DNA of 64,000 nucleotides, from the NCBI GenBank assembly GCA_041640595.1, contig JBEPZY010000005.1, positions 128,001 to 192,000 of the forward strand. Reading direction: 5' to 3'. Of this stretch, positions 1 to 64,000 are shown one piece after another. How positions within the stretch are numbered: the first letter of the stretch is position 1; each line of letters starts with the position of its first letter. The translations under genes and the position numbers were made by a program. This DNA comes from Gemmatales bacterium. Its GTDB lineage: Bacteria; Planctomycetota; Planctomycetia; Gemmatales; HRBIN36. The notes beneath the pieces were generated by a model. The model was not told the origin of the DNA, made no database searches, and was given only the letters and a program-made list of their open reading frames with translations.

Positions 1-2
1 TC

Positions 3-260
3 ACTTACGACGATTTCGTCAAAGCCGGCGAACGCACCTGGAACCTCGAACGACTCTGGAACCTGCGGGCAGGCTTTACCGACAAGGATGACACTTTGCC
101 GGAACGTTTACTCAAACAACCGCACCCATCCGGGCCGTCGAAGGGCGTGGTTGTCCATCTCGAACAGATGCTGCCTGTGTATTACCGTGTGCGTGGTTGG
201 GATGAACACGGCGTACCAAAACCGGAAAAGCTCGCCGAACTGGGCCTGACAAGCGTCTGA
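3..260 (+). CDS. aor: Aldehyde:ferredoxin oxidoreductase (AOR family), C-terminal part; gene runs off the window start
   Basis: Not in ORF track. Frame 3 reads TYDDFVKAGERTWNLERLWNLRAGFTDKDDTLPERLL...MLPVYYRVRGWDEHGVPKPEKLAELGLTSV*, matching the AOR C-terminal signature (ER.fN...G....dD.LP.R; YY..RGWD..G.P..e.L..LGL). Confidence 0.9.
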   Translation, partial: TYDDFVKAGERTWNLERLWNLRAGFTDKDDTLPERLLKQPHPSGPSKGVVVHLEQMLPVYYRVRGWDEHGVPKPEKLAELGLTSV

Positions 261-381
261 ACTCAGTACCTCGGTCGCCCGACCTGAAACTGTGAGCCTT
301 ACCAACGCCACGACTGCCAGCGCAAGCGTAGCGGATGCACTCGGCACGATTGCGACCGAATGACGTAGCCTGGAGCGTGAG

Positions 382-774
382 ATGCCGAGGAACCTTCGTG
401 CGAAACAAACGATGAAAACGCCGATTGCATGGCCACGCAAATTTTTAGCGCCGGCTAGATCCACGGCGGGCTTACGCTCGCCGCTCTTGATTGGCCGATC
501 GGACGGTGGGCTCTGTAAAGGTCGCCCTCTTGACAAACAAGGGGCGGTACGCTTTCGACTACAGGGCTACGACGTGGTGGTGTGCGGCGACGATGAGGAG
601 GAGAATTTCAACGTGGCTCACGAAATAGAAAAAACTGCCTTTCCCCACGGGAGACAGATTGCTCACGAGCCACATTGGGAAACCGCTGGCCCCAAAGCGC
701 TTCCTCATTGGCAAACTAAGAGCAAGCAGGGACACACCTTTTATGAGACCACTCGAGAAAAAGCAAAAGGATAG
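382..774 (+). CDS. Small His-rich hypothetical protein, possible toxin-like nuclease
   Basis: 130-aa ORF with DVVVCG...AHEIE...HEPH...LPHWQ...GHTFYE; stop abuts next ORF. True start uncertain. Confidence 0.65.
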   Translation: MPRNLRAKQTMKTPIAWPRKFLAPARSTAGLRSPLLIGRSDGGLCKGRPLDKQGAVRFRLQGYDVVVCGDDEEENFNVAHEIEKTAFPHGRQIAHEPHWETAGPKALPHWQTKSKQGHTFYETTREKAKG

Positions 775-786
775 GTGCCGTTTATG

Positions 787-1401
787 GGTATGAAGTACGT
801 CAGTCCAGAACTGTATCAGTTTGCTGTCTCCGACGGCAACCTTGAGGCCGTTTTCGCTGCTATGCGGGAGGCAAAGGAGAAGTTGGCGGAGCAAGAGCGA
901 GCTTACCGGCGCCATCTAAGCAGAATCAGAAAACATTTGCCGGTTCGGTTTCGGCAGTGGCTCAGCCGGCACATTTATCTGCATGATGCGGTGGTGCATG
1001 GGCCAACTGAACAACTCGAAACTGTCTGGAAGTGTCTCCAATGGCGAGGCATGCACCTGGACGGCGACCAGGACGACATCCGTGTGCACTTCCAGTTACG
1101 GCTTTTGATGGAGAATGCGAGGGCATCGCAAGACCGGAAAAATCTGTTCATCGAAGCGACACATCCTGGCCAGGCCTTTGTTTTGCTCTGTTATCTCGGC
1201 GTGGTCGGGTACGAGGTATCCCGCTGGGAAGCAATGGACCCGGATCAAGCCGACGGCGAAAAACTCTGGCTCTACGACGAGGTGGATATCACGCAACATA
1301 ACGATCGGCGATTGCCGGTGCATCGCATTCTTTTCAGCGACGGCACCATTTCCGAAATCACCTTCCAGGACTTTCGCTGCTTCGAAGCTCGTGTGCTGTG
1401 A
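787..1401 (+). CDS. Hypothetical protein, possible immunity partner of the upstream ORF
   Basis: ORF 775..1401; likely start ATG 787 or 791-region MKYVSPELY; motifs YLHDA and WLYDEVD...HRILFSDG. Confidence 0.7.
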   Translation, partial: GMKYVSPELYQFAVSDGNLEAVFAAMREAKEKLAEQERAYRRHLSRIRKHLPVRFRQWLSRHIYLHDAVVHGPTEQLETVWKCLQWRGMHLDGDQDDIRVHFQLRLLMENARASQDRKNLFIEATHPGQAFVLLCYLGVVGYEVSRWEAMDPDQADGEKLWLYDEVDITQHNDRRLPVHRILFSDGTISEITFQDFRCFEARVL

Positions 1402-1431
1402 AACGCAGGGCGATGAGCAACAGGAGACCAA

Positions 1432-2850
1432 GTGATGGTACGGCATGTCATAGTGGGAGCGGGGCCGGCAGCTATTAACGCCATCGAGACCATTCGCGAA
1501 CTGGATGGCGGAGCGTCGGAGATCGCGCTGATCAGCGACGAACCGGCTTATGCCCGGATGGTCTTGCCGTATTACCTGGCCGACCAGATTCCCTACCAGC
1601 AGGTGTTCACCGGGGACGCGGCGTACTTCGAGCGGCTGAAAGTGCAGACACGATTTGGCCGGCGCGTCAACCGCGTGGATGCCACTGCGAAGTCGGTGAC
1701 GCTCGATAACGGGGAAACGCTGAGTTTCGACAACCTGCTGATCGCTACCGGTTCGTCGCCGGTAACTCCGCCCATTCCCGGAGCGGACCTGCCGGGCGTT
1801 GTTCCATTGTGGACGCTGGCGCACACCGAAGCCGCTTTGCAGACCATGGCCGGACGCGATCATCCCCAGGCGGTGCTGATCGGTGCCGGTTTCATTGGGT
1901 TTATCGTGCTCAATGCTATGTACAAACGGGGCTGGGCCTTGCACGTGGTCGAGCGCGAACCGCAGGTGTTGCCCCGTATGCTCGACCACGAAAGTGCCCG
2001 TTTGGTCGAAAACTGGCTGCGCGGGAAAGGAATCGGCGTGCATCTGGGCACGACGGTTACAGCCATTGAGCCGCTTGAGCAAGGCAGTGGTTCCCGCCTG
2101 CCTCGCAAACAGCTGCGGCTGGCCAACGGCACAACCCTGCAGGCCGATCTGGTGGTCCTGGCCACCGGTATCCGCGCTAATGTGGACTTTTTGCGGGGTA
2201 GCGGAATCGCACTCGATCAGGGTGTGCTGGTCAACGACCGCATGCAGACCAATTTCCCATACATTTACGCTGCCGGGGATGTTGCCCAGGGGCCGGATTT
2301 GCTCGGCGGACCACCCGCCATTCACGCCATTCAGCCCACTGCGGTCGAACATGGCCGAATCGCGGGCGCCAATATGGCCGGTCATACGGTACGCTATCCC
2401 GGCAGCCTGCTGATGAATATTCTGGATGTATGCGGTCTGCAATGTGCTAGCTTCGGACGCTGGCAGGATTCCCATGCCGAGACCATAACCCTGTGCAATG
2501 CCAGCAAGCCGGTCTATCGCAAGTTGCTCTGGACTGGCGACCGCATCACCGGAGCGATCTTCGTCGGTCAGGCGCACGATCTTGGCATGCTCAACGACCT
2601 GGGCATGGTCAAAGGCATCATTCAAACACAAGCGCCCCTGGGGGAATGGAAATCGTTTCTGCGCGAAAATCCGTTCGACATTCGCCGGGCCTATGTGGCT
2701 GCCGGCGTAGCACAAAAGCTAGCGCAGCAAACGTTGCTGGGCCGACCCACCAGACCGCGACAGTATCGCTATCTCGGTCGCCAACCGCAACCGCAGATCA
2801 CCAACCCCGCTGCTCACCGGGCTTTCGTGAGCTCTCAAACTGGCCAGTAA
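1432..2850 (+). CDS. NAD(P)/FAD-dependent oxidoreductase (pyridine nucleotide-disulfide family), likely AOR electron-transfer partner
   Basis: VIVGAGPAA FAD loop, LLIATGS, second IGAGFIG Rossmann motif, IYAAGDVA. Confidence 0.92.
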   Translation: MMVRHVIVGAGPAAINAIETIRELDGGASEIALISDEPAYARMVLPYYLADQIPYQQVFTGDAAYFERLKVQTRFGRRVNRVDATAKSVTLDNGETLSFDNLLIATGSSPVTPPIPGADLPGVVPLWTLAHTEAALQTMAGRDHPQAVLIGAGFIGFIVLNAMYKRGWALHVVEREPQVLPRMLDHESARLVENWLRGKGIGVHLGTTVTAIEPLEQGSGSRLPRKQLRLANGTTLQADLVVLATGIRANVDFLRGSGIALDQGVLVNDRMQTNFPYIYAAGDVAQGPDLLGGPPAIHAIQPTAVEHGRIAGANMAGHTVRYPGSLLMNILDVCGLQCASFGRWQDSHAETITLCNASKPVYRKLLWTGDRITGAIFVGQAHDLGMLNDLGMVKGIIQTQAPLGEWKSFLRENPFDIRRAYVAAGVAQKLAQQTLLGRPTRPRQYRYLGRQPQPQITNPAAHRAFVSSQTGQ

Positions 2851-3036
2851 TTCGCCGGGTGCATCGCTCGGAGCTAGTCGGAGCCAGATGTGACAGGCTG
2901 CTGCTGACACCTACACTCTGTGGGCAGGTCGGTTCACCGGGGGCATCGCTCGGAGGCAGACCTGACAGGGCACGCCTCGCCTTGTGGATTTTCTTGAGGA
3001 TTCGCTAAGCCGTGTATCGGTTAGCTACCAGGTGCA

Positions 3037-3307
3037 ACTGACCCCCGGCCATCTATCACTGATCACCGGCCACCGACCACTGGCCACTGATTCCGACATT
3101 CCGGTAACTGGTCACCAGCCACTGGTCACTGACCACTGATTCGGGCGTTCCGGCAACTGACCACCGGCCACCGACCACTGGCCACTGATTCCGACATTCC
3201 GGTAACTGGTCACCAGCCACTGGTCACTGACCACTGATTCGGGCATCCCGGCAACTGACCACCGGCCACCCATCACTGGCCACTGTTCACTGATCACCGG
3301 CCACTGA
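3037..3307. repeat. Hierarchical short tandem repeat: 7-bp CAC(T/C)G(G/A)(C/T) units grouped in 49-bp blocks, duplicated as 98 bp
   Basis: 3064-3161 and 3162-3259 are near-identical 98-bp copies, each two 49-bp blocks of seven heptamers (caccggc caccgac cactggc cactgat tccgaca ttccggt aactggt). Confidence 0.92.
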
Positions 3308-3340
3308 ACCGACCAGCCATCCCCTTGCCGACGGTTGCGT

Positions 3341-3368
3341 TTGACACGTTTGCGAAAATGGTTACAAT
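3341..3368 (+). promoter_or_regulatory. Sigma70-type promoter for the kinase-like gene
   Basis: TTGACA (3341-3346), 16-nt spacer, TACAAT (3363-3368), 50 nt upstream of ATG 3419. Confidence 0.6.
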
Positions 3369-3418
3369 CGGCCGGCCTGGAGTAAATCCATTTCCGGCAA
3401 GGAAGACGGAGAACGCGT

Positions 3419-6400
3419 ATGGCCAGCGGAAGGCAGCTGCGTGGTCGCTGGGGTCATTTGCCGTTGCCCCTGGTGCAATTGTGGCAGGGAAGCCTTTGCG
3501 CCAAATCAGCGGCGGAGCGATTTTTCTTTGCCCGTCAGCTCTGGGAAACCACCGCCACTTTGTTGAGCCACGTTGTCCTGGCGGATTGGCAGTGGCGGCG
3601 AACGCAACTCACCGCTGCGCCCAGTTCAGGCATCTCTTCCTTGCTCGATTGGGTAGCGGACAAAGCCCGTTTTCAAGACCATTGCCCTCCTTCGGTCCGT
3701 GCCTGGAGTTGGTTGCGGCTGCTGCTGCCGACTTTGTGCAGCGTCGGGGATACGGTGGCGGTGCGTTTACGGGATTGGCTTTACGCGGAAAATCCCCGCC
3801 TCGAAAACGACGACGCAACTGCCTTGTTGCCAATGCTGGGCCTGGCCAACAACACCGCCGCGCCGCGATGCCTTGCCGACTGGCTGGAAGCATTCCTGTT
3901 CGCCTCGCCACACCTGACGGAACTGGAGAATGTCCATCCGTCCCGACTCGAAGAGTGGGACCGCCACGTCCATGCTTTGCTCAGCGCCTGGCGTCAGCTT
4001 TTCCAGTCCGGAACGTTTTTCCGCGAGCATCGCCTGATTTTCCTGAACCATGCCGAGCGACAGGCGGATGGTAGCTATCGGCTGAATCGGCTCGAATTGT
4101 CGGGAGAATCGCCGCGTGTGTTACCGGCCTGCCAGTTTGCTGCCGGTGAGCAGGAATGGCCAGCTGGGTGTGTCTATCTCGAATTTCCGCGAAACTGGCC
4201 GGGCACCGTGTCCGGCAATGCGACGCCGACACCGGACCCTGGCTGGCCTGCACTCAATTTGCATCCCTGGATCACTTTCCAGCCGGAAACGCAGGAAGTC
4301 TTCTTTTTGCAAGCCTGGGCCGATGTTTCGCAGAATCCCAGTTCAGCAACGGTCAGCACGCCGAATAGCGCGTTTGTGTGCCCCGTGAGTGGACGTGTGT
4401 TGCAGCCGGTAGGCTGGATGCAAGCCGCCCGCCAGCGCATGGAGCAACTGGCTCGCGATCCGATCACGGCCGAGTATGTGCGGCAGTGGAATAGCGCTGC
4501 GCCGACCAGGCCCGGCGAGGGGCCCGCGGCTACGATTTTCCCAACGCAGGAATCGGCCGGCTTCGAATTGCTCAGCGAAGTGGCTTCCGGACCCCAGGCG
4601 GTTGGTTACCGTGCCTGGCAATTATCTCTGCGCCGACCGGTACGCTTGCAGTGTCTGTTGCCCCTGGACAATCGCCAACCGCTGGCCGAGCAGGAACTGT
4701 GTACCCTTTCCACATTGAGCCGGCTTCATCATCCCCATCTTATCAAGGTCTATGAACACGGCGTATCCGATAAGGTTACCTATATTGCGACGGAATTTGT
4801 AGCGGGTGTGTCGCTGGCATCGGTTCTGGAACAGCTCCAGCTTAGCCAGCGGCAATCCTGGCCAAGCTTAGAGGATTGGTATCAGGCCATCCGACTCGCC
4901 TGGCAGGAAGAGAGCCGACGCGAGCGGCCGTTGTGCATCCTGCATACCTACGAACGTCGGCTCGCCCGCTATCTCATGCCGCCGTTGACCGATACCGCCC
5001 ACCGAACAGTTACCGGCACGCATGCTTATGTCCGCGAGGTTCTTCGACTGTTTATTACGCTAGGTGAATCTTTGTACACTTTACATCAAGCCGGAGCAGT
5101 GCACGGTTCCATCGTGCCGGGCCGAATCTTGCTGGCCAGCGAAGCTAATCGCCCCATCCTGCTGGAACCCGGAAGTTTTCACGATCTTGCCGGGCAAAAC
5201 GGTTTGACGCACTCCTGGCGGTATCTAAGTCCGGAAAAACGCAGCGGTGCTGCGAGGCTCGATCCGCAAGCGGATATTTATAGCCTGGCCGCCATCCTGG
5301 CCGAATTGCTTATGTTAGCTCCCGAAACCCTGGTGCATGAAGAAGCTCGCAAAGCCCGATTGCAGCAACTGCGATTGCCTGCCCTGGAGCGACTGGCGGA
5401 TTATCTAGCAACCTGTCTCTCCACCAGTGCCGAGGACCGACCCGCTTCGGTTCTCGAATTCGTCGAAGTCTTGCGCGAATGTCTGTTGCAAATCGAGAAA
5501 TCCTCTAATAGCCGGTCTGCCGCCAAACCAGCGCGAGAGCAAGTCAGTTCCTCGACCGCTGAACCAGTTTCTTCGGTTCACGACAGTCCGCCGGTGCCGC
5601 AACGAAATGCGCAAGTTTCCTCGCCTGTACCCGCATCCACGCTGCCATCACCTGGCCGGACCAGGACGGGCACTTATCTTTTGACCATATTAGCCAGTTG
5701 TGTTGCCATTGCGTTACTATTAGGAGGTGTATTCCTGGCACTATCCTGGTGGCTGGATATCGAACCCTCTAAGCTCCTGGCCTTGCTTAGCGAGCGTACC
5801 GTCGCCTTGATAAAGGAAAGCTGGAGCGAACCTGTCGGCGAGGACACATCCAGCCTTTCAGCCACACCATCCACTTCGCCGGATGATTCCCGACCAGCTA
5901 CTTCGCCGGATGGTTCCCGACCGGCTACAGACTTAGACCATGAGCAACCATCAGCTCCCGGTTCATCAGCACCGACATCCAGCGCGACCGTCTCGGCGCA
6001 GCAGGTCCCGGAGCTGATCCTTCCACCGGTACCGGCCCCGGAGAAATCGGAAGTCAAGGTAACCGATAACGCTGGAGTTCCGGAAGCCGACCGCAATCAG
6101 GAGCTTATCAAGAGATTAGAGCAGCAATTGCAGCAGGCACAGGAGCTGGCGCTTCGCCATCAGGATGCTTATGAGTCAGCTAAGCAGGAGCTGCTTATAC
6201 TGCAGAAGCAATTGCAGTCAGCACTGGAAGCTCAGAAACTGGCCCGCGAGGAGGCCGCCGCTGTCACTCTAAAGCTCGAAACCTTACATGCGGAGTATCA
6301 GGCCGCGCTGAAAAGTTTGCACAATAACATTGAGCAGACCGTCACCATGTTGGCCCAGCTGGCAGAACGCCTTGCCGGTGAGGAAATTCGCTACTCCTAT

Positions 6401-7696
6401 ATCCGACGTGTTCGCCGACCCATGATGCTTGGTTTGCGCGATGTGGTTTCAGAAACGATCAAGTTCCTCGAGCAGAAAAAGGATACCTCTGTGCTGAGCC
6501 TTGCGACCACCTACCTTGCATTAGGGCGTTTGCATCAAGATTGCGAAGGTGCCGCCGACGCGGAAAAGGCTTACCAACATGCCTTCACCCTGCTGAACCA
6601 GGCATCGGAAGAATTCCGCAAGCATCCCGAATATAGGCCCCTGCTTTATAGAGTTCACAGTGCCACGGGACGCTTTTACCTGGAGCAAAAGAGATACCAG
6701 GAAGCCGAGGCAGCCTGGTTACAGGCCCTTACACTCGCACAAACTCTGGCCGGTACCGATAGTTCCAACATGACCTGGCAATTGCAGGTGGTTAAGTGTC
6801 ATATTCAGCTTGGACACGTGTACCGGCACTGGCGGCAACTGGATAAAGCAGAAGCAGCATACGACAATGCCGTGCGCTCGCTAGAAAAGTTAGCAGGTCA
6901 ACGATCGGAAGAACCGGCTTATGCGTTGCAGTTAGCCAGTGCGTATCAAGGGCTGGCTTACATAGCAGAGTTGCGAGATCAGGTAGAATCGGCCGATCGA
7001 CATTATCAACAGGCGATTGCGGTACTTGAGCGCATGTTGCAACGTCAACCGGAGAATCAGGAATGTGCCCTGCAGCTGGCCATAGTGGTGCACGATCGAG
7101 CCGTGCTTTTCCGCGATGCCGGCCAAGTGAAGGAAGCGCTGCCTTTATTCGATCGCAGCCTGGATTTAGCGGGCTCACTGCATCAAAGCAGGCCGGAAAG
7201 CTTAGAGGTCAGCTTACTGCTGCGGGATATTTACGCCGATCGGGCGCACGCTTATATGACAGCAGGACGCTATGCGGAAGCATCACGGGACTGGGAGGAG
7301 GCAAGGGCTTACGATAGCGAGCATCTGCCTTCGGTGCGGGCTTATCGAGCGATTTGCCTGGCCCGACTGGGTGAAATGGAGCACGCTGTCGCGGAAGCGG
7401 AGAAACTATCCTCCGCTAAGACGAAAACCGGAAGTCTGCTATATAATCTGGCCTGCATCCATGCTGTTCTTGCTGAGGTTGTTACTAAGAAGTCCAACGC
7501 GCAAAATGCGGAGCAGCTTAAGCTGGCGGAACAATATGCCCGTCGTGCAGTAGAGTTCCTTCAGCAGGCAGCCGAACAGGGATACTTTCAGAGTGCTGTC
7601 CGGCGCGAATACCTGCATCGAGACCCTGACTTAGAGGCCGTTCGACACCGTGAGGATTTCAAACGCCTGCTCGAAAAGATTGGCTTACGCGAATAA
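3419..7696 (+). CDS. Membrane Ser/Thr kinase-like (probably pseudokinase) protein with coiled coil and C-terminal TPR repeats
   Basis: Kinase-fold remnants (FELLSEV, LHHPHLIKVYEHG, YIATEFVAGVSL, YLSPE, ADIYSLAAILAELL), one TM (LLTILASCVAIALLLGGVFLALSWW), TPRs and YNLAC...AVEFLQQA...GY...DPDL tail. Confidence 0.85.
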   Translation: MASGRQLRGRWGHLPLPLVQLWQGSLCAKSAAERFFFARQLWETTATLLSHVVLADWQWRRTQLTAAPSSGISSLLDWVADKARFQDHCPPSVRAWSWLRLLLPTLCSVGDTVAVRLRDWLYAENPRLENDDATALLPMLGLANNTAAPRCLADWLEAFLFASPHLTELENVHPSRLEEWDRHVHALLSAWRQLFQSGTFFREHRLIFLNHAERQADGSYRLNRLELSGESPRVLPACQFAAGEQEWPAGCVYLEFPRNWPGTVSGNATPTPDPGWPALNLHPWITFQPETQEVFFLQAWADVSQNPSSATVSTPNSAFVCPVSGRVLQPVGWMQAARQRMEQLARDPITAEYVRQWNSAAPTRPGEGPAATIFPTQESAGFELLSEVASGPQAVGYRAWQLSLRRPVRLQCLLPLDNRQPLAEQELCTLSTLSRLHHPHLIKVYEHGVSDKVTYIATEFVAGVSLASVLEQLQLSQRQSWPSLEDWYQAIRLAWQEESRRERPLCILHTYERRLARYLMPPLTDTAHRTVTGTHAYVREVLRLFITLGESLYTLHQAGAVHGSIVPGRILLASEANRPILLEPGSFHDLAGQNGLTHSWRYLSPEKRSGAARLDPQADIYSLAAILAELLMLAPETLVHEEARKARLQQLRLPALERLADYLATCLSTSAEDRPASVLEFVEVLRECLLQIEKSSNSRSAAKPAREQVSSSTAEPVSSVHDSPPVPQRNAQVSSPVPASTLPSPGRTRTGTYLLTILASCVAIALLLGGVFLALSWWLDIEPSKLLALLSERTVALIKESWSEPVGEDTSSLSATPSTSPDDSRPATSPDGSRPATDLDHEQPSAPGSSAPTSSATVSAQQVPELILPPVPAPEKSEVKVTDNAGVPEADRNQELIKRLEQQLQQAQELALRHQDAYESAKQELLILQKQLQSALEAQKLAREEAAAVTLKLETLHAEYQAALKSLHNNIEQTVTMLAQLAERLAGEEIRYSYIRRVRRPMMLGLRDVVSETIKFLEQKKDTSVLSLATTYLALGRLHQDCEGAADAEKAYQHAFTLLNQASEEFRKHPEYRPLLYRVHSATGRFYLEQKRYQEAEAAWLQALTLAQTLAGTDSSNMTWQLQVVKCHIQLGHVYRHWRQLDKAEAAYDNAVRSLEKLAGQRSEEPAYALQLASAYQGLAYIAELRDQVESADRHYQQAIAVLERMLQRQPENQECALQLAIVVHDRAVLFRDAGQVKEALPLFDRSLDLAGSLHQSRPESLEVSLLLRDIYADRAHAYMTAGRYAEASRDWEEARAYDSEHLPSVRAYRAICLARLGEMEHAVAEAEKLSSAKTKTGSLLYNLACIHAVLAEVVTKKSNAQNAEQLKLAEQYARRAVEFLQQAAEQGYFQSAVRREYLHRDPDLEAVRHREDFKRLLEKIGLRE

Positions 7697-7770
7697 GAGG
7701 ATGCCGGGAGTTAGATACTGGCGGAACAATCGAGAGAGAACGTTTCCCGGTGCGATGGACGGGGTCTAAG

Positions 7771-8874
7771 TCAGGTCTTAATGGCGTCGAACAGGCCGAC
7801 GGCGATTGGCCCGAACAGGAAGATAGGAAACCAGGCAGCCTCAGCAGCACCTAAATAATCGTGTTCACCTAAGTGTCGGCAAACATAGTGGGTGGCGAAA
7901 AGCACGAAGCCGACGACCAGGCACAAACCTGCGTTCAGGAATAAATTGCGGTTGTAATCGCGCAGGAGCAAAGAAACACCGATTACCACCATAAGCATGG
8001 TAAGTATCGGCGTAGTCAGGCGCAGGTGAAATTGCACGGCGAGCATGGAAAGGCCAATGGTTTCCGGTCGCTGTAATTCTTGAAAAATAGTCCAGGTGGA
8101 AGCATACTGAAACCATCCTGGAGGCCGGGTAATTAGTTCAAAATCTACTCGCTCTGTTCGCAGAAAGAACTTGCCGGGATCAATCATCTCCAGGACAGGA
8201 GAACGCCAGTTTTCGGGCAGGGTACGAGGAGTGGTGTCGCTGAGCAGCCAGCCACCGCTATAAGGATCGTCGGAAGGGGGAATATAGCGAGCCTCCCGGG
8301 CGCGGATATGTTGCAGTGCACCGGAGACTTTTTCCGGAATGGTGACGGTCAGGTTATAAACTAACTGATAGCGTCGCAGAGCTTCCTGACCGGAAATCAG
8401 AATGCCATTGGGTTCGAAGGCACCATAAGCACGGCAGGGCAATTCTCCACGGGGATCGTTAGCGGGACGCATGAGCTTGTCGCCCAGTTGAGGCATTAAT
8501 AACTCGCGGTTCAAGATACTTAGTCCGATCACTGCGATAGCCCCTAGAAAAATTGGCCAGAGAATTCTCCGCACGGGAATCCCCGCGGACAGTAAGCAAA
8601 TCAGTTCGTTATTGCGTTGCATCCAGGCGATGGTGAACATGGCGGCCAATAAGACGATTACGCCGCTCAACCGGTCGAAAATCAAAATGAGCTGGTACGA
8701 ATAATACATGCCCACCACCACGATCATCTCTTGAAAATCGCCGTGGGCTGCTTCCAGGAACTCGTCGAATTTGTTGAACATGTCAATGACTAAATACAGG
8801 CTCAGCAAGGAAACAAAGCCGATAATCCAGGCACGGACAAAATTAGCCAGTAGGGTTCGATCGAGCACGGTCAT
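7771..8874 (-). CDS. lptG: LptF/LptG family LPS export permease
   Basis: MTVLDRTLLANF start, three N-terminal TMs, RNNELICLLSAGIP motif, periplasmic region, three C-terminal TMs, AAWFP. Confidence 0.85.
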   Translation of the reverse strand: MTVLDRTLLANFVRAWIIGFVSLLSLYLVIDMFNKFDEFLEAAHGDFQEMIVVVGMYYSYQLILIFDRLSGVIVLLAAMFTIAWMQRNNELICLLSAGIPVRRILWPIFLGAIAVIGLSILNRELLMPQLGDKLMRPANDPRGELPCRAYGAFEPNGILISGQEALRRYQLVYNLTVTIPEKVSGALQHIRAREARYIPPSDDPYSGGWLLSDTTPRTLPENWRSPVLEMIDPGKFFLRTERVDFELITRPPGWFQYASTWTIFQELQRPETIGLSMLAVQFHLRLTTPILTMLMVVIGVSLLLRDYNRNLFLNAGLCLVVGFVLFATHYVCRHLGEHDYLGAAEAAWFPIFLFGPIAVGLFDAIKT

Positions 8875-9578
8875 GGGCAGTGTCCGTCGGGATGGGCCAG
8901 TCCGCTATGCCTTTCGGGAGTCCCATCAGGAACGGCGGGTGAGTTTTTCCATGTTCGTAAGCCGTCGTGGTGAATAGGCGAACGCGGGTGTAATAAGGGC
9001 AGCATATAGTCTCGGAAGCCGGGACTGATACCGGCACAGCGGTCTTCGCCGTAACCGTTAGCGCAGAGCTCGTGCCAGGCGCGATAGGGTTCCCATTTTT
9101 GGACAACAACACGATAGATGGCACACAGCAAACCGGTGCGGTGCAATCCCGCCTGGCAATGGACAAGGATGGGCCAGTTATCCGGGTCACCGACGATGTC
9201 GAGAAAAAGCCGTGCTGATTCCGGCCAGAGTCCGTTTTCGCGGTCGGTTTGAGTCAGGTCTTCGCAGTACAGGTAAATATAGCGCACGCCCAGCCGCTGG
9301 CACAAAGCAGCTTCACGTTCGCCGGCCAGATTCGGGTTGGGGGCTTCTTCGCGCAGGTTGATTACGGTACGGATGCCGAATTGTCGAATGGCTTGTTCCA
9401 GTCCCCGGGCCGATAACTGGCCGCTCCGATAAAGTTTACCCGCTTCCACGACCCGCAACCGTTTGGTCGCGGCGTAGCGGTAACGGTAATAGGCAAAGCT
9501 GCCCAGAAGCAGTCCGGCTCCCAGCAGCAAGATTACTAACTGCTGGGGGCGGGTGAGTGCCGAGCTTGTGCCGCTCAT
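8871..9578 (-). CDS. Tyrosine/dual-specificity protein phosphatase, N-terminally membrane-anchored
   Basis: LYRSGQ, IRTVINLR, P-loop HCQAGLHRTG. Confidence 0.9.
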   Translation of the reverse strand: MSGTSSALTRPQQLVILLLGAGLLLGSFAYYRYRYAATKRLRVVEAGKLYRSGQLSARGLEQAIRQFGIRTVINLREEAPNPNLAGEREAALCQRLGVRYIYLYCEDLTQTDRENGLWPESARLFLDIVGDPDNWPILVHCQAGLHRTGLLCAIYRVVVQKWEPYRAWHELCANGYGEDRCAGISPGFRDYMLPLLHPRSPIHHDGLRTWKNSPAVPDGTPERHSGLAHPDGHCP

Positions 9579-9728
9579 AAGTATTCCATCGGATTATTTG
9601 CCGGCGACGAATCATGCCGAAAGCTGCAAAAAAAACAAGGCGGCTTGCGGCATCGCCGGACGCCTTACATAGCCGGGAGAAGTTCCTGTTTGCGAGAACG
9701 TGCTCTTGCAACAAAAAGAAAGCTGCCA

Positions 9729-9920
9729 TCCGGAGTGTCATTGATTCCATCGGGAAAGTCGGTTACGATATTGGTGAAAGGTGCCTGCAGGCAAGGGGAT
9801 AGCGTCCCTGAGCGGGCGTGTCCACAAAACCTGCGGGCAGCACAGTGATACATTTTTGCATGCACCAGCAAGGTGCAAAGTCAGCCTAAAGCGCCGGCTA
9901 CGAGGACATCAGCCAGGTGC
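9729..9920 (+). ncRNA. ssrS: Probable 6S RNA
   Basis: ~190-nt rod upstream of rny: terminal stem gtgcctgcagg/cctgcgggcagcac (9781-9843), 3' bubble hairpin tgcacc-agcaa-ggtgca, closing pairing gtgtc/gacat. Ends approximate. Confidence 0.55.
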
Positions 9921-10440
9921 GAAAACTTCCGGCAATCGCAAGATTGTCGGTTGCCAACCCAGTGACGGAATCCGATGATGGACGCGGTAAGCCTGGCCTG
10001 GGCGGTGATGCTGGCGGTAGCAGGACTGGCCCTGGTAGCCTGCAAGGCCACGGTGGCCTGGAGACGGTGCATAGAGGCGGGTCTGAAGGGGCTGCCGAAA
10101 GGTCAGACTTCTGGCGGCACCGCGGGCTCCGCCGGACTGGTGAGCGATGGGCGCAGCCAGAGCCACGCAGGGAGGCGAGCAGGACTGACACCACGAAGAT
10201 GGTCAGGTTGGCTGTGGAGCGGAAGTCTTTGCCGGCCTGTTGTGGCCGGGCCTGAGTTCTACCGGGCCCCGCAAATCACCGAAGTGTTGGGTGGGCGGGA
10301 AGGTTTCGGCCTGTCGTCGCGGCTTGGCTATTGGTCAGTCACTTCGGGAAGGCTGCCAGCAGACCGGTCAGGTGAGCCGTCCGTGGTTCTGTCTTGGTAG
10401 TTGACGCCCAAAATCGGGCTGGTGTCTCTCGGCGGTCAGC

Positions 10441-12030
10441 GTGAACGGCTGGCTTTGCCGGGAGGGTACAGCCTTGGCAGGAGTACTCGGTATCGTCGTC
10501 GGTCTGGCGACCGGCCTGCTGATAGGTTACGTGGCTACTCGATTGATCGATCGCTGGCGGGGCGCGCGTGCCAGCCGTTCAGCACAGCAACTGCTGGAAG
10601 AATCGCGGCAGGAGGCGCAACGGATTGTCCGCGAGGCGGAATTACAAGCCCGGGAACAGTTGCAGCGTCGCCGCGAGGAACTGGAACGGGAAATGCAGGA
10701 GGCCCGCAGTGAGCTGCGCGAACGGGAGCGACGCTTGCAACAACAAGAGGAAGTCCTGGCCAAACGCCAGCAGTTGCTGCATCGCAAGGACCGTTCCCTG
10801 GAGTTGACCCAGAAACAACTGGCAGAACAGCGGGAAGCCCTGGCCCGTCGGGAAAAAGAACTCGAATCGCTTTTCGCCGAGCAACGCCAGAAGCTCGAGC
10901 AAATTTCCGGACTGAGTCGGGAAGAAGCGACGAACTTGCTGCTGACGCGGCTGGAACAGGAACTTTCCGCAGAAATTGGCCAGCGCATCCAGCGATTCGA
11001 GGAACGTTTCAAAGCCCAGGCTGAAGAACGAGCCCGCGAGATTCTGGTGACAGCCATTCAGCGATATGCCGCCGGGCACACTGCCGAAACCACTGTGAGC
11101 ACCATTGACCTGCCCAACGACGAAATGAAAGGCCGCATCATTGGCCGCGAAGGTCGCAACATCCGTACTTTCGAGCGAATCACCGGAGTGGATGTGATTG
11201 TGGACGATACTCCTGGGGTAGTGGTGGTGAGTTCCTTCGATGCTGTTCGCCGGGAAGTCGCGCGGCAGGCACTCAAGAAGCTGATCGCCGATGGGCGAAT
11301 CCACCCGGCACGGATTGAGGAAGTGGTAGCGGAAACCCGCGCCGAAGTGGAACGCCATATCATGGAAGCCGGACGAGCCGCCGTCCAGGAAGCCAACATC
11401 GGCCATGTTCACGAGAAAATCATTCAGCTACTGGGCCGGCTCAAATTCCGCACTTCCTACAGTCAAAACGTTCTGCAACATAGCCTGGAAGTGGCTCACC
11501 TGTGCGGGCTGATGGCCGAGGAACTCGGATTGGATGGACAACTCGCCCGCCGTTGCGGCCTGCTACACGATATCGGCAAAGCAGCCGATCACGACATGGA
11601 AGGTGGCCATCCCCAAATCGGAGCGGAGTTAGCTCGCCGCTACGGGGAGACACGCCAGGAAGTCTTGCACGCTATCCTTTGCCATCACGACGACATCAAG
11701 CACGGCCACATTTACACCGTGCTGGTAGCGGCAGCGGATGCCATCAGCGCCAGCCGACCCGGTGCTCGCCGGGAAACGCTGGAAAAATACATCAAGCGCA
11801 TGCAGGAACTCGAAAACCTGGCCATGAGCTTTCCGGGAGTCGAACAAGCTTATGCTATTCAGGCCGGTCGGGAACTTCGCGTCATTGCTCAGGCCAACAA
11901 AACGACGGACCAGGACGCTATCAAACTCAGTCGTGACATCGCTCGCGCTATCGAGCAGCAACTCGAATATCCCGGCGACATTAAGGTTACCGTAATCCGC
12001 GAAATCCGGGCCGTCGAATACGCTCGCTGA
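10441..12030 (+). CDS. rny: Ribonuclease Y
   Basis: N-terminal TM, coiled coil, KH motif [16 protein letters not shown] domain [12 protein letters not shown]...[18 protein letters not shown]. Confidence 0.97.
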
Positions 12031-12342
12031 TGGCCGAACTTACACCCTGACCAGCCAACAAACCCAGACATAGTCTGCCACGGGAACGTTTCCGACTTCC
12101 CTGGGTTTTACGCCCTTGGTAAAACCAATTTCAGACGGTGGGTTCCCAGCAACGTACCAGTGGACGAAATGCCGATGTCAATTTACGACTATGCCGATTA
12201 TGTTTATAATCATGCAAAGCGAGCTACTGCCATCGGCGACTTTTGTCAAGGCGACTACGGGAAGGATCGGGCCCCGCGGCCAGCCTGGCCGTCGCAAGAA
12301 ATGCGATTCGCCGCGTATTAGCCTGCGTCTAAGCCAGCCGCG

Positions 12343-12786
12343 ATGACAAATCCGATGCGACTTTCCACCCGAGCCGAGTACGCTTGCCTGGCGGCCCTGG
12401 AGCTGGCCTGTCGGTACGATTCCGGCCAGCCTGTAACGCTGAAGACAATCTCCGATATTCACGGTATTTCGAGTAAATACCTCGTTCAAATAATGATTCA
12501 GTTGCGGGCAGCAGGTCTTGTGCAAAGTGCCCGCGGTTCCAGCGGAGGTTTTCAGCTGGCCAGACCGCCGCAAGAGATTACGCTGCTGGAACTTCTGACC
12601 GCGATTGACGGTCCCTGGCCGGAACGCTATAAGCCAGCGGCCCGGTCGCAATCGCCTGTGGCCCAGGCACTTGCGTCAGCTTGGACCGAACTCCTGGCGT
12701 TGGAGCGGGATTTCCTGCAAAACGTTACCCTGGCCGATCTCGCCCAGCGTGCCCGCCGACCAGTAGCGGACATGTACTACATTTAG
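12343..12786 (+). CDS. Rrf2 family transcriptional regulator (CymR-like, no Fe-S Cys triad)
   Basis: MRLSTRAEYA, YLVQIMIQLRAAGLVQSARGSSGGFQLARPPQEITL, C-terminal MYYI; upstream of sat. Confidence 0.9.
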   Translation: MTNPMRLSTRAEYACLAALELACRYDSGQPVTLKTISDIHGISSKYLVQIMIQLRAAGLVQSARGSSGGFQLARPPQEITLLELLTAIDGPWPERYKPAARSQSPVAQALASAWTELLALERDFLQNVTLADLAQRARRPVADMYYI

Positions 12787-12889
12787 CCTGCGCTACTGGA
12801 AAAATACACAGCTCGAACAAGACTGAGAAAATCAAACATCCGGCTAATGTGCCGGACGGGGAAAACTGAGCGAATCGTGAGGAAGGAGA

Positions 12890-14092
12890 ATGACTGAAGT
12901 GAAAAAAACAAAGGTTCCGCAGAACAGCTCTATCGAGCCACACGGTGGCCAGCTGGTCAATCGGCTTGCCTCGCCGGACGAACGCGAAGAATGGCTCCAG
13001 CGCTTGCCCCACTTACGGCGACTCACGGTGCGTTTGCGGGAGCGATGCGACCTGGAGATGCTGGCCATCGGCGCCTACAGTCCGCTGACCGGCTTTATGA
13101 CCCGAGCCGATTACGAAGGTGTCGTCCAGGATATGCGGCTGGCGAGCGGTGTCTTATGGAGCATCCCGATCACGTTGGGAGTCTCCCGTGAACAAGCCGA
13201 CTCGCTGCGGGAAGGCGAACCCATCGCACTGTTGGATGAACTCGGCGACGTCCTGGCCATCCTGCACCTGCAGGAGAAGTTTATTCCGGACAAAAAACGC
13301 GAGGCTCGGGAAGTGTATCGCACGGAAGACCCGGCTCATCCGGGCGTGGAGTACATTTACAAACAGGGCGAGGTTCTGCTGGGCGGTCCGATCACAGCTC
13401 TGCAACGACCGCGCCACGATTTGTATCCGGAGTGGCACTACACCCCGGCACAATTGCGGCAAGTGTTTCAGGAGCGGGGTTGGCGACGGATTGTCGCTTT
13501 CCAGACCCGCAACCCCATTCATCGCGCTCACGAATACCTCACCAAATGCGCACTGGAGGTGGTGGACGGGTTGCTGATTCATCCGCTGGTCGGCGAAACC
13601 AAGGGAGACGATGTTCCCGCGCCGATCCGGATTCGCAGTTACTTAGCCATTCTGGAGCGGTATTATCCGAAAGAACGGGTGCTATTGAGCCTGTGGGGAG
13701 CGAGCATGCGGTATGCCGGGCCCCGCGAAGCCGTGCACCATGCCATCGTTCGCAAGAATTACGGTTGCACGCACTTTATCGTCGGCCGGGACCATGCTGG
13801 CGTGGGGAAATATTACGGCACCTATGATGCGCAGCGGATTTTCGACGAAATTGACCCGCAGGATTTAGGGATAACGCCGCTCTTTTTTGAGCATACTTTT
13901 TACTGCCGGGTTTGCGGTATGGCGTCGTACAAGACCTGCCCATGTCCACCGGAGAATCGGTTGATGTTGAGCGGTACGCAGGTGCGGGCCATGCTCAGTC
14001 GCGGTGAAAGTCCGCCGCCAGAGTTTACCCGCCCCGAAGTGGCCCAGGTGCTCATCGAAGGCTATCGAGAGCTGTCCAAGGGAGCCGCTTGA
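12890..14092 (+). CDS. sat: Sulfate adenylyltransferase (ATP sulfurylase)
   Basis: [53 protein letters not shown]. Confidence 0.97.
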
Positions 14093-14166
14093 AATGGCCC
14101 GGTTGCCGGCATATTGCCTGTCGCTCCTGCGTATTGCCTGCCGATACCAGGCGGACCTGTTCGCAG

Positions 14167-14640
14167 CTAGGCCGACCTCGAGCGGCACATCTTCAGAAGC
14201 AGGTACATTTCCCCGCTGTGGCAAGCCTCATCGTGCAAACCGTGCAGGATTTGCCCTGCCAGACTGTGTCGGGCCTGGCTGGCGTGAAGCTGCAAGCGCT
14301 CTTCCGGCGTAGTTTCGACTAATTGGCAGAAACGTCGCAGCTGCTCGGCCAGCATCCGGTCCAGAAGCTCGCGATCGGGCCAATCGCGGGTCAGGTGGGG
14401 TGGTCGGCAACGCATACCGAATTTTTCTGCCCAGCCGGGTGGCAATTCGCTTCGGCCGGTCAGCAGTTCCACGCCCAGCACATCCATCAGCCAGACGGCA
14501 TGCCCTGCATGCCACAAAATGTGGTTGCTCGTTCCTGGCGGTGCCCAGGTCAGCCATTCGGGTCGCGCTGCCGCCAGAATTTCCCGGGTCCGCGTGCGTA
14601 CCTGCCGCGCCAGCTCTTGCAAAAGGTGTCGTGCGGACAT
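14167..14640 (-). CDS. DinB family protein
   Basis: NHILWHAGH and HDEACHSGE metal-binding motifs; start moved to ATG 14640 (SD GGAGGG). Confidence 0.85.
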   Translation of the reverse strand: MSARHLLQELARQVRTRTREILAAARPEWLTWAPPGTSNHILWHAGHAVWLMDVLGVELLTGRSELPPGWAEKFGMRCRPPHLTRDWPDRELLDRMLAEQLRRFCQLVETTPEERLQLHASQARHSLAGQILHGLHDEACHSGEMYLLLKMCRSRSA

Positions 14641-14792
14641 AGTCGCCCTCCGATTCGCCCGGACGGTTGCCGTGCTCATTGCGCTGCCCGTCCATCGAGC
14701 CGGATGGAAAAACTTTCCTGGAGCCGGTTCGCAGATGATGCTACAATGTCCGGCAACGAATGGCACGACGCATGGACCACGGAGGTACGCGC

Positions 14793-15389
14793 ATGCAGCG
14801 ATGGAACGTAATCATGCTAGTCTTCGGTCTGGCTCTTCTGGCCGGGTGTGGCGGCAAATCGGAAACTTCCAAACCATCTGGTCAGCCTTCCGCGACTGGC
14901 GAGCCGACTGCCCAAAAGACGTTCGTCTTGCGGAGCGAAGCTTTTCGCAACGGTGAGACCATACCCGCCGACTTCCGCCATACAGAGGTCGGTGGCAAAA
15001 ATCAGTCTCCGCCTCTGGAATGGACTGACCCACCGTCAGGCACGCGGGCCTTCGCTCTTGTTTGCATAGACCCCGACGCTCCGGATGGCGAATTCGTGCA
15101 CTGGGTGTTGTACAACTTGCCGGGAGAGCTTCGTAAACTCGAACGCAACCTGGGTCGCACTCCAGCCTTGCCTAACGGTGCTCGTCAGGGGAAGAACGAT
15201 TTTGACGAAATCGGCTACGATGGTCCCGCACCGCCGCCCGGCAAACCGCACCGATACATTTTCCGCCTCTATGCTCTGGATCGCCCACTCGACCTGCCAC
15301 CGCAGGCGACACGCCAGCAACTCGAAAAAGCCATGCAGGGACATATCCTTGCCCAGACCGAACTGGTCGGCATTTACGAGCATAAATAG
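14793..15389 (+). CDS. YbhB/YbcL (PEBP/RKIP-like) lipoprotein
   Basis: Lipobox LLAGC, NQSPPLEW, DPDAP, FVHWVLYN, GYDGPAPP...HRY; SD GGAGGT before ATG 14793. Confidence 0.92.
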   Translation: MQRWNVIMLVFGLALLAGCGGKSETSKPSGQPSATGEPTAQKTFVLRSEAFRNGETIPADFRHTEVGGKNQSPPLEWTDPPSGTRAFALVCIDPDAPDGEFVHWVLYNLPGELRKLERNLGRTPALPNGARQGKNDFDEIGYDGPAPPPGKPHRYIFRLYALDRPLDLPPQATRQQLEKAMQGHILAQTELVGIYEHK

Positions 15390-15836
15390 CGTCCGTCGGC
15401 ATCAGCTGGTCGCCGTGCTCGCCGATCGGCCTGGCTAAGACCCCAAGCCTGCGAGCGTAAATAGCATCCGTCGTCATCGGTGGGCCGGTGCAAATACTGG
15501 ACAATGGCAGCCGTCGAGTCATTCACGTTTACCAGGCGGATCGTATTGCGACTCCGAATTCGGCTGGGTATCAGTTTGGCGGCATCGCCTCTCTGCGTGG
15601 ACTTTGCTCGATTCACATCTGAGAGGTATCCTCGCGCTGACGTCCGCGGTATCGCCTCTCTCGCTTTGCTCGATGCGGTGAGTGTTACGCCGGTTGTCGG
15701 CCTTCCGCGAGAATTGCTTGGTCTCCTTCGGTGGATTTCGCTCGATGCGGTGAGTATGGTGTCGAGCGTCATCGAGATACGCTCGCCCTGGACAAATGAC
15801 CTGGCGACAATCGGTGAGCGAGCAACGCCACTAACA

Positions 15837-15999
15837 GTGAAACTGAAACAGGCGGTTACGTAAACAGGCGCCGATCTCTGTCCAGGGTAGAAACTGGGAT
15901 TGGGTGAAACTTGAACAGGCGGTCAGGCCAACGATGATGGTCAGCCCGACCCGCACCAGCGACATGACAGGTGAAACTTGAACGGACGGCCAAGCCAAC
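15837..15999. repeat. Three 29-nt direct repeats with 38-nt intervening segments (CRISPR-like geometry, degenerate)
   Basis: GTGAAACTGAAACAGGCGGTTACGTAAAC (15837), GTGAAACTTGAACAGGCGGTCAGGCCAAC (15904), GTGAAACTTGAACGGACGGCCAAGCCAAC (15971); period exactly 67. Confidence 0.6.
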
Positions 16000-16333
16000 G
16001 TTCCCGACTATCTCCGTATAATAACGCCGACTCAATCGAGCCAGGAAGCTTTCCTGCTCCAGCCAACACGCTGACATCTAGACTCGCGGTACGTGGCCTG
16101 AAAGAATTGGGAACCACAATTCCTCTTCGGCGTGTTGTGCTTAATGGCAGGGGCCTTGCGGTACGATACCGGAACGACTTGAGGAACCGCAAATTCGGCT
16201 ATCTTACAATCTGGTGGTGCGATCAACCACCAGCTATACTGAATTGACTGACTGGATGGAGACACCAGCCGATCGTCATAAACACTAAAATCACAATTGT
16301 GGCAAGCTTCAGCACTGAATGGACTAACTTTGT

Positions 16334-16406
16334 GGGGCCGTAGCTCAACTGGGAGAGCGCCGGCTTTGCAAGCCGGAGGTTGCCGGTTCGAGCCCGGTCG
16401 GCTCCA
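16334..16406 (+). tRNA. tRNA-Ala(TGC), CCA not encoded
   Basis: GGGGCCG acceptor with G3:U70, D arm TAGCTCAACTGGGAGAGC, anticodon arm CCGGC-TTTGCAA-GCCGG, T loop GGTTCGAGCC. Confidence 0.97.
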
Positions 16407-16480
16407 CTAAGCATCGGCATGACGCGCGGCAATGGGGGCTTGATTCGCAGCGAGTGGAAGGCGGTCGGCTCCACTAAGCA
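16395..16480. repeat. 19-bp direct repeat of the tRNA-Ala 3' end (att-like)
   Basis: CGGTCGGCTCCACTAAGCA at 16395-16413 and 16462-16480. Confidence 0.85.
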
Positions 16481-16906
16481 CTTCTGCCACGCAGACCCTG
16501 GCAACTGGTTCCGCTCAATCCGCTAAATGCTCGCCCCGCTCGGCTGTAGCAAACGCCGTTATCAGGTCGGCATCCGCAATGCACTGCTCGCTTTCGATTT
16601 TGTGTACCACGAAGGCACTACGACGCACTGACTTAGAGCTTAGTGTTTTCCAGGTGTCCTGGTGTCTTCGTGGTCAGCATTTCGGGGATTCAAGCATCGC
16701 AGGCTGTGCCGCTACGCCCTGTCTCTCGCTACTCGTTCCTGTTCCTTCGTTGCTTTCCTGTGCTGGTTATTAGATTGCAAGCGCTGAACCGGAGCGCGTC
16801 TCTCTTGCCAACGCCAAGATGCCGCTGATACGTTCCTGACGACGCGGACAAGGAAACATTGCCTTCTGGCCTTGAATTCGTGAGAGAACCCCAAGGGGAA
16901 ACGGGT

Positions 16907-18769
16907 TTATGCATGCAATTCCTGCTCCAGTGTCTCCAGGGCTTTCACCAGCGGGTCATCGTATTCGATCCGCAGCATGGCGTTGTCCTGCCATTCCTTG
17001 ATTAGTTTCTGGATGTCCGCTTGCACTTTCTCGACAAGGCGGTTTGTCGTGCGGCTGGATGTGATTATGCTGGCGGCAAACATGGCGAGAATGAAAACGG
17101 GAATGGCACTGAGCACCAAACAGTATAGAAACTGGCCCAACCCTGCCGGGAGGAAGTCGTGCAGTTCGGTGGGTTGGCCTGTCAGGGCGGAGTAATCGGC
17201 ACTGAGGTACCGTCGATAGACGGTCAGAATCGGCCCAGCCATGAAGAACGCGAACACTGCCGTAGCCATGCTGGCCCAGACGAAGGGGCCCCATCGGCGC
17301 GTTTCTGCATGCGCCGCCACTACTTTTTGCACCGTTTCGTAGCAACGGTTCTGGAAATCTTCGATACCCACCACGCGCACGCCCAGTTTCTCCGCCGGAC
17401 GATACTCTTCCTGCCGGTACTGGTTCACGATGCGATGAATCGCATGGACTACCGGCTGCAACTGGCTTTCTACCTCGGCCCGGAACCGATCGGCAAAGCT
17501 GATACGCCAGCGCCGCTCACTCTTCCACGTTTCACCGAGGTTACGCAGCATTTGCCAGAACGTCAGCACGGCCGAGGGCTTACTCCCCATAAAGGACAGA
17601 ACAAGCCGATCCCAGGCGTTTTCCGTAAGCATCAACAGGCGAAGAATGGTGCGATAGGGAAAGGCCCACACCGGGGTGCGCTCTAACCACCAGCCTCGCA
17701 AGTGTCGCCGCACCAGCACACGTTGTTCTTCGTCATTGCCCAGCAAGCGGCTCGCTAACCTGTCAGCCAGGTCCGACGTGGTGCTGTTTAGTAGTTCCCA
17801 TTTTTCCTTTACTTGTTGTCGCAGCTCGCTGGTCAGTTCGCCGATTCTTTGGGCCAGCGCCTTGCGGCGAACGCGGATCTCGCTCTCGACGTTACCGTAC
17901 ACCCGCGAACGATCGGCCAGGATCGGCTGGAGCGTTTTCTGCAACCGTTGCCGAACCAGCTCTATCGCTCCATCACCGTATAAGTCGGCGTCGGGGATAA
18001 AGATGGGGTCCATAACCTGACCGTCGGAATTATTATCGCGCCATCTCGCCAGATACTTTTCCACATCCGCGCGCTGTTCGGCGGATGGATTCGCCTGACC
18101 GCGATTGCGAAACCGGATTACAGGAATGCCCCCGCCTGACTGGCGAAACAGTTCTTCCGTCTCTCCATCGCGTAGTTGCTCAAACCGAAGCACTATCAGC
18201 TTGATAGCCCCCGACGTCCGTGCTAAGTCATTGATAATGTTTATAGCCTCTCCTAAAGTCGAAAATCCCGGAGCGTCCCCGACTATATAAGGTGAACCTA
18301 GATCCAGCATTGCAGACTCTGGTACCTGGATAAATCTCTCTGCCCCTTGTTGCATGTTGCCGGGCGGACAAGGCCCGATCCACAGCAATTGCTGGGAACG
18401 ATCGCGTGCATCCGGTCCTGAGGGAATCTGCTTTCGATACGCCTCGTCATTGAGAAAACATCGGGCCAGCCAGCCTTTTCCTTCACCGGTGCGGCCGAGC
18501 AGAACGATGGGCACTGTGCTGGCTGTTCCGCGTTCAATCAGACGCTGACACGAAGAGAGAAACTCCTGCACCAGCTTAGATATTTCTTCCTGCCGAGGAG
18601 TATTACCATAGATGATCTTGATGGTCTCCTGCAGTCGCTGACAGCGTGCTTGCGTTTCCGTTAGCAAAGCATTAGCGGCGTCGTTTTGCTTAGCTCGGCT
18701 GATTGGCGTGCTTATATCTTGATGTTTAGTACCCGTGTCCAGGGCATAGTTCTGCTTAGCTGCGCTCAT
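16907..18769 (-). CDS. Dynamin-like/TRAFAC GTPase with C-terminal transmembrane segments
   Basis: G1-like LLGRTGEGKG, G3 DAPG, helical stalk, two hydrophobic C-terminal segments; ATG 18769 with SD AAGGAG overlaps upstream stop. Confidence 0.7.
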   Translation of the reverse strand: MSAAKQNYALDTGTKHQDISTPISRAKQNDAANALLTETQARCQRLQETIKIIYGNTPRQEEISKLVQEFLSSCQRLIERGTASTVPIVLLGRTGEGKGWLARCFLNDEAYRKQIPSGPDARDRSQQLLWIGPCPPGNMQQGAERFIQVPESAMLDLGSPYIVGDAPGFSTLGEAINIINDLARTSGAIKLIVLRFEQLRDGETEELFRQSGGGIPVIRFRNRGQANPSAEQRADVEKYLARWRDNNSDGQVMDPIFIPDADLYGDGAIELVRQRLQKTLQPILADRSRVYGNVESEIRVRRKALAQRIGELTSELRQQVKEKWELLNSTTSDLADRLASRLLGNDEEQRVLVRRHLRGWWLERTPVWAFPYRTILRLLMLTENAWDRLVLSFMGSKPSAVLTFWQMLRNLGETWKSERRWRISFADRFRAEVESQLQPVVHAIHRIVNQYRQEEYRPAEKLGVRVVGIEDFQNRCYETVQKVVAAHAETRRWGPFVWASMATAVFAFFMAGPILTVYRRYLSADYSALTGQPTELHDFLPAGLGQFLYCLVLSAIPVFILAMFAASIITSSRTTNRLVEKVQADIQKLIKEWQDNAMLRIEYDDPLVKALETLEQELHA

Positions 18770-20924
18770 AGGCCAACTCCTTCCACTCCCCAATTTCTTT
18801 CGTCCAATTCCAGATACCGGTGTTAGGTAAAGGAAGTATTTGGCGCAAGGCTGGTACGGCGACTTTTGGCAGGACGAACTCGCGTTGGTTATTACCTCGG
18901 CCAAACTTTACACACAGCCGCCCACCAGGGCTCAATTCTCTCGGCAAGCCGAACGCATCGCAGAAGAGGTAAAACAAGGCAGCCAGTGCCGGCAGCGTAT
19001 TATGTTTCACCAGACCGCCATAGTACACCCCAAAGGCCGATCCGGTGCCGATGACCGCAACCGTTAGAGCTTTTAAGCCAGCAATGTTGGTAGCGAGCCA
19101 GGCGGTTAGTGAAAATGTGCTCAGGAGCGTCGCGCCGCCATCTACCAGGGCGGCTACTCCCGCGGCTAAGCCTACCGCTGCCCCGACAACGACCACTACG
19201 CTCTTGCCCAATATCTTGAACTTTTCCCAGCCCGGCAAATTGTTCCAGAAATCCTGGGCCATCCGATCTAATTCTTGCGGGTCGGTCTTGAGTTCCACCC
19301 TCTTGAGAAAGGTTAGAAGTACCTCACTAATCAGCGCCTGGAGTTCGTGCTTAGTGCAGGTTTTCGGGATCCAGCGCTGATATTGCAATTCTTCTGCCAA
19401 TTCTTCGGCTGTCTTGAAAGGCAGGGAGGGCTGTTCCGTTTGGGATGGGAACAAATCGGTGCAAATGTTCGACCAAGCTTGCCTGGCTTTGCCGACACCT
19501 GGCAATGATACAAGGCCACTAATCCAGTCTTTTACCGTTGCTGCTGCGCGAAGCGATTTCTGCCCTATCCACTCCCCGGCACGGACCAGCCTGGGAGCAT
19601 TGCGGATCATCGCCTGGTGTAGGTCGGACATGAACTGTTGATTCGCAACCTGTTTCGGTTCGTTTCTTTCGTCCGTGAACAGTTTGCTACAGAACGTCAG
19701 CAGACCTTTATAGGCCTGGCGCGTGTTTTCTTCGCAGTCCGCTCGCCAACGTTCCAGAGAATCCAGCGCCTCCCGAACCACCCGCCGAACCTCTTGTGCG
19801 TGCGATTGGGCTGCTTGCTGCTGCAACTGGCCAGGCTCCAGTCGCCGATAGAGCTCGACCAGCCAGTACTCACGGGGTATGTCCTGCGGCGAATCAAAAT
19901 GCCGGGGTTCCGCGGTATAGAACATCGGAAAACGCTCAGTAGATTTGCCGGAGTCGGTGCTGTTAGTCTGGCGGAGCTTATTGCTTGCACTGTCCTGCCA
20001 CAGACCCCGCGGTGTATAGTCCTCCCAACCATTGACTTCATAATCCATAGCGACGTACACACCGTTCAGCTGAAACTTAGATTTCAAGGCACTAACATCC
20101 GGGTCGTCCTGGAGAATGCTGCGGAGAAGGCTTGGCTGGGTTGGGCGAACTTTATTGACCAGCAGGTACATAGGCACATCCGCCATCCGCTGCCGCAACT
20201 CATCAAGCAGCTCATAAAGCAATCGATCCCGCAACTGGGCACGTTCCCAAACTACGAAAAACGCCGAGCATACCCGTGCCGCTTGCGCCACGAATTCTAA
20301 TCGCTCATTCCGTCGCCTACCTGGCTCGTGTGAAGGCAGCTTCGACCCCGGCTCATCCTTAGTCTGAATATCCATGCAATCCAGAAAAGCGAATTCTGTT
20401 AGCCCTGGATCATAGGCGACTAATGGTACTGGAATTTTCTCAGGACGGTCGCGACCGCTGCTATATTGCTCGAATGCCTGTTTAGTGTCTTCGCTTAACA
20501 TTTCTGGCCGCTGGTTGTGAGCATCATAAAGAATTTTCCGAATAAGCTGTTCCTGGTGCGGGTCTTGACGGCAACGCTCTGGAAACCAGTAAACGAAGCG
20601 ATGAGTACCATACTTAGATTCGTAACCGCGTGGCACGCGCCGGCGACCCGCTTCACTGAGAAACATGGCCACAACACTCGATTTACCCGCGTTGAGTTGG
20701 CCAACTACGCCGATGATCGGAATTTTCGCTATTTGCAGACGTGTCTTGGCAATTGCTACCGCTTTGTCCATCTCGACGAGCAACCCTTTGCAACCCGCCT
20801 GTTGCAAAGCCTGCGACCAACTCAGCGTTTCACGCGACGAATCGAGGATGGGTTGATCACGAAGATGCTCATAGCGACTGATTAGCCTTTCTAAATTAGT
20901 CATTCCCGACTCTGTTTTGCTCAT
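18756..20924 (-). CDS. Dynamin-like/TRAFAC GTPase with C-terminal hydrophobic region
   Basis: G1 GVVGQLNAGKSS, G2 GTH, G3-like DCMD, G4 VNKV, hydrophobic stretch VVVVVGAAVGLAAGVAAL; SD GAGGGG before ATG 20924. Confidence 0.75.
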   Translation of the reverse strand: MSKTESGMTNLERLISRYEHLRDQPILDSSRETLSWSQALQQAGCKGLLVEMDKAVAIAKTRLQIAKIPIIGVVGQLNAGKSSVVAMFLSEAGRRRVPRGYESKYGTHRFVYWFPERCRQDPHQEQLIRKILYDAHNQRPEMLSEDTKQAFEQYSSGRDRPEKIPVPLVAYDPGLTEFAFLDCMDIQTKDEPGSKLPSHEPGRRRNERLEFVAQAARVCSAFFVVWERAQLRDRLLYELLDELRQRMADVPMYLLVNKVRPTQPSLLRSILQDDPDVSALKSKFQLNGVYVAMDYEVNGWEDYTPRGLWQDSASNKLRQTNSTDSGKSTERFPMFYTAEPRHFDSPQDIPREYWLVELYRRLEPGQLQQQAAQSHAQEVRRVVREALDSLERWRADCEENTRQAYKGLLTFCSKLFTDERNEPKQVANQQFMSDLHQAMIRNAPRLVRAGEWIGQKSLRAAATVKDWISGLVSLPGVGKARQAWSNICTDLFPSQTEQPSLPFKTAEELAEELQYQRWIPKTCTKHELQALISEVLLTFLKRVELKTDPQELDRMAQDFWNNLPGWEKFKILGKSVVVVVGAAVGLAAGVAALVDGGATLLSTFSLTAWLATNIAGLKALTVAVIGTGSAFGVYYGGLVKHNTLPALAALFYLFCDAFGLPRELSPGGRLCVKFGRGNNQREFVLPKVAVPALRQILPLPNTGIWNWTKEIGEWKELAYERS

Positions 20925-21275
20925 AGGCAAGTCCCCTCACGTTTGCACGAATTGGCCCCGATTACCCGCGAAATTGTCCAAGTCGCTGGACATAGCCTTT
21001 TCTCCCTGTAAAGGCGACTGTAAATATTGACGACACAGTCGCCGCATGCTTGCATCCAGAGCCGATTATCGCATTCACCAAAAGACACCAGTCGGGTCAT
21101 ACCTCGCCTTCGCCTTTTTGGTATTGCGTAGGTCTTATTAGAAGGTTTTGCTGCTTTTTGGCAACGGATAGTTTTGCATACAAGATAAATTCGACAGTAA
21201 GACTTGGTTGTGTCTATATCAACAAAAGCACAATGCATCTATTGCATCAGGCTGATGATAATTGCAAGCCCTTAA

Positions 21276-21722
21276 TTAGTTGAAATCATTTACTCGGCCA
21301 GCTAAACCACGATTGCAGTATGATGCTATGCGATTGTTGCCGTTATATGGCCGGCATTCGACAAAGTTGCCATTGCCGTTACCATCGCCAGAATGATCAT
21401 CGCCATCATCGCCATCGTCACCACCATCGTCATCGTCGTCACCATGCTCACCCCTCGTAACGAAGATATTTACCATAATCCCAACCTTGCCGAAAAGTAT
21501 GTGGTTGACTATGACAACGAAAACAAGCACAAAAGATAACAGCCAGAAAATATCCGTCGAACTGTAGCCAAACCAGCTTGTAAAAATGTAGAAAAGACCA
21601 AGAATAGCTAATGGTACAGTGAACAGAACTGCTAGACTGCCAAGTTGATTAACACGGTTGTTCTTCGCTGAATGTTTGATGATCCTAACAAGTGCATCAA
21701 CCGGGTTCTCGTGATTGCGCAT
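21276..21722 (-). CDS. Small AT-rich membrane protein with Asp/Gly-rich tail
   Basis: ATG 21722 with SD AAGGAGGT; two or three TM segments then GDDDDDGGDDGDDGDD. Confidence 0.6.
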   Translation of the reverse strand: MRNHENPVDALVRIIKHSAKNNRVNQLGSLAVLFTVPLAILGLFYIFTSWFGYSSTDIFWLLSFVLVFVVIVNHILFGKVGIMVNIFVTRGEHGDDDDDGGDDGDDGDDHSGDGNGNGNFVECRPYNGNNRIASYCNRGLAGRVNDFN

Positions 21723-22200
21723 TGCTTTTACCTCCTTCGACCGTGAAGCTTGTAGCCATTGCAGGTTGTTACCGCCTGTATGTGATTGTACCAGCTCATT
21801 TCGCATTATTTGTCCTATAAACGTTTCCAGTGGGCTTGGCCACATAATGTCTAGCGTGAAAAGACGCGTTTATAGGCCCTTTATCCAAATCTGAAAGCTA
21901 TTCGTATCACAGGGGCACGGCCTTTTTTCCATGCAGATGCGACCCAGTCCGTTTGCCCGTCCTGGGAGCTCTGCAATCCGCTATACACTTATAAATACGG
22001 AGCAGTCCGGCGTCTTGTGACAATTCTTCCGGTTTTTTGGCCTTACGGGGCCAACAACGCTTGGGGAAATTTTTGTTGCCAGGCAAGCGGGCAATCGGTA
22101 AGATAAGCGGCAGAGCGGACTACCACAAACCAGGGGTAGTCACAAAACGGGGTTGACCTGCGTATTACCCTTAGGGAAGCCCAGACCAGGAGGATTCACC

Positions 22201-23109
22201 ATGGGTTATTGCGTCTATCCCGCATTCCGAGGGTTTGGGGAGCTCTTCAGGGAGCACCGCGATTTAGCAGGAGTTATTGAGAAACTCATCGAACAGTTGC
22301 ATGAAGCAGACCCAAAGCAGTGCGGCGAACGGTTGCCCGGTCTTCAACCCATTGGTCGGGGTTGGTACAAAAAGCGGTACGGCAAGTACCGCTTAATCGC
22401 CAACCTTAGACGTGTTAGGGTTGACAACTTCCAGGTCCCTGTCGTGGTGTTCGTGGCCTTTCTGAATCGAGATGATTTTGCCCATGGTAATGGCACGGCC
22501 GACGAATTTGAATCACGTTACGCCCAGCGTTTGGAAGGGCATGGTAACGACATCCATCAGGCGGCCAGGGAATGGTTGCAACAGCAGCAGGACGCAGCCG
22601 CCTGGCAGCCACCGCCAAAACCACCGGACGATCTGCTTCCGGTGCTTGACCCAGTGCGACCCCGTGGTCAGGTAGATGCTTTCTTTTTGCATGCAGATTT
22701 CTGCCGGGCGTACGAACGCCTGACCTTGGACACCGAAAAGGCAAGCGTTTACAGGGCTATGGTAGAAATCGAAAACAGGGAACATTGGGAACCGTATGAC
22801 CAGCTGTTGGACCTCCAAGACGGCAGGGTCGTTGTTTCCTACGTGAGACTGCAGGAACCGCGAGCTGGGTTCAAGCATGTCCTCGTGCTCGGACTGGTTT
22901 CGGAGACCTGGGACCTAGCAACCCGCCAGAACGAGAGCCAAAGAATCTCAGAAATTTGGCAGGCGGTGCAACAACGAATCTTGGCTCTACCCCCGGACAC
23001 TCCTGCAGACCACTACCATGATGCGATATGTCAATTTGCCGAGCGAGCCTTTCCCGCCTACATACTCGCCGACGAGCAACTCTGGCAAAACCTCTGGAGG
23101 AGAACCTGA
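22201..23109 (+). CDS. Hypothetical protein with N-terminal RelE/ParE-like segment; possibly the N-terminal part of the downstream helicase
   Basis: SD AGGAGG before ATG 22201; IEKLIEQL...GWYKKRYGKYRLIA resembles RelE-fold beta strands. Confidence 0.65.
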   Translation: MGYCVYPAFRGFGELFREHRDLAGVIEKLIEQLHEADPKQCGERLPGLQPIGRGWYKKRYGKYRLIANLRRVRVDNFQVPVVVFVAFLNRDDFAHGNGTADEFESRYAQRLEGHGNDIHQAAREWLQQQQDAAAWQPPPKPPDDLLPVLDPVRPRGQVDAFFLHADFCRAYERLTLDTEKASVYRAMVEIENREHWEPYDQLLDLQDGRVVVSYVRLQEPRAGFKHVLVLGLVSETWDLATRQNESQRISEIWQAVQQRILALPPDTPADHYHDAICQFAERAFPAYILADEQLWQNLWRRT

Positions 23110-23111
23110 AC

Positions 23112-26100
23112 ATGGGTGACATGCGCGAGGTCTTTTTGCCGCTCACTACTGAAGAAATTAGCATCCTGCAGTCGCTGCTGGCAGGGGAGAAGCTCCCAGC
23201 TGTAATCGAGGGACGTGCTGGCAGCGGCAAAACTACGCTGCTTATTTATTACACGGCCGAACGCCTTAGCCATCCACTTCCAGCCGGTGCGCGGGTTCTG
23301 TATCTAACACAGAACAAAAGCTTGCTGGAAAAGGCTGAACCACTTATTGAGCAAATTGTGGATCTGCTTATTCAAGATAGAGGAGGGAACGCCGATAGAA
23401 TCAAGGGCGAATATCGGACCTATCACGACTTCGCTCTCAGTCAATTGCCTGACGAGCGTAAAGAACGATTCCGGCGTCGCAGCCGGCAACGTGAAGGTGG
23501 ATGGATCGATTTCGATCGCTTCGTCAGCTTGTTGCGGGGGCAGGATAACCAGCAACAAGATAGGTGTCCATCTCCTTTTGCCCGAAATCGAGAATGTAAT
23601 CCGGAAGCTGTTTGGTTTATTCTGCGGAGCTACATTAAGGGGTATAAAATCACCGACCGAGGCGAAGACCGCTGGATTAGCTTTGATGAATACAGAGATA
23701 GCGAAGAAATTCCGGCAAAGGATCGCCAGGTTTCGGCCGATCTTTATGAGAAGGTTTGGAAACACATTTGGCCGTGGTATAAGAAGCTGACCGTTCCGTG
23801 CGAAGAGAACGGCTACGAACCGCGTTATTGGGACGATCTCGACCTGGCCTGGGAAGTGCTAGAACATCGCAGCAGCGACGCCCCCACTTACGCCATTCTG
23901 ATTTGCGACGAAGTGCAGGATTTGACGCGGGTGGAGCTAGCGGCTCTGCTCGGTAGCCTCCAGTGGGCGCGTTATGACCTGCGTGATCTGGCGCCAAACC
24001 GGGGCTGGGGCCAGCGTGAACTGCGCTTACCGATCATTCTGGCGGGGGACGCACACCAGACAATCAACCCGGCTGTATTCCGCTGGGAGCGCGTGAGTGC
24101 GGATTTGGCAAAAGCGTTGGTCGCACACCTACCGACGCTCCCCGAACCAAGGGTTGAACGGTTGCAGCTTCAGTACAATTATCGTAATGCCCGCAGCATT
24201 GGCCAGCTTTGTAATGCCTTACAACACCTCCGTCAACGAACCTTGGGACAACAAAGCCGGCTGCAATTGCTCTGGAAGTTGCCCGACACGCAGCCTAATC
24301 AGCGAGTCCGCCAGCTGATCATTGCGCCAAGGCAGCTGGAAGAATTGTTGAAAACAGGCGTGCTTATCGTCGTGCCCGAAGATGATGATCCTAATCTGGA
24401 ACACACGCGACCGTTCTGGGAAGCACTGGGTTTTCCACGTCCACCCGAAAATGTCAACAATGAGCCGGGAGAGTTGAAAAATAAACCACGCCGACCGGCA
24501 GACATCAAAGGCCTCGAACTGGACTGTGTCGCGGTGGTTGGGTTTGGCGTCCTCTGGCATCTGTGGTTACAACAACCGCAGTACCGGCAACTGGCCGAGT
24601 TCTGGAACTGGCAGAATGCTGCAGACAATGGAGAAATCTCTGAAGACCTGCGTTTTCTTGTGGAATATTTCCTGAATCGGCTTTACGTGGCTGTCAGTCG
24701 GGCACGCGAGGAACTGTGGATTATTGAGACCGAGCAAGGCTGGAATGCCTTTTGGTCCAGGCTTGAAGACTGGGTTGATGAGCAGTGGGGACAACAAGTA
24801 GCAAACGCAGGGACGGGCGCAGCTGGGGAAGCGGGAATCGGACCTGCGGATGACGAGCAGCTGCGGCAGTGGGCAATAACTCGATCGGCTGACCCTCCGA
24901 CTGACGTGGTGGATCGCCCATACGCTTTCGTATATAGCAAGGGGGATTTGCGCCAACTGAGCACAGTTTTCGAGGGGAATCAGGAGAATTTGCGGCGACT
25001 TGCGGAGGACTTTGAGAGGGCTGCGCACGATGGGCGGAATCCGAATCTCGCGGAGTCGGCGGCATATTATTACTCGCTCGCCGGCGATACAGTCAACCAG
25101 CACAAGATGCTGGCATACTGCTTGTATTACGATGGAGAAGTTCTGCAAGCGGCCCGCAGGATGATCGGCATCGTGGATGATCGTTGTCGTCAGTTGGGTT
25201 CCGATTGGTACTGGGAGGCGGCGGGAGAGGATAATCAAACAGAGCTAGCCTGGCGTGAAATAAGCGAGGATGAGCGCATTGCTCCTTCCTGGCGCCGTGA
25301 AATTGCCGAGTGCATGGTCGCATTGATGCTGGAGCGGACTGTTGACGCGACCTTCGTCGCTCTGCTGGCTGAGCTTCTCCAGCGTCGCACTCCACAACGC
25401 AATGAACTGAAGCCAGAACACTGGACCACGTGGGAAAAGGTCTATATCCAGTTGGTACAGTCAGCAAACCATCTGTCCCCGGACTCTTTCGCGGTTCAAC
25501 AACAGGCTTATGATGTGGCACTAAGATGGACACCGACGAGCCGGCGGACTTTGCACGAGTACTTCTATCAACTCGGCAGGCTCGCATTCACGCTCGCACA
25601 GCGCTGTGATGCCATCGGTATGGGAAGGTCGTATTACAGCGAAGCTGCCGAGCATTGGCAAAAGGCTGGGCGAACGCGCGAGCGCGATTACCATATTGCC
25701 AAGGCCGAAAGTACCGAATATCCCCAGTGCTTGCAATACTGGGAAACTGCTGGGGATTACGAGCGCATTTTGAAAGAGTATCGCGACCATTCGGGCGTTT
25801 CTCTTGCTCGCGACAACGCCCAGCGGGTGGCTCGAGCGCTACGGGAAATCTCGAAGCCGAAAATCGAGCAGGCTATGCGGGGAGCTATCCAGGCTGGCCA
25901 GAACCTTCAGGAGTCATTGAGCTACGTAATCCGCGAGGCCCATCGCGAACTCCGCGGGCTGTATGATGATAAAAACCTTGACTTGCCCAGGTTTCAAAGA
26001 GATTGGACTCACTGGATACTAGATTTGCTTATTAGCTCTGAGAGCGAATTGGCCCGCTTGGTTTCCGAGCTAGCGCGTGAAAGCACTTTTGGCCAGATCA

Positions 26101-27299
26101 TCCGCGGCTTGGTAGTGGAAGCGTTTGCACTGGATTCTGAGCCAGAGGCACTGCGCGATGGTTTTCGTGAAAGCTGGCAGACCCGAGTGTCTCCGAATAC
26201 CAATTGGCCGAGGTTCCGAAACTACTTGCAGCAAATCATTCACGCTGTCCATGAAGGGACCAACCAACGTGCCAGCACCCGGGATGGTAACGCGCGACGA
26301 CAGGTCGCGCGATTATGCAGGCTTGTTTTAGGCGTTTTGTGGCGGTTCGACGAAAGATTGGAGGGAAGGGAACGTGACGATTTTCCGCCGGGCCTGCAAA
26401 GTCGTTTGGTGGAATACGTTTACGTTACCTTGCCCCAAACTGAGGTTCAAAGCACCGTCAATTATCTGGAGCAAATTAGTCCGGAGATGCGAACCATTGT
26501 GCAGGAAGCAATCGCTTGCATTGCCGATTTGCCCCAAGATTGGATCCCGGGTGCCGATGGCCAAAGGGATCAGCAACCTTGGAGGTCTCTAATGGAATGG
26601 ACAAATGCGCTCGCCTACGATCTGTACGAAAATCTGCGGCTTACCTTGGAGAGGGCACGAAGCGAAGCGGATGTTGCGCCTTACGAGTGGTGGATGTTGG
26701 TGGGCAGGTTCATCGAGCAGGCACCGTTTCGCCGACGGGCCCGAGACTTTTACCGCGATTTACTCAACTTATCGGAGCGGTTTGGTTGGTCTCCGGAACG
26801 CCAAGGTGAAATTCGCCAGAGGCTACAAGCATACGACGAGAGGTATAATCGCTGGAAGGAAGAGCGGCGCATCCGTGAGGAAGACGAGCGAGAAGAGGCG
26901 CGAGGACAACGCGAAGGAATAACGGTCACCGAGGGAATAACGGTCATCGATGTGAAACCTGATGGTAAGACAAAGGGTCATGGTTTTCTTGAAGTGAAAA
27001 GCATGGACAACAGGGCAGAAGCGCTTATCAAGTTTATGCCCGACGAGTATCAGGTGCGTTTTCGTCCGCCAATACAAGCAGGCGGCCAGCCGTTTATGCG
27101 TGCTGACCCAGAGCAGGTTCAGGTCGTTGGGCCTGAGGTGATTGCCGGAAACTTGCGATGGCGACTGCGTGCCAATATCGGCGATGGTGAACGATCAGCT
27201 GAGCTTGAATGGGTAGAAAGCGGGCGGCTTCTTTACGTCCGCAGTAGCGGAGTCGAGTTTCGCGTCTCCTTCGCCGCTGCTGAGACTCCTGCGGGCTAG
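23112..27299 (+). CDS. Large UvrD/Rep-like superfamily 1 helicase with TPR-like helical C-terminal region
   Basis: Walker A GRAGSGKTT, Walker B ICDEVQD, motif III LAGDAHQTI, IV YNYRN, V IKGLE, VI LYVAVSRAR; ATG 23112 two nt after upstream stop (frame open from 23028). Confidence 0.88.
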   Translation: MGDMREVFLPLTTEEISILQSLLAGEKLPAVIEGRAGSGKTTLLIYYTAERLSHPLPAGARVLYLTQNKSLLEKAEPLIEQIVDLLIQDRGGNADRIKGEYRTYHDFALSQLPDERKERFRRRSRQREGGWIDFDRFVSLLRGQDNQQQDRCPSPFARNRECNPEAVWFILRSYIKGYKITDRGEDRWISFDEYRDSEEIPAKDRQVSADLYEKVWKHIWPWYKKLTVPCEENGYEPRYWDDLDLAWEVLEHRSSDAPTYAILICDEVQDLTRVELAALLGSLQWARYDLRDLAPNRGWGQRELRLPIILAGDAHQTINPAVFRWERVSADLAKALVAHLPTLPEPRVERLQLQYNYRNARSIGQLCNALQHLRQRTLGQQSRLQLLWKLPDTQPNQRVRQLIIAPRQLEELLKTGVLIVVPEDDDPNLEHTRPFWEALGFPRPPENVNNEPGELKNKPRRPADIKGLELDCVAVVGFGVLWHLWLQQPQYRQLAEFWNWQNAADNGEISEDLRFLVEYFLNRLYVAVSRAREELWIIETEQGWNAFWSRLEDWVDEQWGQQVANAGTGAAGEAGIGPADDEQLRQWAITRSADPPTDVVDRPYAFVYSKGDLRQLSTVFEGNQENLRRLAEDFERAAHDGRNPNLAESAAYYYSLAGDTVNQHKMLAYCLYYDGEVLQAARRMIGIVDDRCRQLGSDWYWEAAGEDNQTELAWREISEDERIAPSWRREIAECMVALMLERTVDATFVALLAELLQRRTPQRNELKPEHWTTWEKVYIQLVQSANHLSPDSFAVQQQAYDVALRWTPTSRRTLHEYFYQLGRLAFTLAQRCDAIGMGRSYYSEAAEHWQKAGRTRERDYHIAKAESTEYPQCLQYWETAGDYERILKEYRDHSGVSLARDNAQRVARALREISKPKIEQAMRGAIQAGQNLQESLSYVIREAHRELRGLYDDKNLDLPRFQRDWTHWILDLLISSESELARLVSELARESTFGQIIRGLVVEAFALDSEPEALRDGFRESWQTRVSPNTNWPRFRNYLQQIIHAVHEGTNQRASTRDGNARRQVARLCRLVLGVLWRFDERLEGRERDDFPPGLQSRLVEYVYVTLPQTEVQSTVNYLEQISPEMRTIVQEAIACIADLPQDWIPGADGQRDQQPWRSLMEWTNALAYDLYENLRLTLERARSEADVAPYEWWMLVGRFIEQAPFRRRARDFYRDLLNLSERFGWSPERQGEIRQRLQAYDERYNRWKEERRIREEDEREEARGQREGITVTEGITVIDVKPDGKTKGHGFLEVKSMDNRAEALIKFMPDEYQVRFRPPIQAGGQPFMRADPEQVQVVGPEVIAGNLRWRLRANIGDGERSAELEWVESGRLLYVRSSGVEFRVSFAAAETPAG

Positions 27300-27309
27300 G
27301 CCGACTCAG

Positions 27310-27563
27310 TATCGCGGAGCCAGTAAAAAGAAACCGAAACCGGTGCTTAAACGAGAATATTGCCAAGTTTGCATCATTGGGCATCGCGGAGCTTGGCAGA
27401 GAGGAAACCGAAACCAGGGCTTGAACGAGAGCATTGCGAGGTTCACATCATTAGGCATCGCGGAGCTAGCAGAGAGGAAATCGAAACCAGGACTTGAACG
27501 AGAGTATTGTGAGGTTCACATCGTTGGGTATGACGGAGCTAGCAGAAAGGAGAGCGAAATCAG
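27310..27563. repeat. Tandem repeat array A, ~73-bp unit, ~3.5 copies
   Basis: ATCGCGGAGC anchor at 27311, 27383, 27457, 27530 (variant); unit contains AGAGAGGAAACCGAAACCAGGGCTTGAACGAGAG. Confidence 0.9.
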
Positions 27564-27783
27564 GTCGCTGTATCAGGCGGGCTAACAGCCATAGGCAACG
27601 CACTGTTTGATGCAAAGTGGCTGTTTGGCCGAGGTGGGCTGACGAAGTGAGGCATTGCATAAACTCCCCAATAAAAACAGACAAGTGCTTGAAATATCTG
27701 GTGGGAAGTGCGCTGATAACGGGAGGCGTTTGGCAGCTGGGGTAGCTCGTGGGGGGGCTTGCTTTACTGCTGCATGACGAAAG

Positions 27784-28340
27784 CAACGATCGCCGAGGAT
27801 GACCATTATCCGCCACTTCCGCCAATAGAGAGGGGGAACCCACGCGAGGTCTGCGAACAAGAGACCGCCGAGGGCGGCCATTATCCGCCACTCTCGCCGT
27901 TAGAGAGGGGGGAACCCACGCGGGGTTTGCGAACAAGAGGCTGGCGAGGGCGGCCATTATCCGCCACTCTCGCCGTTAGAGAGAGGGGACTCAGGCGGGG
28001 TTTACGAACAAGAGATCGCCGAGGGCGACCATTATCCGCCACTGCCGCCAGTGGAGACGGGAACTCACGCGGGGTTTACGAACAAGAGATCGCCGAGGGC
28101 GACTATTATCCGCCACTTGCACCAGCGGAAAGGGGGGCCCACGCGGGGTCTGCGAACAAGAGGCTGCCGAGGATGACCATTATCCGCCATCCGCGGCAGT
28201 GGAGAGTGGAAAACCACGGAGGGTTCCCGAGGAAAAAGCTGGCGAGGGGGACTATTATCCGCGACTCGCGCCACTGGGAAGAGGGAACCCACGCAGCGTT
28301 CCCCAGGGAAAGGCTGGCGAGGGTGAGCATGTCCGGCACT
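27784..28340. repeat. Tandem repeat array B, 74-76-bp unit, ~8 copies
   Basis: (C/T)ATTATCCGC anchor at 27804, 27879, 27955, 28030, 28104, 28178, 28253 and degenerate 28328. Confidence 0.93.
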
Positions 28341-28786
28341 CCCTCAAGTGGGTCTTCCGCGGCGTGGCTTCCTGAAGGTTTCCACAGATCGGCTTGAATG
28401 CGGCGACGGGGTGATTCCTTACAGTGAGATAGACGAGGCGATCTTGTTTCGGACGCGGCAGTGGTTCATCCCGTGGTACGTGCTGTACGTCAGGTCGCGC
28501 GGACGCCACTATTAATTCGGCCTGAACTCCGGAAAGTTCTGGGCAGGAGAACTACCTTTCCCCGTGCGGTGGGAGACGGCAAAACTGGGCTATTCGTGGT
28601 TTCGTATCGCCCTTCGAGTAGCAGCGGTTGCTGCCTTGCTGTACCTCTTGTGGAGTCGGTGCAGTTAGAACAAAATCCCGAACCAGACGCTACAGCCGAA
28701 GGCGAGGCGTGGTGCCGCGGTGGGGAGCGCGGGGGTGAAATCTTGGTGCGGAAGACGGTGGAGGGGCGGTGGGGGAGGGGGAAGGT

Positions 28787-29536
28787 TCATCGGCTAGGTT
28801 CGTCGGCGAGGCGGACCATGCCGAAACCCTGGGCGTTGCGTTCACCGAAACCGGCATCGTAGCCGACCTGGATCAGTTCGGTCGAACCGCTAACGCGAAA
28901 CTTCATCATCCAGCCACGCACGTGGGTACCGTTGACCGTAAATAACTTCGATTGAGGTGGGCTGAGCCATTCGAACTGAAGTTCGCCGTCGAGGGCAGTG
29001 CCACGGAGAGCAACTGACTTGCGTTTCAAGTTCTCGACCAGGATGCGGCTGAAATCCGGCTGGTGCGGAGCGAGAAACTCTTTACGAAACTTGCCAGAAT
29101 CGTCGCGCTGACCCGTTGAGACCACCAGGGGAGACAGGGTTACCAGCGTCATCGTCGGTTGAAACGCAGGTGGCACAACCACGCCGATTTGTCCCACCTG
29201 CAACAAACATTTGCCCAGGCGTACTTCCGGACGAGTGAAGAAACCCAGGGCGATAGCTTCGATAACCGGTTCCAGCGGCGAGGCAATCCACCAGCGCAGT
29301 CGCCCACGCACACGCATACCGTGCTTCATTTTCCGATACTTGTCGGGATACAGCAGCGAAAAGGTCGCCAACTTGTAGTGTTTGCTGGCAGTGCCGAATC
29401 CCTGTTCGTGAACCTGCTGGGCCAGTTTCGGTCGGCCGAGAGCCATCGTCTGATAAAACAGGCCTCGCAAATGATCGAGATAGTCCCACGGCAGCTCTAC
29501 TTCGTCGTGAGTTAAAAATTCGACGCTGATGCGCAT
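28787..29536 (-). CDS. cas6: CRISPR-associated endoribonuclease Cas6 (orphan in this window)
   Basis: VHEQGF...YKLATFS, TLSPLVV, LVENLKRK, C-terminal G-rich loop GYDAGFGERNAQGFGMV. Confidence 0.93.
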   Translation of the reverse strand: MRISVEFLTHDEVELPWDYLDHLRGLFYQTMALGRPKLAQQVHEQGFGTASKHYKLATFSLLYPDKYRKMKHGMRVRGRLRWWIASPLEPVIEAIALGFFTRPEVRLGKCLLQVGQIGVVVPPAFQPTMTLVTLSPLVVSTGQRDDSGKFRKEFLAPHQPDFSRILVENLKRKSVALRGTALDGELQFEWLSPPQSKLFTVNGTHVRGWMMKFRVSGSTELIQVGYDAGFGERNAQGFGMVRLADEPSR

Positions 29537-29824
29537 TGGGCGGCTTCCTGATACCAGCAGGCTTCGTGGCTGGCGGAATCCATGTTCGTGCTGCGCGCAA
29601 AAACCGCGACAGCAGTCAGGCTGTCAGCATATCATAATGCTAATCTCGCCAGCGTCTGGTATCGCGCGAAGCGAGTGACCCTGCGATCGGCGTGACGTTT
29701 TCCGTATCGCCCGGCAGTGCGACAAGCGCTGGGGTGGTGCGAAACGGTAATATCGGCCAGCTTCAGCTTCCCGCACGGTCGCCGACGGGCAGAGAACAAA
29801 TGGCGTCGCTGAGGTGGGTAAATC

Positions 29825-29910
29825 CCTTACAATAAGCAACTGCCTTCGCGGGGCAGATGAAGAGTCTGAGCCGCTGGAACGCTCACCAGTGCCTTACAAT
29901 AAGCAACTGC
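29825..29910. repeat. 19-bp direct repeat in the divergent cas6/DUF1080 intergenic region
   Basis: CCTTACAATAAGCAACTGC at 29825 and 29892 (period 67); each copy contains a TACAAT -10-like hexamer. Confidence 0.85.
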
Positions 29911-29970
29911 GTTCACGCCGTTCCTCTGCGACCGCGTCAGGAACGGTAAGCAGAACTTCCTGAATGGAGA

Positions 29971-30759
29971 ATGCCAATGTCTTGCAAACGCTGCCAGCCT
30001 GTGCGTGCGACGGGGCCAGAACTGTGTGGGAGCCGGGCGGGGCTAAGCCTGGCGAGCATAGTATTGCTAGTGCTGGCCGTTCCAGCTTTCAGCGAACCGA
30101 ACCAGGGTTTTCGTGATCTGTTCAATGGCAAAGACCTGGACGGATGGGTGATTGAAGGGGCAACGAAACTGGCTGACGGCACGCCGGTGTGGCAGGTGTC
30201 GGACGGGAAAATCATCTGCACGGCCGGCAATCAGGGCTATGGTTTTCTGCGGTACGCCCGGCAGGAGTTTGGCGATTTCACGTTGCGTGTGGAATATCGG
30301 TTTCTGCCGCCCGACGGAAAACGTCCGCGTGGCAATAGCGGCATTGGGATTCGCACCGTGCCATACGATCCCAAACGGTCGCTCCTGACACGCCCTTCTT
30401 ACGCCGCCTATGAAATTCAATTACTGGACGACGCGGGTCGTCCTCCAAGCAAACACGGCACCGGCTCCCTGTACCGTTACGTAGCCCCGCGGAGTAATCC
30501 TGCTAAACCGGCTCCGGAATGGAACATTCTGGAAGTGACCTGTCGCGGGCCGAATATCACCATCGCGCTCAACGGTCAGGTTATCGTTGAGGCCGACCAG
30601 CGTGAGGTTCCCGATACGACGGATAAACCGCGTGGTGCGCCGGCTCCCAAAGACAAACCTTTGCGGGGATACATCTGCTTGCAAAGCCATACCGGCACGG
30701 TTGAGTTTCGACGGGTTCAGATACGCGAAATCCCAGCCAAGCCAGCCGATGGCCAATAG
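29971..30759 (+). CDS. DUF1080 (3-keto-disaccharide hydrolase-like) secreted protein
   Basis: LFNGKDLDGW, FGDFTLRVEYR, GNSGI, YEIQLLD, EWN, GYICLQSH, VEFRRVQIRE. Confidence 0.92.
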   Translation: MPMSCKRCQPVRATGPELCGSRAGLSLASIVLLVLAVPAFSEPNQGFRDLFNGKDLDGWVIEGATKLADGTPVWQVSDGKIICTAGNQGYGFLRYARQEFGDFTLRVEYRFLPPDGKRPRGNSGIGIRTVPYDPKRSLLTRPSYAAYEIQLLDDAGRPPSKHGTGSLYRYVAPRSNPAKPAPEWNILEVTCRGPNITIALNGQVIVEADQREVPDTTDKPRGAPAPKDKPLRGYICLQSHTGTVEFRRVQIREIPAKPADGQ

Positions 30760-30886
30760 AATGTTCGGACGCTGTGCGGACAAGTGACGCCCGAATCAGT
30801 CAATCCCCGAGCGGTGCCCGACATCGCGGTCGCGGATTGGCTGAGCAGGCTGATGGAAAAATCTCGAATCTGCCGAGGTAATTGCT

Positions 30887-32461
30887 ATGTCGGATGAAGC
30901 GCGAATCGAAACGCCGCAAAATATCCAGCCCCCGAAAACACCCGAAGAATTGACCGCTTCCAAACAAGCCCCAGCCGAGCTTACCCACCAGCAACCACCA
31001 CCGAGCGTGGCGCAAGAAACACTCCCACCATCACCGCCTGCCTCTGCGTCAGGGCAACAGGGTGTCACGCCGGGAGAACAGGCCGTAACGACAACGGCTG
31101 CCGAATCGCCAGCGTCCATACCAGCCACCAGTGCGGAAGGCACACCCGTCGCGAGCCAGGAATCTACGGTTACGGAGTCGCCCGTGGCTCAGGTGAGTCG
31201 GCCACCGCAACGCAGCTTAGCCGCGGCAGCCGCTACCGCAGAAGAACGCGAAGCCCTCAAAAGAGCCGAGTTGGAAGCGCTGGACGAGGAAATTGAAGCG
31301 GAACTGCAGGCAGCTCTGGCCGAGGTAGAAAAAGTACAAACCGCCGAAGCGGCTCCTCCGGTTCAGCCGAAACCGAAACGGGCCCAGCAAGAGCCTGCCA
31401 CTCGCAAGGGCGTGATCCTGGCCGTCGTCGGGTCCGACGTGTTTGTGGATATCGGCGGCCGAACTCAGGGAGTTTTGCCTCTGGAGCAATTTCGTGACGC
31501 CCCGCCTCGACCCGGACAGGAAATCGAAGTCGCGATCTGCGGCTACGATCAGGAGAACGGTCTGGTCTTGCTGGAACGTCCCGGAGTCGCGCTGGCTAAA
31601 GCGAGTTGGGCCGCCATTAAAGTCGGGGCGGTTGTTGAGGCTCGCGTGACCGGTGTCGTGAAAAGTGGCCTGGAAGTGGATGTCGGAGGGATTCGTGGAT
31701 TTATCCCGGCCAGTCAAGTGGACGTGCACCGTGTCGAGGATTTATCTCCGTATGTCGGCCAGCGGTTCCTTTGTGAAGTGATCGAAGCGAATCCGGAAGA
31801 GGATACGCTTGTCCTGTCGCGTCGGGCGGTTCTGGATAAAGAGCGTCAGCAAGCGCAGGAGCAGCTCTGGCAGGAGCTTGCGGAAGGCCAGATTCGTACC
31901 GGCATTGTGCGTAGTGTGCAGGATTACGGAGCGTTTGTGGATCTGGGACACGGCGTCGAAGGTCTGCTGCATGTATCGGAAATGAGCTGGTCGCGGCGGG
32001 TACAACCGTCGGAATTGCTGCAACCCGGACAGGAAGTTCGCGTCGCCATCATCAAACTCGACCGCCAGAACAAAAAAATCGGCCTGAGTCTCAAGCAAGT
32101 GCAGGGTAGCCCCTGGGACACGGTCGAGGATAAGTATCCGGTCGGGACGGTGGTTACGGGCAAAGTGGTGCGCCTGGCCGAATACGGTGCCTTCGTTGAA
32201 CTGGAACCGGGAGTGGAAGGTCTGGTGCACATCTCCGAATTATCGCCGCAGCGGGTACGGCGGGTAGAAGACGTGGTCAAGATCGGCGATGAGGTCCGCG
32301 CTCAGGTGATCAAGGTGGACCGGGTGGCTCGACGGATTTCCCTCTCTTTGAAAGCGGTGCAGGTGGCCGAGGAAGAAGAGCTGGCTCCACGCTGGGCAGA
32401 AAGCCGACGGGGCCCAGCCACCTCAACTCGACGCCGACCGCTCAAGGGTGGCCTCGACTGA
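30887..32461 (+). CDS. S1 RNA-binding domain protein (ribosomal protein S1-like, four S1 domains)
   Basis: Repeated [22 protein letters not shown]1 motifs, Pro/Ala/Glu-rich N-terminal extension, LKGGL tail. Confidence 0.9.
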
Positions 32462-32523
32462 AAATCGTTGTGCCGGGCTCGCACATCGCTGCACACCAGG
32501 ACGTCAGGACTGAGTAACCGCAC

Positions 32524-35500
32524 TTAGCGTCCTCCTATCCGATCCGCCGGAACCTGGCGGATTCGCCTTTCGGGATCGTGGAATCGCAGGTAAACTTCGC
32601 CCGGCCGATCGCGGCAAACCGCTTCGAGTAGAACGCGATGGCGTCCCGGTTCTAACGTTACGGTCACGCTGGACTCATCCTGAGTCAACTGCCCCGTCGG
32701 TTTATCCTTGTGCAGGATTAGTTTACCGTCAAGCCAGATACGCAACCCCAAGTCACTAATCAGGCGTAACTCCGTCGAAACCTTATCGGCCGTTTCCAGC
32801 TCGCTATAGATGTAGGTCACATCATGACCGGCCAGATCGTATTTAGCAGGCGGAATTACGATACGTCCACCCGGTCCGATAGCGGGAGCTTGCCAGGAAA
32901 GCTTAGGGGTCTTAATGGGACTCGTTTCCGACCGCAGCCAGTTCTCTAACCGTTCTGGATCAGGTCGCACCGGGCCACACAAAAGTACCTCGGTAAGATG
33001 CGGTTGAGCCAGCAGGTAACTAATCAAGTCGCGGAATTCCTGTTCGCTTATATTCTGGTCTAAGTTTTCAGGCATCAAGGAGCGCATTTCGATTTTCATT
33101 TCCTCGATGTTAGTCCGCGGCACGGTTTCCAGGACGTTATTTTCCCGACGGATGGTAACAGATTGATTATCTTCGGCTGCCAGCAATCCGGTCAGCACTT
33201 TGCCATCTTTAGTCAGAATAAGTCTGGTGAAATATGGCTGACCGACTACCCGATTGGGATCCAGGATGTTAGTCAACAAATAGTCCAGGCTGCGCTCGGC
33301 CCCATCTAGGTCTGGTCCTACCTCGTGTCCCTGTCCGCGAAAACGGTGACATTGCGCGCACTGCTTTTCGTAAACCTGTCGCCCACGTTCAGGGTTTCCC
33401 CGACCACTATACATCGCCAGCCGATATTTTTCGATCTTCTTCTGAATCTCCGCGGGTGTTTCCTGGACTCGCCCCCATACTTTTTCCAGCAACTGGTTTA
33501 GCTCCTTATCGTTGAAAGCACGAATAGCCAGCACCGTGTTGCTGTTAAGTTCCGTCGCGGGGATCTCTTTGCGAGCGATTGCCTCTAATAATGCCTGTGC
33601 CCAGACTTTCCGTCTTTGCAAGGTCTTGATTATCTCGCTGCGGACTGCCGGCGAGAGTTGCTTCCAGGAAGCCAGTAACCAGGAGGCGATTTCCGGTTGC
33701 TCATAGTTGCCCAGTGTACGCAATAGTGCCAGGCGCATAACGTCAGATGCAGCTTTTTCCCAGTGTTGCTTAAGCAGCGCTAACGCTTCGGGTGGACAAG
33801 TTAGCGATATATCTTCCAGTGCTCGCAGCAGTTCTTCGGTGCTGGCTTGTGGGTTACCCAGGACTTTCAAGGCGGCCGCTATACTTGCCGGATCGCGGAA
33901 GGTGATACCAATTTCGCGTCGGATTCGCATAAGTTCACTGTCGCCGGACCTGGTAAGCTCGGCAGCTAACGCTGGCCAGTTCTTTGGCGGCTGAATGTTG
34001 CGGTTGCGAATACCCTCCAGGACCCCGGCCAGCGCTGCCCGCCGCACTTCCAGTGAGGAACACTGCATTGCAAAGTCAAAGCATACCGGTAACCATTTGC
34101 CTATATCTTCCGCCAGCAATCGTCGCATAGTGCGAGGTACTATATCGCGCACCAATATAGGACTGCCTTTCGCATACTGGCCGAGCCAGGCTAATAAAGC
34201 ATCTAAGTCGGAGGGTAATTTTTGCTCTGATGCCCGTAGGATTTCGCTGAGGCGTGCTTCCCAGGCTAACCAGAGCAGAAATGGGATCACGGAGTCGGTT
34301 GCATCTTCTTTACGTAAGCACAGCGATTGCAAAGCGGATAGACTCGCAGGATGGCGAATGCGTCGCAGTGCGCAGGCAATTTCCAGGCGTACACGAGCAT
34401 CAGGCTCATGATTAGCTAAATCGGCGAGCACCTTGAGGTCCGCGTCCGTCCATTCGGATTGTTCGCCTAGAAATCGCACCGCCCAGGCGCGGACTGCCGC
34501 ATAGGGATGCGCGGACAACCGGTGCTTGGTAGAGGAATCCAGTGAGCCGATCTGATAAAGTGCCCACAGCGCCCGTAAACTATGCGTGCCGTTATTAGTC
34601 TGCAGGGCTTGCTGGCGGAGAAAACTTAGGGTTTGCGAATCGCTCAGTGGTGCGCGTTCGGCTAACAATCGCAGGGCGGTTCGGTAACGATAGGGATAAT
34701 CATCATAAACAGCGATTTCGGCCAGCTGGCGTACTGGAAGTGTAGATAGGTCTTTAGCGCGTCGTGGCTTGAGTCCCTTTGGTGCGAGACGGTAAATGCG
34801 GCCGCGACTATAGTCCCAGCTGTCCGGGTGAGCCTGATGGCAGGGGTTCTGATCGTGCCAGTCAATCCAGTAAATACTCCCATCGGGAGCCCAGCGTAGA
34901 TTGATAGGCCTGACATTCCGGTCGCCCGAGACAACCAGGTCGGGGGCATGGGAAGCTATAAACGTCGAGCCGTTGCGACGCAGGATGTCGCGTTTAATAC
35001 TCGAACCGTGGATGCTTCCCATAAGCAGACTGCCTCGGTAATTTTGGGGCACTGTGGGCCCATCTAAATAAAGCAAACCGGCATGGGCCCAGCCGCTTTC
35101 CTGATGGTGGAGATGATCGCTAATCTCCCGCAACTGACCATAAGCATAAGGATGATAGCTGGGTTTATGGCTTTGTTTGATATATATACCACCGGGCACT
35201 ATATGAAATAGATGGGGAATTACGCAGCAAACTAAGAAACAGTTGCCTTCGGAATCAAAATCCATGCCCCAGGGGTTGCTGGTACCTTCGGCGAAAACCT
35301 CGAAGCGTTTGCTGCGGACATCATAACGCCAGACGGCAGCATCTAAGCGCTGGCCCTGTACTTCGGACGTAGTAAAGACGCCATGCAGACCGTATAGCCG
35401 GCCGTCCGGCCCCCATTGAAACGTATTGAGTGTTTCGTGTGTGTCCTGGCTGCCAAAGCCCCGCAAGAGGATTTCATAGTGATCGCACCGGCCATCTTGA

Positions 35501-35982
35501 TTCCGATCCTGCAGGAAGAAAAGATAAGGTGGTGCGCCGAGAAACACCCCGCCATAGCCGACTTCTAAACCGCTGGCCAGATCAAAGCGCACTGGGAAAT
35601 CTTTACCCTCCGCCCAGATGGTGACTTTGTCTGCCCGACCGTCGCCATCGGTGTCTTCTAAGATCTTGATACGGTCGCGCGGCATTCTGCCAGGGGGTGT
35701 ACGCTTGGGATATTCGTAACATTCGAGCACCCAGACGCGGCCACGCTCATCTATAGTGAAGGCGATAGGATTGATGACGTCCGGTTCGGCTGCGAATAAG
35801 GTAACCTCCCATTCGGGGGCGAGGCGAAACCGCCGGACGGTTTCCTCGGCCTCGAGATAGGCTTGTCCGGTGGGCTTGCGGTTATCGAAACCGAACTCTC
35901 TCTGCGACCAGCTTAGTGCCGGCAGGAGACCGAGAAGAAGCAGGCTATATCGGATGGATCGGCTCACGAGTGCATCTCCCAA
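32524..35982 (-). CDS. PVC-type heme-binding CxxCH protein (dehydrogenase-like propeller, HEAT repeats, cytochrome c)
   Basis: Signal peptide, LFAAEPDVINP, ILEDTDGDGRAD, NPWG, HEAT repeats, CAQCH, GPDL, SLMPE. Confidence 0.92.
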   Translation of the reverse strand: MGDALVSRSIRYSLLLLGLLPALSWSQREFGFDNRKPTGQAYLEAEETVRRFRLAPEWEVTLFAAEPDVINPIAFTIDERGRVWVLECYEYPKRTPPGRMPRDRIKILEDTDGDGRADKVTIWAEGKDFPVRFDLASGLEVGYGGVFLGAPPYLFFLQDRNQDGRCDHYEILLRGFGSQDTHETLNTFQWGPDGRLYGLHGVFTTSEVQGQRLDAAVWRYDVRSKRFEVFAEGTSNPWGMDFDSEGNCFLVCCVIPHLFHIVPGGIYIKQSHKPSYHPYAYGQLREISDHLHHQESGWAHAGLLYLDGPTVPQNYRGSLLMGSIHGSSIKRDILRRNGSTFIASHAPDLVVSGDRNVRPINLRWAPDGSIYWIDWHDQNPCHQAHPDSWDYSRGRIYRLAPKGLKPRRAKDLSTLPVRQLAEIAVYDDYPYRYRTALRLLAERAPLSDSQTLSFLRQQALQTNNGTHSLRALWALYQIGSLDSSTKHRLSAHPYAAVRAWAVRFLGEQSEWTDADLKVLADLANHEPDARVRLEIACALRRIRHPASLSALQSLCLRKEDATDSVIPFLLWLAWEARLSEILRASEQKLPSDLDALLAWLGQYAKGSPILVRDIVPRTMRRLLAEDIGKWLPVCFDFAMQCSSLEVRRAALAGVLEGIRNRNIQPPKNWPALAAELTRSGDSELMRIRREIGITFRDPASIAAALKVLGNPQASTEELLRALEDISLTCPPEALALLKQHWEKAASDVMRLALLRTLGNYEQPEIASWLLASWKQLSPAVRSEIIKTLQRRKVWAQALLEAIARKEIPATELNSNTVLAIRAFNDKELNQLLEKVWGRVQETPAEIQKKIEKYRLAMYSGRGNPERGRQVYEKQCAQCHRFRGQGHEVGPDLDGAERSLDYLLTNILDPNRVVGQPYFTRLILTKDGKVLTGLLAAEDNQSVTIRRENNVLETVPRTNIEEMKIEMRSLMPENLDQNISEQEFRDLISYLLAQPHLTEVLLCGPVRPDPERLENWLRSETSPIKTPKLSWQAPAIGPGGRIVIPPAKYDLAGHDVTYIYSELETADKVSTELRLISDLGLRIWLDGKLILHKDKPTGQLTQDESSVTVTLEPGRHRVLLEAVCRDRPGEVYLRFHDPERRIRQVPADRIGGR

Positions 35983-36215
35983 GATAAGCAGCCACGAGAG
36001 CGTTAGGTGCGATCAAGAGCTCGCGATTTCCAGGCCGCCGGCTCCGCGGCTACTTGAAGAGAAAATTATAAGGTTGGCGTAGTTCCCTGCCAGAAGAGTT
36101 GAAAACAATAGAAGGGGGTTTTTCGCGTCGTCGTACGGACTGCGAGGAAAATCATCTTCCCTTTTCGTGCGCGGTGACAACTGGCCATAGGCGATGATTT
36201 TCGGAGTGCGAGTTA

Positions 36216-37238
36216 TCACATGCTGAATTCGTTCAGCACCTGGACATATTGGCTGAAGAGGCGGATGACCAGCGAGGCGATGAAGATGACGACCAGGAGC
36301 CAGACCGCTCCGGCGGCAATGCCGGCACACAGGCGGAGTCGGTCGGCGGCCTGTTCGTAGCGGTGTCGAGCGTGGCGACGCAGTGCTTCCGGTTCAGCGC
36401 CAGCGGTTTCTGCGGTGGCGAGAACAGCGAGGAATTCGTCGCTGAGCAAATGGGTCTCGGTCAGGGCTTCGGAGAGTGTTCGGCCGCGACGGGTTTGTTT
36501 GCGGATGGGTTTGGCCCAGTGCGCGTAGGCGGGATTGCCCGTAGCTTCCAGGGCCAGTTCCGCGGCTTCGTGAACGACCAGTCCCGCATCGAGGGCAACT
36601 GCCAGTGCCTGCGCCAGGCGTGCTTCGGCGAGGGCTTGTAAAGCGGCACCCAAGATGGGAACACGCAAAAGGAGCCGATGCACGGCGACGCTGTGCCGAC
36701 CGCGATGGAAAAAATACCGCAGTGCCAGATACGGGCCGATAGTGAATGCCGCGACACTGGCCAGGAAAATCACGGCCCCGGTTTCGCCTTTGAGACCAAA
36801 GACCGACATGGGACTTTTTCCGCCTACGGACTCAACGATTCCTAATAGCCAGATGAATAGTGCGAGCACTAAAACGGCGGCGATGAACTGAAACAGCGGC
36901 CAAGTAATCCGCGACCAGAACTGGCGGCGTAGTTCCAGCTGCAAAGCGAAAGCCTGCTCGAGCTCAAGCAACACTTCCGGAAGTCGGCCGGTGCGTTCGC
37001 CGACGATCACCGCGGCGGTGAAAAATGCCGGTAGCCGCGATGTCCACGACTGGAGGGCGGTTTCAAGACTTTCCCCCTGCTTGAGCTGATCGGCAACATT
37101 AGCGGCCAGAGTACGAAAAGGCGTGGGGCCTTTGTCCGCCAGTTGTTGCCAGGCTTTTGCCGACGGCACGCCAGCTTCCAGCAAATGCCGTAAACTCCGA
37201 CAAACCTGCATCAGGCTGGCTGGTGAAACCTGGCCCAC
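36216..37238 (-). CDS. Type II secretion system F / PilC family protein
   Basis: LLEAGVP, GESLETAL, VGERTGRLPEVL and duplicated T2SSF halves with TMs. Confidence 0.88.
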   Translation of the reverse strand: MGQVSPASLMQVCRSLRHLLEAGVPSAKAWQQLADKGPTPFRTLAANVADQLKQGESLETALQSWTSRLPAFFTAAVIVGERTGRLPEVLLELEQAFALQLELRRQFWSRITWPLFQFIAAVLVLALFIWLLGIVESVGGKSPMSVFGLKGETGAVIFLASVAAFTIGPYLALRYFFHRGRHSVAVHRLLLRVPILGAALQALAEARLAQALAVALDAGLVVHEAAELALEATGNPAYAHWAKPIRKQTRRGRTLSEALTETHLLSDEFLAVLATAETAGAEPEALRRHARHRYEQAADRLRLCAGIAAGAVWLLVVIFIASLVIRLFSQYVQVLNEFSM

Positions 37239-37604
37239 GCGTTGCCCCTTTCCGACCCAGGACGGTCTCGGAACTGCCTCCCGTTTGTTTGCCGTGGCGA
37301 GCTTGCGCCACCAGTTGGTATTATGGCGATTGGTAATGCACCGTGCAAGACTCCGGGGCCGGTGAAACAGCTGACCAATTAGGACAGTGGTGGACGAATT
37401 GGAGGCGAATTTTCCGGAGTCGGTGATAGGATTCTCGTTGGTTGACCGATAGCGATGTGCGGAAATGAGCTCGTTGGCTTCGGGTTACCTCATGTTTCGT
37501 GGCGACGCTGCCGAAACTATATAATTGCCGAGCGTAAGAGCGGCGTGGGAGCATGAGCAGAGCTCGGTGCTGGCCGCTGGAAAAATTTTGAATGGGGGGG
37601 GGGC

Positions 37605-37801
37605 TTGACGGCAGCAAATTTTTTCGCATAACATACTATCCCCGCTGGGGCGGACGACCGGCAACAGGAAAGGTGCCTGCGGGGTGCTGGCCACTTGACA
37701 GCCTGCCTATATAATGAGCGTGCCGGACAACGAAAGCAGGGAGGCGACTGAAGAAGCCATCATCAACGGCTGTCACCTGAACGTAGTCGTGATGGTATAA
37801 T
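37605..37801 (+). promoter_or_regulatory. Tandem rRNA promoters for the 23S-5S unit
   Basis: TTGACG(37605)-N18-TAACAT(37629); extended -10 TGgTATAAT at 37793-37801; boxA-like GCTCTTTGACAA at 37933. Confidence 0.6.
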
Positions 37802-38334
37802 AACGGTTGGCGATGACAGTGAGCACGAATCGCGGCGGCAATGTCGCCTCGATTCCTGCCCACTGGGCAGAACGCGACCGAGGGCAGGAGGCCTGATAGA
37901 TGGCTAACTGCCTGCCATCGGGAAGCGGGCTAGCTCTTTGACAATCCGGAGAAAGCGGCAGCGAAAGAGGGTTGCATCTTCACGGAGACGGCTCCGGTCG
38001 GCGTGTGCCGGCGGAGTATCTGCGTGAAGTAGCAGCCGAGTGTCTCGAGCGCGTCTGGGTCGTTACTCGGAAGTTGCCTGTAACCCGTGCAGGCAACGTC
38101 GGGTAGCTGGCAACCATCCGCAAGGATGGTCGTCCTCGCCGGTGAGGCCAGCGCAGAGCGAAGCGGTCGATAATTCGGCCGTGAAAATGCGTTGGCAAGC
38201 CGAGAGTGGGACGGATGCGGCCAAGCTACTAAGGGCGCGTGGGGGATGCCTAGGCGCCAGGAGCAAGGGCGTGGCAGGCTGCGATAAGCCCGGGGGAGCC
38301 GCCAAGCAGGCTTTGATCCCGGGATTCCCTAACC

Positions 38335-38370
<36 letters not shown>

Positions 38371-39527
38371 AAAGAAAGCAAAAGCGATTCCCTGAGTAGC
38401 GGCGAGCGAAAGGGGAACAGCCCAAACCATCAGGATTCGTCCTGGTGGGGTTGTAGGGCCGGGCTGCCTTCAATGGCAGGGAGTTACCAAACCAACTCCT
38501 AGCAGAACACTGCTGGAAAGCAGGACCACAGAGGGTGATAGTCCCGTACGCAAAAGGAGTTGGTCTCCCGTCCGGTACCTGAGTAGCGCCCGTCACGTGA
38601 AAGCGGGCGTGAATCTGCGGGGCCCATCCCGTAAGGCTAAATACTCCCTGGCGACCGATAGTGAACCAGTAGCGCGAGCGAACGGTGGAAAGAACCCCTA
38701 TGAGGGGAGGCATTGAACCTGAAACCACGCGGCCTACAAGCGGTCGGAGGGCTATGCCTCCGGGCAACCGGAGGAAGGCCTGACGGCGTACCTTTTGCAT
38801 AATGGTCCGGCGAGTTACCGTCGTCGGCAAGGCTAAGCCGCTCAGCGGCGGAGCCGGAGCGAAAGCGAGTCTGAATAGGGCGCTAAGTCGGCGGCGGTAG
38901 ACGCGAAACCGGGTGATCTACGCACGGCCAGGCTGAAGTGGGGGTAACACCCCATGGAGGGCCGAACCCACCAGGGTTGAAAACCTGGGGGATGAGCTGT
39001 GCGGAGGAGCAAAAAACTAATCGAACCCGGAGATAGCTCGTTCTCCCCGAAATGCCTTTAGGGGCAGCGTCGCCAAGTGGTACACGGGGGTAGAGCCACT
39101 GAATTCGATAGGGGGCCCACCAGGCTACCCTTCGAAACCAAACTCCGAATACCGTGTACCAGCAACGGCAGTGAGTCCGTGGGGGATAAGCTTCACGGTC
39201 GAGAGGGGAAGAACCCAGACCGCCTGCTAAGGCCCCCAAGTCCATGCTCAGTGCGAAAGGAAGTGGGACTCCGATGACAGCCAGGATGTTGGCTTAGAAG
39301 CAGCCACCATTTAAAAAGTGCGTAATAGCTTACTGGTCGAGGAGTCCTGCGCCGATAATGAACGGGACTAAGCATGGCGCCGAAGCAGCGGGAGTCGGCG
39401 TTAGCCGACTCGGTAGGGGAGCGTCGCACGTGCCTGCGAAGGGAGACGGATAACGACTCCTGGAGGTCGTGCGAGTGACTATGCCGGAACGAGTAACGAT
39501 AAAACGGGTGAGAATCCCGTTCGCCGA

Positions 39528-39574
<47 letters not shown>

Positions 39575-40066
39575 CCCCTAAGGCGAGGCCGAAAGGCGTA
39601 GCCGATGGACAGCAGGTTAATATTCCTGCGCCACTCCAGGGGACAAACCCAGCGACGCTGTGGGGAAGGGGTACGCACAGCTAGAGCGTGCGGGCCGCTT
39701 CGGCGGCGGAGGCCCTGGATGCCGAACTCCCTGGAACCGCAGCCAAGAAAAACCTGGGGGCGGTTGAACCTGGAGTGACCGTACTAAAACCGACACAGGT
39801 AGGCGGGATGAGGATTCTCAGGCGCTCGAGAGAACGCTCGTGAAGGAACTCTGCAAGTTGACCCCGTAACTTCGGGAGAAGGGGTGCCCCGGTAGGTTGT
39901 AGGCCAAAAGCCGAAGGCCGAGGGGGCCGCAGAGAATAGGCTCTCGCGACTGTTTACTAAAAACACAGGTCGCTGCGAACTCGTAAGAGGACGTATAGCG
40001 ACTGACGCCTGCCCGGTGCCGGTCAGTCAAGGAAGCGGGTTAGCCTCGAAAGGGGCGAAGCTCGCG

Positions 40067-41054
<988 letters not shown>

Positions 41055-41061
41055 AGCGAAG

Positions 41062-41105
<44 letters not shown>

Positions 41106-41546
41106 GGGAGCACTGTCTCCACGAGCGACTCGGTGAAACTGTAGTCGAAGTGAAGATGCTTCGTACCCGCAGCTAGACGGAAAGACCCCGTGAACCTTTA
41201 CTGCAGCCTAGTATTGGGCTTAGGCCCAGCATGCGTAGCGTAGGTGGGAGGCGTTGAACCGGCTACTCCGGTAGCCGGGGAGCCGTCACTGAAACACCAC
41301 CCTTGCTGTGCTTGAGTTCTAACTCCGTGCCGTCAGCCGGGCGGAGGACAGTGCTAGGTGGGCAGTTTGACTGGGGCGGTCTCCTCCTAAAAGGTAACGG
41401 AGGAGTCCAAAGGTCCGCTCAACCCGGTTGGCAATCGGGTGGTGAGCGCAAGGGTAGAAGCGGGCTTGACTGCGAGACCTACAAGTCGAGCAGGGACGAA
41501 AGTCGGGCCTAGTGATCCGGCGGTCCCGGATGGAAGGGCCGTCGCC

Positions 41547-41589
<43 letters not shown>

Positions 41590-41602
41590 TGAGCGTCCAC
41601 AG

Positions 41603-42498
<896 letters not shown>

Positions 42499-42558
42499 CA
42501 TCGCATCCTGGGGGTGGAGAAGCTCCCAAGGGTTCGGCTGTTCGCCGATGAAAGCGGT

Positions 42559-42596
<38 letters not shown>

Positions 42597-43166
42597 CCCT
42601 ATCTGCTGCGGGCGGAGGAGACTTGAGGGGAGCTCTCCCTAGTACGAGAGGATTGGGAGGGACGCACCTCTGGTGTGCCTGTTGTCGCGCTAGCGGCACG
42701 GCAGGGTAGCCACGTGCGGCAGGGATAAACGCTGAAAGCATATAAGCGTGAAGCCCACCCCAAGATGAGGTCTCCTTGGGCGCAAGCCCTGAAGGCCCCT
42801 CGTAGACTACGAGGTTGATAGGCCGGGTGTGTAAGCGCAGCAATGCGCTGAGCTAACCGGTACTAATGGCCGAGCGCTTGGCCGCATCCGTCTTGCTCTC
42901 TGCTTGTCTGACGCTAGGAGTACGTCCTCGGACGGACCATCCGTCAGACAGCGAGGCGACGGTTGTCAGAGCCGACGCGTTCGTACACATCGGCTGCGCA
43001 ACCCTTGTGCCCTGAGCCGTCAGGGCGGCTGTCTGCTTTCCTTCGGATTGTCGGGATCGTGATAACTACCCGATACCCGATCTCGCAACCAGCCGAACCC
43101 AGGCACGTGCTTCTATTCGTGGCCTGGAAGAGGTGAATCGAGTCGGGTGATCGGTAAAAGCAGCCT

Positions 43167-43277
43167 ACCCGGTGACCATACCTGGGGGGAAACACCCGTT
43201 CCCATTCCGAACACGGCCGTTAAGCCCCCAGGGCCGATGATAGTGGCTACTGCCGCGAAAGTAGGTTATCGCCGGGT
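43167..43277 (+). rRNA. rrf: 5S rRNA
   Basis: CCCGGTGACCATA...GAAACACCCGTTCCCATTCCGAACACGG...GTTAAG...GAAAGTAGGTTATCGCCGGG. Confidence 0.95.
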
Positions 43278-43290
43278 ACTCGAATTTGGG

Positions 43291-43324
43291 AACCGGCCTC
43301 CGCTTTGGAGGCCGGTTTTCTTTT
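43291..43324 (+). terminator. Rho-independent terminator of the rRNA unit
   Basis: AACCGGCCTCC-GCTTT-GGAGGCCGGTT followed by TTCTTTT. Confidence 0.9.
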
Positions 43325-43579
43325 AGTTGTGAGTTTCCGACCGTAAGGCTTGGCTGCCAAAGACCTTGCATCGCTATTGGCGTTGCATAGCCCGTTCCAT
43401 GCCCCAAAATTTTTGTCATTAGTGCGCGGGTTGCGTCGTATATCCGTTCGGAGGACGAGATCAAGGTCCGGGCGAACGGCAAACGCTAAGGATGGTGCTT
43501 GCCCGCCCAAAACGGGAAGCCAAGCATGGCCGACTTCCGGAACTTTGTCAACCGAGATGCGGAGTGGGCACGGTTTCTC

Positions 43580-44470
43580 ATGCACCGTCGAGACTTTCTC
43601 CGGCTGGCAGCCTATGCAGGAGCTGGTCTCATCGTGTCTCCCTTCTCGTATTTGACCTCAATGGCAGAGGAACAGGTTTCACCGGGCAAGTTTGCTTTCG
43701 ACACGCTGCAAGAACGCTGGGGCCCCGAACGACTGAACCGGTTCCTGGAACTGATCACGGACGAAGACCGCCTGAATTTGAAGAAGAGTTTGCAGCTGCT
43801 CAAACCGGAGGCGACCGTGAGTCAGTTGCGCGGCAAAAACGCTGACATCAACGACATTCTGACGCAGCTGTTATGGGTTTCCAGCCACTGGCTGCCCTAT
43901 TTGTGGCGAGATGAGTGGAGCATTGATTATCACGGCACCGTGTGCTGGTGTGCAGGCAAGCTGAAACTGCCAAAGCAAGACATCCAGACGCTGCCCACGT
44001 TCGCCCTGGAACGCAAAATTCTGGAGCAACTGTTCATCCAGATGTGGGACAAGTTGCCGCCGAAGGAACGCGAAAAACTTCTGTGCCAGCTCGATAAAAA
44101 TGGTTGCATCCAGGACAAGGCGGCAATCGCGGCGTTGAGCGGTGCTGCTGCACTGACGGCTTTATCCACGACGGTAATCCTGAGCGGGTTCGCGTTTTAC
44201 ACGACTATGTCCAGCTTGATCTGTGCTGTTGCGGGATTTTTCGGCATCACGCTGCCGTTCGGTGTGTACACGACAGCCAGCTCCACTGTTGCGCTGCTTG
44301 CTGGCCCCGTAGGCTGGGTCTTAGCGGCGATTCTGGCAGCGATCGGACTGGCATTGATCGGTCGCGCTAACGTTCAGAAAACGGTTCCTTTCGTGGTGAC
44401 CCTGCATTGCATCAAAGCCGAACACATGAAAAACGCCGGCTACAAGGAAAAGGACATCTTCGGCAAGTAG
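43580..44470 (+). CDS. YaaW/UPF0174-like protein with Tat-type signal
   Basis: MHRRDFLRLAA start; IDYHGTVCWCAGKL, LERKIL...MWDKL, LAGPVGW, TVPFVVTLH. Confidence 0.7.
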   Translation: MHRRDFLRLAAYAGAGLIVSPFSYLTSMAEEQVSPGKFAFDTLQERWGPERLNRFLELITDEDRLNLKKSLQLLKPEATVSQLRGKNADINDILTQLLWVSSHWLPYLWRDEWSIDYHGTVCWCAGKLKLPKQDIQTLPTFALERKILEQLFIQMWDKLPPKEREKLLCQLDKNGCIQDKAAIAALSGAAALTALSTTVILSGFAFYTTMSSLICAVAGFFGITLPFGVYTTASSTVALLAGPVGWVLAAILAAIGLALIGRANVQKTVPFVVTLHCIKAEHMKNAGYKEKDIFGK

Positions 44471-44484
44471 AGGAGAGGACATCC

Positions 44485-45420
44485 ATGGTAACTGCAACGC
44501 TATCCCGACGCAGGTTTCTGTGGAAGGCTGGCGCAACGCTTTCTGGACTTGTCGCCGCGCCGTCGCTTCTGCTCGCCCAGCAAAACCGGCAAAATGCCGC
44601 CCAGTTCGCCCTGCAATACCGCGATGCACACTGGCAAGCCTGGCACCTCAATCAGTTCCTCGACCTCATTTCCGACCAGGACCGCTGGGCACTCAAACTA
44701 AGCCTGGGTCTGGAAGGCAACAAAACCAAAGGCCGATTGCGGGGCCATGCCGCCGACATTGACGACATTCTCGAAGAACTGCTGTGGCATACCAGCCACG
44801 TGTGCTGCTACTGGTTCCGGGACGAATGGAGCATCGCCTACCATCGGGACGTAGTAGTCTGGTGCGCTGACGTGCTGCGGCCGGTTTTGGGGATATCGAA
44901 AGTTGACGCTGAACTTCCCACCTTTGTTCTGGAGCACGAGTTGCTGGTGCGGGTTTTGCTTCGGCTGTGGGACTTACTCAGCGAGGAGCAGCAAAATGCT
45001 TTGCTGAACGGACTCAACCTCAATGACCCCAAAACCCGTGCAGAACACGCTGCGCAACAGGGAGCGATCGCTGCAAAGGCAGTTCAGGAGCTGCAAAATC
45101 ATAAGCTGATCAAGTTTGCTCCAGCAGTAGAAAAACTGGCAAAGTTGCTGGGCGTCCTTCCCGGAGCCAGCATCGTGTTGATCATGGTGGAGATTGGTGA
45201 GCGTTTATTGCAGGCAACCACGTCGCCACCTCAATTGCCACCGGTCGGAGACATTCTCAAGAGGCTCGTAAAAGTGCTGCAACGGGCTTTGAAATTGTTG
45301 GCTCTGGGCAGCGCGAGTGCAACACGGACATTGCCATTTATCTTGACCCTGCATTGCATCAAAATCGAACACCAGCTGCGCGCCGGCATTGCGAAGGCCC
45401 AAATTTTTCCGCAAGGGTGA
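44485..45420 (+). CDS. Paralogous YaaW-like protein with Tat-type signal
   Basis: LSRRRFLWKAG; shares LN.FL.LI.D.DR..LK.SL, DI.DIL..LLW..SH, RDEWSI.YH, LPTF.LE, PF..TLHCIK.EH with upstream gene; SD GGAGAGG. Confidence 0.7.
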   Translation: MVTATLSRRRFLWKAGATLSGLVAAPSLLLAQQNRQNAAQFALQYRDAHWQAWHLNQFLDLISDQDRWALKLSLGLEGNKTKGRLRGHAADIDDILEELLWHTSHVCCYWFRDEWSIAYHRDVVVWCADVLRPVLGISKVDAELPTFVLEHELLVRVLLRLWDLLSEEQQNALLNGLNLNDPKTRAEHAAQQGAIAAKAVQELQNHKLIKFAPAVEKLAKLLGVLPGASIVLIMVEIGERLLQATTSPPQLPPVGDILKRLVKVLQRALKLLALGSASATRTLPFILTLHCIKIEHQLRAGIAKAQIFPQG

Positions 45421-45672
45421 TTCCCGGCGTTATCCATTACGGCAAGTTTCGCGTGTCCCGCTGCTCAGTGATTCTTTCACACAGCCACGGACTTAGAGCG
45501 AACGAAGACGGTGGGCGTTCGTCGCTCCAATAGCGCAACGATAGCTCCCAACGGCCTGAAGTTTTCCGGGCGGCAAGCCACGGTGTTCGTCGCTCCAATA
45601 CGCCGCGATACTTTTAGACAGTCGGGGACTGAATCTTCGGGCCGCCGAATTGAAGCCGGGGATGGCATCGCG

Positions 45673-46977
45673 TCAGACCAGTTCGAGTGTGCCACGAGCT
45701 TCGTCGTAACTAAACAACTCGCCGAACCGTGCCCACTGCACAAAGGTGTGAAAGACTCGCTGGTGATTTTCTTCGGGCAAGTGCAGGATAATGGTTTCGA
45801 GGACGAAATCCTTGTCCAGACTGCGGTCGGGTTGCTGTTGCAGTGCGGTATAGACCAAGCGAAACAGCCCAATCCGGAGCAGTTGTTCGCGCCAGAGGGC
45901 CTTGCGTTCGGCAGTGGGGGCATTGAGGAAGCGACGCCCCAGCGGGTTGAGAACCACCAAACGCTTGGGCGTGTCCACGAAACCGAGCAGTTCCGCCGCT
46001 GCCACCACGCGCAGCACATGGTCGAAAGGGCGGCGCGTGTCTATGGCAATGCGGAACACGTCTTCGCTACCGCCACGGGCATCCAGGTATTCCAGCAGGC
46101 CGAGAATTTCGCTGGGAGTGGCTTCTGGTAACGGCTCCAATCCGCGCGCCGCTGGGGCGGTCGGCGGTCGCGGTTCATCCGGCAGTTCGTGCCCGGCAAT
46201 GACGTCGTGCAACTGTTCGACCATGGCGAGGAATGCGGGTGCACGATAATCGCGCGGCCGTGGCAAATGGTTCGGTAAAATGGTGCGGATGCGGCCCGGG
46301 TTGGCGCTCAGAATGACGATGCGGTCGGCCAGATATACCGCTTCCTGTATGTCGTGGCTGACGAGGAGAACGGAGGAAGGATGGCGTTCGCTAGACCAGA
46401 TGTCCAGCAGCTCGGCTCGCAGACTCTGAGCCGTCAATGCGTCCACCTGGCTGAACGGTTCGTCCATGAGCAGGATTTCCGGTTCGAGAGCCAATGCTCG
46501 CGCGATGCCGACACGCTGTTTCATGCCCCCGGACAATTCCCGCGGATAACTGTCTTCGAAGCCGGCCAAACCCACCAGGTGCAGTACTCGCTCCGTGCGG
46601 GCTTGCACCTCGTCGGCAGATAAATCAGCCGCCCGCAGAACTATCTCGATGTTCTCCCGTGCCGTCAGCCACGGGTACAAAGCGAAGGTTTGAAAGACAA
46701 TCGCCGTGCCCGGATTCAGCCCCTGCAATTCGTGATTGTGGTAAAGCACCTGGCCAGCGATGGGTCGAATGAGTCCGGCCAGGATGCGTATCAGGGTGGA
46801 CTTGCCACAACCTGATGGCCCCAACAGGGCGAGGATTTCCCTCGGCCGAATGGCCAGGTTGATGTTGGCCAGTACCCGCAACGGCCTGCCGTTGGGCAGC
46901 GTGAAGACGTGCGATACGTCCCGCAGTTCACACAGGCTCTCAGCGACGGCCGTAAGTTCTGTAGTCATCTCCTGCAC
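45673..46977 (-). CDS. Nitrate/sulfonate/bicarbonate-type ABC transporter ATP-binding protein with C-terminal AAA-associated domain
   Basis: [30 protein letters not shown]. Confidence 0.93.
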
Positions 46978-46981
46978 CGCG

Positions 46982-48730
46982 TTATTTGCTCAGCGAGAAC
47001 CTGGTCTCGGCGAGTTGGTAAAGTCTGCGCCAGATCAGGCGGTTGAACAGCACCACCACGCCGGCCATCACCAGCACGCCAGCGGCTAGCAGCGGAAAAT
47101 CGGCGTGTTCGGCGGCCCAGCTGATTTTGGCGCCCAATCCGTATGCCTGCAATGTCTCTCCGCCAGCACTGATGTACTCAGCCACGATACTGGCGTTCCA
47201 GGCACCGCCTGCTGCCGTTACCCATCCAGTCACCAGGTGAGGAAAGATTGCTGGTAAGTACAGGATCCGCAGTCGCTGCCGGATATTTAGCCGATAGCTG
47301 TGAGCCACCTCACGCAGGTCGGCCGGGACACTCATGGCGCCAGCGACAACATTGAAAAGGATGTACCACTGCGTGCCCAGCAACATCAGAGCCAGGCTGC
47401 CCCAGTCGAGGGAAATCCCAGCCAGTCGCAGTCCGGCAATTACCAGCGGGAACAACATCGGCGCCGGAAACGATGCCGCCACCTGCACCACCGGTTGGAG
47501 CCAGCGTGCCAGAGTCGGTTGGAGACCGATGGCCAGACCGACGGGCACGGCCCAGAGGGTGCCAATCAGGGTGGAAATCAGGACCCGCGCCAGGGTTGCC
47601 ATGGCCGCGAGCACAAGTTCGGGCCACGCCGACCAGGCAAGTGAGCGTAGGAGTCGGGAGAGTTGCCAGGCACCCCAACCCAGTGTCAGCACCAGGGCCA
47701 GAACCAACGCCCAGGAGCATACCACTGTCCAGCGGGGCGAACCTGTCTGGTACGGTTTTGCAAGGGGAAGCGGGGAGCTAACGGTTGCGTGTTTCGCTTG
47801 CCGATCGCGCAACCAGCGGCGCAGGCCGGCTATCAGCGTAGAACGACGTAGCCAGGTCAGAAACCACGACGATGCGGGCAAGGCAGTCCCAGTTTCCTCA
47901 ATGCGAAACTTCTGTGCCCAGACAACCAGGGGCCGCCATAGCAATTGGTCTAAGGCGACAATGAGCAGCGTCATCGCCAGAATCGCCCAGAGCATGGCGT
48001 CCACACGTCCTTGTTCCACGGCAACACTCATGTACGAACCCAGCCCCGGCAATCGGAAATCTCTGTCGCCGAGATGGTATGTCTCGTTGATCATCAGGAA
48101 GAACCATCCGCCGGCCATACTCATCATGGAGTTCCAGACCAGACCCATAGTAGCGCCGGGCAACTCCAGCCAGCGTAACCGCTGCCACCAGTTCAGGCGA
48201 AACGCTGCCGCCACTTCCTGCATGTCTTGCGGCAGCGAGCGCAACGATTGATAGAAACTGAACGTCATGTTCCAGACCTGACCGGTGAAAATCATCACGA
48301 TGGCCGCCAATTCCAGGCCGACATTGCTGTACGGAAATGCCGCCGTCAGACCGAGTACCAGGCCGGGCAGAAAACCAAGAACGGGAATGCTCTGCAGAAT
48401 GTCGAGCAAGGGGATGAGTACTCGTTCCGCCACGCGGTCTTTCGCCGCCCAGTAACCATACAGCAAAGTAAATCCCAACGAGAGCATGTAGGCCAGCAGT
48501 CCGCGCATCAGAGAGTAGAAGGTGTATTTCGGCAGAGCCGTCGGGGACAGTGTGATCTCCACAACCGGGCGATGGGGCCCTGCCCACTCTTTGGCCAGAT
48601 CGAGCAGGCCGTAGAGTAAACCGGCCAGTCCGAGCACAATCAACAGATCCACGCCAGTCAGCTGACGTGCCCGTTGCAGCAGAGCAGTCGCTTCTCCCCA
48701 GATTCGCCGATAAATCACCGGCCGCTGCAT
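46982..48730 (-). CDS. ABC transporter permease (fused double TMD)
   Basis: [40 protein letters not shown]. Confidence 0.92.
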
Positions 48731-48858
48731 GGAACCTATTTTACAAACCGAATCCCGCGAGCCGGCGGACACGGTGAACAAGGCGCACAGCGAATGCGTT
48801 TCCTGCGCCGCTTGCTGGCTTCATTCGCCATTTGCCATTCGCCCATCGCTGCGCGTTG

Positions 48859-51714
48859 CTATTGCCGCGGTGGGCTTACATCGGCGTTGCCCTGACTAAC
48901 CGTGCTGATGGCTTCGACAGCCACTGCGGCGACTTTATATTCGGGAATCTTGGCGACCGGATCCGTGGCCGGGTTGGTGAGAGTGTTGGCATTGCGGTCG
49001 GCGGGAAAATGGAAGTTGGCGAATACTACGCCCGGTGCCGTTCGTTCCGTGATCCAGGTTCGTGCCACCATCTGTCCCCTTCGCGATCGCAAACGGACGG
49101 GCATGCCGTCGCGCAGCCCTAAAACCGAGGCGTCATCCGGATGAATTTCCACCAGCGGTTCCGGATAAATCTGCGCCAGACCGCTGCTTCGCCGCGTCAG
49201 TTCCCCACCGTGCCAGTGGTAAAGCACGCGGCCGGTGGTGAGCACGAAAGGAAATTGTTCATCCGGCCATTCGGCTGGCGGCAGGTGCTCCACGACATGG
49301 AATCGCCCACGACCACGCGGAAAACTTTCGGTGAACAGAATCGGCGTGCCCGGGTGCGTGCTTTCGGGAACAGGCCAGTGGAGTTGCTCGCCCCGCTCCA
49401 GCCGCGCGTAGCTGATGCCGGAGTAAATCGGTGTCAGGGCGGACAGTTCCTGGAAAATATCGCCGGGGGTCTGGTAATTCCAGGCAGCCCACGGGCCTGC
49501 TGGCTGACGTAGTTGCCGTGCTAATATGCGCCTGGCGAGCTCGGCCAGGATCGCCCAATCGGCACGCGCTTCTCCTGGTGGCGACAGTGCCGATCGAACT
49601 GGCTGGACACGCCTTTCCGTGTTGGTGAATGTGCCGGACTTTTCGGCGAAAGAGACACCCGGCAGCAACACGTCAGCAAAATGGGAGGTTTCGGAGGGGA
49701 AAATCTCCTGAAGCACGAGGAACTCGCCTCGCGCCAGACACTCTCGGGTATGTGTCAGATGCGGTTCCGTCAGCGCCAAATCCTCGCCCAGAACATACAG
49801 CGCTCGTAACTTGCCAGCGCCGAACTGCTGTACCATTTCCGTTACCGTCAGGCCGGGTTTGTTTTCCAGCCCCAGCGTCGGGCTGTGCGAAACGGCGTTG
49901 ACCGCTGGAGCAAGCGCCCAGGCATCATCGAACTTTCGCACGATCCGGGCATCGCTGACCGGTTGGTATCCTGGAAATACGTTGGGTAGAGCTCCCACGT
50001 CGCAGGCTCCTTGAACATTGTTCTGCCCGCGCAGGGGATTTACTCCGCCGCCCGGGATACCGAGATTACCCAGAAGCATCTGCAGGTTGGCCAGTGCCAG
50101 TACGTTGAGCACGCCCGTGGTATGTTGCGTAATCCCCATGGCCCAGATCGCCGCCAGCGGTTTGGTTCTGGCCAGCAACTCGGCTGCTTGCCTTAACTGT
50201 TCCACCGGCACACGGGTGATTTGCGAGACTCGTTCTGGCGGATAGGCAGCCAGCGAGGCTGCAAACGCTTCGAAATTCTCACACCGCTGGGCTATGAAAT
50301 CGTGGTCGTGCCAGCCGTTGGCCACGATGATGTGCATCAGGCCATTGAGCAGGGCGACGTCGGTGCCAGGCAGATGTTGCAAATGCAGCCTGGCCAGACT
50401 GGTGATGTCAATGCGGCGAGGATCTGCCACGACCAGCACCAAGCCACGCCGCAAGATCGCCTGCCGTAACTTTGTCCCGAACACAGGATGCTGTTCGGTG
50501 ACGTTCGACCCAATCAGAAACACGCCCGCCGCGTGCTCGGCAATATCGGCCATGGTGTTGCTCATGGCACCGGAGCCAAACGCCATCGTCAACCCGGCTA
50601 CCGTTGAGGAGTGGCACAACCGCGCACAGTGATCCACGTTGTGCGTGCCGAACACCTGCCGGGCCAGCTTTTGCATCAGGTAGTTTTCTTCGTTGGTGCA
50701 CTTGGCCGAGGAGAGAAAGCCAAGCGCATTTCCTCCATTGTGCCGCCAAACTTCCGCGAGTTTGTCCGCGACCAGGTTCAGAGCCGTTTCCCAATCCACA
50801 GCCACCCATTGTCGGGCTTGCGATTGGGCTTGCCGTTTCGGTATGCCTTCCAGCAGGTAACGCCGTACCAGAGGTCGCACGAGCCGATCCCCGTGATGGA
50901 CGTAGTCGTAACCGTAACGTCCTTTAACGCACAAATGCAGACCGTTCACAGGGGAGTCGGGATTTCCGCTAACGCGAATGATGCGGTTGTCTTTCACGTG
51001 CAGGATGATGCCACAACCAACGCCGCAGTAACTGCACACAGTCGGCACCAGGTTATCGGCTTTGCCCCGACCCACCGACATCTTGTCAGCGAGTGCTCCG
51101 GTAGGGCAGTAAGCGGCACAGGCACCGCACGATTCGCAGCCAGCTTCCAGCATCGTGCCGTCGGTTCCGGCGACAATTCGGGCATCTGCGCCGCGACCGG
51201 CTACGCCCCAGACGAAACGTCCCTGCACTTCTGCACACGCCCGTACACACCGCGTACACAAGATACATTTGTTCCAGTCCACCCACACAAACGGATTCGG
51301 GTCGCTGTTGATCGGGAACCGGGCCACACGCTCGCCATCCTGACCAGGCTGCACACCGAAATGACGCAGCCAGTGCTCGAACTCCGTTTCCTCGTGATCC
51401 CCGGATGCGTAGCCGCTATCCACGTAACGCAGCGACAGCAACCGCAGGATGAATCGCCGCGTTGACTGTAGCCGTGGGGTATCCGTCCGGACACGCATGT
51501 CCCAGCAGACTCTGGTAACGCATGCCGGCACCAGGTTACGCAGGTTTTCCACCTCCACCAGGCATAACCGACACGAACCCACCGGACTCAGGTCGGGATG
51601 GTAGCACAAAGTGGGAATCGTCCGGCCGATCTGGCGAGCAGCCTCCAGGATCGTCGCGCCGGGCCGCGCTTGCACTGGCTGGTCATCTATCACGAGTGGA
51701 ATCATGCCGTCCAT
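48859..51714 (-). CDS. fdhF: Formate dehydrogenase alpha subunit (Mo/W-bisPGD, Cys ligand, N-terminal Fe-S domains)
   Basis: IPTLCY...CRLCLV, CILCTRCVRAC, CESCGACAAYC, CSYCGVGC, HCARLCHS, PLRGQNNVQG, PEYKVAAV. Confidence 0.95.
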   Translation of the reverse strand: MDGMIPLVIDDQPVQARPGATILEAARQIGRTIPTLCYHPDLSPVGSCRLCLVEVENLRNLVPACVTRVCWDMRVRTDTPRLQSTRRFILRLLSLRYVDSGYASGDHEETEFEHWLRHFGVQPGQDGERVARFPINSDPNPFVWVDWNKCILCTRCVRACAEVQGRFVWGVAGRGADARIVAGTDGTMLEAGCESCGACAAYCPTGALADKMSVGRGKADNLVPTVCSYCGVGCGIILHVKDNRIIRVSGNPDSPVNGLHLCVKGRYGYDYVHHGDRLVRPLVRRYLLEGIPKRQAQSQARQWVAVDWETALNLVADKLAEVWRHNGGNALGFLSSAKCTNEENYLMQKLARQVFGTHNVDHCARLCHSSTVAGLTMAFGSGAMSNTMADIAEHAAGVFLIGSNVTEQHPVFGTKLRQAILRRGLVLVVADPRRIDITSLARLHLQHLPGTDVALLNGLMHIIVANGWHDHDFIAQRCENFEAFAASLAAYPPERVSQITRVPVEQLRQAAELLARTKPLAAIWAMGITQHTTGVLNVLALANLQMLLGNLGIPGGGVNPLRGQNNVQGACDVGALPNVFPGYQPVSDARIVRKFDDAWALAPAVNAVSHSPTLGLENKPGLTVTEMVQQFGAGKLRALYVLGEDLALTEPHLTHTRECLARGEFLVLQEIFPSETSHFADVLLPGVSFAEKSGTFTNTERRVQPVRSALSPPGEARADWAILAELARRILARQLRQPAGPWAAWNYQTPGDIFQELSALTPIYSGISYARLERGEQLHWPVPESTHPGTPILFTESFPRGRGRFHVVEHLPPAEWPDEQFPFVLTTGRVLYHWHGGELTRRSSGLAQIYPEPLVEIHPDDASVLGLRDGMPVRLRSRRGQMVARTWITERTAPGVVFANFHFPADRNANTLTNPATDPVAKIPEYKVAAVAVEAISTVSQGNADVSPPRQ

Positions 51715-51847
51715 GTTCGGTTCGCTTTCCGCAATGGGGGAGTCCAGGTTTCACCGAGGGGCCATTCAAGCGAAAAGACAGCTAAGCTGGCAGCCGCAGA
51801 CCACCGCCAGGCTAGCCCAGGTTCATTCGAAGAGCCGTTCAAGCAAC

Positions 51848-52408
51848 AGCGACACACTCTGGCGGAATTCTAGCCGGCGACCGAACCTCCGAAATAGCGA
51901 CACACTTTAGTGCAATTCTAAGCCGGGCCGACCCGGCATTCACGGGGTGCACAGCCCCCTCCTGATACACGCCAGAGTTCGCTTCGAAATGCCCATTTTG
52001 CAATGGCGACACGCACGTTCGCAAGAGCGGCGGGCGTCAGCCCGCCGTGGTTCGTGGTACGACCGCTGTATCGTGAGAAACGAACATTGTCCAGTGGCTA
52101 GCGAACGTACAACGAAGAGCGGCGGGCGTGAGCCCGCCGTGGTTCGGATTCGCACTTGCAACTACTTTGAGGGGGATGAATACGATGACGGGTGGCGGGT
52201 GTGTCAGCCCGCCGTGGTTCGAATTCACACTTGCAACGGCGACCGGCTTTTGCGGACTGATTAACGTCCCGACCGCACGTTCGGCTCCCCAAACCACGGC
52301 TGGCTTACGCCAGCCGCTCTTGGTTGGACGCGCGAATGCCGACGTGGAAATGCGTTTTCCACCTGCGAGCGCGCTACTTTCCGCAGTGCTGGCTTACGCC
52401 AACCGCTC
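51848..52408. repeat. Cluster of REP-like palindromes
   Basis: AAGAGCGGCGGGCGT(C/G)AGCCCGCCGTGGTTCG at 52023 and 52115, variant at 52194, inverted variants at 52292 and 52389; also a 48-bp-period repeat AGCGACACACT...AATTCTA at 51848/51896. Confidence 0.85.
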
Positions 52409-52656
52409 CTGGTGCACGACCGGTGTCCGGTGCCATTCCTGGCCTGGACAGAGTCTTGCAACAGCTTGCATCTCGAAGGGGTGGCTGCGTGAACCATGGA
52501 AACCCACCGGTGGAGGCTAAGGCAGCTAACGAACATGCTCCACTCCGGTCTGCGGGAACCCTGGGAACCGACCGGTGCCGCACCGTGGCTGCATTATGCG
52601 AAATACTTTGCCACGAATTGCGTCTATTTGGTCATGGGTATCGAAGGAGACCGGCC

Positions 52657-55587
52657 ATGAGCTTTCGCGCGCCTGCTGTGTCACTGATCCAGACCTGCTG
52701 GCATCCGGTTCTTTCGAGCGTAGCCGAACCGACCAGTGGGGCATCCAAACCTTGCTGCTTTCCCCTATGGATAGTGGGGGCGTTTGACGACGGATTCATA
52801 GGCGGGTTGACGTGTTTGGCCTTTTTACTTTTGTTGCTGGTCGTCTGGTTTCTCGTGCATCCGTTGATGGTGCTGTCGCGTCTAAGAGAAATCCTGCGGT
52901 TGCTAATCCGGTTGCAACGAGAGCAGCTGGAATTCCAGGAAACCATGACCAGGCTGCTCGCAGAACGAAAAACGGCACCGATTCCTCAAGCCCAGGTGGA
53001 ACCGACAACGTCCTGGCAGCGGACTGTAGAAACGCAACCAGTACCAGGACATCAGCCGATTCCGGAAACATTGCCCACAGCGCAAGCCGTTTCCGAGAAA
53101 GTGCAGCGTCTTGCCAGCCAACTTGCCAGCGTCTCGGAACCTTCGACGCCGGTTACCGGCGAGGCGGTTCCTGCAACCTCCACTACGCCGCCCGGCGCAA
53201 CTGCCTTACGGCCAGAAGCAACGCCGCCCGAAGAGCTAGAGGCCGTTGTTGCCGAGTTATCCGCGTCGCTCCCTGATTTGGATTCGGTGACTGGTGCCGC
53301 TGAACCATCTGCTTCCGCGTCGCAGGCAGCAACATCCGCGGCTGGCACAGCCGAAGAGCCTGTTCCTCGGGTTACGCTAGTGGATTCAGAGCAACCGGGG
53401 CCGAGTCCAGTTTCCCCTCCTCGACAACCGGGTCGGTTTGAACGAGCCGCTGCGGAAATGCTCCGCCGCATCTGGAACTGGATTATCGTGGGCGAGGAAT
53501 ATATCCCTGCGGGCATGTCCTATGAGTTTGCCGTAGCAGTGCACTGGTTATTACGGCTTGGCGTGGCCCTGATTGTGGTTGGCATGGCTTTCTTTTTGCG
53601 CTACAGTGTCGAACGGGGTTGGATTCCACCGGAAGGCCGAGTGGTCATCGCGGCCTGTACGGGTCTTAGTCTTCTGGTCGCGGGAACCTGGATGTTGCCC
53701 GGACGTTTACGCCTTCTGGGCATGGCCATTCAAGCTATTGGCCTGACGACACTCTATATCTCCGTTTATGCTGCTCATCATTGGTACCATCTAATCAACC
53801 AATCCGTGGCATTCGGCCTGATGTGCCTGATTACCCTGACCACAGCCGGTATCGCGGTGGGATTCGATTCGCTTTACGTAGCGTTCCTCGCTTTATTAGG
53901 TGGTTATGCGACGCCGATTTTGTTACCCACGGAAACAGCCAATCTCCCGGGCCTATATGCTTACCTGATCATCCTGGGTGCCGGATTGATTACGATTAGT
54001 CTCTGGAGAAACTGGCCGATAGTCAATCTGGCAAGTTTCCTGGCTAACTATACCATCACGATCACTGCCTTGCTTAGTGACCTGATGAGTCGCACTTATA
54101 CCCCTGGGGAGTTCTGGAGATTGTTGCCTTTCCTCAGCGGGATGTTCCTGACATTTTCCACGCTGGTCTGGGTCCACAATTTCCGTAAGCGCGTTCCCTC
54201 GAATCTGCTGGACTGGTTTGTGTTACTTGTAAATGCCCTGATTTACTTTGCCATTACGGTGGGTCTGTTATTTCACGTTTACGAAACGCAGGACGCGAGG
54301 TACATGGCCGGCTTAGTTACCCTTGCTCTGTGCGCGTTTTATATCGGACACGTGTGGTTCCTGGTATTTAGTCGGCACCAGGACGAGGAATTACAGGTCG
54401 GTTTTCTGGCGCTGGCGGCATTTTTCCTCGGCGTTACTTTTCCACTGATCCTGAGCAACGAATGGTGGACTTCCGCCTGGGCTATCCAGGCACTCGTTAT
54501 GTTGTGGCTAAGCAACCGGTTATCCGCGAATTTCCTGCGTCGTGTTGCCTACCTGGTGTTTGCCATTGTCCTTATCAAGCTTGCCTACGATTTGCCTCAG
54601 TATTATACCGATGCCAGCCCTATTGAATATATGCCCGTCAGCGAGTATTTACGCGACGAGCTCGGCAGGCGTCTATTGATATTCGGCATCCCCTTAGGGT
54701 GCTTAATAGTGGGAGCGATCAAGTTATGGCCACCCGAGCTTAGTTCGCAGCAGCTCCGTCAGCATCCTGAAGCAATCATGCGAGTGAATGGCGGTGTGGT
54801 GTATTTATTTATAAGTGCCGCCCTAGCGGTATTTGTGTGGTTGCATTTCGAGGTTTGGCGGACTGTCGGGTATTTCTACGAACCGTTACGGCTACCGATC
54901 CTTACCTGGCTCTATATTGCCCTGGCCGGCATGGCGCTCTGGATTTATATAGCGATTGGTTTGGCCACGTGGTTTCTGCCTGTTTTTGTGATTCTCAGCC
55001 TGGTGGTTCTGGTCAAGTTCTTGATAGACCTGGCCACCTGGCCGTGGTTAGTTGATTTGGTTAGCGATCCAACTTTAGCGCCGCCCTACCGGCCTGAGGA
55101 TATATTGCCGCGACTGCTGGATTTCCTCGGTGTAATCATGCTTTTCGGATTAGCGGCTCGGGTACTACCCACGCAAGCCCAAGCTCAGACAAACCTGCGC
55201 GGGCTGTTCGTGGGCACTGCGCTTATTCTGATCTTTTTCTTCGCTACGCTGGAAACGAGCGTGTTCTTAGGCAATTTTCTTCCTGAATTTCATGCTGGCG
55301 GGATCTCGCTTCTCTGGGGCCTTTTTGCGCTGGGGTTCATTGTCGGCGGTCTGGTGTGGGACAGTAAGATGCTGCGTGTAAGCGGGTTGTTGTTATTTGC
55401 TGTTGTTGCTGGTAAGATATTCCTGTCGGATTTGTCTCACCTGGAGTTATATTATCGCTTTATAGCTCTCGTCTTAATAGGCATGGTAGCACTGGCGGGT
55501 TCCTATGCTTATCAACGTGCCCAGCACATGCTTTCGCGTTCATCTGTGCCGGCATCGGAAAGAGACACCGTGGAGCAGAGCGAATGA
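52657..55587 (+). CDS. DUF2339 family large membrane protein
   Basis: [49 protein letters not shown]...YRFIALV; many TMs. Start uncertain. Confidence 0.88.
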
Positions 55588-56519
55588 AAAATGGAACTAT
55601 AGGACTGTGCACAATGCTGATTTTGCCTGTACTGGTGTGGGCGCAGTTACCGTACCGATTTTGCAAAGTGATCGACTTGGATTCGCTACAGGAACCAACC
55701 CTGGTCGCTGTCGCACTGGACAGCGACATTTATGAGGTAACACAGGAAAACTATGCGGATGTACGGATCGTAGATGAAGACGGCGTGGAGGTGGCTTATT
55801 TATTAGACCCGTTGGATTTCCAATCTGGAGCGAACTTGCCGGAAAAGCACCTATATACGGGACGACATTATAACGTGGCAGGATTCGAGGTAGTGCAATC
55901 GCAAAACGGGCGGGAAATGCAGGTACTCGTGCAAAGCCGGCGGGAACCGTGGACGGCACTGATCCTGGAGGTAGGTGAGTGTAACTTTCGGCGTTCAGCT
56001 CGCGTGGAAGCCGTGGGCAGTGGGCGAAGAATCCTGGTCAAAGGCGAGCTTAGTTGTCTGCATCTCGGAGGTATTAGAAAGGAACAGATGGAGCTAAGCT
56101 TTCCCGAGCAGCGCTGTGCTCAATATCGGATCATCATAGAGAATGAGGGCAGTCCGCCCTTGAAAGTTAAGGGAGTGCGGGCACTGGGAAACGTGCACCG
56201 CTTATTTTTCATCGCCGAGCCGGGAAAAAGTTACCGCCTTTATTACGGCGGGCGGATGGAAGAACGGCCTCGCTATGATGCTTTTGCCATTGAGGAGGCG
56301 TTGCGGCATGGCCTGGTGCCGAAACTCGCCAGACTGGGCGAGCAAGTTGTGAATGAAAATTACGTAGAACCCCCGCGGTTCTGGTTTTGGAATCGCTGGT
56401 CCTGGTCGCAGATGGGCTTGCTTTTTCTGGCCGTGCTGGCAGTGCTCTTGTGCTGGAGTTTGTATTACACCGCCAAGCGTGTGCGCTGGTCGTCTGCTGG
56501 CCAGAAAGGAAACGGTTGA
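55584..56519 (+). CDS. DUF3999-like exported protein with C-terminal TM
   Basis: Signal peptide, [23 protein letters not shown]...PRYD; overlaps DUF2339 stop. Confidence 0.65.
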
Positions 56520-56876
56520 GGGTTTGCATCCGTTCTGGCCATTGGTTTTTCCGGGGGCGGTTGCCGGGTGTACGGGTTTCCGATATGATGTTGGCCAACT
56601 TGCTATCGCAAATGGCGAAAATTGGTATCGGTGTACTCGAATAAGGGAGCGGAAATCCCTTGCTGGCGGAAAAGCGTGACGGAGGAGCGATGCTGCGATT
56701 TGATCCGGAAATGGGAAGCCGAAGACGCGGGAAAGGCCGACGCAAAGTGGGCCGAAAAAAGCGGCGGATGCGCAGTAAGATACGCCATCGTAAGAAGTAA
56801 TTCCCTTCGCTTTCACCGACGGGCTCGAAAACAGAGCGATCGGGCCCTGGGAAATGTGCGGCACGGACAACGTTTG

Positions 56877-58115
56877 CTATGGATTCGCCCTGGTGCTGGA
56901 GACGATCTGGAACGGTAACTCGCCCTGACATTGGCGCTGCGTGGGTTCATGACGCAGTTGGATGAGGAGTCGGTACGCACCTTCCTGTAACTCCGCGGGG
57001 ATGCGGAAACGGATGAACAGGAAGTGATCCTGACGCGGCGAGCGGGAAATATCAGGCTCGAAGTGAATGGTTTGTTGCCAGCAAGGTTCACCGTGAACAT
57101 TATGGATGGCGATCTCGCCGGTCAGGGTCAGACAATAACGCTCTGTGTCGAGCGGCTGGTCTTCGAGATTTTCCAGTTCGCAATAAACACCGACGGCCTG
57201 GCCTGGAAGGAAGCGATTGGCGGAGATCGGTTCGAATTTGCCAAAACTTTGCACACGTCGGCAAAAGGTTAACTGCCGCATTCGTAGCGGAGCTTGCCGG
57301 CGGAGATCGGTGGTGAGTCCCTGGAGTGCTTGCAATAGGACTTCGCGGTCCCGTGCCGTCAGTGCTGCCGTATGTAATCCGCCTCGTTCCAGTTGTTCGA
57401 GAATGGGAAAAAGTCGGAGCAAAAACTGCTGATCGCGGTCACCGTAGTGGGAAAGGAGCTGGATTGCCTGTTCGGTGTGTCCTTCCAGGTAGGCTTGCAA
57501 AGCCGCCAGTACCGGTGCGTTCGCTTCGGGAGGTGGGGGCGACAAGTTTCGCGGTGCAGGTGCGGGTTCCGGTTCAGCGAGCAATTCTCGGGGCAGGGTA
57601 TCGGGAGGAACGGAAGCTGGACGTCTAGGCATTGGTAACAGGGGCGGGAATTGTGTGTCCTGTTCGCTTGGCCCGGAGACCTGCACAGTTTGTGGAGCCG
57701 GAGAATCCCCATCCCTTTGCGTTGGTTGTGCCGTTCCTTTGGTTGGTTCGATACCTGGATCGGAGACGGTAACCTGCACGCCGGTGGAAGCCTGATCCGT
57801 TGCTGGTGAACCGGAGGCCTGGAAACAGACCGCGGGCATGGCAGTTTCGCAGCCGGGCACCACACTGTTTCGCCAGGACAGCAGCGGACTGCAGGCCGGC
57901 AAACTCAACAGGAGCAACGCGGCCCCGAGGAGGCGAACTTGCTTCGACCAGTGGCCGGGCCGCGAAAAGGCCTTCGTCATACTGGCAAATCTATTCCTGG
58001 CCATTCGACGCACCGTTGGACAGATGGACGCACCCTCGGTTTGGACAACACCGCCCACTGCCAGGGTTGGCAACATAACACGCTTGCCGTTGGCGTCAAT
58101 AGGTACCATAGCCAA
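56877..58115 (-). CDS. Hypothetical protein, probable lipoprotein
   Basis: LLLLSLPAC lipobox-like, Pro-rich linker, C-terminal FCRRVQSFGKFEP beta domain; start uncertain. Confidence 0.65.
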   Translation of the reverse strand: MAMVPIDANGKRVMLPTLAVGGVVQTEGASICPTVRRMARNRFASMTKAFSRPGHWSKQVRLLGAALLLLSLPACSPLLSWRNSVVPGCETAMPAVCFQASGSPATDQASTGVQVTVSDPGIEPTKGTAQPTQRDGDSPAPQTVQVSGPSEQDTQFPPLLPMPRRPASVPPDTLPRELLAEPEPAPAPRNLSPPPPEANAPVLAALQAYLEGHTEQAIQLLSHYGDRDQQFLLRLFPILEQLERGGLHTAALTARDREVLLQALQGLTTDLRRQAPLRMRQLTFCRRVQSFGKFEPISANRFLPGQAVGVYCELENLEDQPLDTERYCLTLTGEIAIHNVHGEPCWQQTIHFEPDISRSPRQDHFLFIRFRIPAELQEGAYRLLIQLRHEPTQRQCQGELPFQIVSSTRANP

Positions 58116-58119
58116 GCTC

Positions 58120-58959
58120 TCAATCCTGCACCATCGGGATGATCGGCGGAGAAGGTCGATTCAGTTGGCCCGATTCATATATGGCCCGGTACTCCTCTGC
58201 TAACCAGCGGCGAAAGAGTTGCGGCTGGTGAGACGTGCGGTTTTGCGTCAGCCAGGCTTCATAATGCCTTAGCAAGCGCCGCACTTGCCGAGTCCCATCA
58301 CGCCAGGGAAGTTGCAAATAACGCCAGCCCATTTGTTGCTGCGCTTCCGTGAGGCTGGCGTCTTCTTCGAGGAGCAACCACAAAACCGTGGCCATGCTCG
58401 TTCGATCCGCACCGGATTCGCAATGAATGAGCACAGGTCGCGGCAAGGAGGCGTGCCAGGCCAGCAATTGCTCCACCGCAGCCGGATCGGGCAAATTGTG
58501 CCGGTTCAAGCTGAGATCAACGTGTACCACGTTGCGTTGCTCAGCGGCCTGTTTTTCGGCCTGATACCAGTGTCGCTCGGGGTGTTTCCCGCGGAGGTTA
58601 ATGACCGAACGAATGCCGTAATGGTCGAGTACCTCCGGCCAGGCATGGTCCGGTAGCTGAGCGCAGCGATACAGCTGACCGGGACGAACCACGTGGAAGT
58701 TATAACGCACGAAAACTGTCGCCGACGCGAGCATTGCCACGCATACCGTCGCAATCGCCCACCCGGTCAGGATGAGCGACCAGGTGTGCAAACGCGAGCG
58801 GCGGACTGCTGCCGGCGTCTGTTCGGCGACCAAGTTCTGGATCATCGGACCGGGGCCAGGATTTGGTGTGCGTGTTCTGGCACGGTCAGTAGGTTTCATG
58901 CCGATTTTCCGGATGCTGGGGGAACCGGACAACCCGAGCGTGAGGGAGTTTTTCATCAA
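58120..58959 (-). CDS. Tyrosine/dual-specificity protein phosphatase, membrane-anchored
   Basis: NFHVVRPGQLYRCAQ, IRSVINLRG, HCESGADRT; start uncertain. Confidence 0.88.
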   Translation of the reverse strand: MMKNSLTLGLSGSPSIRKIGMKPTDRARTRTPNPGPGPMIQNLVAEQTPAAVRRSRLHTWSLILTGWAIATVCVAMLASATVFVRYNFHVVRPGQLYRCAQLPDHAWPEVLDHYGIRSVINLRGKHPERHWYQAEKQAAEQRNVVHVDLSLNRHNLPDPAAVEQLLAWHASLPRPVLIHCESGADRTSMATVLWLLLEEDASLTEAQQQMGWRYLQLPWRDGTRQVRRLLRHYEAWLTQNRTSHQPQLFRRWLAEEYRAIYESGQLNRPSPPIIPMVQD

Positions 58960-59007
58960 CGCTGGTTTCTGGTGGAGGTTCGCCCGGTTGGTGCTGCGGT
59001 TTGGTCA

Positions 59008-60141
59008 TTAGAAGCCACGCTGCGACGGAAACGCCGGCACCGGAGTCCAGCCATCTTCGGTGCGCGGGAGTGGTACCGGCGGCATCAGGTGTACGTTGGC
59101 TGCGGGAGCCGTCGGTTGATTGCGCGCTGGGCTTGAACGATCCCCGGGACAGAGATTACCAGGGCAGGGATTTATTTGAATCGGTGGCGTCTGGGGTATG
59201 AGCGTAACGTCAGGTTCGCGGCTTCCCCTGGGGGAGGGAACGGAATGATTTGCTAACGGGTCTCTGGCAGCGGTGCTGTCTTGATGAATGGATGCGGACG
59301 CCGGCGGCCAGGAGCTGGGGCGAGCGGCAGAAGTTACCCGACCCGATGCGGCTTCGGTTTGCGTCAGCCGCGGGGAAGATGGTTGCCCCGCCAGTGCCGG
59401 GGGTTGCACAGCGTATTGTCCCCGCATCCAGGACAGCCAGCGGTCTTCGAGTTCTTCGATGTTGCTGTATCCGTAAACCTTTCGCACGGCGACATCCCAG
59501 CCTCGCTGCATTCCTTCCGCCAGAAAGGTCAGAAATGCCTGCCGACCATTGCTTTCCACCAGAAAACGCACCACCGAATAGCCCTGGGCATACAGCGTGA
59601 GGATGTCCATCCCGTTGGCCGGGTAATCGCGAAGGTTGAACAGTACCCGCAGGCGAAAGGCTCGCCCCTGCGCCAGGGCTTGCCGAACCATCTGATCGTG
59701 TCGCCGACGTTCCGGTTCATCCTCGGAAAGCACGGCACTGCCTTCGTCGGCCCAGCGCGGCAACGGACAACGGAAGTGTGATACCAGCACCGTGTGCGTA
59801 ATTTCGTGGGGCAGGACGCTGTTGTAAATGCGTTCCAGCGGCCCCTGCACGGTCATCTGCATGTCAAAAATCTGGCCATCTACCGGCTGGTAACTGGTTG
59901 CTCCTCCCGGTCCGCTGGGCAACACCACTACGCGAATGGGAACCGGAACGTTCCAGGTCGGCAATTCGTAGCCGAGCCATTGCAGCGCTTTTTCACGCCG
60001 ATAATGCTCGGCCAGTTGACCGACGCGCTGGGCGATTTCGGAAGTGGGGGCGTGCACGACAAAATTCGCAGTGCGATAGGTCGCTGCGGTGCACCATACC
60101 GCCAGCGAGGCGATCGCGATAGCCCAGCGCATCTGTTGCAT
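59008..60141 (-). CDS. Secreted zinc metallopeptidase-like protein (peptidase MA-like)
   Basis: Signal peptide, VLPHEITH, PRWADEG, YAQGYSVVRFL; SD GGGAGGG. Confidence 0.8.
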   Translation of the reverse strand: MQQMRWAIAIASLAVWCTAATYRTANFVVHAPTSEIAQRVGQLAEHYRREKALQWLGYELPTWNVPVPIRVVVLPSGPGGATSYQPVDGQIFDMQMTVQGPLERIYNSVLPHEITHTVLVSHFRCPLPRWADEGSAVLSEDEPERRRHDQMVRQALAQGRAFRLRVLFNLRDYPANGMDILTLYAQGYSVVRFLVESNGRQAFLTFLAEGMQRGWDVAVRKVYGYSNIEELEDRWLSWMRGQYAVQPPALAGQPSSPRLTQTEAASGRVTSAARPSSWPPASASIHQDSTAARDPLANHSVPSPRGSREPDVTLIPQTPPIQINPCPGNLCPGDRSSPARNQPTAPAANVHLMPPVPLPRTEDGWTPVPAFPSQRGF

Positions 60142-60529
60142 CGGGTTCCCTCCCGGTCTGGTGGAAAATGTGCGGCAGCCAGCCCGCACGGTCGGTTCCT
60201 TCCTGGTGTGCCGCGACCGGAAGTGTGGTAGCAAAAGGCGGGCCAGCCGCTGTTTCGACCGGTATCACGTTTTCGACCAGACCCTTAGTAACTGCATCGG
60301 CGAAACTTACATCGAACTGCCACTTTTCTGTACCGGGACAGCCAAACCGCAATCGGCTTGGGCCGTTGTAAGAGTTACAATCCCGTCGCCTGGTGCTTCA
60401 TTTTCCACTTCATGCCAGCGCCAGTGCATTGATTGCCTGAGGCCCGCTGGCTGAGAACGCTAACCTGTCAGGGCAGGCCGGACATTGTCCGGTTCGGTCA
60501 GTGAACATTTCCTGCGTGGGTGCGACGGT

Positions 60530-61615
60530 TCAATTCACGGGGAGCAGAATCGGTCCGGACGGTGGAGGCGGCAAATTCTGCGGGGACGGCGAAGCTTGCG
60601 AGGGCGGCAGGCCGTTGTTTTCCTGCCGGACCGGAGCTGGTTCAGGTTGTGGCTGCGATGGTGTCGTCGGCACAAGGTTTTGCGGACGGACGCTCCGTTG
60701 CGGTATGCCAATCCAGGCCGGAAACATTCGGCCCTGGCTCGTCGGTGTGGTTTGCGGTGCGTGCGTGCGGCAGCGGTCTGGTTCACGTCTCGGCGGGCGA
60801 ATGGTCACATCCCGATCGGTCTCAAACATCTGGCCATCCAGAGTCGTGAACCGCACGACTACTCGCAGCCGTTCGTAGTGCGGTATTACCTTCCACCGCA
60901 AGATCAGCCGATAGGCCGGGCTTCCCAGCAGCGGTGTCTCCCATTTTCCGCGCAATTCCCGTGCCGGTATATCCCAACTGCTGAGAGGCTGTTTGAGACC
61001 CTGGGGGGTGATTTCATAGACATCCACGTGCACATGGCCGGGCACTTTCACGACCTGATCGTCCAGGTCGCGGGGTTCGAGCACCACCACCAGCGCATCG
61101 TCGCCGGGACAGTCCGGATCATCATCCAGGCCACCGGTGAGCCGACCCAGAGTGATCCCTTTCAAGTACGCCAATCCGCGGAGTTCTGCCTTGCCAGTAG
61201 TCCGGAGTTCGTGCAGGAGCCTTTCGTATTCGGCTTCCAGGAGCCGCACTTCGCACTCGCAGTCGCGCAATTTCTGGCTGAGCTGTTCGTTTTCGCGTTC
61301 CTTGCGGCGTAACTCGGCCTCGACGAGTTCGGCGCCGGTACGACATCCGGCTAGACTCCATAGTAAGCCAACCGCCGACAGCAAGAGCGGGACAAGCAAC
61401 TGGCTCCTGCTAATGCCGGATACCGCGACAACAGGCGTGTAACTGCGGCGGGTGGATTGCGCTATAATCCCGGTCTGGCGCCGGCGATGTTCGGCGGCGC
61501 AGCAGCTAGCCGCTGATGAGCCTGGTGAACGCCTGGGCTGCCCACTCCGGAGGCAGCGCGCGGGAGCCGCTGCCATGCTGTTTCCATCCTTGTCGTGGTG
61601 AGATGAGCGGCTCAA
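60530..61615 (-). CDS. Hypothetical lipoprotein with coiled coil
   Basis: LLWSLAGC lipobox, coiled coil, LTGGLDDD...[13 protein letters not shown]; start uncertain. Confidence 0.7.
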
Positions 61616-62295
61616 CTTTCCGGTGTATGCACCGGTTGATATTGCACCCGCTCCAGAATGTTATCGACCAAACCATAGTCCCGCGCTTCCTCGGCCGACA
61701 TGAATTTATCGCGGTCGGTATCCTGTTCGATCTTTTGCAACGATTGTCCCGTATGTTTCAACAGTATCTCGTTGAGCACTTTGCGCAAGCGGATGAATTC
61801 TTTGGCGTGGATCATGATGTCGGTGGCGGTGCCCTCACTGCCTGCCATCGGCTGATGGATCATGACGCGGGCGTGGGGCAAACAGTTGCGTTTGCCTCGC
61901 GTGCCAGCCGCCAGCAACACCGCAGCCATACTGGCTGCCTGGCCAATGCAGTACGTCGCCACCGGACAGGTTACGTACTGCATGGTGTCGTAAATGCCCA
62001 ACCCTGCCGTCACCGAACCACCGGGCGAATTGATGTAAAGGTGAATATCCGCTTTGGGGTCGTCAAACTGCAAAAACAGAATTTGCGCTACCACCAGATT
62101 TGCTGTCGTGTCATCAATCGGGCCTTGCAGAAACACAATGCGGTCCTTGAGCAGGCGGCTGAATATATCCATTGCCCGCTCTTCCCGACCGCTACGTTCA
62201 ATAACAAATGGCACCAGCGTCGCCAGGACCCGATTCCGTACTTTCGGCGAATCGCTGGCCAGTGCATCAGGTAATTCCCACCGAAAATCCCACAT
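61612..62295 (-). CDS. clpP: ATP-dependent Clp protease proteolytic subunit
   Basis: [39 protein letters not shown]. Confidence 0.96.
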
Positions 62296-62354
62296 GGCTG
62301 CACCTGTGTTCTGTGGCAATGGTTCACCGTGAAAAACAACGCCTCGCTCAGCGA

Positions 62355-62981
62355 TCACGAAGCTGGCGTCTTGATGAGCACTTCGTCCACCAGCCCGTAT
62401 TCCTTGGCTTCCATGGCGGTGAAATAACGGTCGCGTTCGGTTTCACGGGCGATCTCTTCGACACTGCGACCGGTATGTTTGGCCAGAATCTCGTTGATCC
62501 GCTGTCGGTCGCGGATGATTTCCTGGGCCTGAATTTCGATATCGGAAACCTGTCCGCCGACCTGTCCCCAGGGCTGATGGATCATGACTTTGGAATGAGG
62601 CAGGGCGTAGCGTTTGCCTTTGGTACCACCGGCCAGCAGGATCGCTCCGCCACTCGCCGCCAGTCCAATGCAATATGTCGCCACCGGACAATCGAGAAAC
62701 TGCATGGTGTCGTAAATGCTCAACGTAGCCGTTACCGAGCCCCCGGGGCTGCTGATGTAAAAATGGATGTCCTGCTGTTTGTTCTCATACTGGAGATAGA
62801 GCATCTTCATGACGATTTCGATCGCGCTGAGGTCGTTGATGACGCCGGCCAGGAAGATGATGCGGTTCTCCAGCAAGAGATCGCCCAGCGTCATTTGCCG
62901 TTGCCGCATGTAATCGCGCCAGCGCTGTACTCGCGGCGGGAGATGACGTGGCAGGAAATCGTTTCCGGTAAGCACTTCCAT
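62355..62981 (-). CDS. clpP: Second Clp protease proteolytic subunit
   Basis: [35 protein letters not shown]. Confidence 0.94.
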
Positions 62982-63152
62982 AGGCTTCGCCCCGTTAGCG
63001 TGGTTTTTGCTCTGGTGCGTATAGATTCTATACGAAACGACGGCGCGGATATTCGGCTCGGTTACGGTACTGGCAGTTTTGCAAAACAATCGTCGGGCCA
63101 GGGCAAGTCGAGCCTGGTCGCGGTGCCGCCGACCGGATCGTGTCGGGCAGCA

Positions 63153-63998
63153 CTAGGTCGCTTCCGGAGCACTGGTCGTTGGTGATTCGGTGGAAGAGGC
63201 TTGTTCCGTGGAGCCTGTTGAGACCGACGAGGTCGCTTCTGCACTGGCAGGTTGCTGAGCGCTTTGTTCCTGCGATGTCGGCTCGGCTCCGAGTCTTTCT
63301 GGTTCGGTAATCTGGATGTCTTCCGCGATTTCGGCGGCAGCCGATGGCACCTCGGTGCTAAATTCCGCGGACACGTCTTCGATTTCGGCATGCTGAATGA
63401 TGAAATCGAGCACCTTGTTTTGCAGAAGCAGGGCCGCGAGGTTTTCGAGTTCTCCTTCCCGCTCCAGGCGTGCTCGAACACGACGTGGCGACTCGAGCTC
63501 CACCCGGGCCAGCAACTCCACTACCTTGTCCACCTCTTCGGGATCGACCTCGATCTTTTCGGTGTCGGCGATTTTCTGAACGATCATCTGGAAGTAAAGG
63601 TCGCCGGCCACTTCGGCGATGGTTTGTTGGCCGATGGCGATCTGCCAGCGTTGAATTTCTTCTGGAGTGTAACCGGCCCGTTGTAATTCCAGGATTCGTC
63701 GCGATAACGCCCGGCGATATTCCTGGGCCAAAACCGATGCGGGGAGTTGCGGCTGCACCTCTTGCAGCCAGGCAGTGACAATTTGTGAACGGAGCCACTC
63801 CCGCTGGGTCGAGTCAATGCGTGCCTGGAGCGCTTCTCGAACCCGCTCCATGAGCTCTTCTTCGCTGTCACAGCCGACTTCCTGCAAAATTTCTTCCAGC
63901 GATTCGGGCACTTGCACGGTGTAAATTTCTTTGATCAGCAATGTGCCCTGCGCTGTTCCCGTGATTTCCTGAGGACGGTTGGAGCGGAACAGTTCGAT
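63153..63998 (-). CDS. tig: Trigger factor, C-terminal part (runs off window end)
   Basis: Frame open to window edge; KIADTEKIEVD, KVLDFIIQHAEI; position upstream of clpP. Confidence 0.85.
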   Translation of the reverse strand: MELFRSNRPQEITGTAQGTLLIKEIYTVQVPESLEEILQEVGCDSEEELMERVREALQARIDSTQREWLRSQIVTAWLQEVQPQLPASVLAQEYRRALSRRILELQRAGYTPEEIQRWQIAIGQQTIAEVAGDLYFQMIVQKIADTEKIEVDPEEVDKVVELLARVELESPRRVRARLEREGELENLAALLLQNKVLDFIIQHAEIEDVSAEFSTEVPSAAAEIAEDIQITEPERLGAEPTSQEQSAQQPASAEATSSVSTGSTEQASSTESPTTSAPEAT

Positions 63999-64000
63999 CG

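Follow-up and report, generated by a model that had tools for sequence, protein, structure and literature searches.

ArmD of ARMADA type II is the closest studied relative of the split RelE/helicase described here, and is needed for ARMADA defence without having a known mechanism. In the accessible parts of its descriptions (PMC12458937; 10.1101/2025.09.22.677730) ArmD is a 704-aa protein encoded by one gene, having a RelE-like domain at its N-terminus, a linker, and a GajB/UvrD-like helicase, and is found beside ArmA, ArmB, and ArmC. The two-gene LeoABC-related dynamin defence system consists, as far as the available text of its report goes, of dynamin-like GTPases that carry P-loops and hydrophobic segments and are encoded by consecutive genes, and 60% of such systems co-localise with defence systems (10.1101/2022.05.11.491447). 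In B. subtilis the dynamin-like protein DynA delays phage lysis, according to an excerpt of PMC8844932. Neo-CRISPR loci (Nivala, Shipman and Church 2018), as portrayed in extracts of PMC7054753, PMC6698737, PMC7145637, and 10.1101/148544, arise by off-target Cas1-Cas2 integration and carry, outside the array, an insert of spacer length flanked by a target duplication of repeat length.

The block studied here lies in a 64,000-nt stretch (the window) of contig JBEPZY010000005.1 from a hot-spring bacterium. The initial annotation read it as one candidate defence system of a dynamin-like pair, a helicase, repeat arrays, and cas6, while allowing that the parts may be independent neighbours. This fallback is backed by co-occurrence: among 55 loci with a GTPase A relative, the helicase adjoins it in one and cas6 in none. 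The block holds four unrelated neighbours, namely a dynamin-like pair, a split RelE/helicase, a displaced cas6, and scars of misplaced spacers (Table 1). It is thus likely a mosaic of independent elements assembled in a rearranged genome rather than one new anti-virus system. Its genes are accessory and not core, as the helicase is found in 5/40 relatives (and 4/400 genomes of the phylum) and GTPase A in 3/40. Both flanks are rearranged relative to congeners, three of which have other genes following tRNA-Ala, and the adjacency of the parts is kept in other hot-spring strains.

Table 1. Features of the block and its margins, in window coordinates.
Feature	Position	Strand	Details
Duplication, 75-nt spacing, 37-nt class	15377..15488		29/37 identical; probable off-target spacer scar
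Three copies of a 31-nt unit, 67-nt spacing, different inserts	15836..16000		23/31 and 27/31 identical; probably two successive misplaced spacers
tRNA-Ala(TGC), single copy, intact	16334..16407	+	tRNA call
19-nt copy of tRNA 3' end, 67-nt spacing	16395..16480	+	23/30 identical over 30-nt unit
GTPase B, 620 aa, P-loop GTPase, partner of GTPase A	16907..18769	-	C-terminal hydrophobic segments
In-frame 66-nt-period duplication, start of GTPase B	18677..18773	-	24/31 identical; probable old scar
GTPase A, 722 aa, dynamin/mitofusin-like fold	18756..20924	-	one strong hydrophobic segment (569-598)
Small low-GC membrane ORF, 148 aa	21276..21722	-	two hydrophobic segments, Asp/Gly-rich tail
RelE-fold protein, 302 aa	22201..23109	+	domain 1-125 RelE/HigB-like; domain 156-300 weakly RelE-like
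UvrD-like SF1 helicase, 1395 aa	23112..27299	+	~750-aa helical-repeat-like C-terminal region
Polymorphic helicase site 1	23256..23293	+	38-nt perfect duplication around 40-nt foreign insert in L029 and run X7; empty in window
Polymorphic helicase site 2	23541..23575	+	75-nt in-frame insertion with target duplication in L028 and run X2
Tandem array 1	27311..27564		3.5 copies of 73-74 nt, whole unit conserved, non-coding
Tandem array 2	27791..28351		~7.5 copies of 74-76 nt, whole unit conserved
Stand-alone cas6 (Cas6b, type I-B)	28787..29536	-	Cas6b E 1e-58
Two copies of a ~30-nt unit, 67-nt spacing, upstream of cas6	29821..29917		26/31 identical; probable spacer scar

The novelty of the locus lies in its split, hypervariable ArmD-like effector, for which an anti-phage role is proposed and whose family could be listed in the supplementary tables of the ARMADA preprint. 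A RelE-like ORF and an SF1 helicase of ~1400 aa had been annotated as separate genes; both are present on the plus strand, but they are two halves of one ancestral gene. In relatives they form a single protein of ~1600 residues, to which the RelE ORF aligns at residues 1-~300. Such RelE-helicase fusions are reportedly listed in a 2003 Genome Biology paper. Outside the species 61/92 helicase relatives have an N-terminal RelE-profile match, 28 of these 61 being training sequences. The helicase start codon lies 2 nt past the RelE stop and is preceded by a purine-rich stretch resembling a ribosome-binding site. All strains seen of this species carry the split form, and among the members listed of the stand-alone RelE cluster 11/15 are full-length 302-aa alleles. 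An assembly error was rejected as the cause of the frameshift: L028, L029, and run X2 (of which L028 and X2 could be a single strain) carry the junction without a break, and the 302-aa form is represented by a 23-member cluster.

The predicted model of the 302-aa protein (pLDDT 90.7) indicates a RelE fold. Its structural matches are HigB2 (Z 7.7, rmsd 3.3 over 100 residues) and RelE (Z 7.3), with the second domain at Z 5.8; these scores are middling (Z under 8). RelE is also the best Foldseek match (E 4e-3), and of the 21 highest-ranking structural rows 20 hold RelE/ParE-family toxins, proteins with a RelE domain, or, ranked below these, weaker folds that are unrelated. K57, K58, R59, R64, and R90 are conserved at 82-96% in the family, and position 95, a Tyr conserved at 96%, is His95 in the window allele. 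With residue roles as in E. coli RelE, a basic catalytic surface and a C-terminal Arg...Tyr/His pair are expected in the RelE/ParE superfamily, and these residues may supply them. No small antitoxin gene lies next to the RelE ORF, either upstream or downstream. The helicase is classed as UvrD-like SF1 from its Walker A, Walker B, and motifs III-VI, with G34-K40, D266-D270, A311-P320, N356-R358, K466-E469, and L524-R530 invariant in 50 sequences. Its C-terminal region matches repeat proteins at E 8e-6.

Profile alignment of the helicase with ArmD (HHalign: 96.9%, E 1.5e-10) and a similar motif just before Walker A mark the RelE/helicase, as judged from sequence, as distantly related to ARMADA-II ArmD, longer than it, and stand-alone. 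The domain order of the fused relatives is that of ArmD as given in its available description. In contrast to that description, the family here reaches 1600 aa through a helical C-terminal region and has two RelE-like domains, no ArmA/B/C lies beside the helicase, and the homologue in the window is split into two genes. Of the ArmD trait of a RelE domain fused to a GajB/UvrD-like helicase, the helicase homology and a RelE fold are seen here, fused in relatives but split in the window, and the RelE parts of the two did not align in sequence. No BrxHII-like helicase, PglX-like methylase, or YprA/DUF1998 helicase is found in the block, and a search for a DUF1998 (PF09369) gene in the 95%-complete genome found none. 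A clear defence cluster is present in just one of six close helicase contexts inspected; there, in G017, the relative lies behind DrmD-, DrmA-, and DrmB-like (DISARM-like) genes in an ARMADA-like order.

On balance, a defence role for the ArmD-like effector is somewhat more likely than not. In a tentative mechanism, which is given somewhat less than an even chance, the variable C-terminal region would sense a phage product, the ATPase would then switch, and the RelE domain would cut ribosome-bound mRNA and stall the infected cell. With the two parts encoded separately, the helicase would restrain the RelE protein in trans. The two-gene unit is a candidate for testing, as the natural split would allow toxin and regulator to be tested apart; fused relatives are rare and scattered.

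The two coupled GTPase genes of the initial annotation do overlap on the minus strand and form a two-gene unit conserved in planctomycetes and verrucomicrobia, in tandem at 45/46 loci with room for the partner. A single-protein scan of genome contigs returned no relatives of GTPase A, which were found by alignment search instead. The predicted model of GTPase A (pLDDT 84) matches Fzo1 in Foldseek (E 2e-6) as well as dynamin, BDLP, and SynDLP; only GTPase A was folded and structure-searched, and GTPase B was judged from its P-loop and hydrophobic segments. A profile comparison of the two was not significant. The pair has the GTPase fold, helical stalk, hydrophobic paddle, and tandem genes of bacterial dynamin-like pairs. 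It would probably bind and repair or remodel membranes, possibly delaying phage lysis like DynA, a role that is about evenly balanced. The resemblance to the LeoABC-related system lies in consecutive genes, P-loops, and hydrophobic segments, but the profile matches fall far below membership level (LeoA E 3.5e-3; LeoBC E 6e-5, from GTPase B). Defence neighbours are rare, with PADLOC matches (1e-25) for 9/149 nearest neighbours and in 6/51 loci. A plausible defence neighbour is present in 3/51 loci, so the pair lacks LeoA/LeoBC-type enrichment in defence islands; the 60% given in the accessible part of the LeoABC report was obtained by a different method.

The cas6 gene annotated downstream is present, and orthology indicates that it is the gene missing from the type I-B/III-B operon on contig C8. 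That operon has no cas6, and its cas8b-cas7-cas5-cas3-cas4-cas1-cas2 genes are 48-72% identical to an orthologous cassette in G370, where a 40%-identical cas6 sits between cas2 and the array. The Cas6b profile match and this orthology to the cas6 of an intact I-B cassette place it with type I-B Cas6. It is highly probable that the displaced cas6 acts in trans to mature crRNAs with 30-nt repeats from the I-B/III-B locus. The system resembles type I-B (Tneap-type) CRISPR-Cas carrying a III-B module in its Cas6b match and the C8 gene set, but differs in that cas6 lies on another contig, away from operon and array. This cas6 was not found in 40 relatives searched; C8 cas8b was likewise not found in five relatives, which is uninformative.

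Further duplications spaced 66-75 nt apart were overlooked at first (15377, 15668, 15836/15903/15970, 18677, and 29825) and fit the geometry of more than 200 probable scars across the genome. Among 304 non-REP two-copy loci, 99 have spacings of 65-69 and 118 of 72-77, against a background of ~1 per spacing, and the duplicated lengths have modes at 30-31 and 37-38. A separate REP-like family forming a peak at 87-96 nt (139/175 loci) was removed before counting. The genome's two CRISPR arrays have periods of 65-69 and 72-76 with repeats of 30 and 37 nt. This agreement with the scars (periods 66-67 and 73-75, lengths 30 and 37) indicates off-target Cas1-Cas2 integration, and the genome's two Cas1-Cas2 integrases very probably made them. 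The spacing distributions of scars and arrays peak together, with differences at a finer scale (chi-square p 0.02 and 0.05). Target likeness to the repeat end is weak, its score being reached by 0/300 local nulls in the 37-nt class and 11/300 in the 30-nt class. G002, which has one cas1, is nearly free of scars (1 in 333 kb). No insert source was traced; one insert searched against viral contigs gave 0 matches, and the genome matches listed are dominated by the REP family.

Two such insertions segregate within the helicase gene, with the empty site seen in a sister strain; they cleanly document a protein-coding gene before and after a misplaced spacer went in. The GTPase B N-terminus is 21 residues longer than in the congener L031, against 22 expected from its 66-nt duplication. 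The ~30-nt unit upstream of cas6 is not a CRISPR repeat copy and has no other copy in the genome. Relative to neo-CRISPR loci as outlined in the extracts available, the target duplications are of the same kind, but here they are natural, number over 200, fall into two size classes from two integrases, and in some cases segregate inside a putative defence gene.

Both tandem arrays named in the initial annotation are present, but their relatedness could not be demonstrated, as 30/500 shuffles scored as well. They are not CRISPR arrays, since conservation spans the whole unit (minority letters: 36 across the first 37 columns and 45 across the remaining 39). Decayed 25-residue coding repeats were dismissed, as the three codon positions vary about equally often (7, 8, 7), and a structured RNA or known family found no support (no stable fold, z 0.2 for array 1; no Rfam match). 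Array 1 is unique in the genome, array 2 has rearranged joints in X3, X5, and X7, and neither has a match in five relatives. The arrays may well be secondary amplifications of scar-sized units.

Between strains GTPase A differs by 6.3%, RelE by 4.5%, and the helicase by 10.7%, whereas seven neighbours stay at 0.5-1.6%. Conserved columns are avoided by these differences in GTPase A (5/115 vs. 123/604, p 4e-6) and in the helicase (0/109 vs. 73/791, p 5e-5) but not in RelE (3/33 vs. 33/269, p 0.42). The contrast between hypervariable GTPase A and GTPase B (1.2%) points to which dynamin subunit meets phage. Targeted A-to-N hypermutation was rejected as the source of the clustered differences, as the substitution spectrum has no such bias.

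A single co-functional system, in which the arrays would serve as guide RNAs processed by Cas6 alongside the GTPase pair and RelE/helicase, is very unlikely. The parts are physically adjacent, including in other hot-spring strains, and every one is accessory, but the co-occurrence data already contradict it, the cognate cas operon lies elsewhere, and the arrays have neither repeat-spacer structure nor unusual fold. A narrower possibility is a genus-level divergent cassette in which hypervariable GTPase A senses or contains membrane damage by phage and the RelE/helicase kills. The same divergent layout in one congener (L031, same contig as G003:C290), together with the helicase in all three relatives that have GTPase A, indicates that some linkage exists, and exactly GTPase A, RelE, and the helicase are hypervariable. 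However, these relatives are kin rather than independent, the single adjoining locus stands against it, in G017 and G037 the two modules are on separate contigs, and in G001 and G002 (87% and 93% complete) the helicase is present but nothing matches GTPase A. The cassette is therefore doubtful. More improbable still is its fullest extension, an undescribed stand-alone abortive-infection effector split into a toxin and a sensor-helicase brake and working with the dynamin pair. If true, GTPase A and the helicase tail would be two sensors in an arms race with phages, and an error-prone Cas1-Cas2 adding in-frame inserts of 25-26 residues to the helicase would mean that adaptive machinery diversifies an innate defence gene.

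Decay of the split RelE/helicase is compatible with the favoured mosaic and is itself unlikely, if less so than the cassette; the frameshift would have lifted selection, with substitutions, stops, and misplaced spacers then accumulating. The helicase is broken in 5/12 strain contigs allowing a call, including a nonsense change in L028, and RelE has 21 non-synonymous vs. 2 synonymous differences, indistinguishable from neutral (p 0.08); the breaks and the RelE variation across conserved columns both fit decay, as does His95. Against this, helicase polymorphisms spare all conserved columns, longer indels between strains are mostly multiples of three, full-length RelE alleles predominate among those listed, the helicase retains its own start codon, and sequencing errors may account for some breaks. 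At the other end of the block, tRNA-Ala and, 67 nt downstream, an exact 19-nt duplicate of its 3' end (16395/16462) are as annotated, and could mark the remnant of an integrative element with the copy as att core. The 19 exact bases span the 3' end of the tRNA and are flanked by unevenly decayed sequence, as in att cores, the GC content of the block is slightly low, and congeners lack the block at tRNA-Ala. Yet the 67-nt distance is the modal scar class, the flanks are rearranged anyway, and a genome search allowing up to 3 mismatches found no further copy, so that none brackets the block at its far end. The annotated absence of an integrase also holds, as none of four genomic tyrosine-recombinase matches is on this contig. 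A similar copy follows tRNA-Thr at 65 nt, such copies occurring in 2/51 tRNA calls. The copy is better read as a spacer scar than as an att site, and an integrative remnant is improbable. Of the proposed defence island, the accessory genes, the ArmD-like helicase, and the DISARM-like context of one relative stand, while no att pair or integrase backs the anchoring at a tRNA.

Promoter and terminator scans of the block gave chance-level results only, and Atlas searches gave leads only, all under 0.9. Contigs of RNA run X5 cover the block, although contigs by nature cannot show transcription. The small membrane gene of the initial annotation is on the minus strand as described but lies within the AT-rich divergent gap; it has two matches only, with no relative outside the species group, and is near GTPase A in 0/55 loci. 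The gap itself is confirmed, with a GC content of 0.469 at 20931-22200 vs. 0.575-0.579 in its flanks, and contigs of runs X5 and X7 skip 20959-21933, the region of the membrane ORF.

The new element here is a rare, split and hypervariable RelE-helicase resembling ArmD, the RelE-like/helicase protein of ARMADA type II, whose function we infer; literature and database look-ups returned no description of a split ArmD-like RelE-helicase. By alignment, the 302-aa RelE-like ORF corresponds to residues 1 to ~300 of relatives of 1580–1680 aa, in which the remainder is the helicase. A RelE-domain profile matches the N-terminus of 61 of 92 relatives outside the species, 28 of these 61 being training sequences. 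The predicted structure of the ORF (pLDDT 90.7) matches HigB2 (Z 7.7) and RelE (Z 7.3) over residues 1–120, with a weaker RelE match over residues 156–240 (Z 5.8). These RelE scores are middling, yet consistent across the family. The helicase motifs are unchanged across 50 sequences, and the tail gives weak matches to designed repeat proteins. The helicase family profile matches ArmD with a probability of 96.9% (E 1.5e-10). ARMADA type II has the operon partners ArmA, ArmB and ArmC beside ArmD, whereas none of these is found in the block, and no DUF1998 gene was found in the genome. In a preprint (10.1101/2025.09.22.677730), the armD mutant is reported to be less affected than the other three mutants.

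The split is fixed in the strains seen: the junction (RelE stop, 2 nt, helicase start) is alike in the window and the strain contigs L028 and L029, no indel occurs there among the matches listed for four runs, and the 302-aa form makes up a cluster of 23 members.

Features of the window, of other contigs of the genome (G000) and of related loci
Feature	Location	Length (aa)	Remark
GTPase A	window, start 20924	722	start agrees with database proteins
GTPase B	window, start 18769	620	start agrees with database proteins
RelE-like ORF	window, start 22201	302	start agrees with database proteins
Helicase	window, start 23112	1395	start agrees with database proteins
Segment holding membrane ORF	window 20959-21933		missing from contigs of two runs
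49/98-nt tandem array	window 3037-3285		
Triple duplication	window 15836-16000		
Divergent helicase patch	window 23678-23828		
REP-like palindrome family	window 52023-52400		genome-wide
tRNA-Thr 3' copy	G000:C2:70485-70646		spacing 65-66 nt
Stand-alone cas6	G000:C7:73991-76412 (L210:9992-12413)		
Reverse transcriptase and cas1	G000:C1:356904-359617 (L207:16905-19615)		
TerY, PP2C and kinase triad	G000:C1:352547-355977 (L207:12551-15978)		
Doubled GTPase pair	L047:9941-20679		
G017 defence cluster	G017:C1:462-26700 (L203, L240)		
Viral helicase relative	L242:184-4533	1450	

The 4.45 Mb assembly, in which the window is G000:C5:128001-192000, is 95% complete. The closest named homologues come from Gemmatales and other planctomycetes, and the sequencing runs containing the window DNA are chiefly hot-spring and mat metagenomes. 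Every gene named in the initial annotation is present. The small membrane gene is among them, positioned within the AT-rich gap rather than outside it, and a search for relatives of this ORF beyond the species group found none.

Compared with the near-identical strain L028, the window differs by 97 substitutions across 21000–28000, all of them within 22080–25884. No difference falls in GTPase A, GTPase B or the membrane ORF, and one falls in cas6. In RelE, 21 changes are non-synonymous and two synonymous (p 0.08 against neutrality), and the L028 helicase has a nonsense change at codon 183. Mean pairwise protein difference, a rough measure from full-length, distinct sequences among the 15 or fewer members listed per cluster, reaches 10.7% in the helicase (n=7; two tail alleles that diverge push this value up), 6.3% in GTPase A (n=12) and 4.5% in RelE (n=11). 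The membrane ORF differs by 1.6%, GTPase B by 1.2%, cas6 by 1.0% and four housekeeping neighbours by 0.5–1.4%. In GTPase A and in the helicase, the variable positions avoid conserved columns; in RelE they do not. Of the 12 contigs allowing a call (matched by their length), five have a fragmented helicase, and sequencing errors may lie behind some of these. The pattern fits costly, diversifying defence genes; decay of the RelE half is a live rival. In L029 and sequencing run X7, one helicase patch is swapped for a sequence that diverges far more, pointing to recombination with a distant allele.

The GTPase pair, helicase, arrays and cas6 had been proposed as a single system; co-occurrence counts across 55 loci and 40 relatives speak against this, and the block is a mosaic. 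The GTPase A profile yielded 55 loci, spread over planctomycetes, verrucomicrobia and a small number of other groups; many are short, so adjacency counts cover visible neighbours only. Where a locus leaves room of 600 nt or more (46 loci), GTPase B follows GTPase A in 45. The helicase adjoins GTPase A in one of the 55, a congener contig (L031, the same as G003:C290), and cas6 and the membrane ORF in none. Of 40 relatives, five have the helicase, three have GTPase A and none has the window cas6. The chief argument for linkage is that all three relatives with GTPase A also have the helicase, in two of them on other contigs.

The GTPase A model (pLDDT 84) resembles Fzo1/mitofusin, dynamin, SynDLP, BDLP and a bacterial dynamin pair (best E 2e-6), and both GTPases have hydrophobic segments in their C-terminal part. 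PADLOC gave only weak LeoA and LeoBC matches for the pair. A scan of 149 of the 153 nearest neighbours in 51 loci (all but the helicase, a single GTPase B and two long proteins) returned PADLOC matches for nine proteins in six loci, and in our judgement the setting is plausibly one of defence in three of the 51. The neighbours that recur are housekeeping genes. For a published two-gene dynamin system (10.1101/2022.05.11.491447), co-localisation with defence genes is reported at 60%. The pair here is likely to work like a bacterial dynamin pair and is only a candidate member of the published system. In locus L047 the pair occurs twice in tandem with identical scores, either a duplication or an assembly artefact.

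The block had also been described as a tRNA-anchored island, an unlikely account: no second att copy was found, and the contig has no tyrosine recombinase. In three congeners a different conserved gene run follows tRNA-Ala, and synteny comparison places different neighbours on both flanks of the block. The tRNA-Ala copy at +67 fits the size classes of two-copy duplications that we read as scars of off-target Cas1-Cas2 spacer integration. The 3' part of a tRNA-Thr on another contig is likewise copied, and tRNA T-loops may be favoured off-target integration sites.

Two CRISPR repeats, each with cas1 alongside, are present: a 37-nt repeat with 246 exact copies in the genome (periods mostly 72–76) and a 30-nt repeat with 316 copies on contig C8 (periods 65–69). 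Outside arrays, the spacing of two-copy repeats peaks at these periods. After removal of REP-like elements, 99 of 304 loci are spaced at 65–69 and 118 at 72–77, with ~1 per spacing elsewhere, and duplicated lengths peak at 30–31 and 37–38. Scars fall in long ORFs in 45 of 226 cases, against 76% of random windows. Sampled relatives gave 0 (G006) and 2 (G017) in 200 kb each, 1 in 333 kb (G002) and 2 in 336 kb (G004); other loci gave 1 in 780 kb, and congener cas1 contigs 2 in 23 kb. Two helicase gene sites empty in the window are filled in other strains. In L029 and run X7 one site holds 40 new bases flanked by a perfect 38-nt duplication; in L028 and run X2 the other carries an insertion of 75 nt. 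The scar classes also fit the triple, the GTPase B start (+66) and, upstream of cas6, a pair at +67. Off-target Cas1-Cas2 integration is reported for engineered E. coli (Nivala 2018, as cited in other papers). REP-like palindromes account for 139 of the 175 loci at 87–96-nt spacing.

The two tandem arrays had been taken as related, but their mutual similarity is non-significant (30 of 500 shuffles as good). Each occurs once in the genome and is conserved along the whole unit. They share the 73–75 period of scars, though not the repeat-spacer layout, and are probably amplified scar units. The window also holds a 49/98-nt tandem array whose short motif is found again elsewhere in the genome.

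The window cas6 matches Cas6b (E 1e-58). The C8 locus, beside the 30-nt-repeat array, contains Cmr1-4, Cmr6, cas8b, cas7, cas5, cas3, cas4, cas1 and cas2, and no cas6. Besides the window gene, two Pfam Cas6 searches of the genome recovered only a fragment on C23 and another stand-alone cas6 on C7. The C7 gene adjoins a CARF-RelE (Cami1-like) gene and lies apart from the type III-D operons on C1 and C3; no cas6 was found in either of these two operons. Genome G370 has an orthologous cassette (48–72% identity to C8) whose cas6 is flanked by cas2 and by a similar array of 30-nt repeats; the best match of this cas6 in our genome is the window gene (40%). Together with its conservation between strains, this indicates that the window cas6 is the displaced processing enzyme of the C8 locus. 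A partial type III-A locus lies on small contigs C20 and C23 (L211, L212), along with the cas6 fragment and repeats of a third type; these contigs may be DNA of another organism in the bin. On C1, a separate reverse-transcriptase gene precedes cas1 of the 37-nt-repeat array, so the 73–75-nt scars may include RNA-derived inserts; the TerY, PP2C and kinase triad directly adjoins this array.

Six close helicase contexts were inspected. A G017 defence cluster contains a DUF499 ATPase, an adenine methylase, DrmD-like, 1107-aa unknown, DrmA-like and DrmB-like proteins followed by the fused RelE-helicase, and is a DISARM/ARMADA-like hybrid. The G003 context has the GTPases, those of G319 and G113 have kinase genes close by, and those of G001 and G290 have metabolic genes. 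Two distant plasmid matches lie near cas1/VapC and DUF262 genes. A further helicase relative is located on a viral contig, with adjoining ORFs that, judged by eye, resemble terminase subunits.
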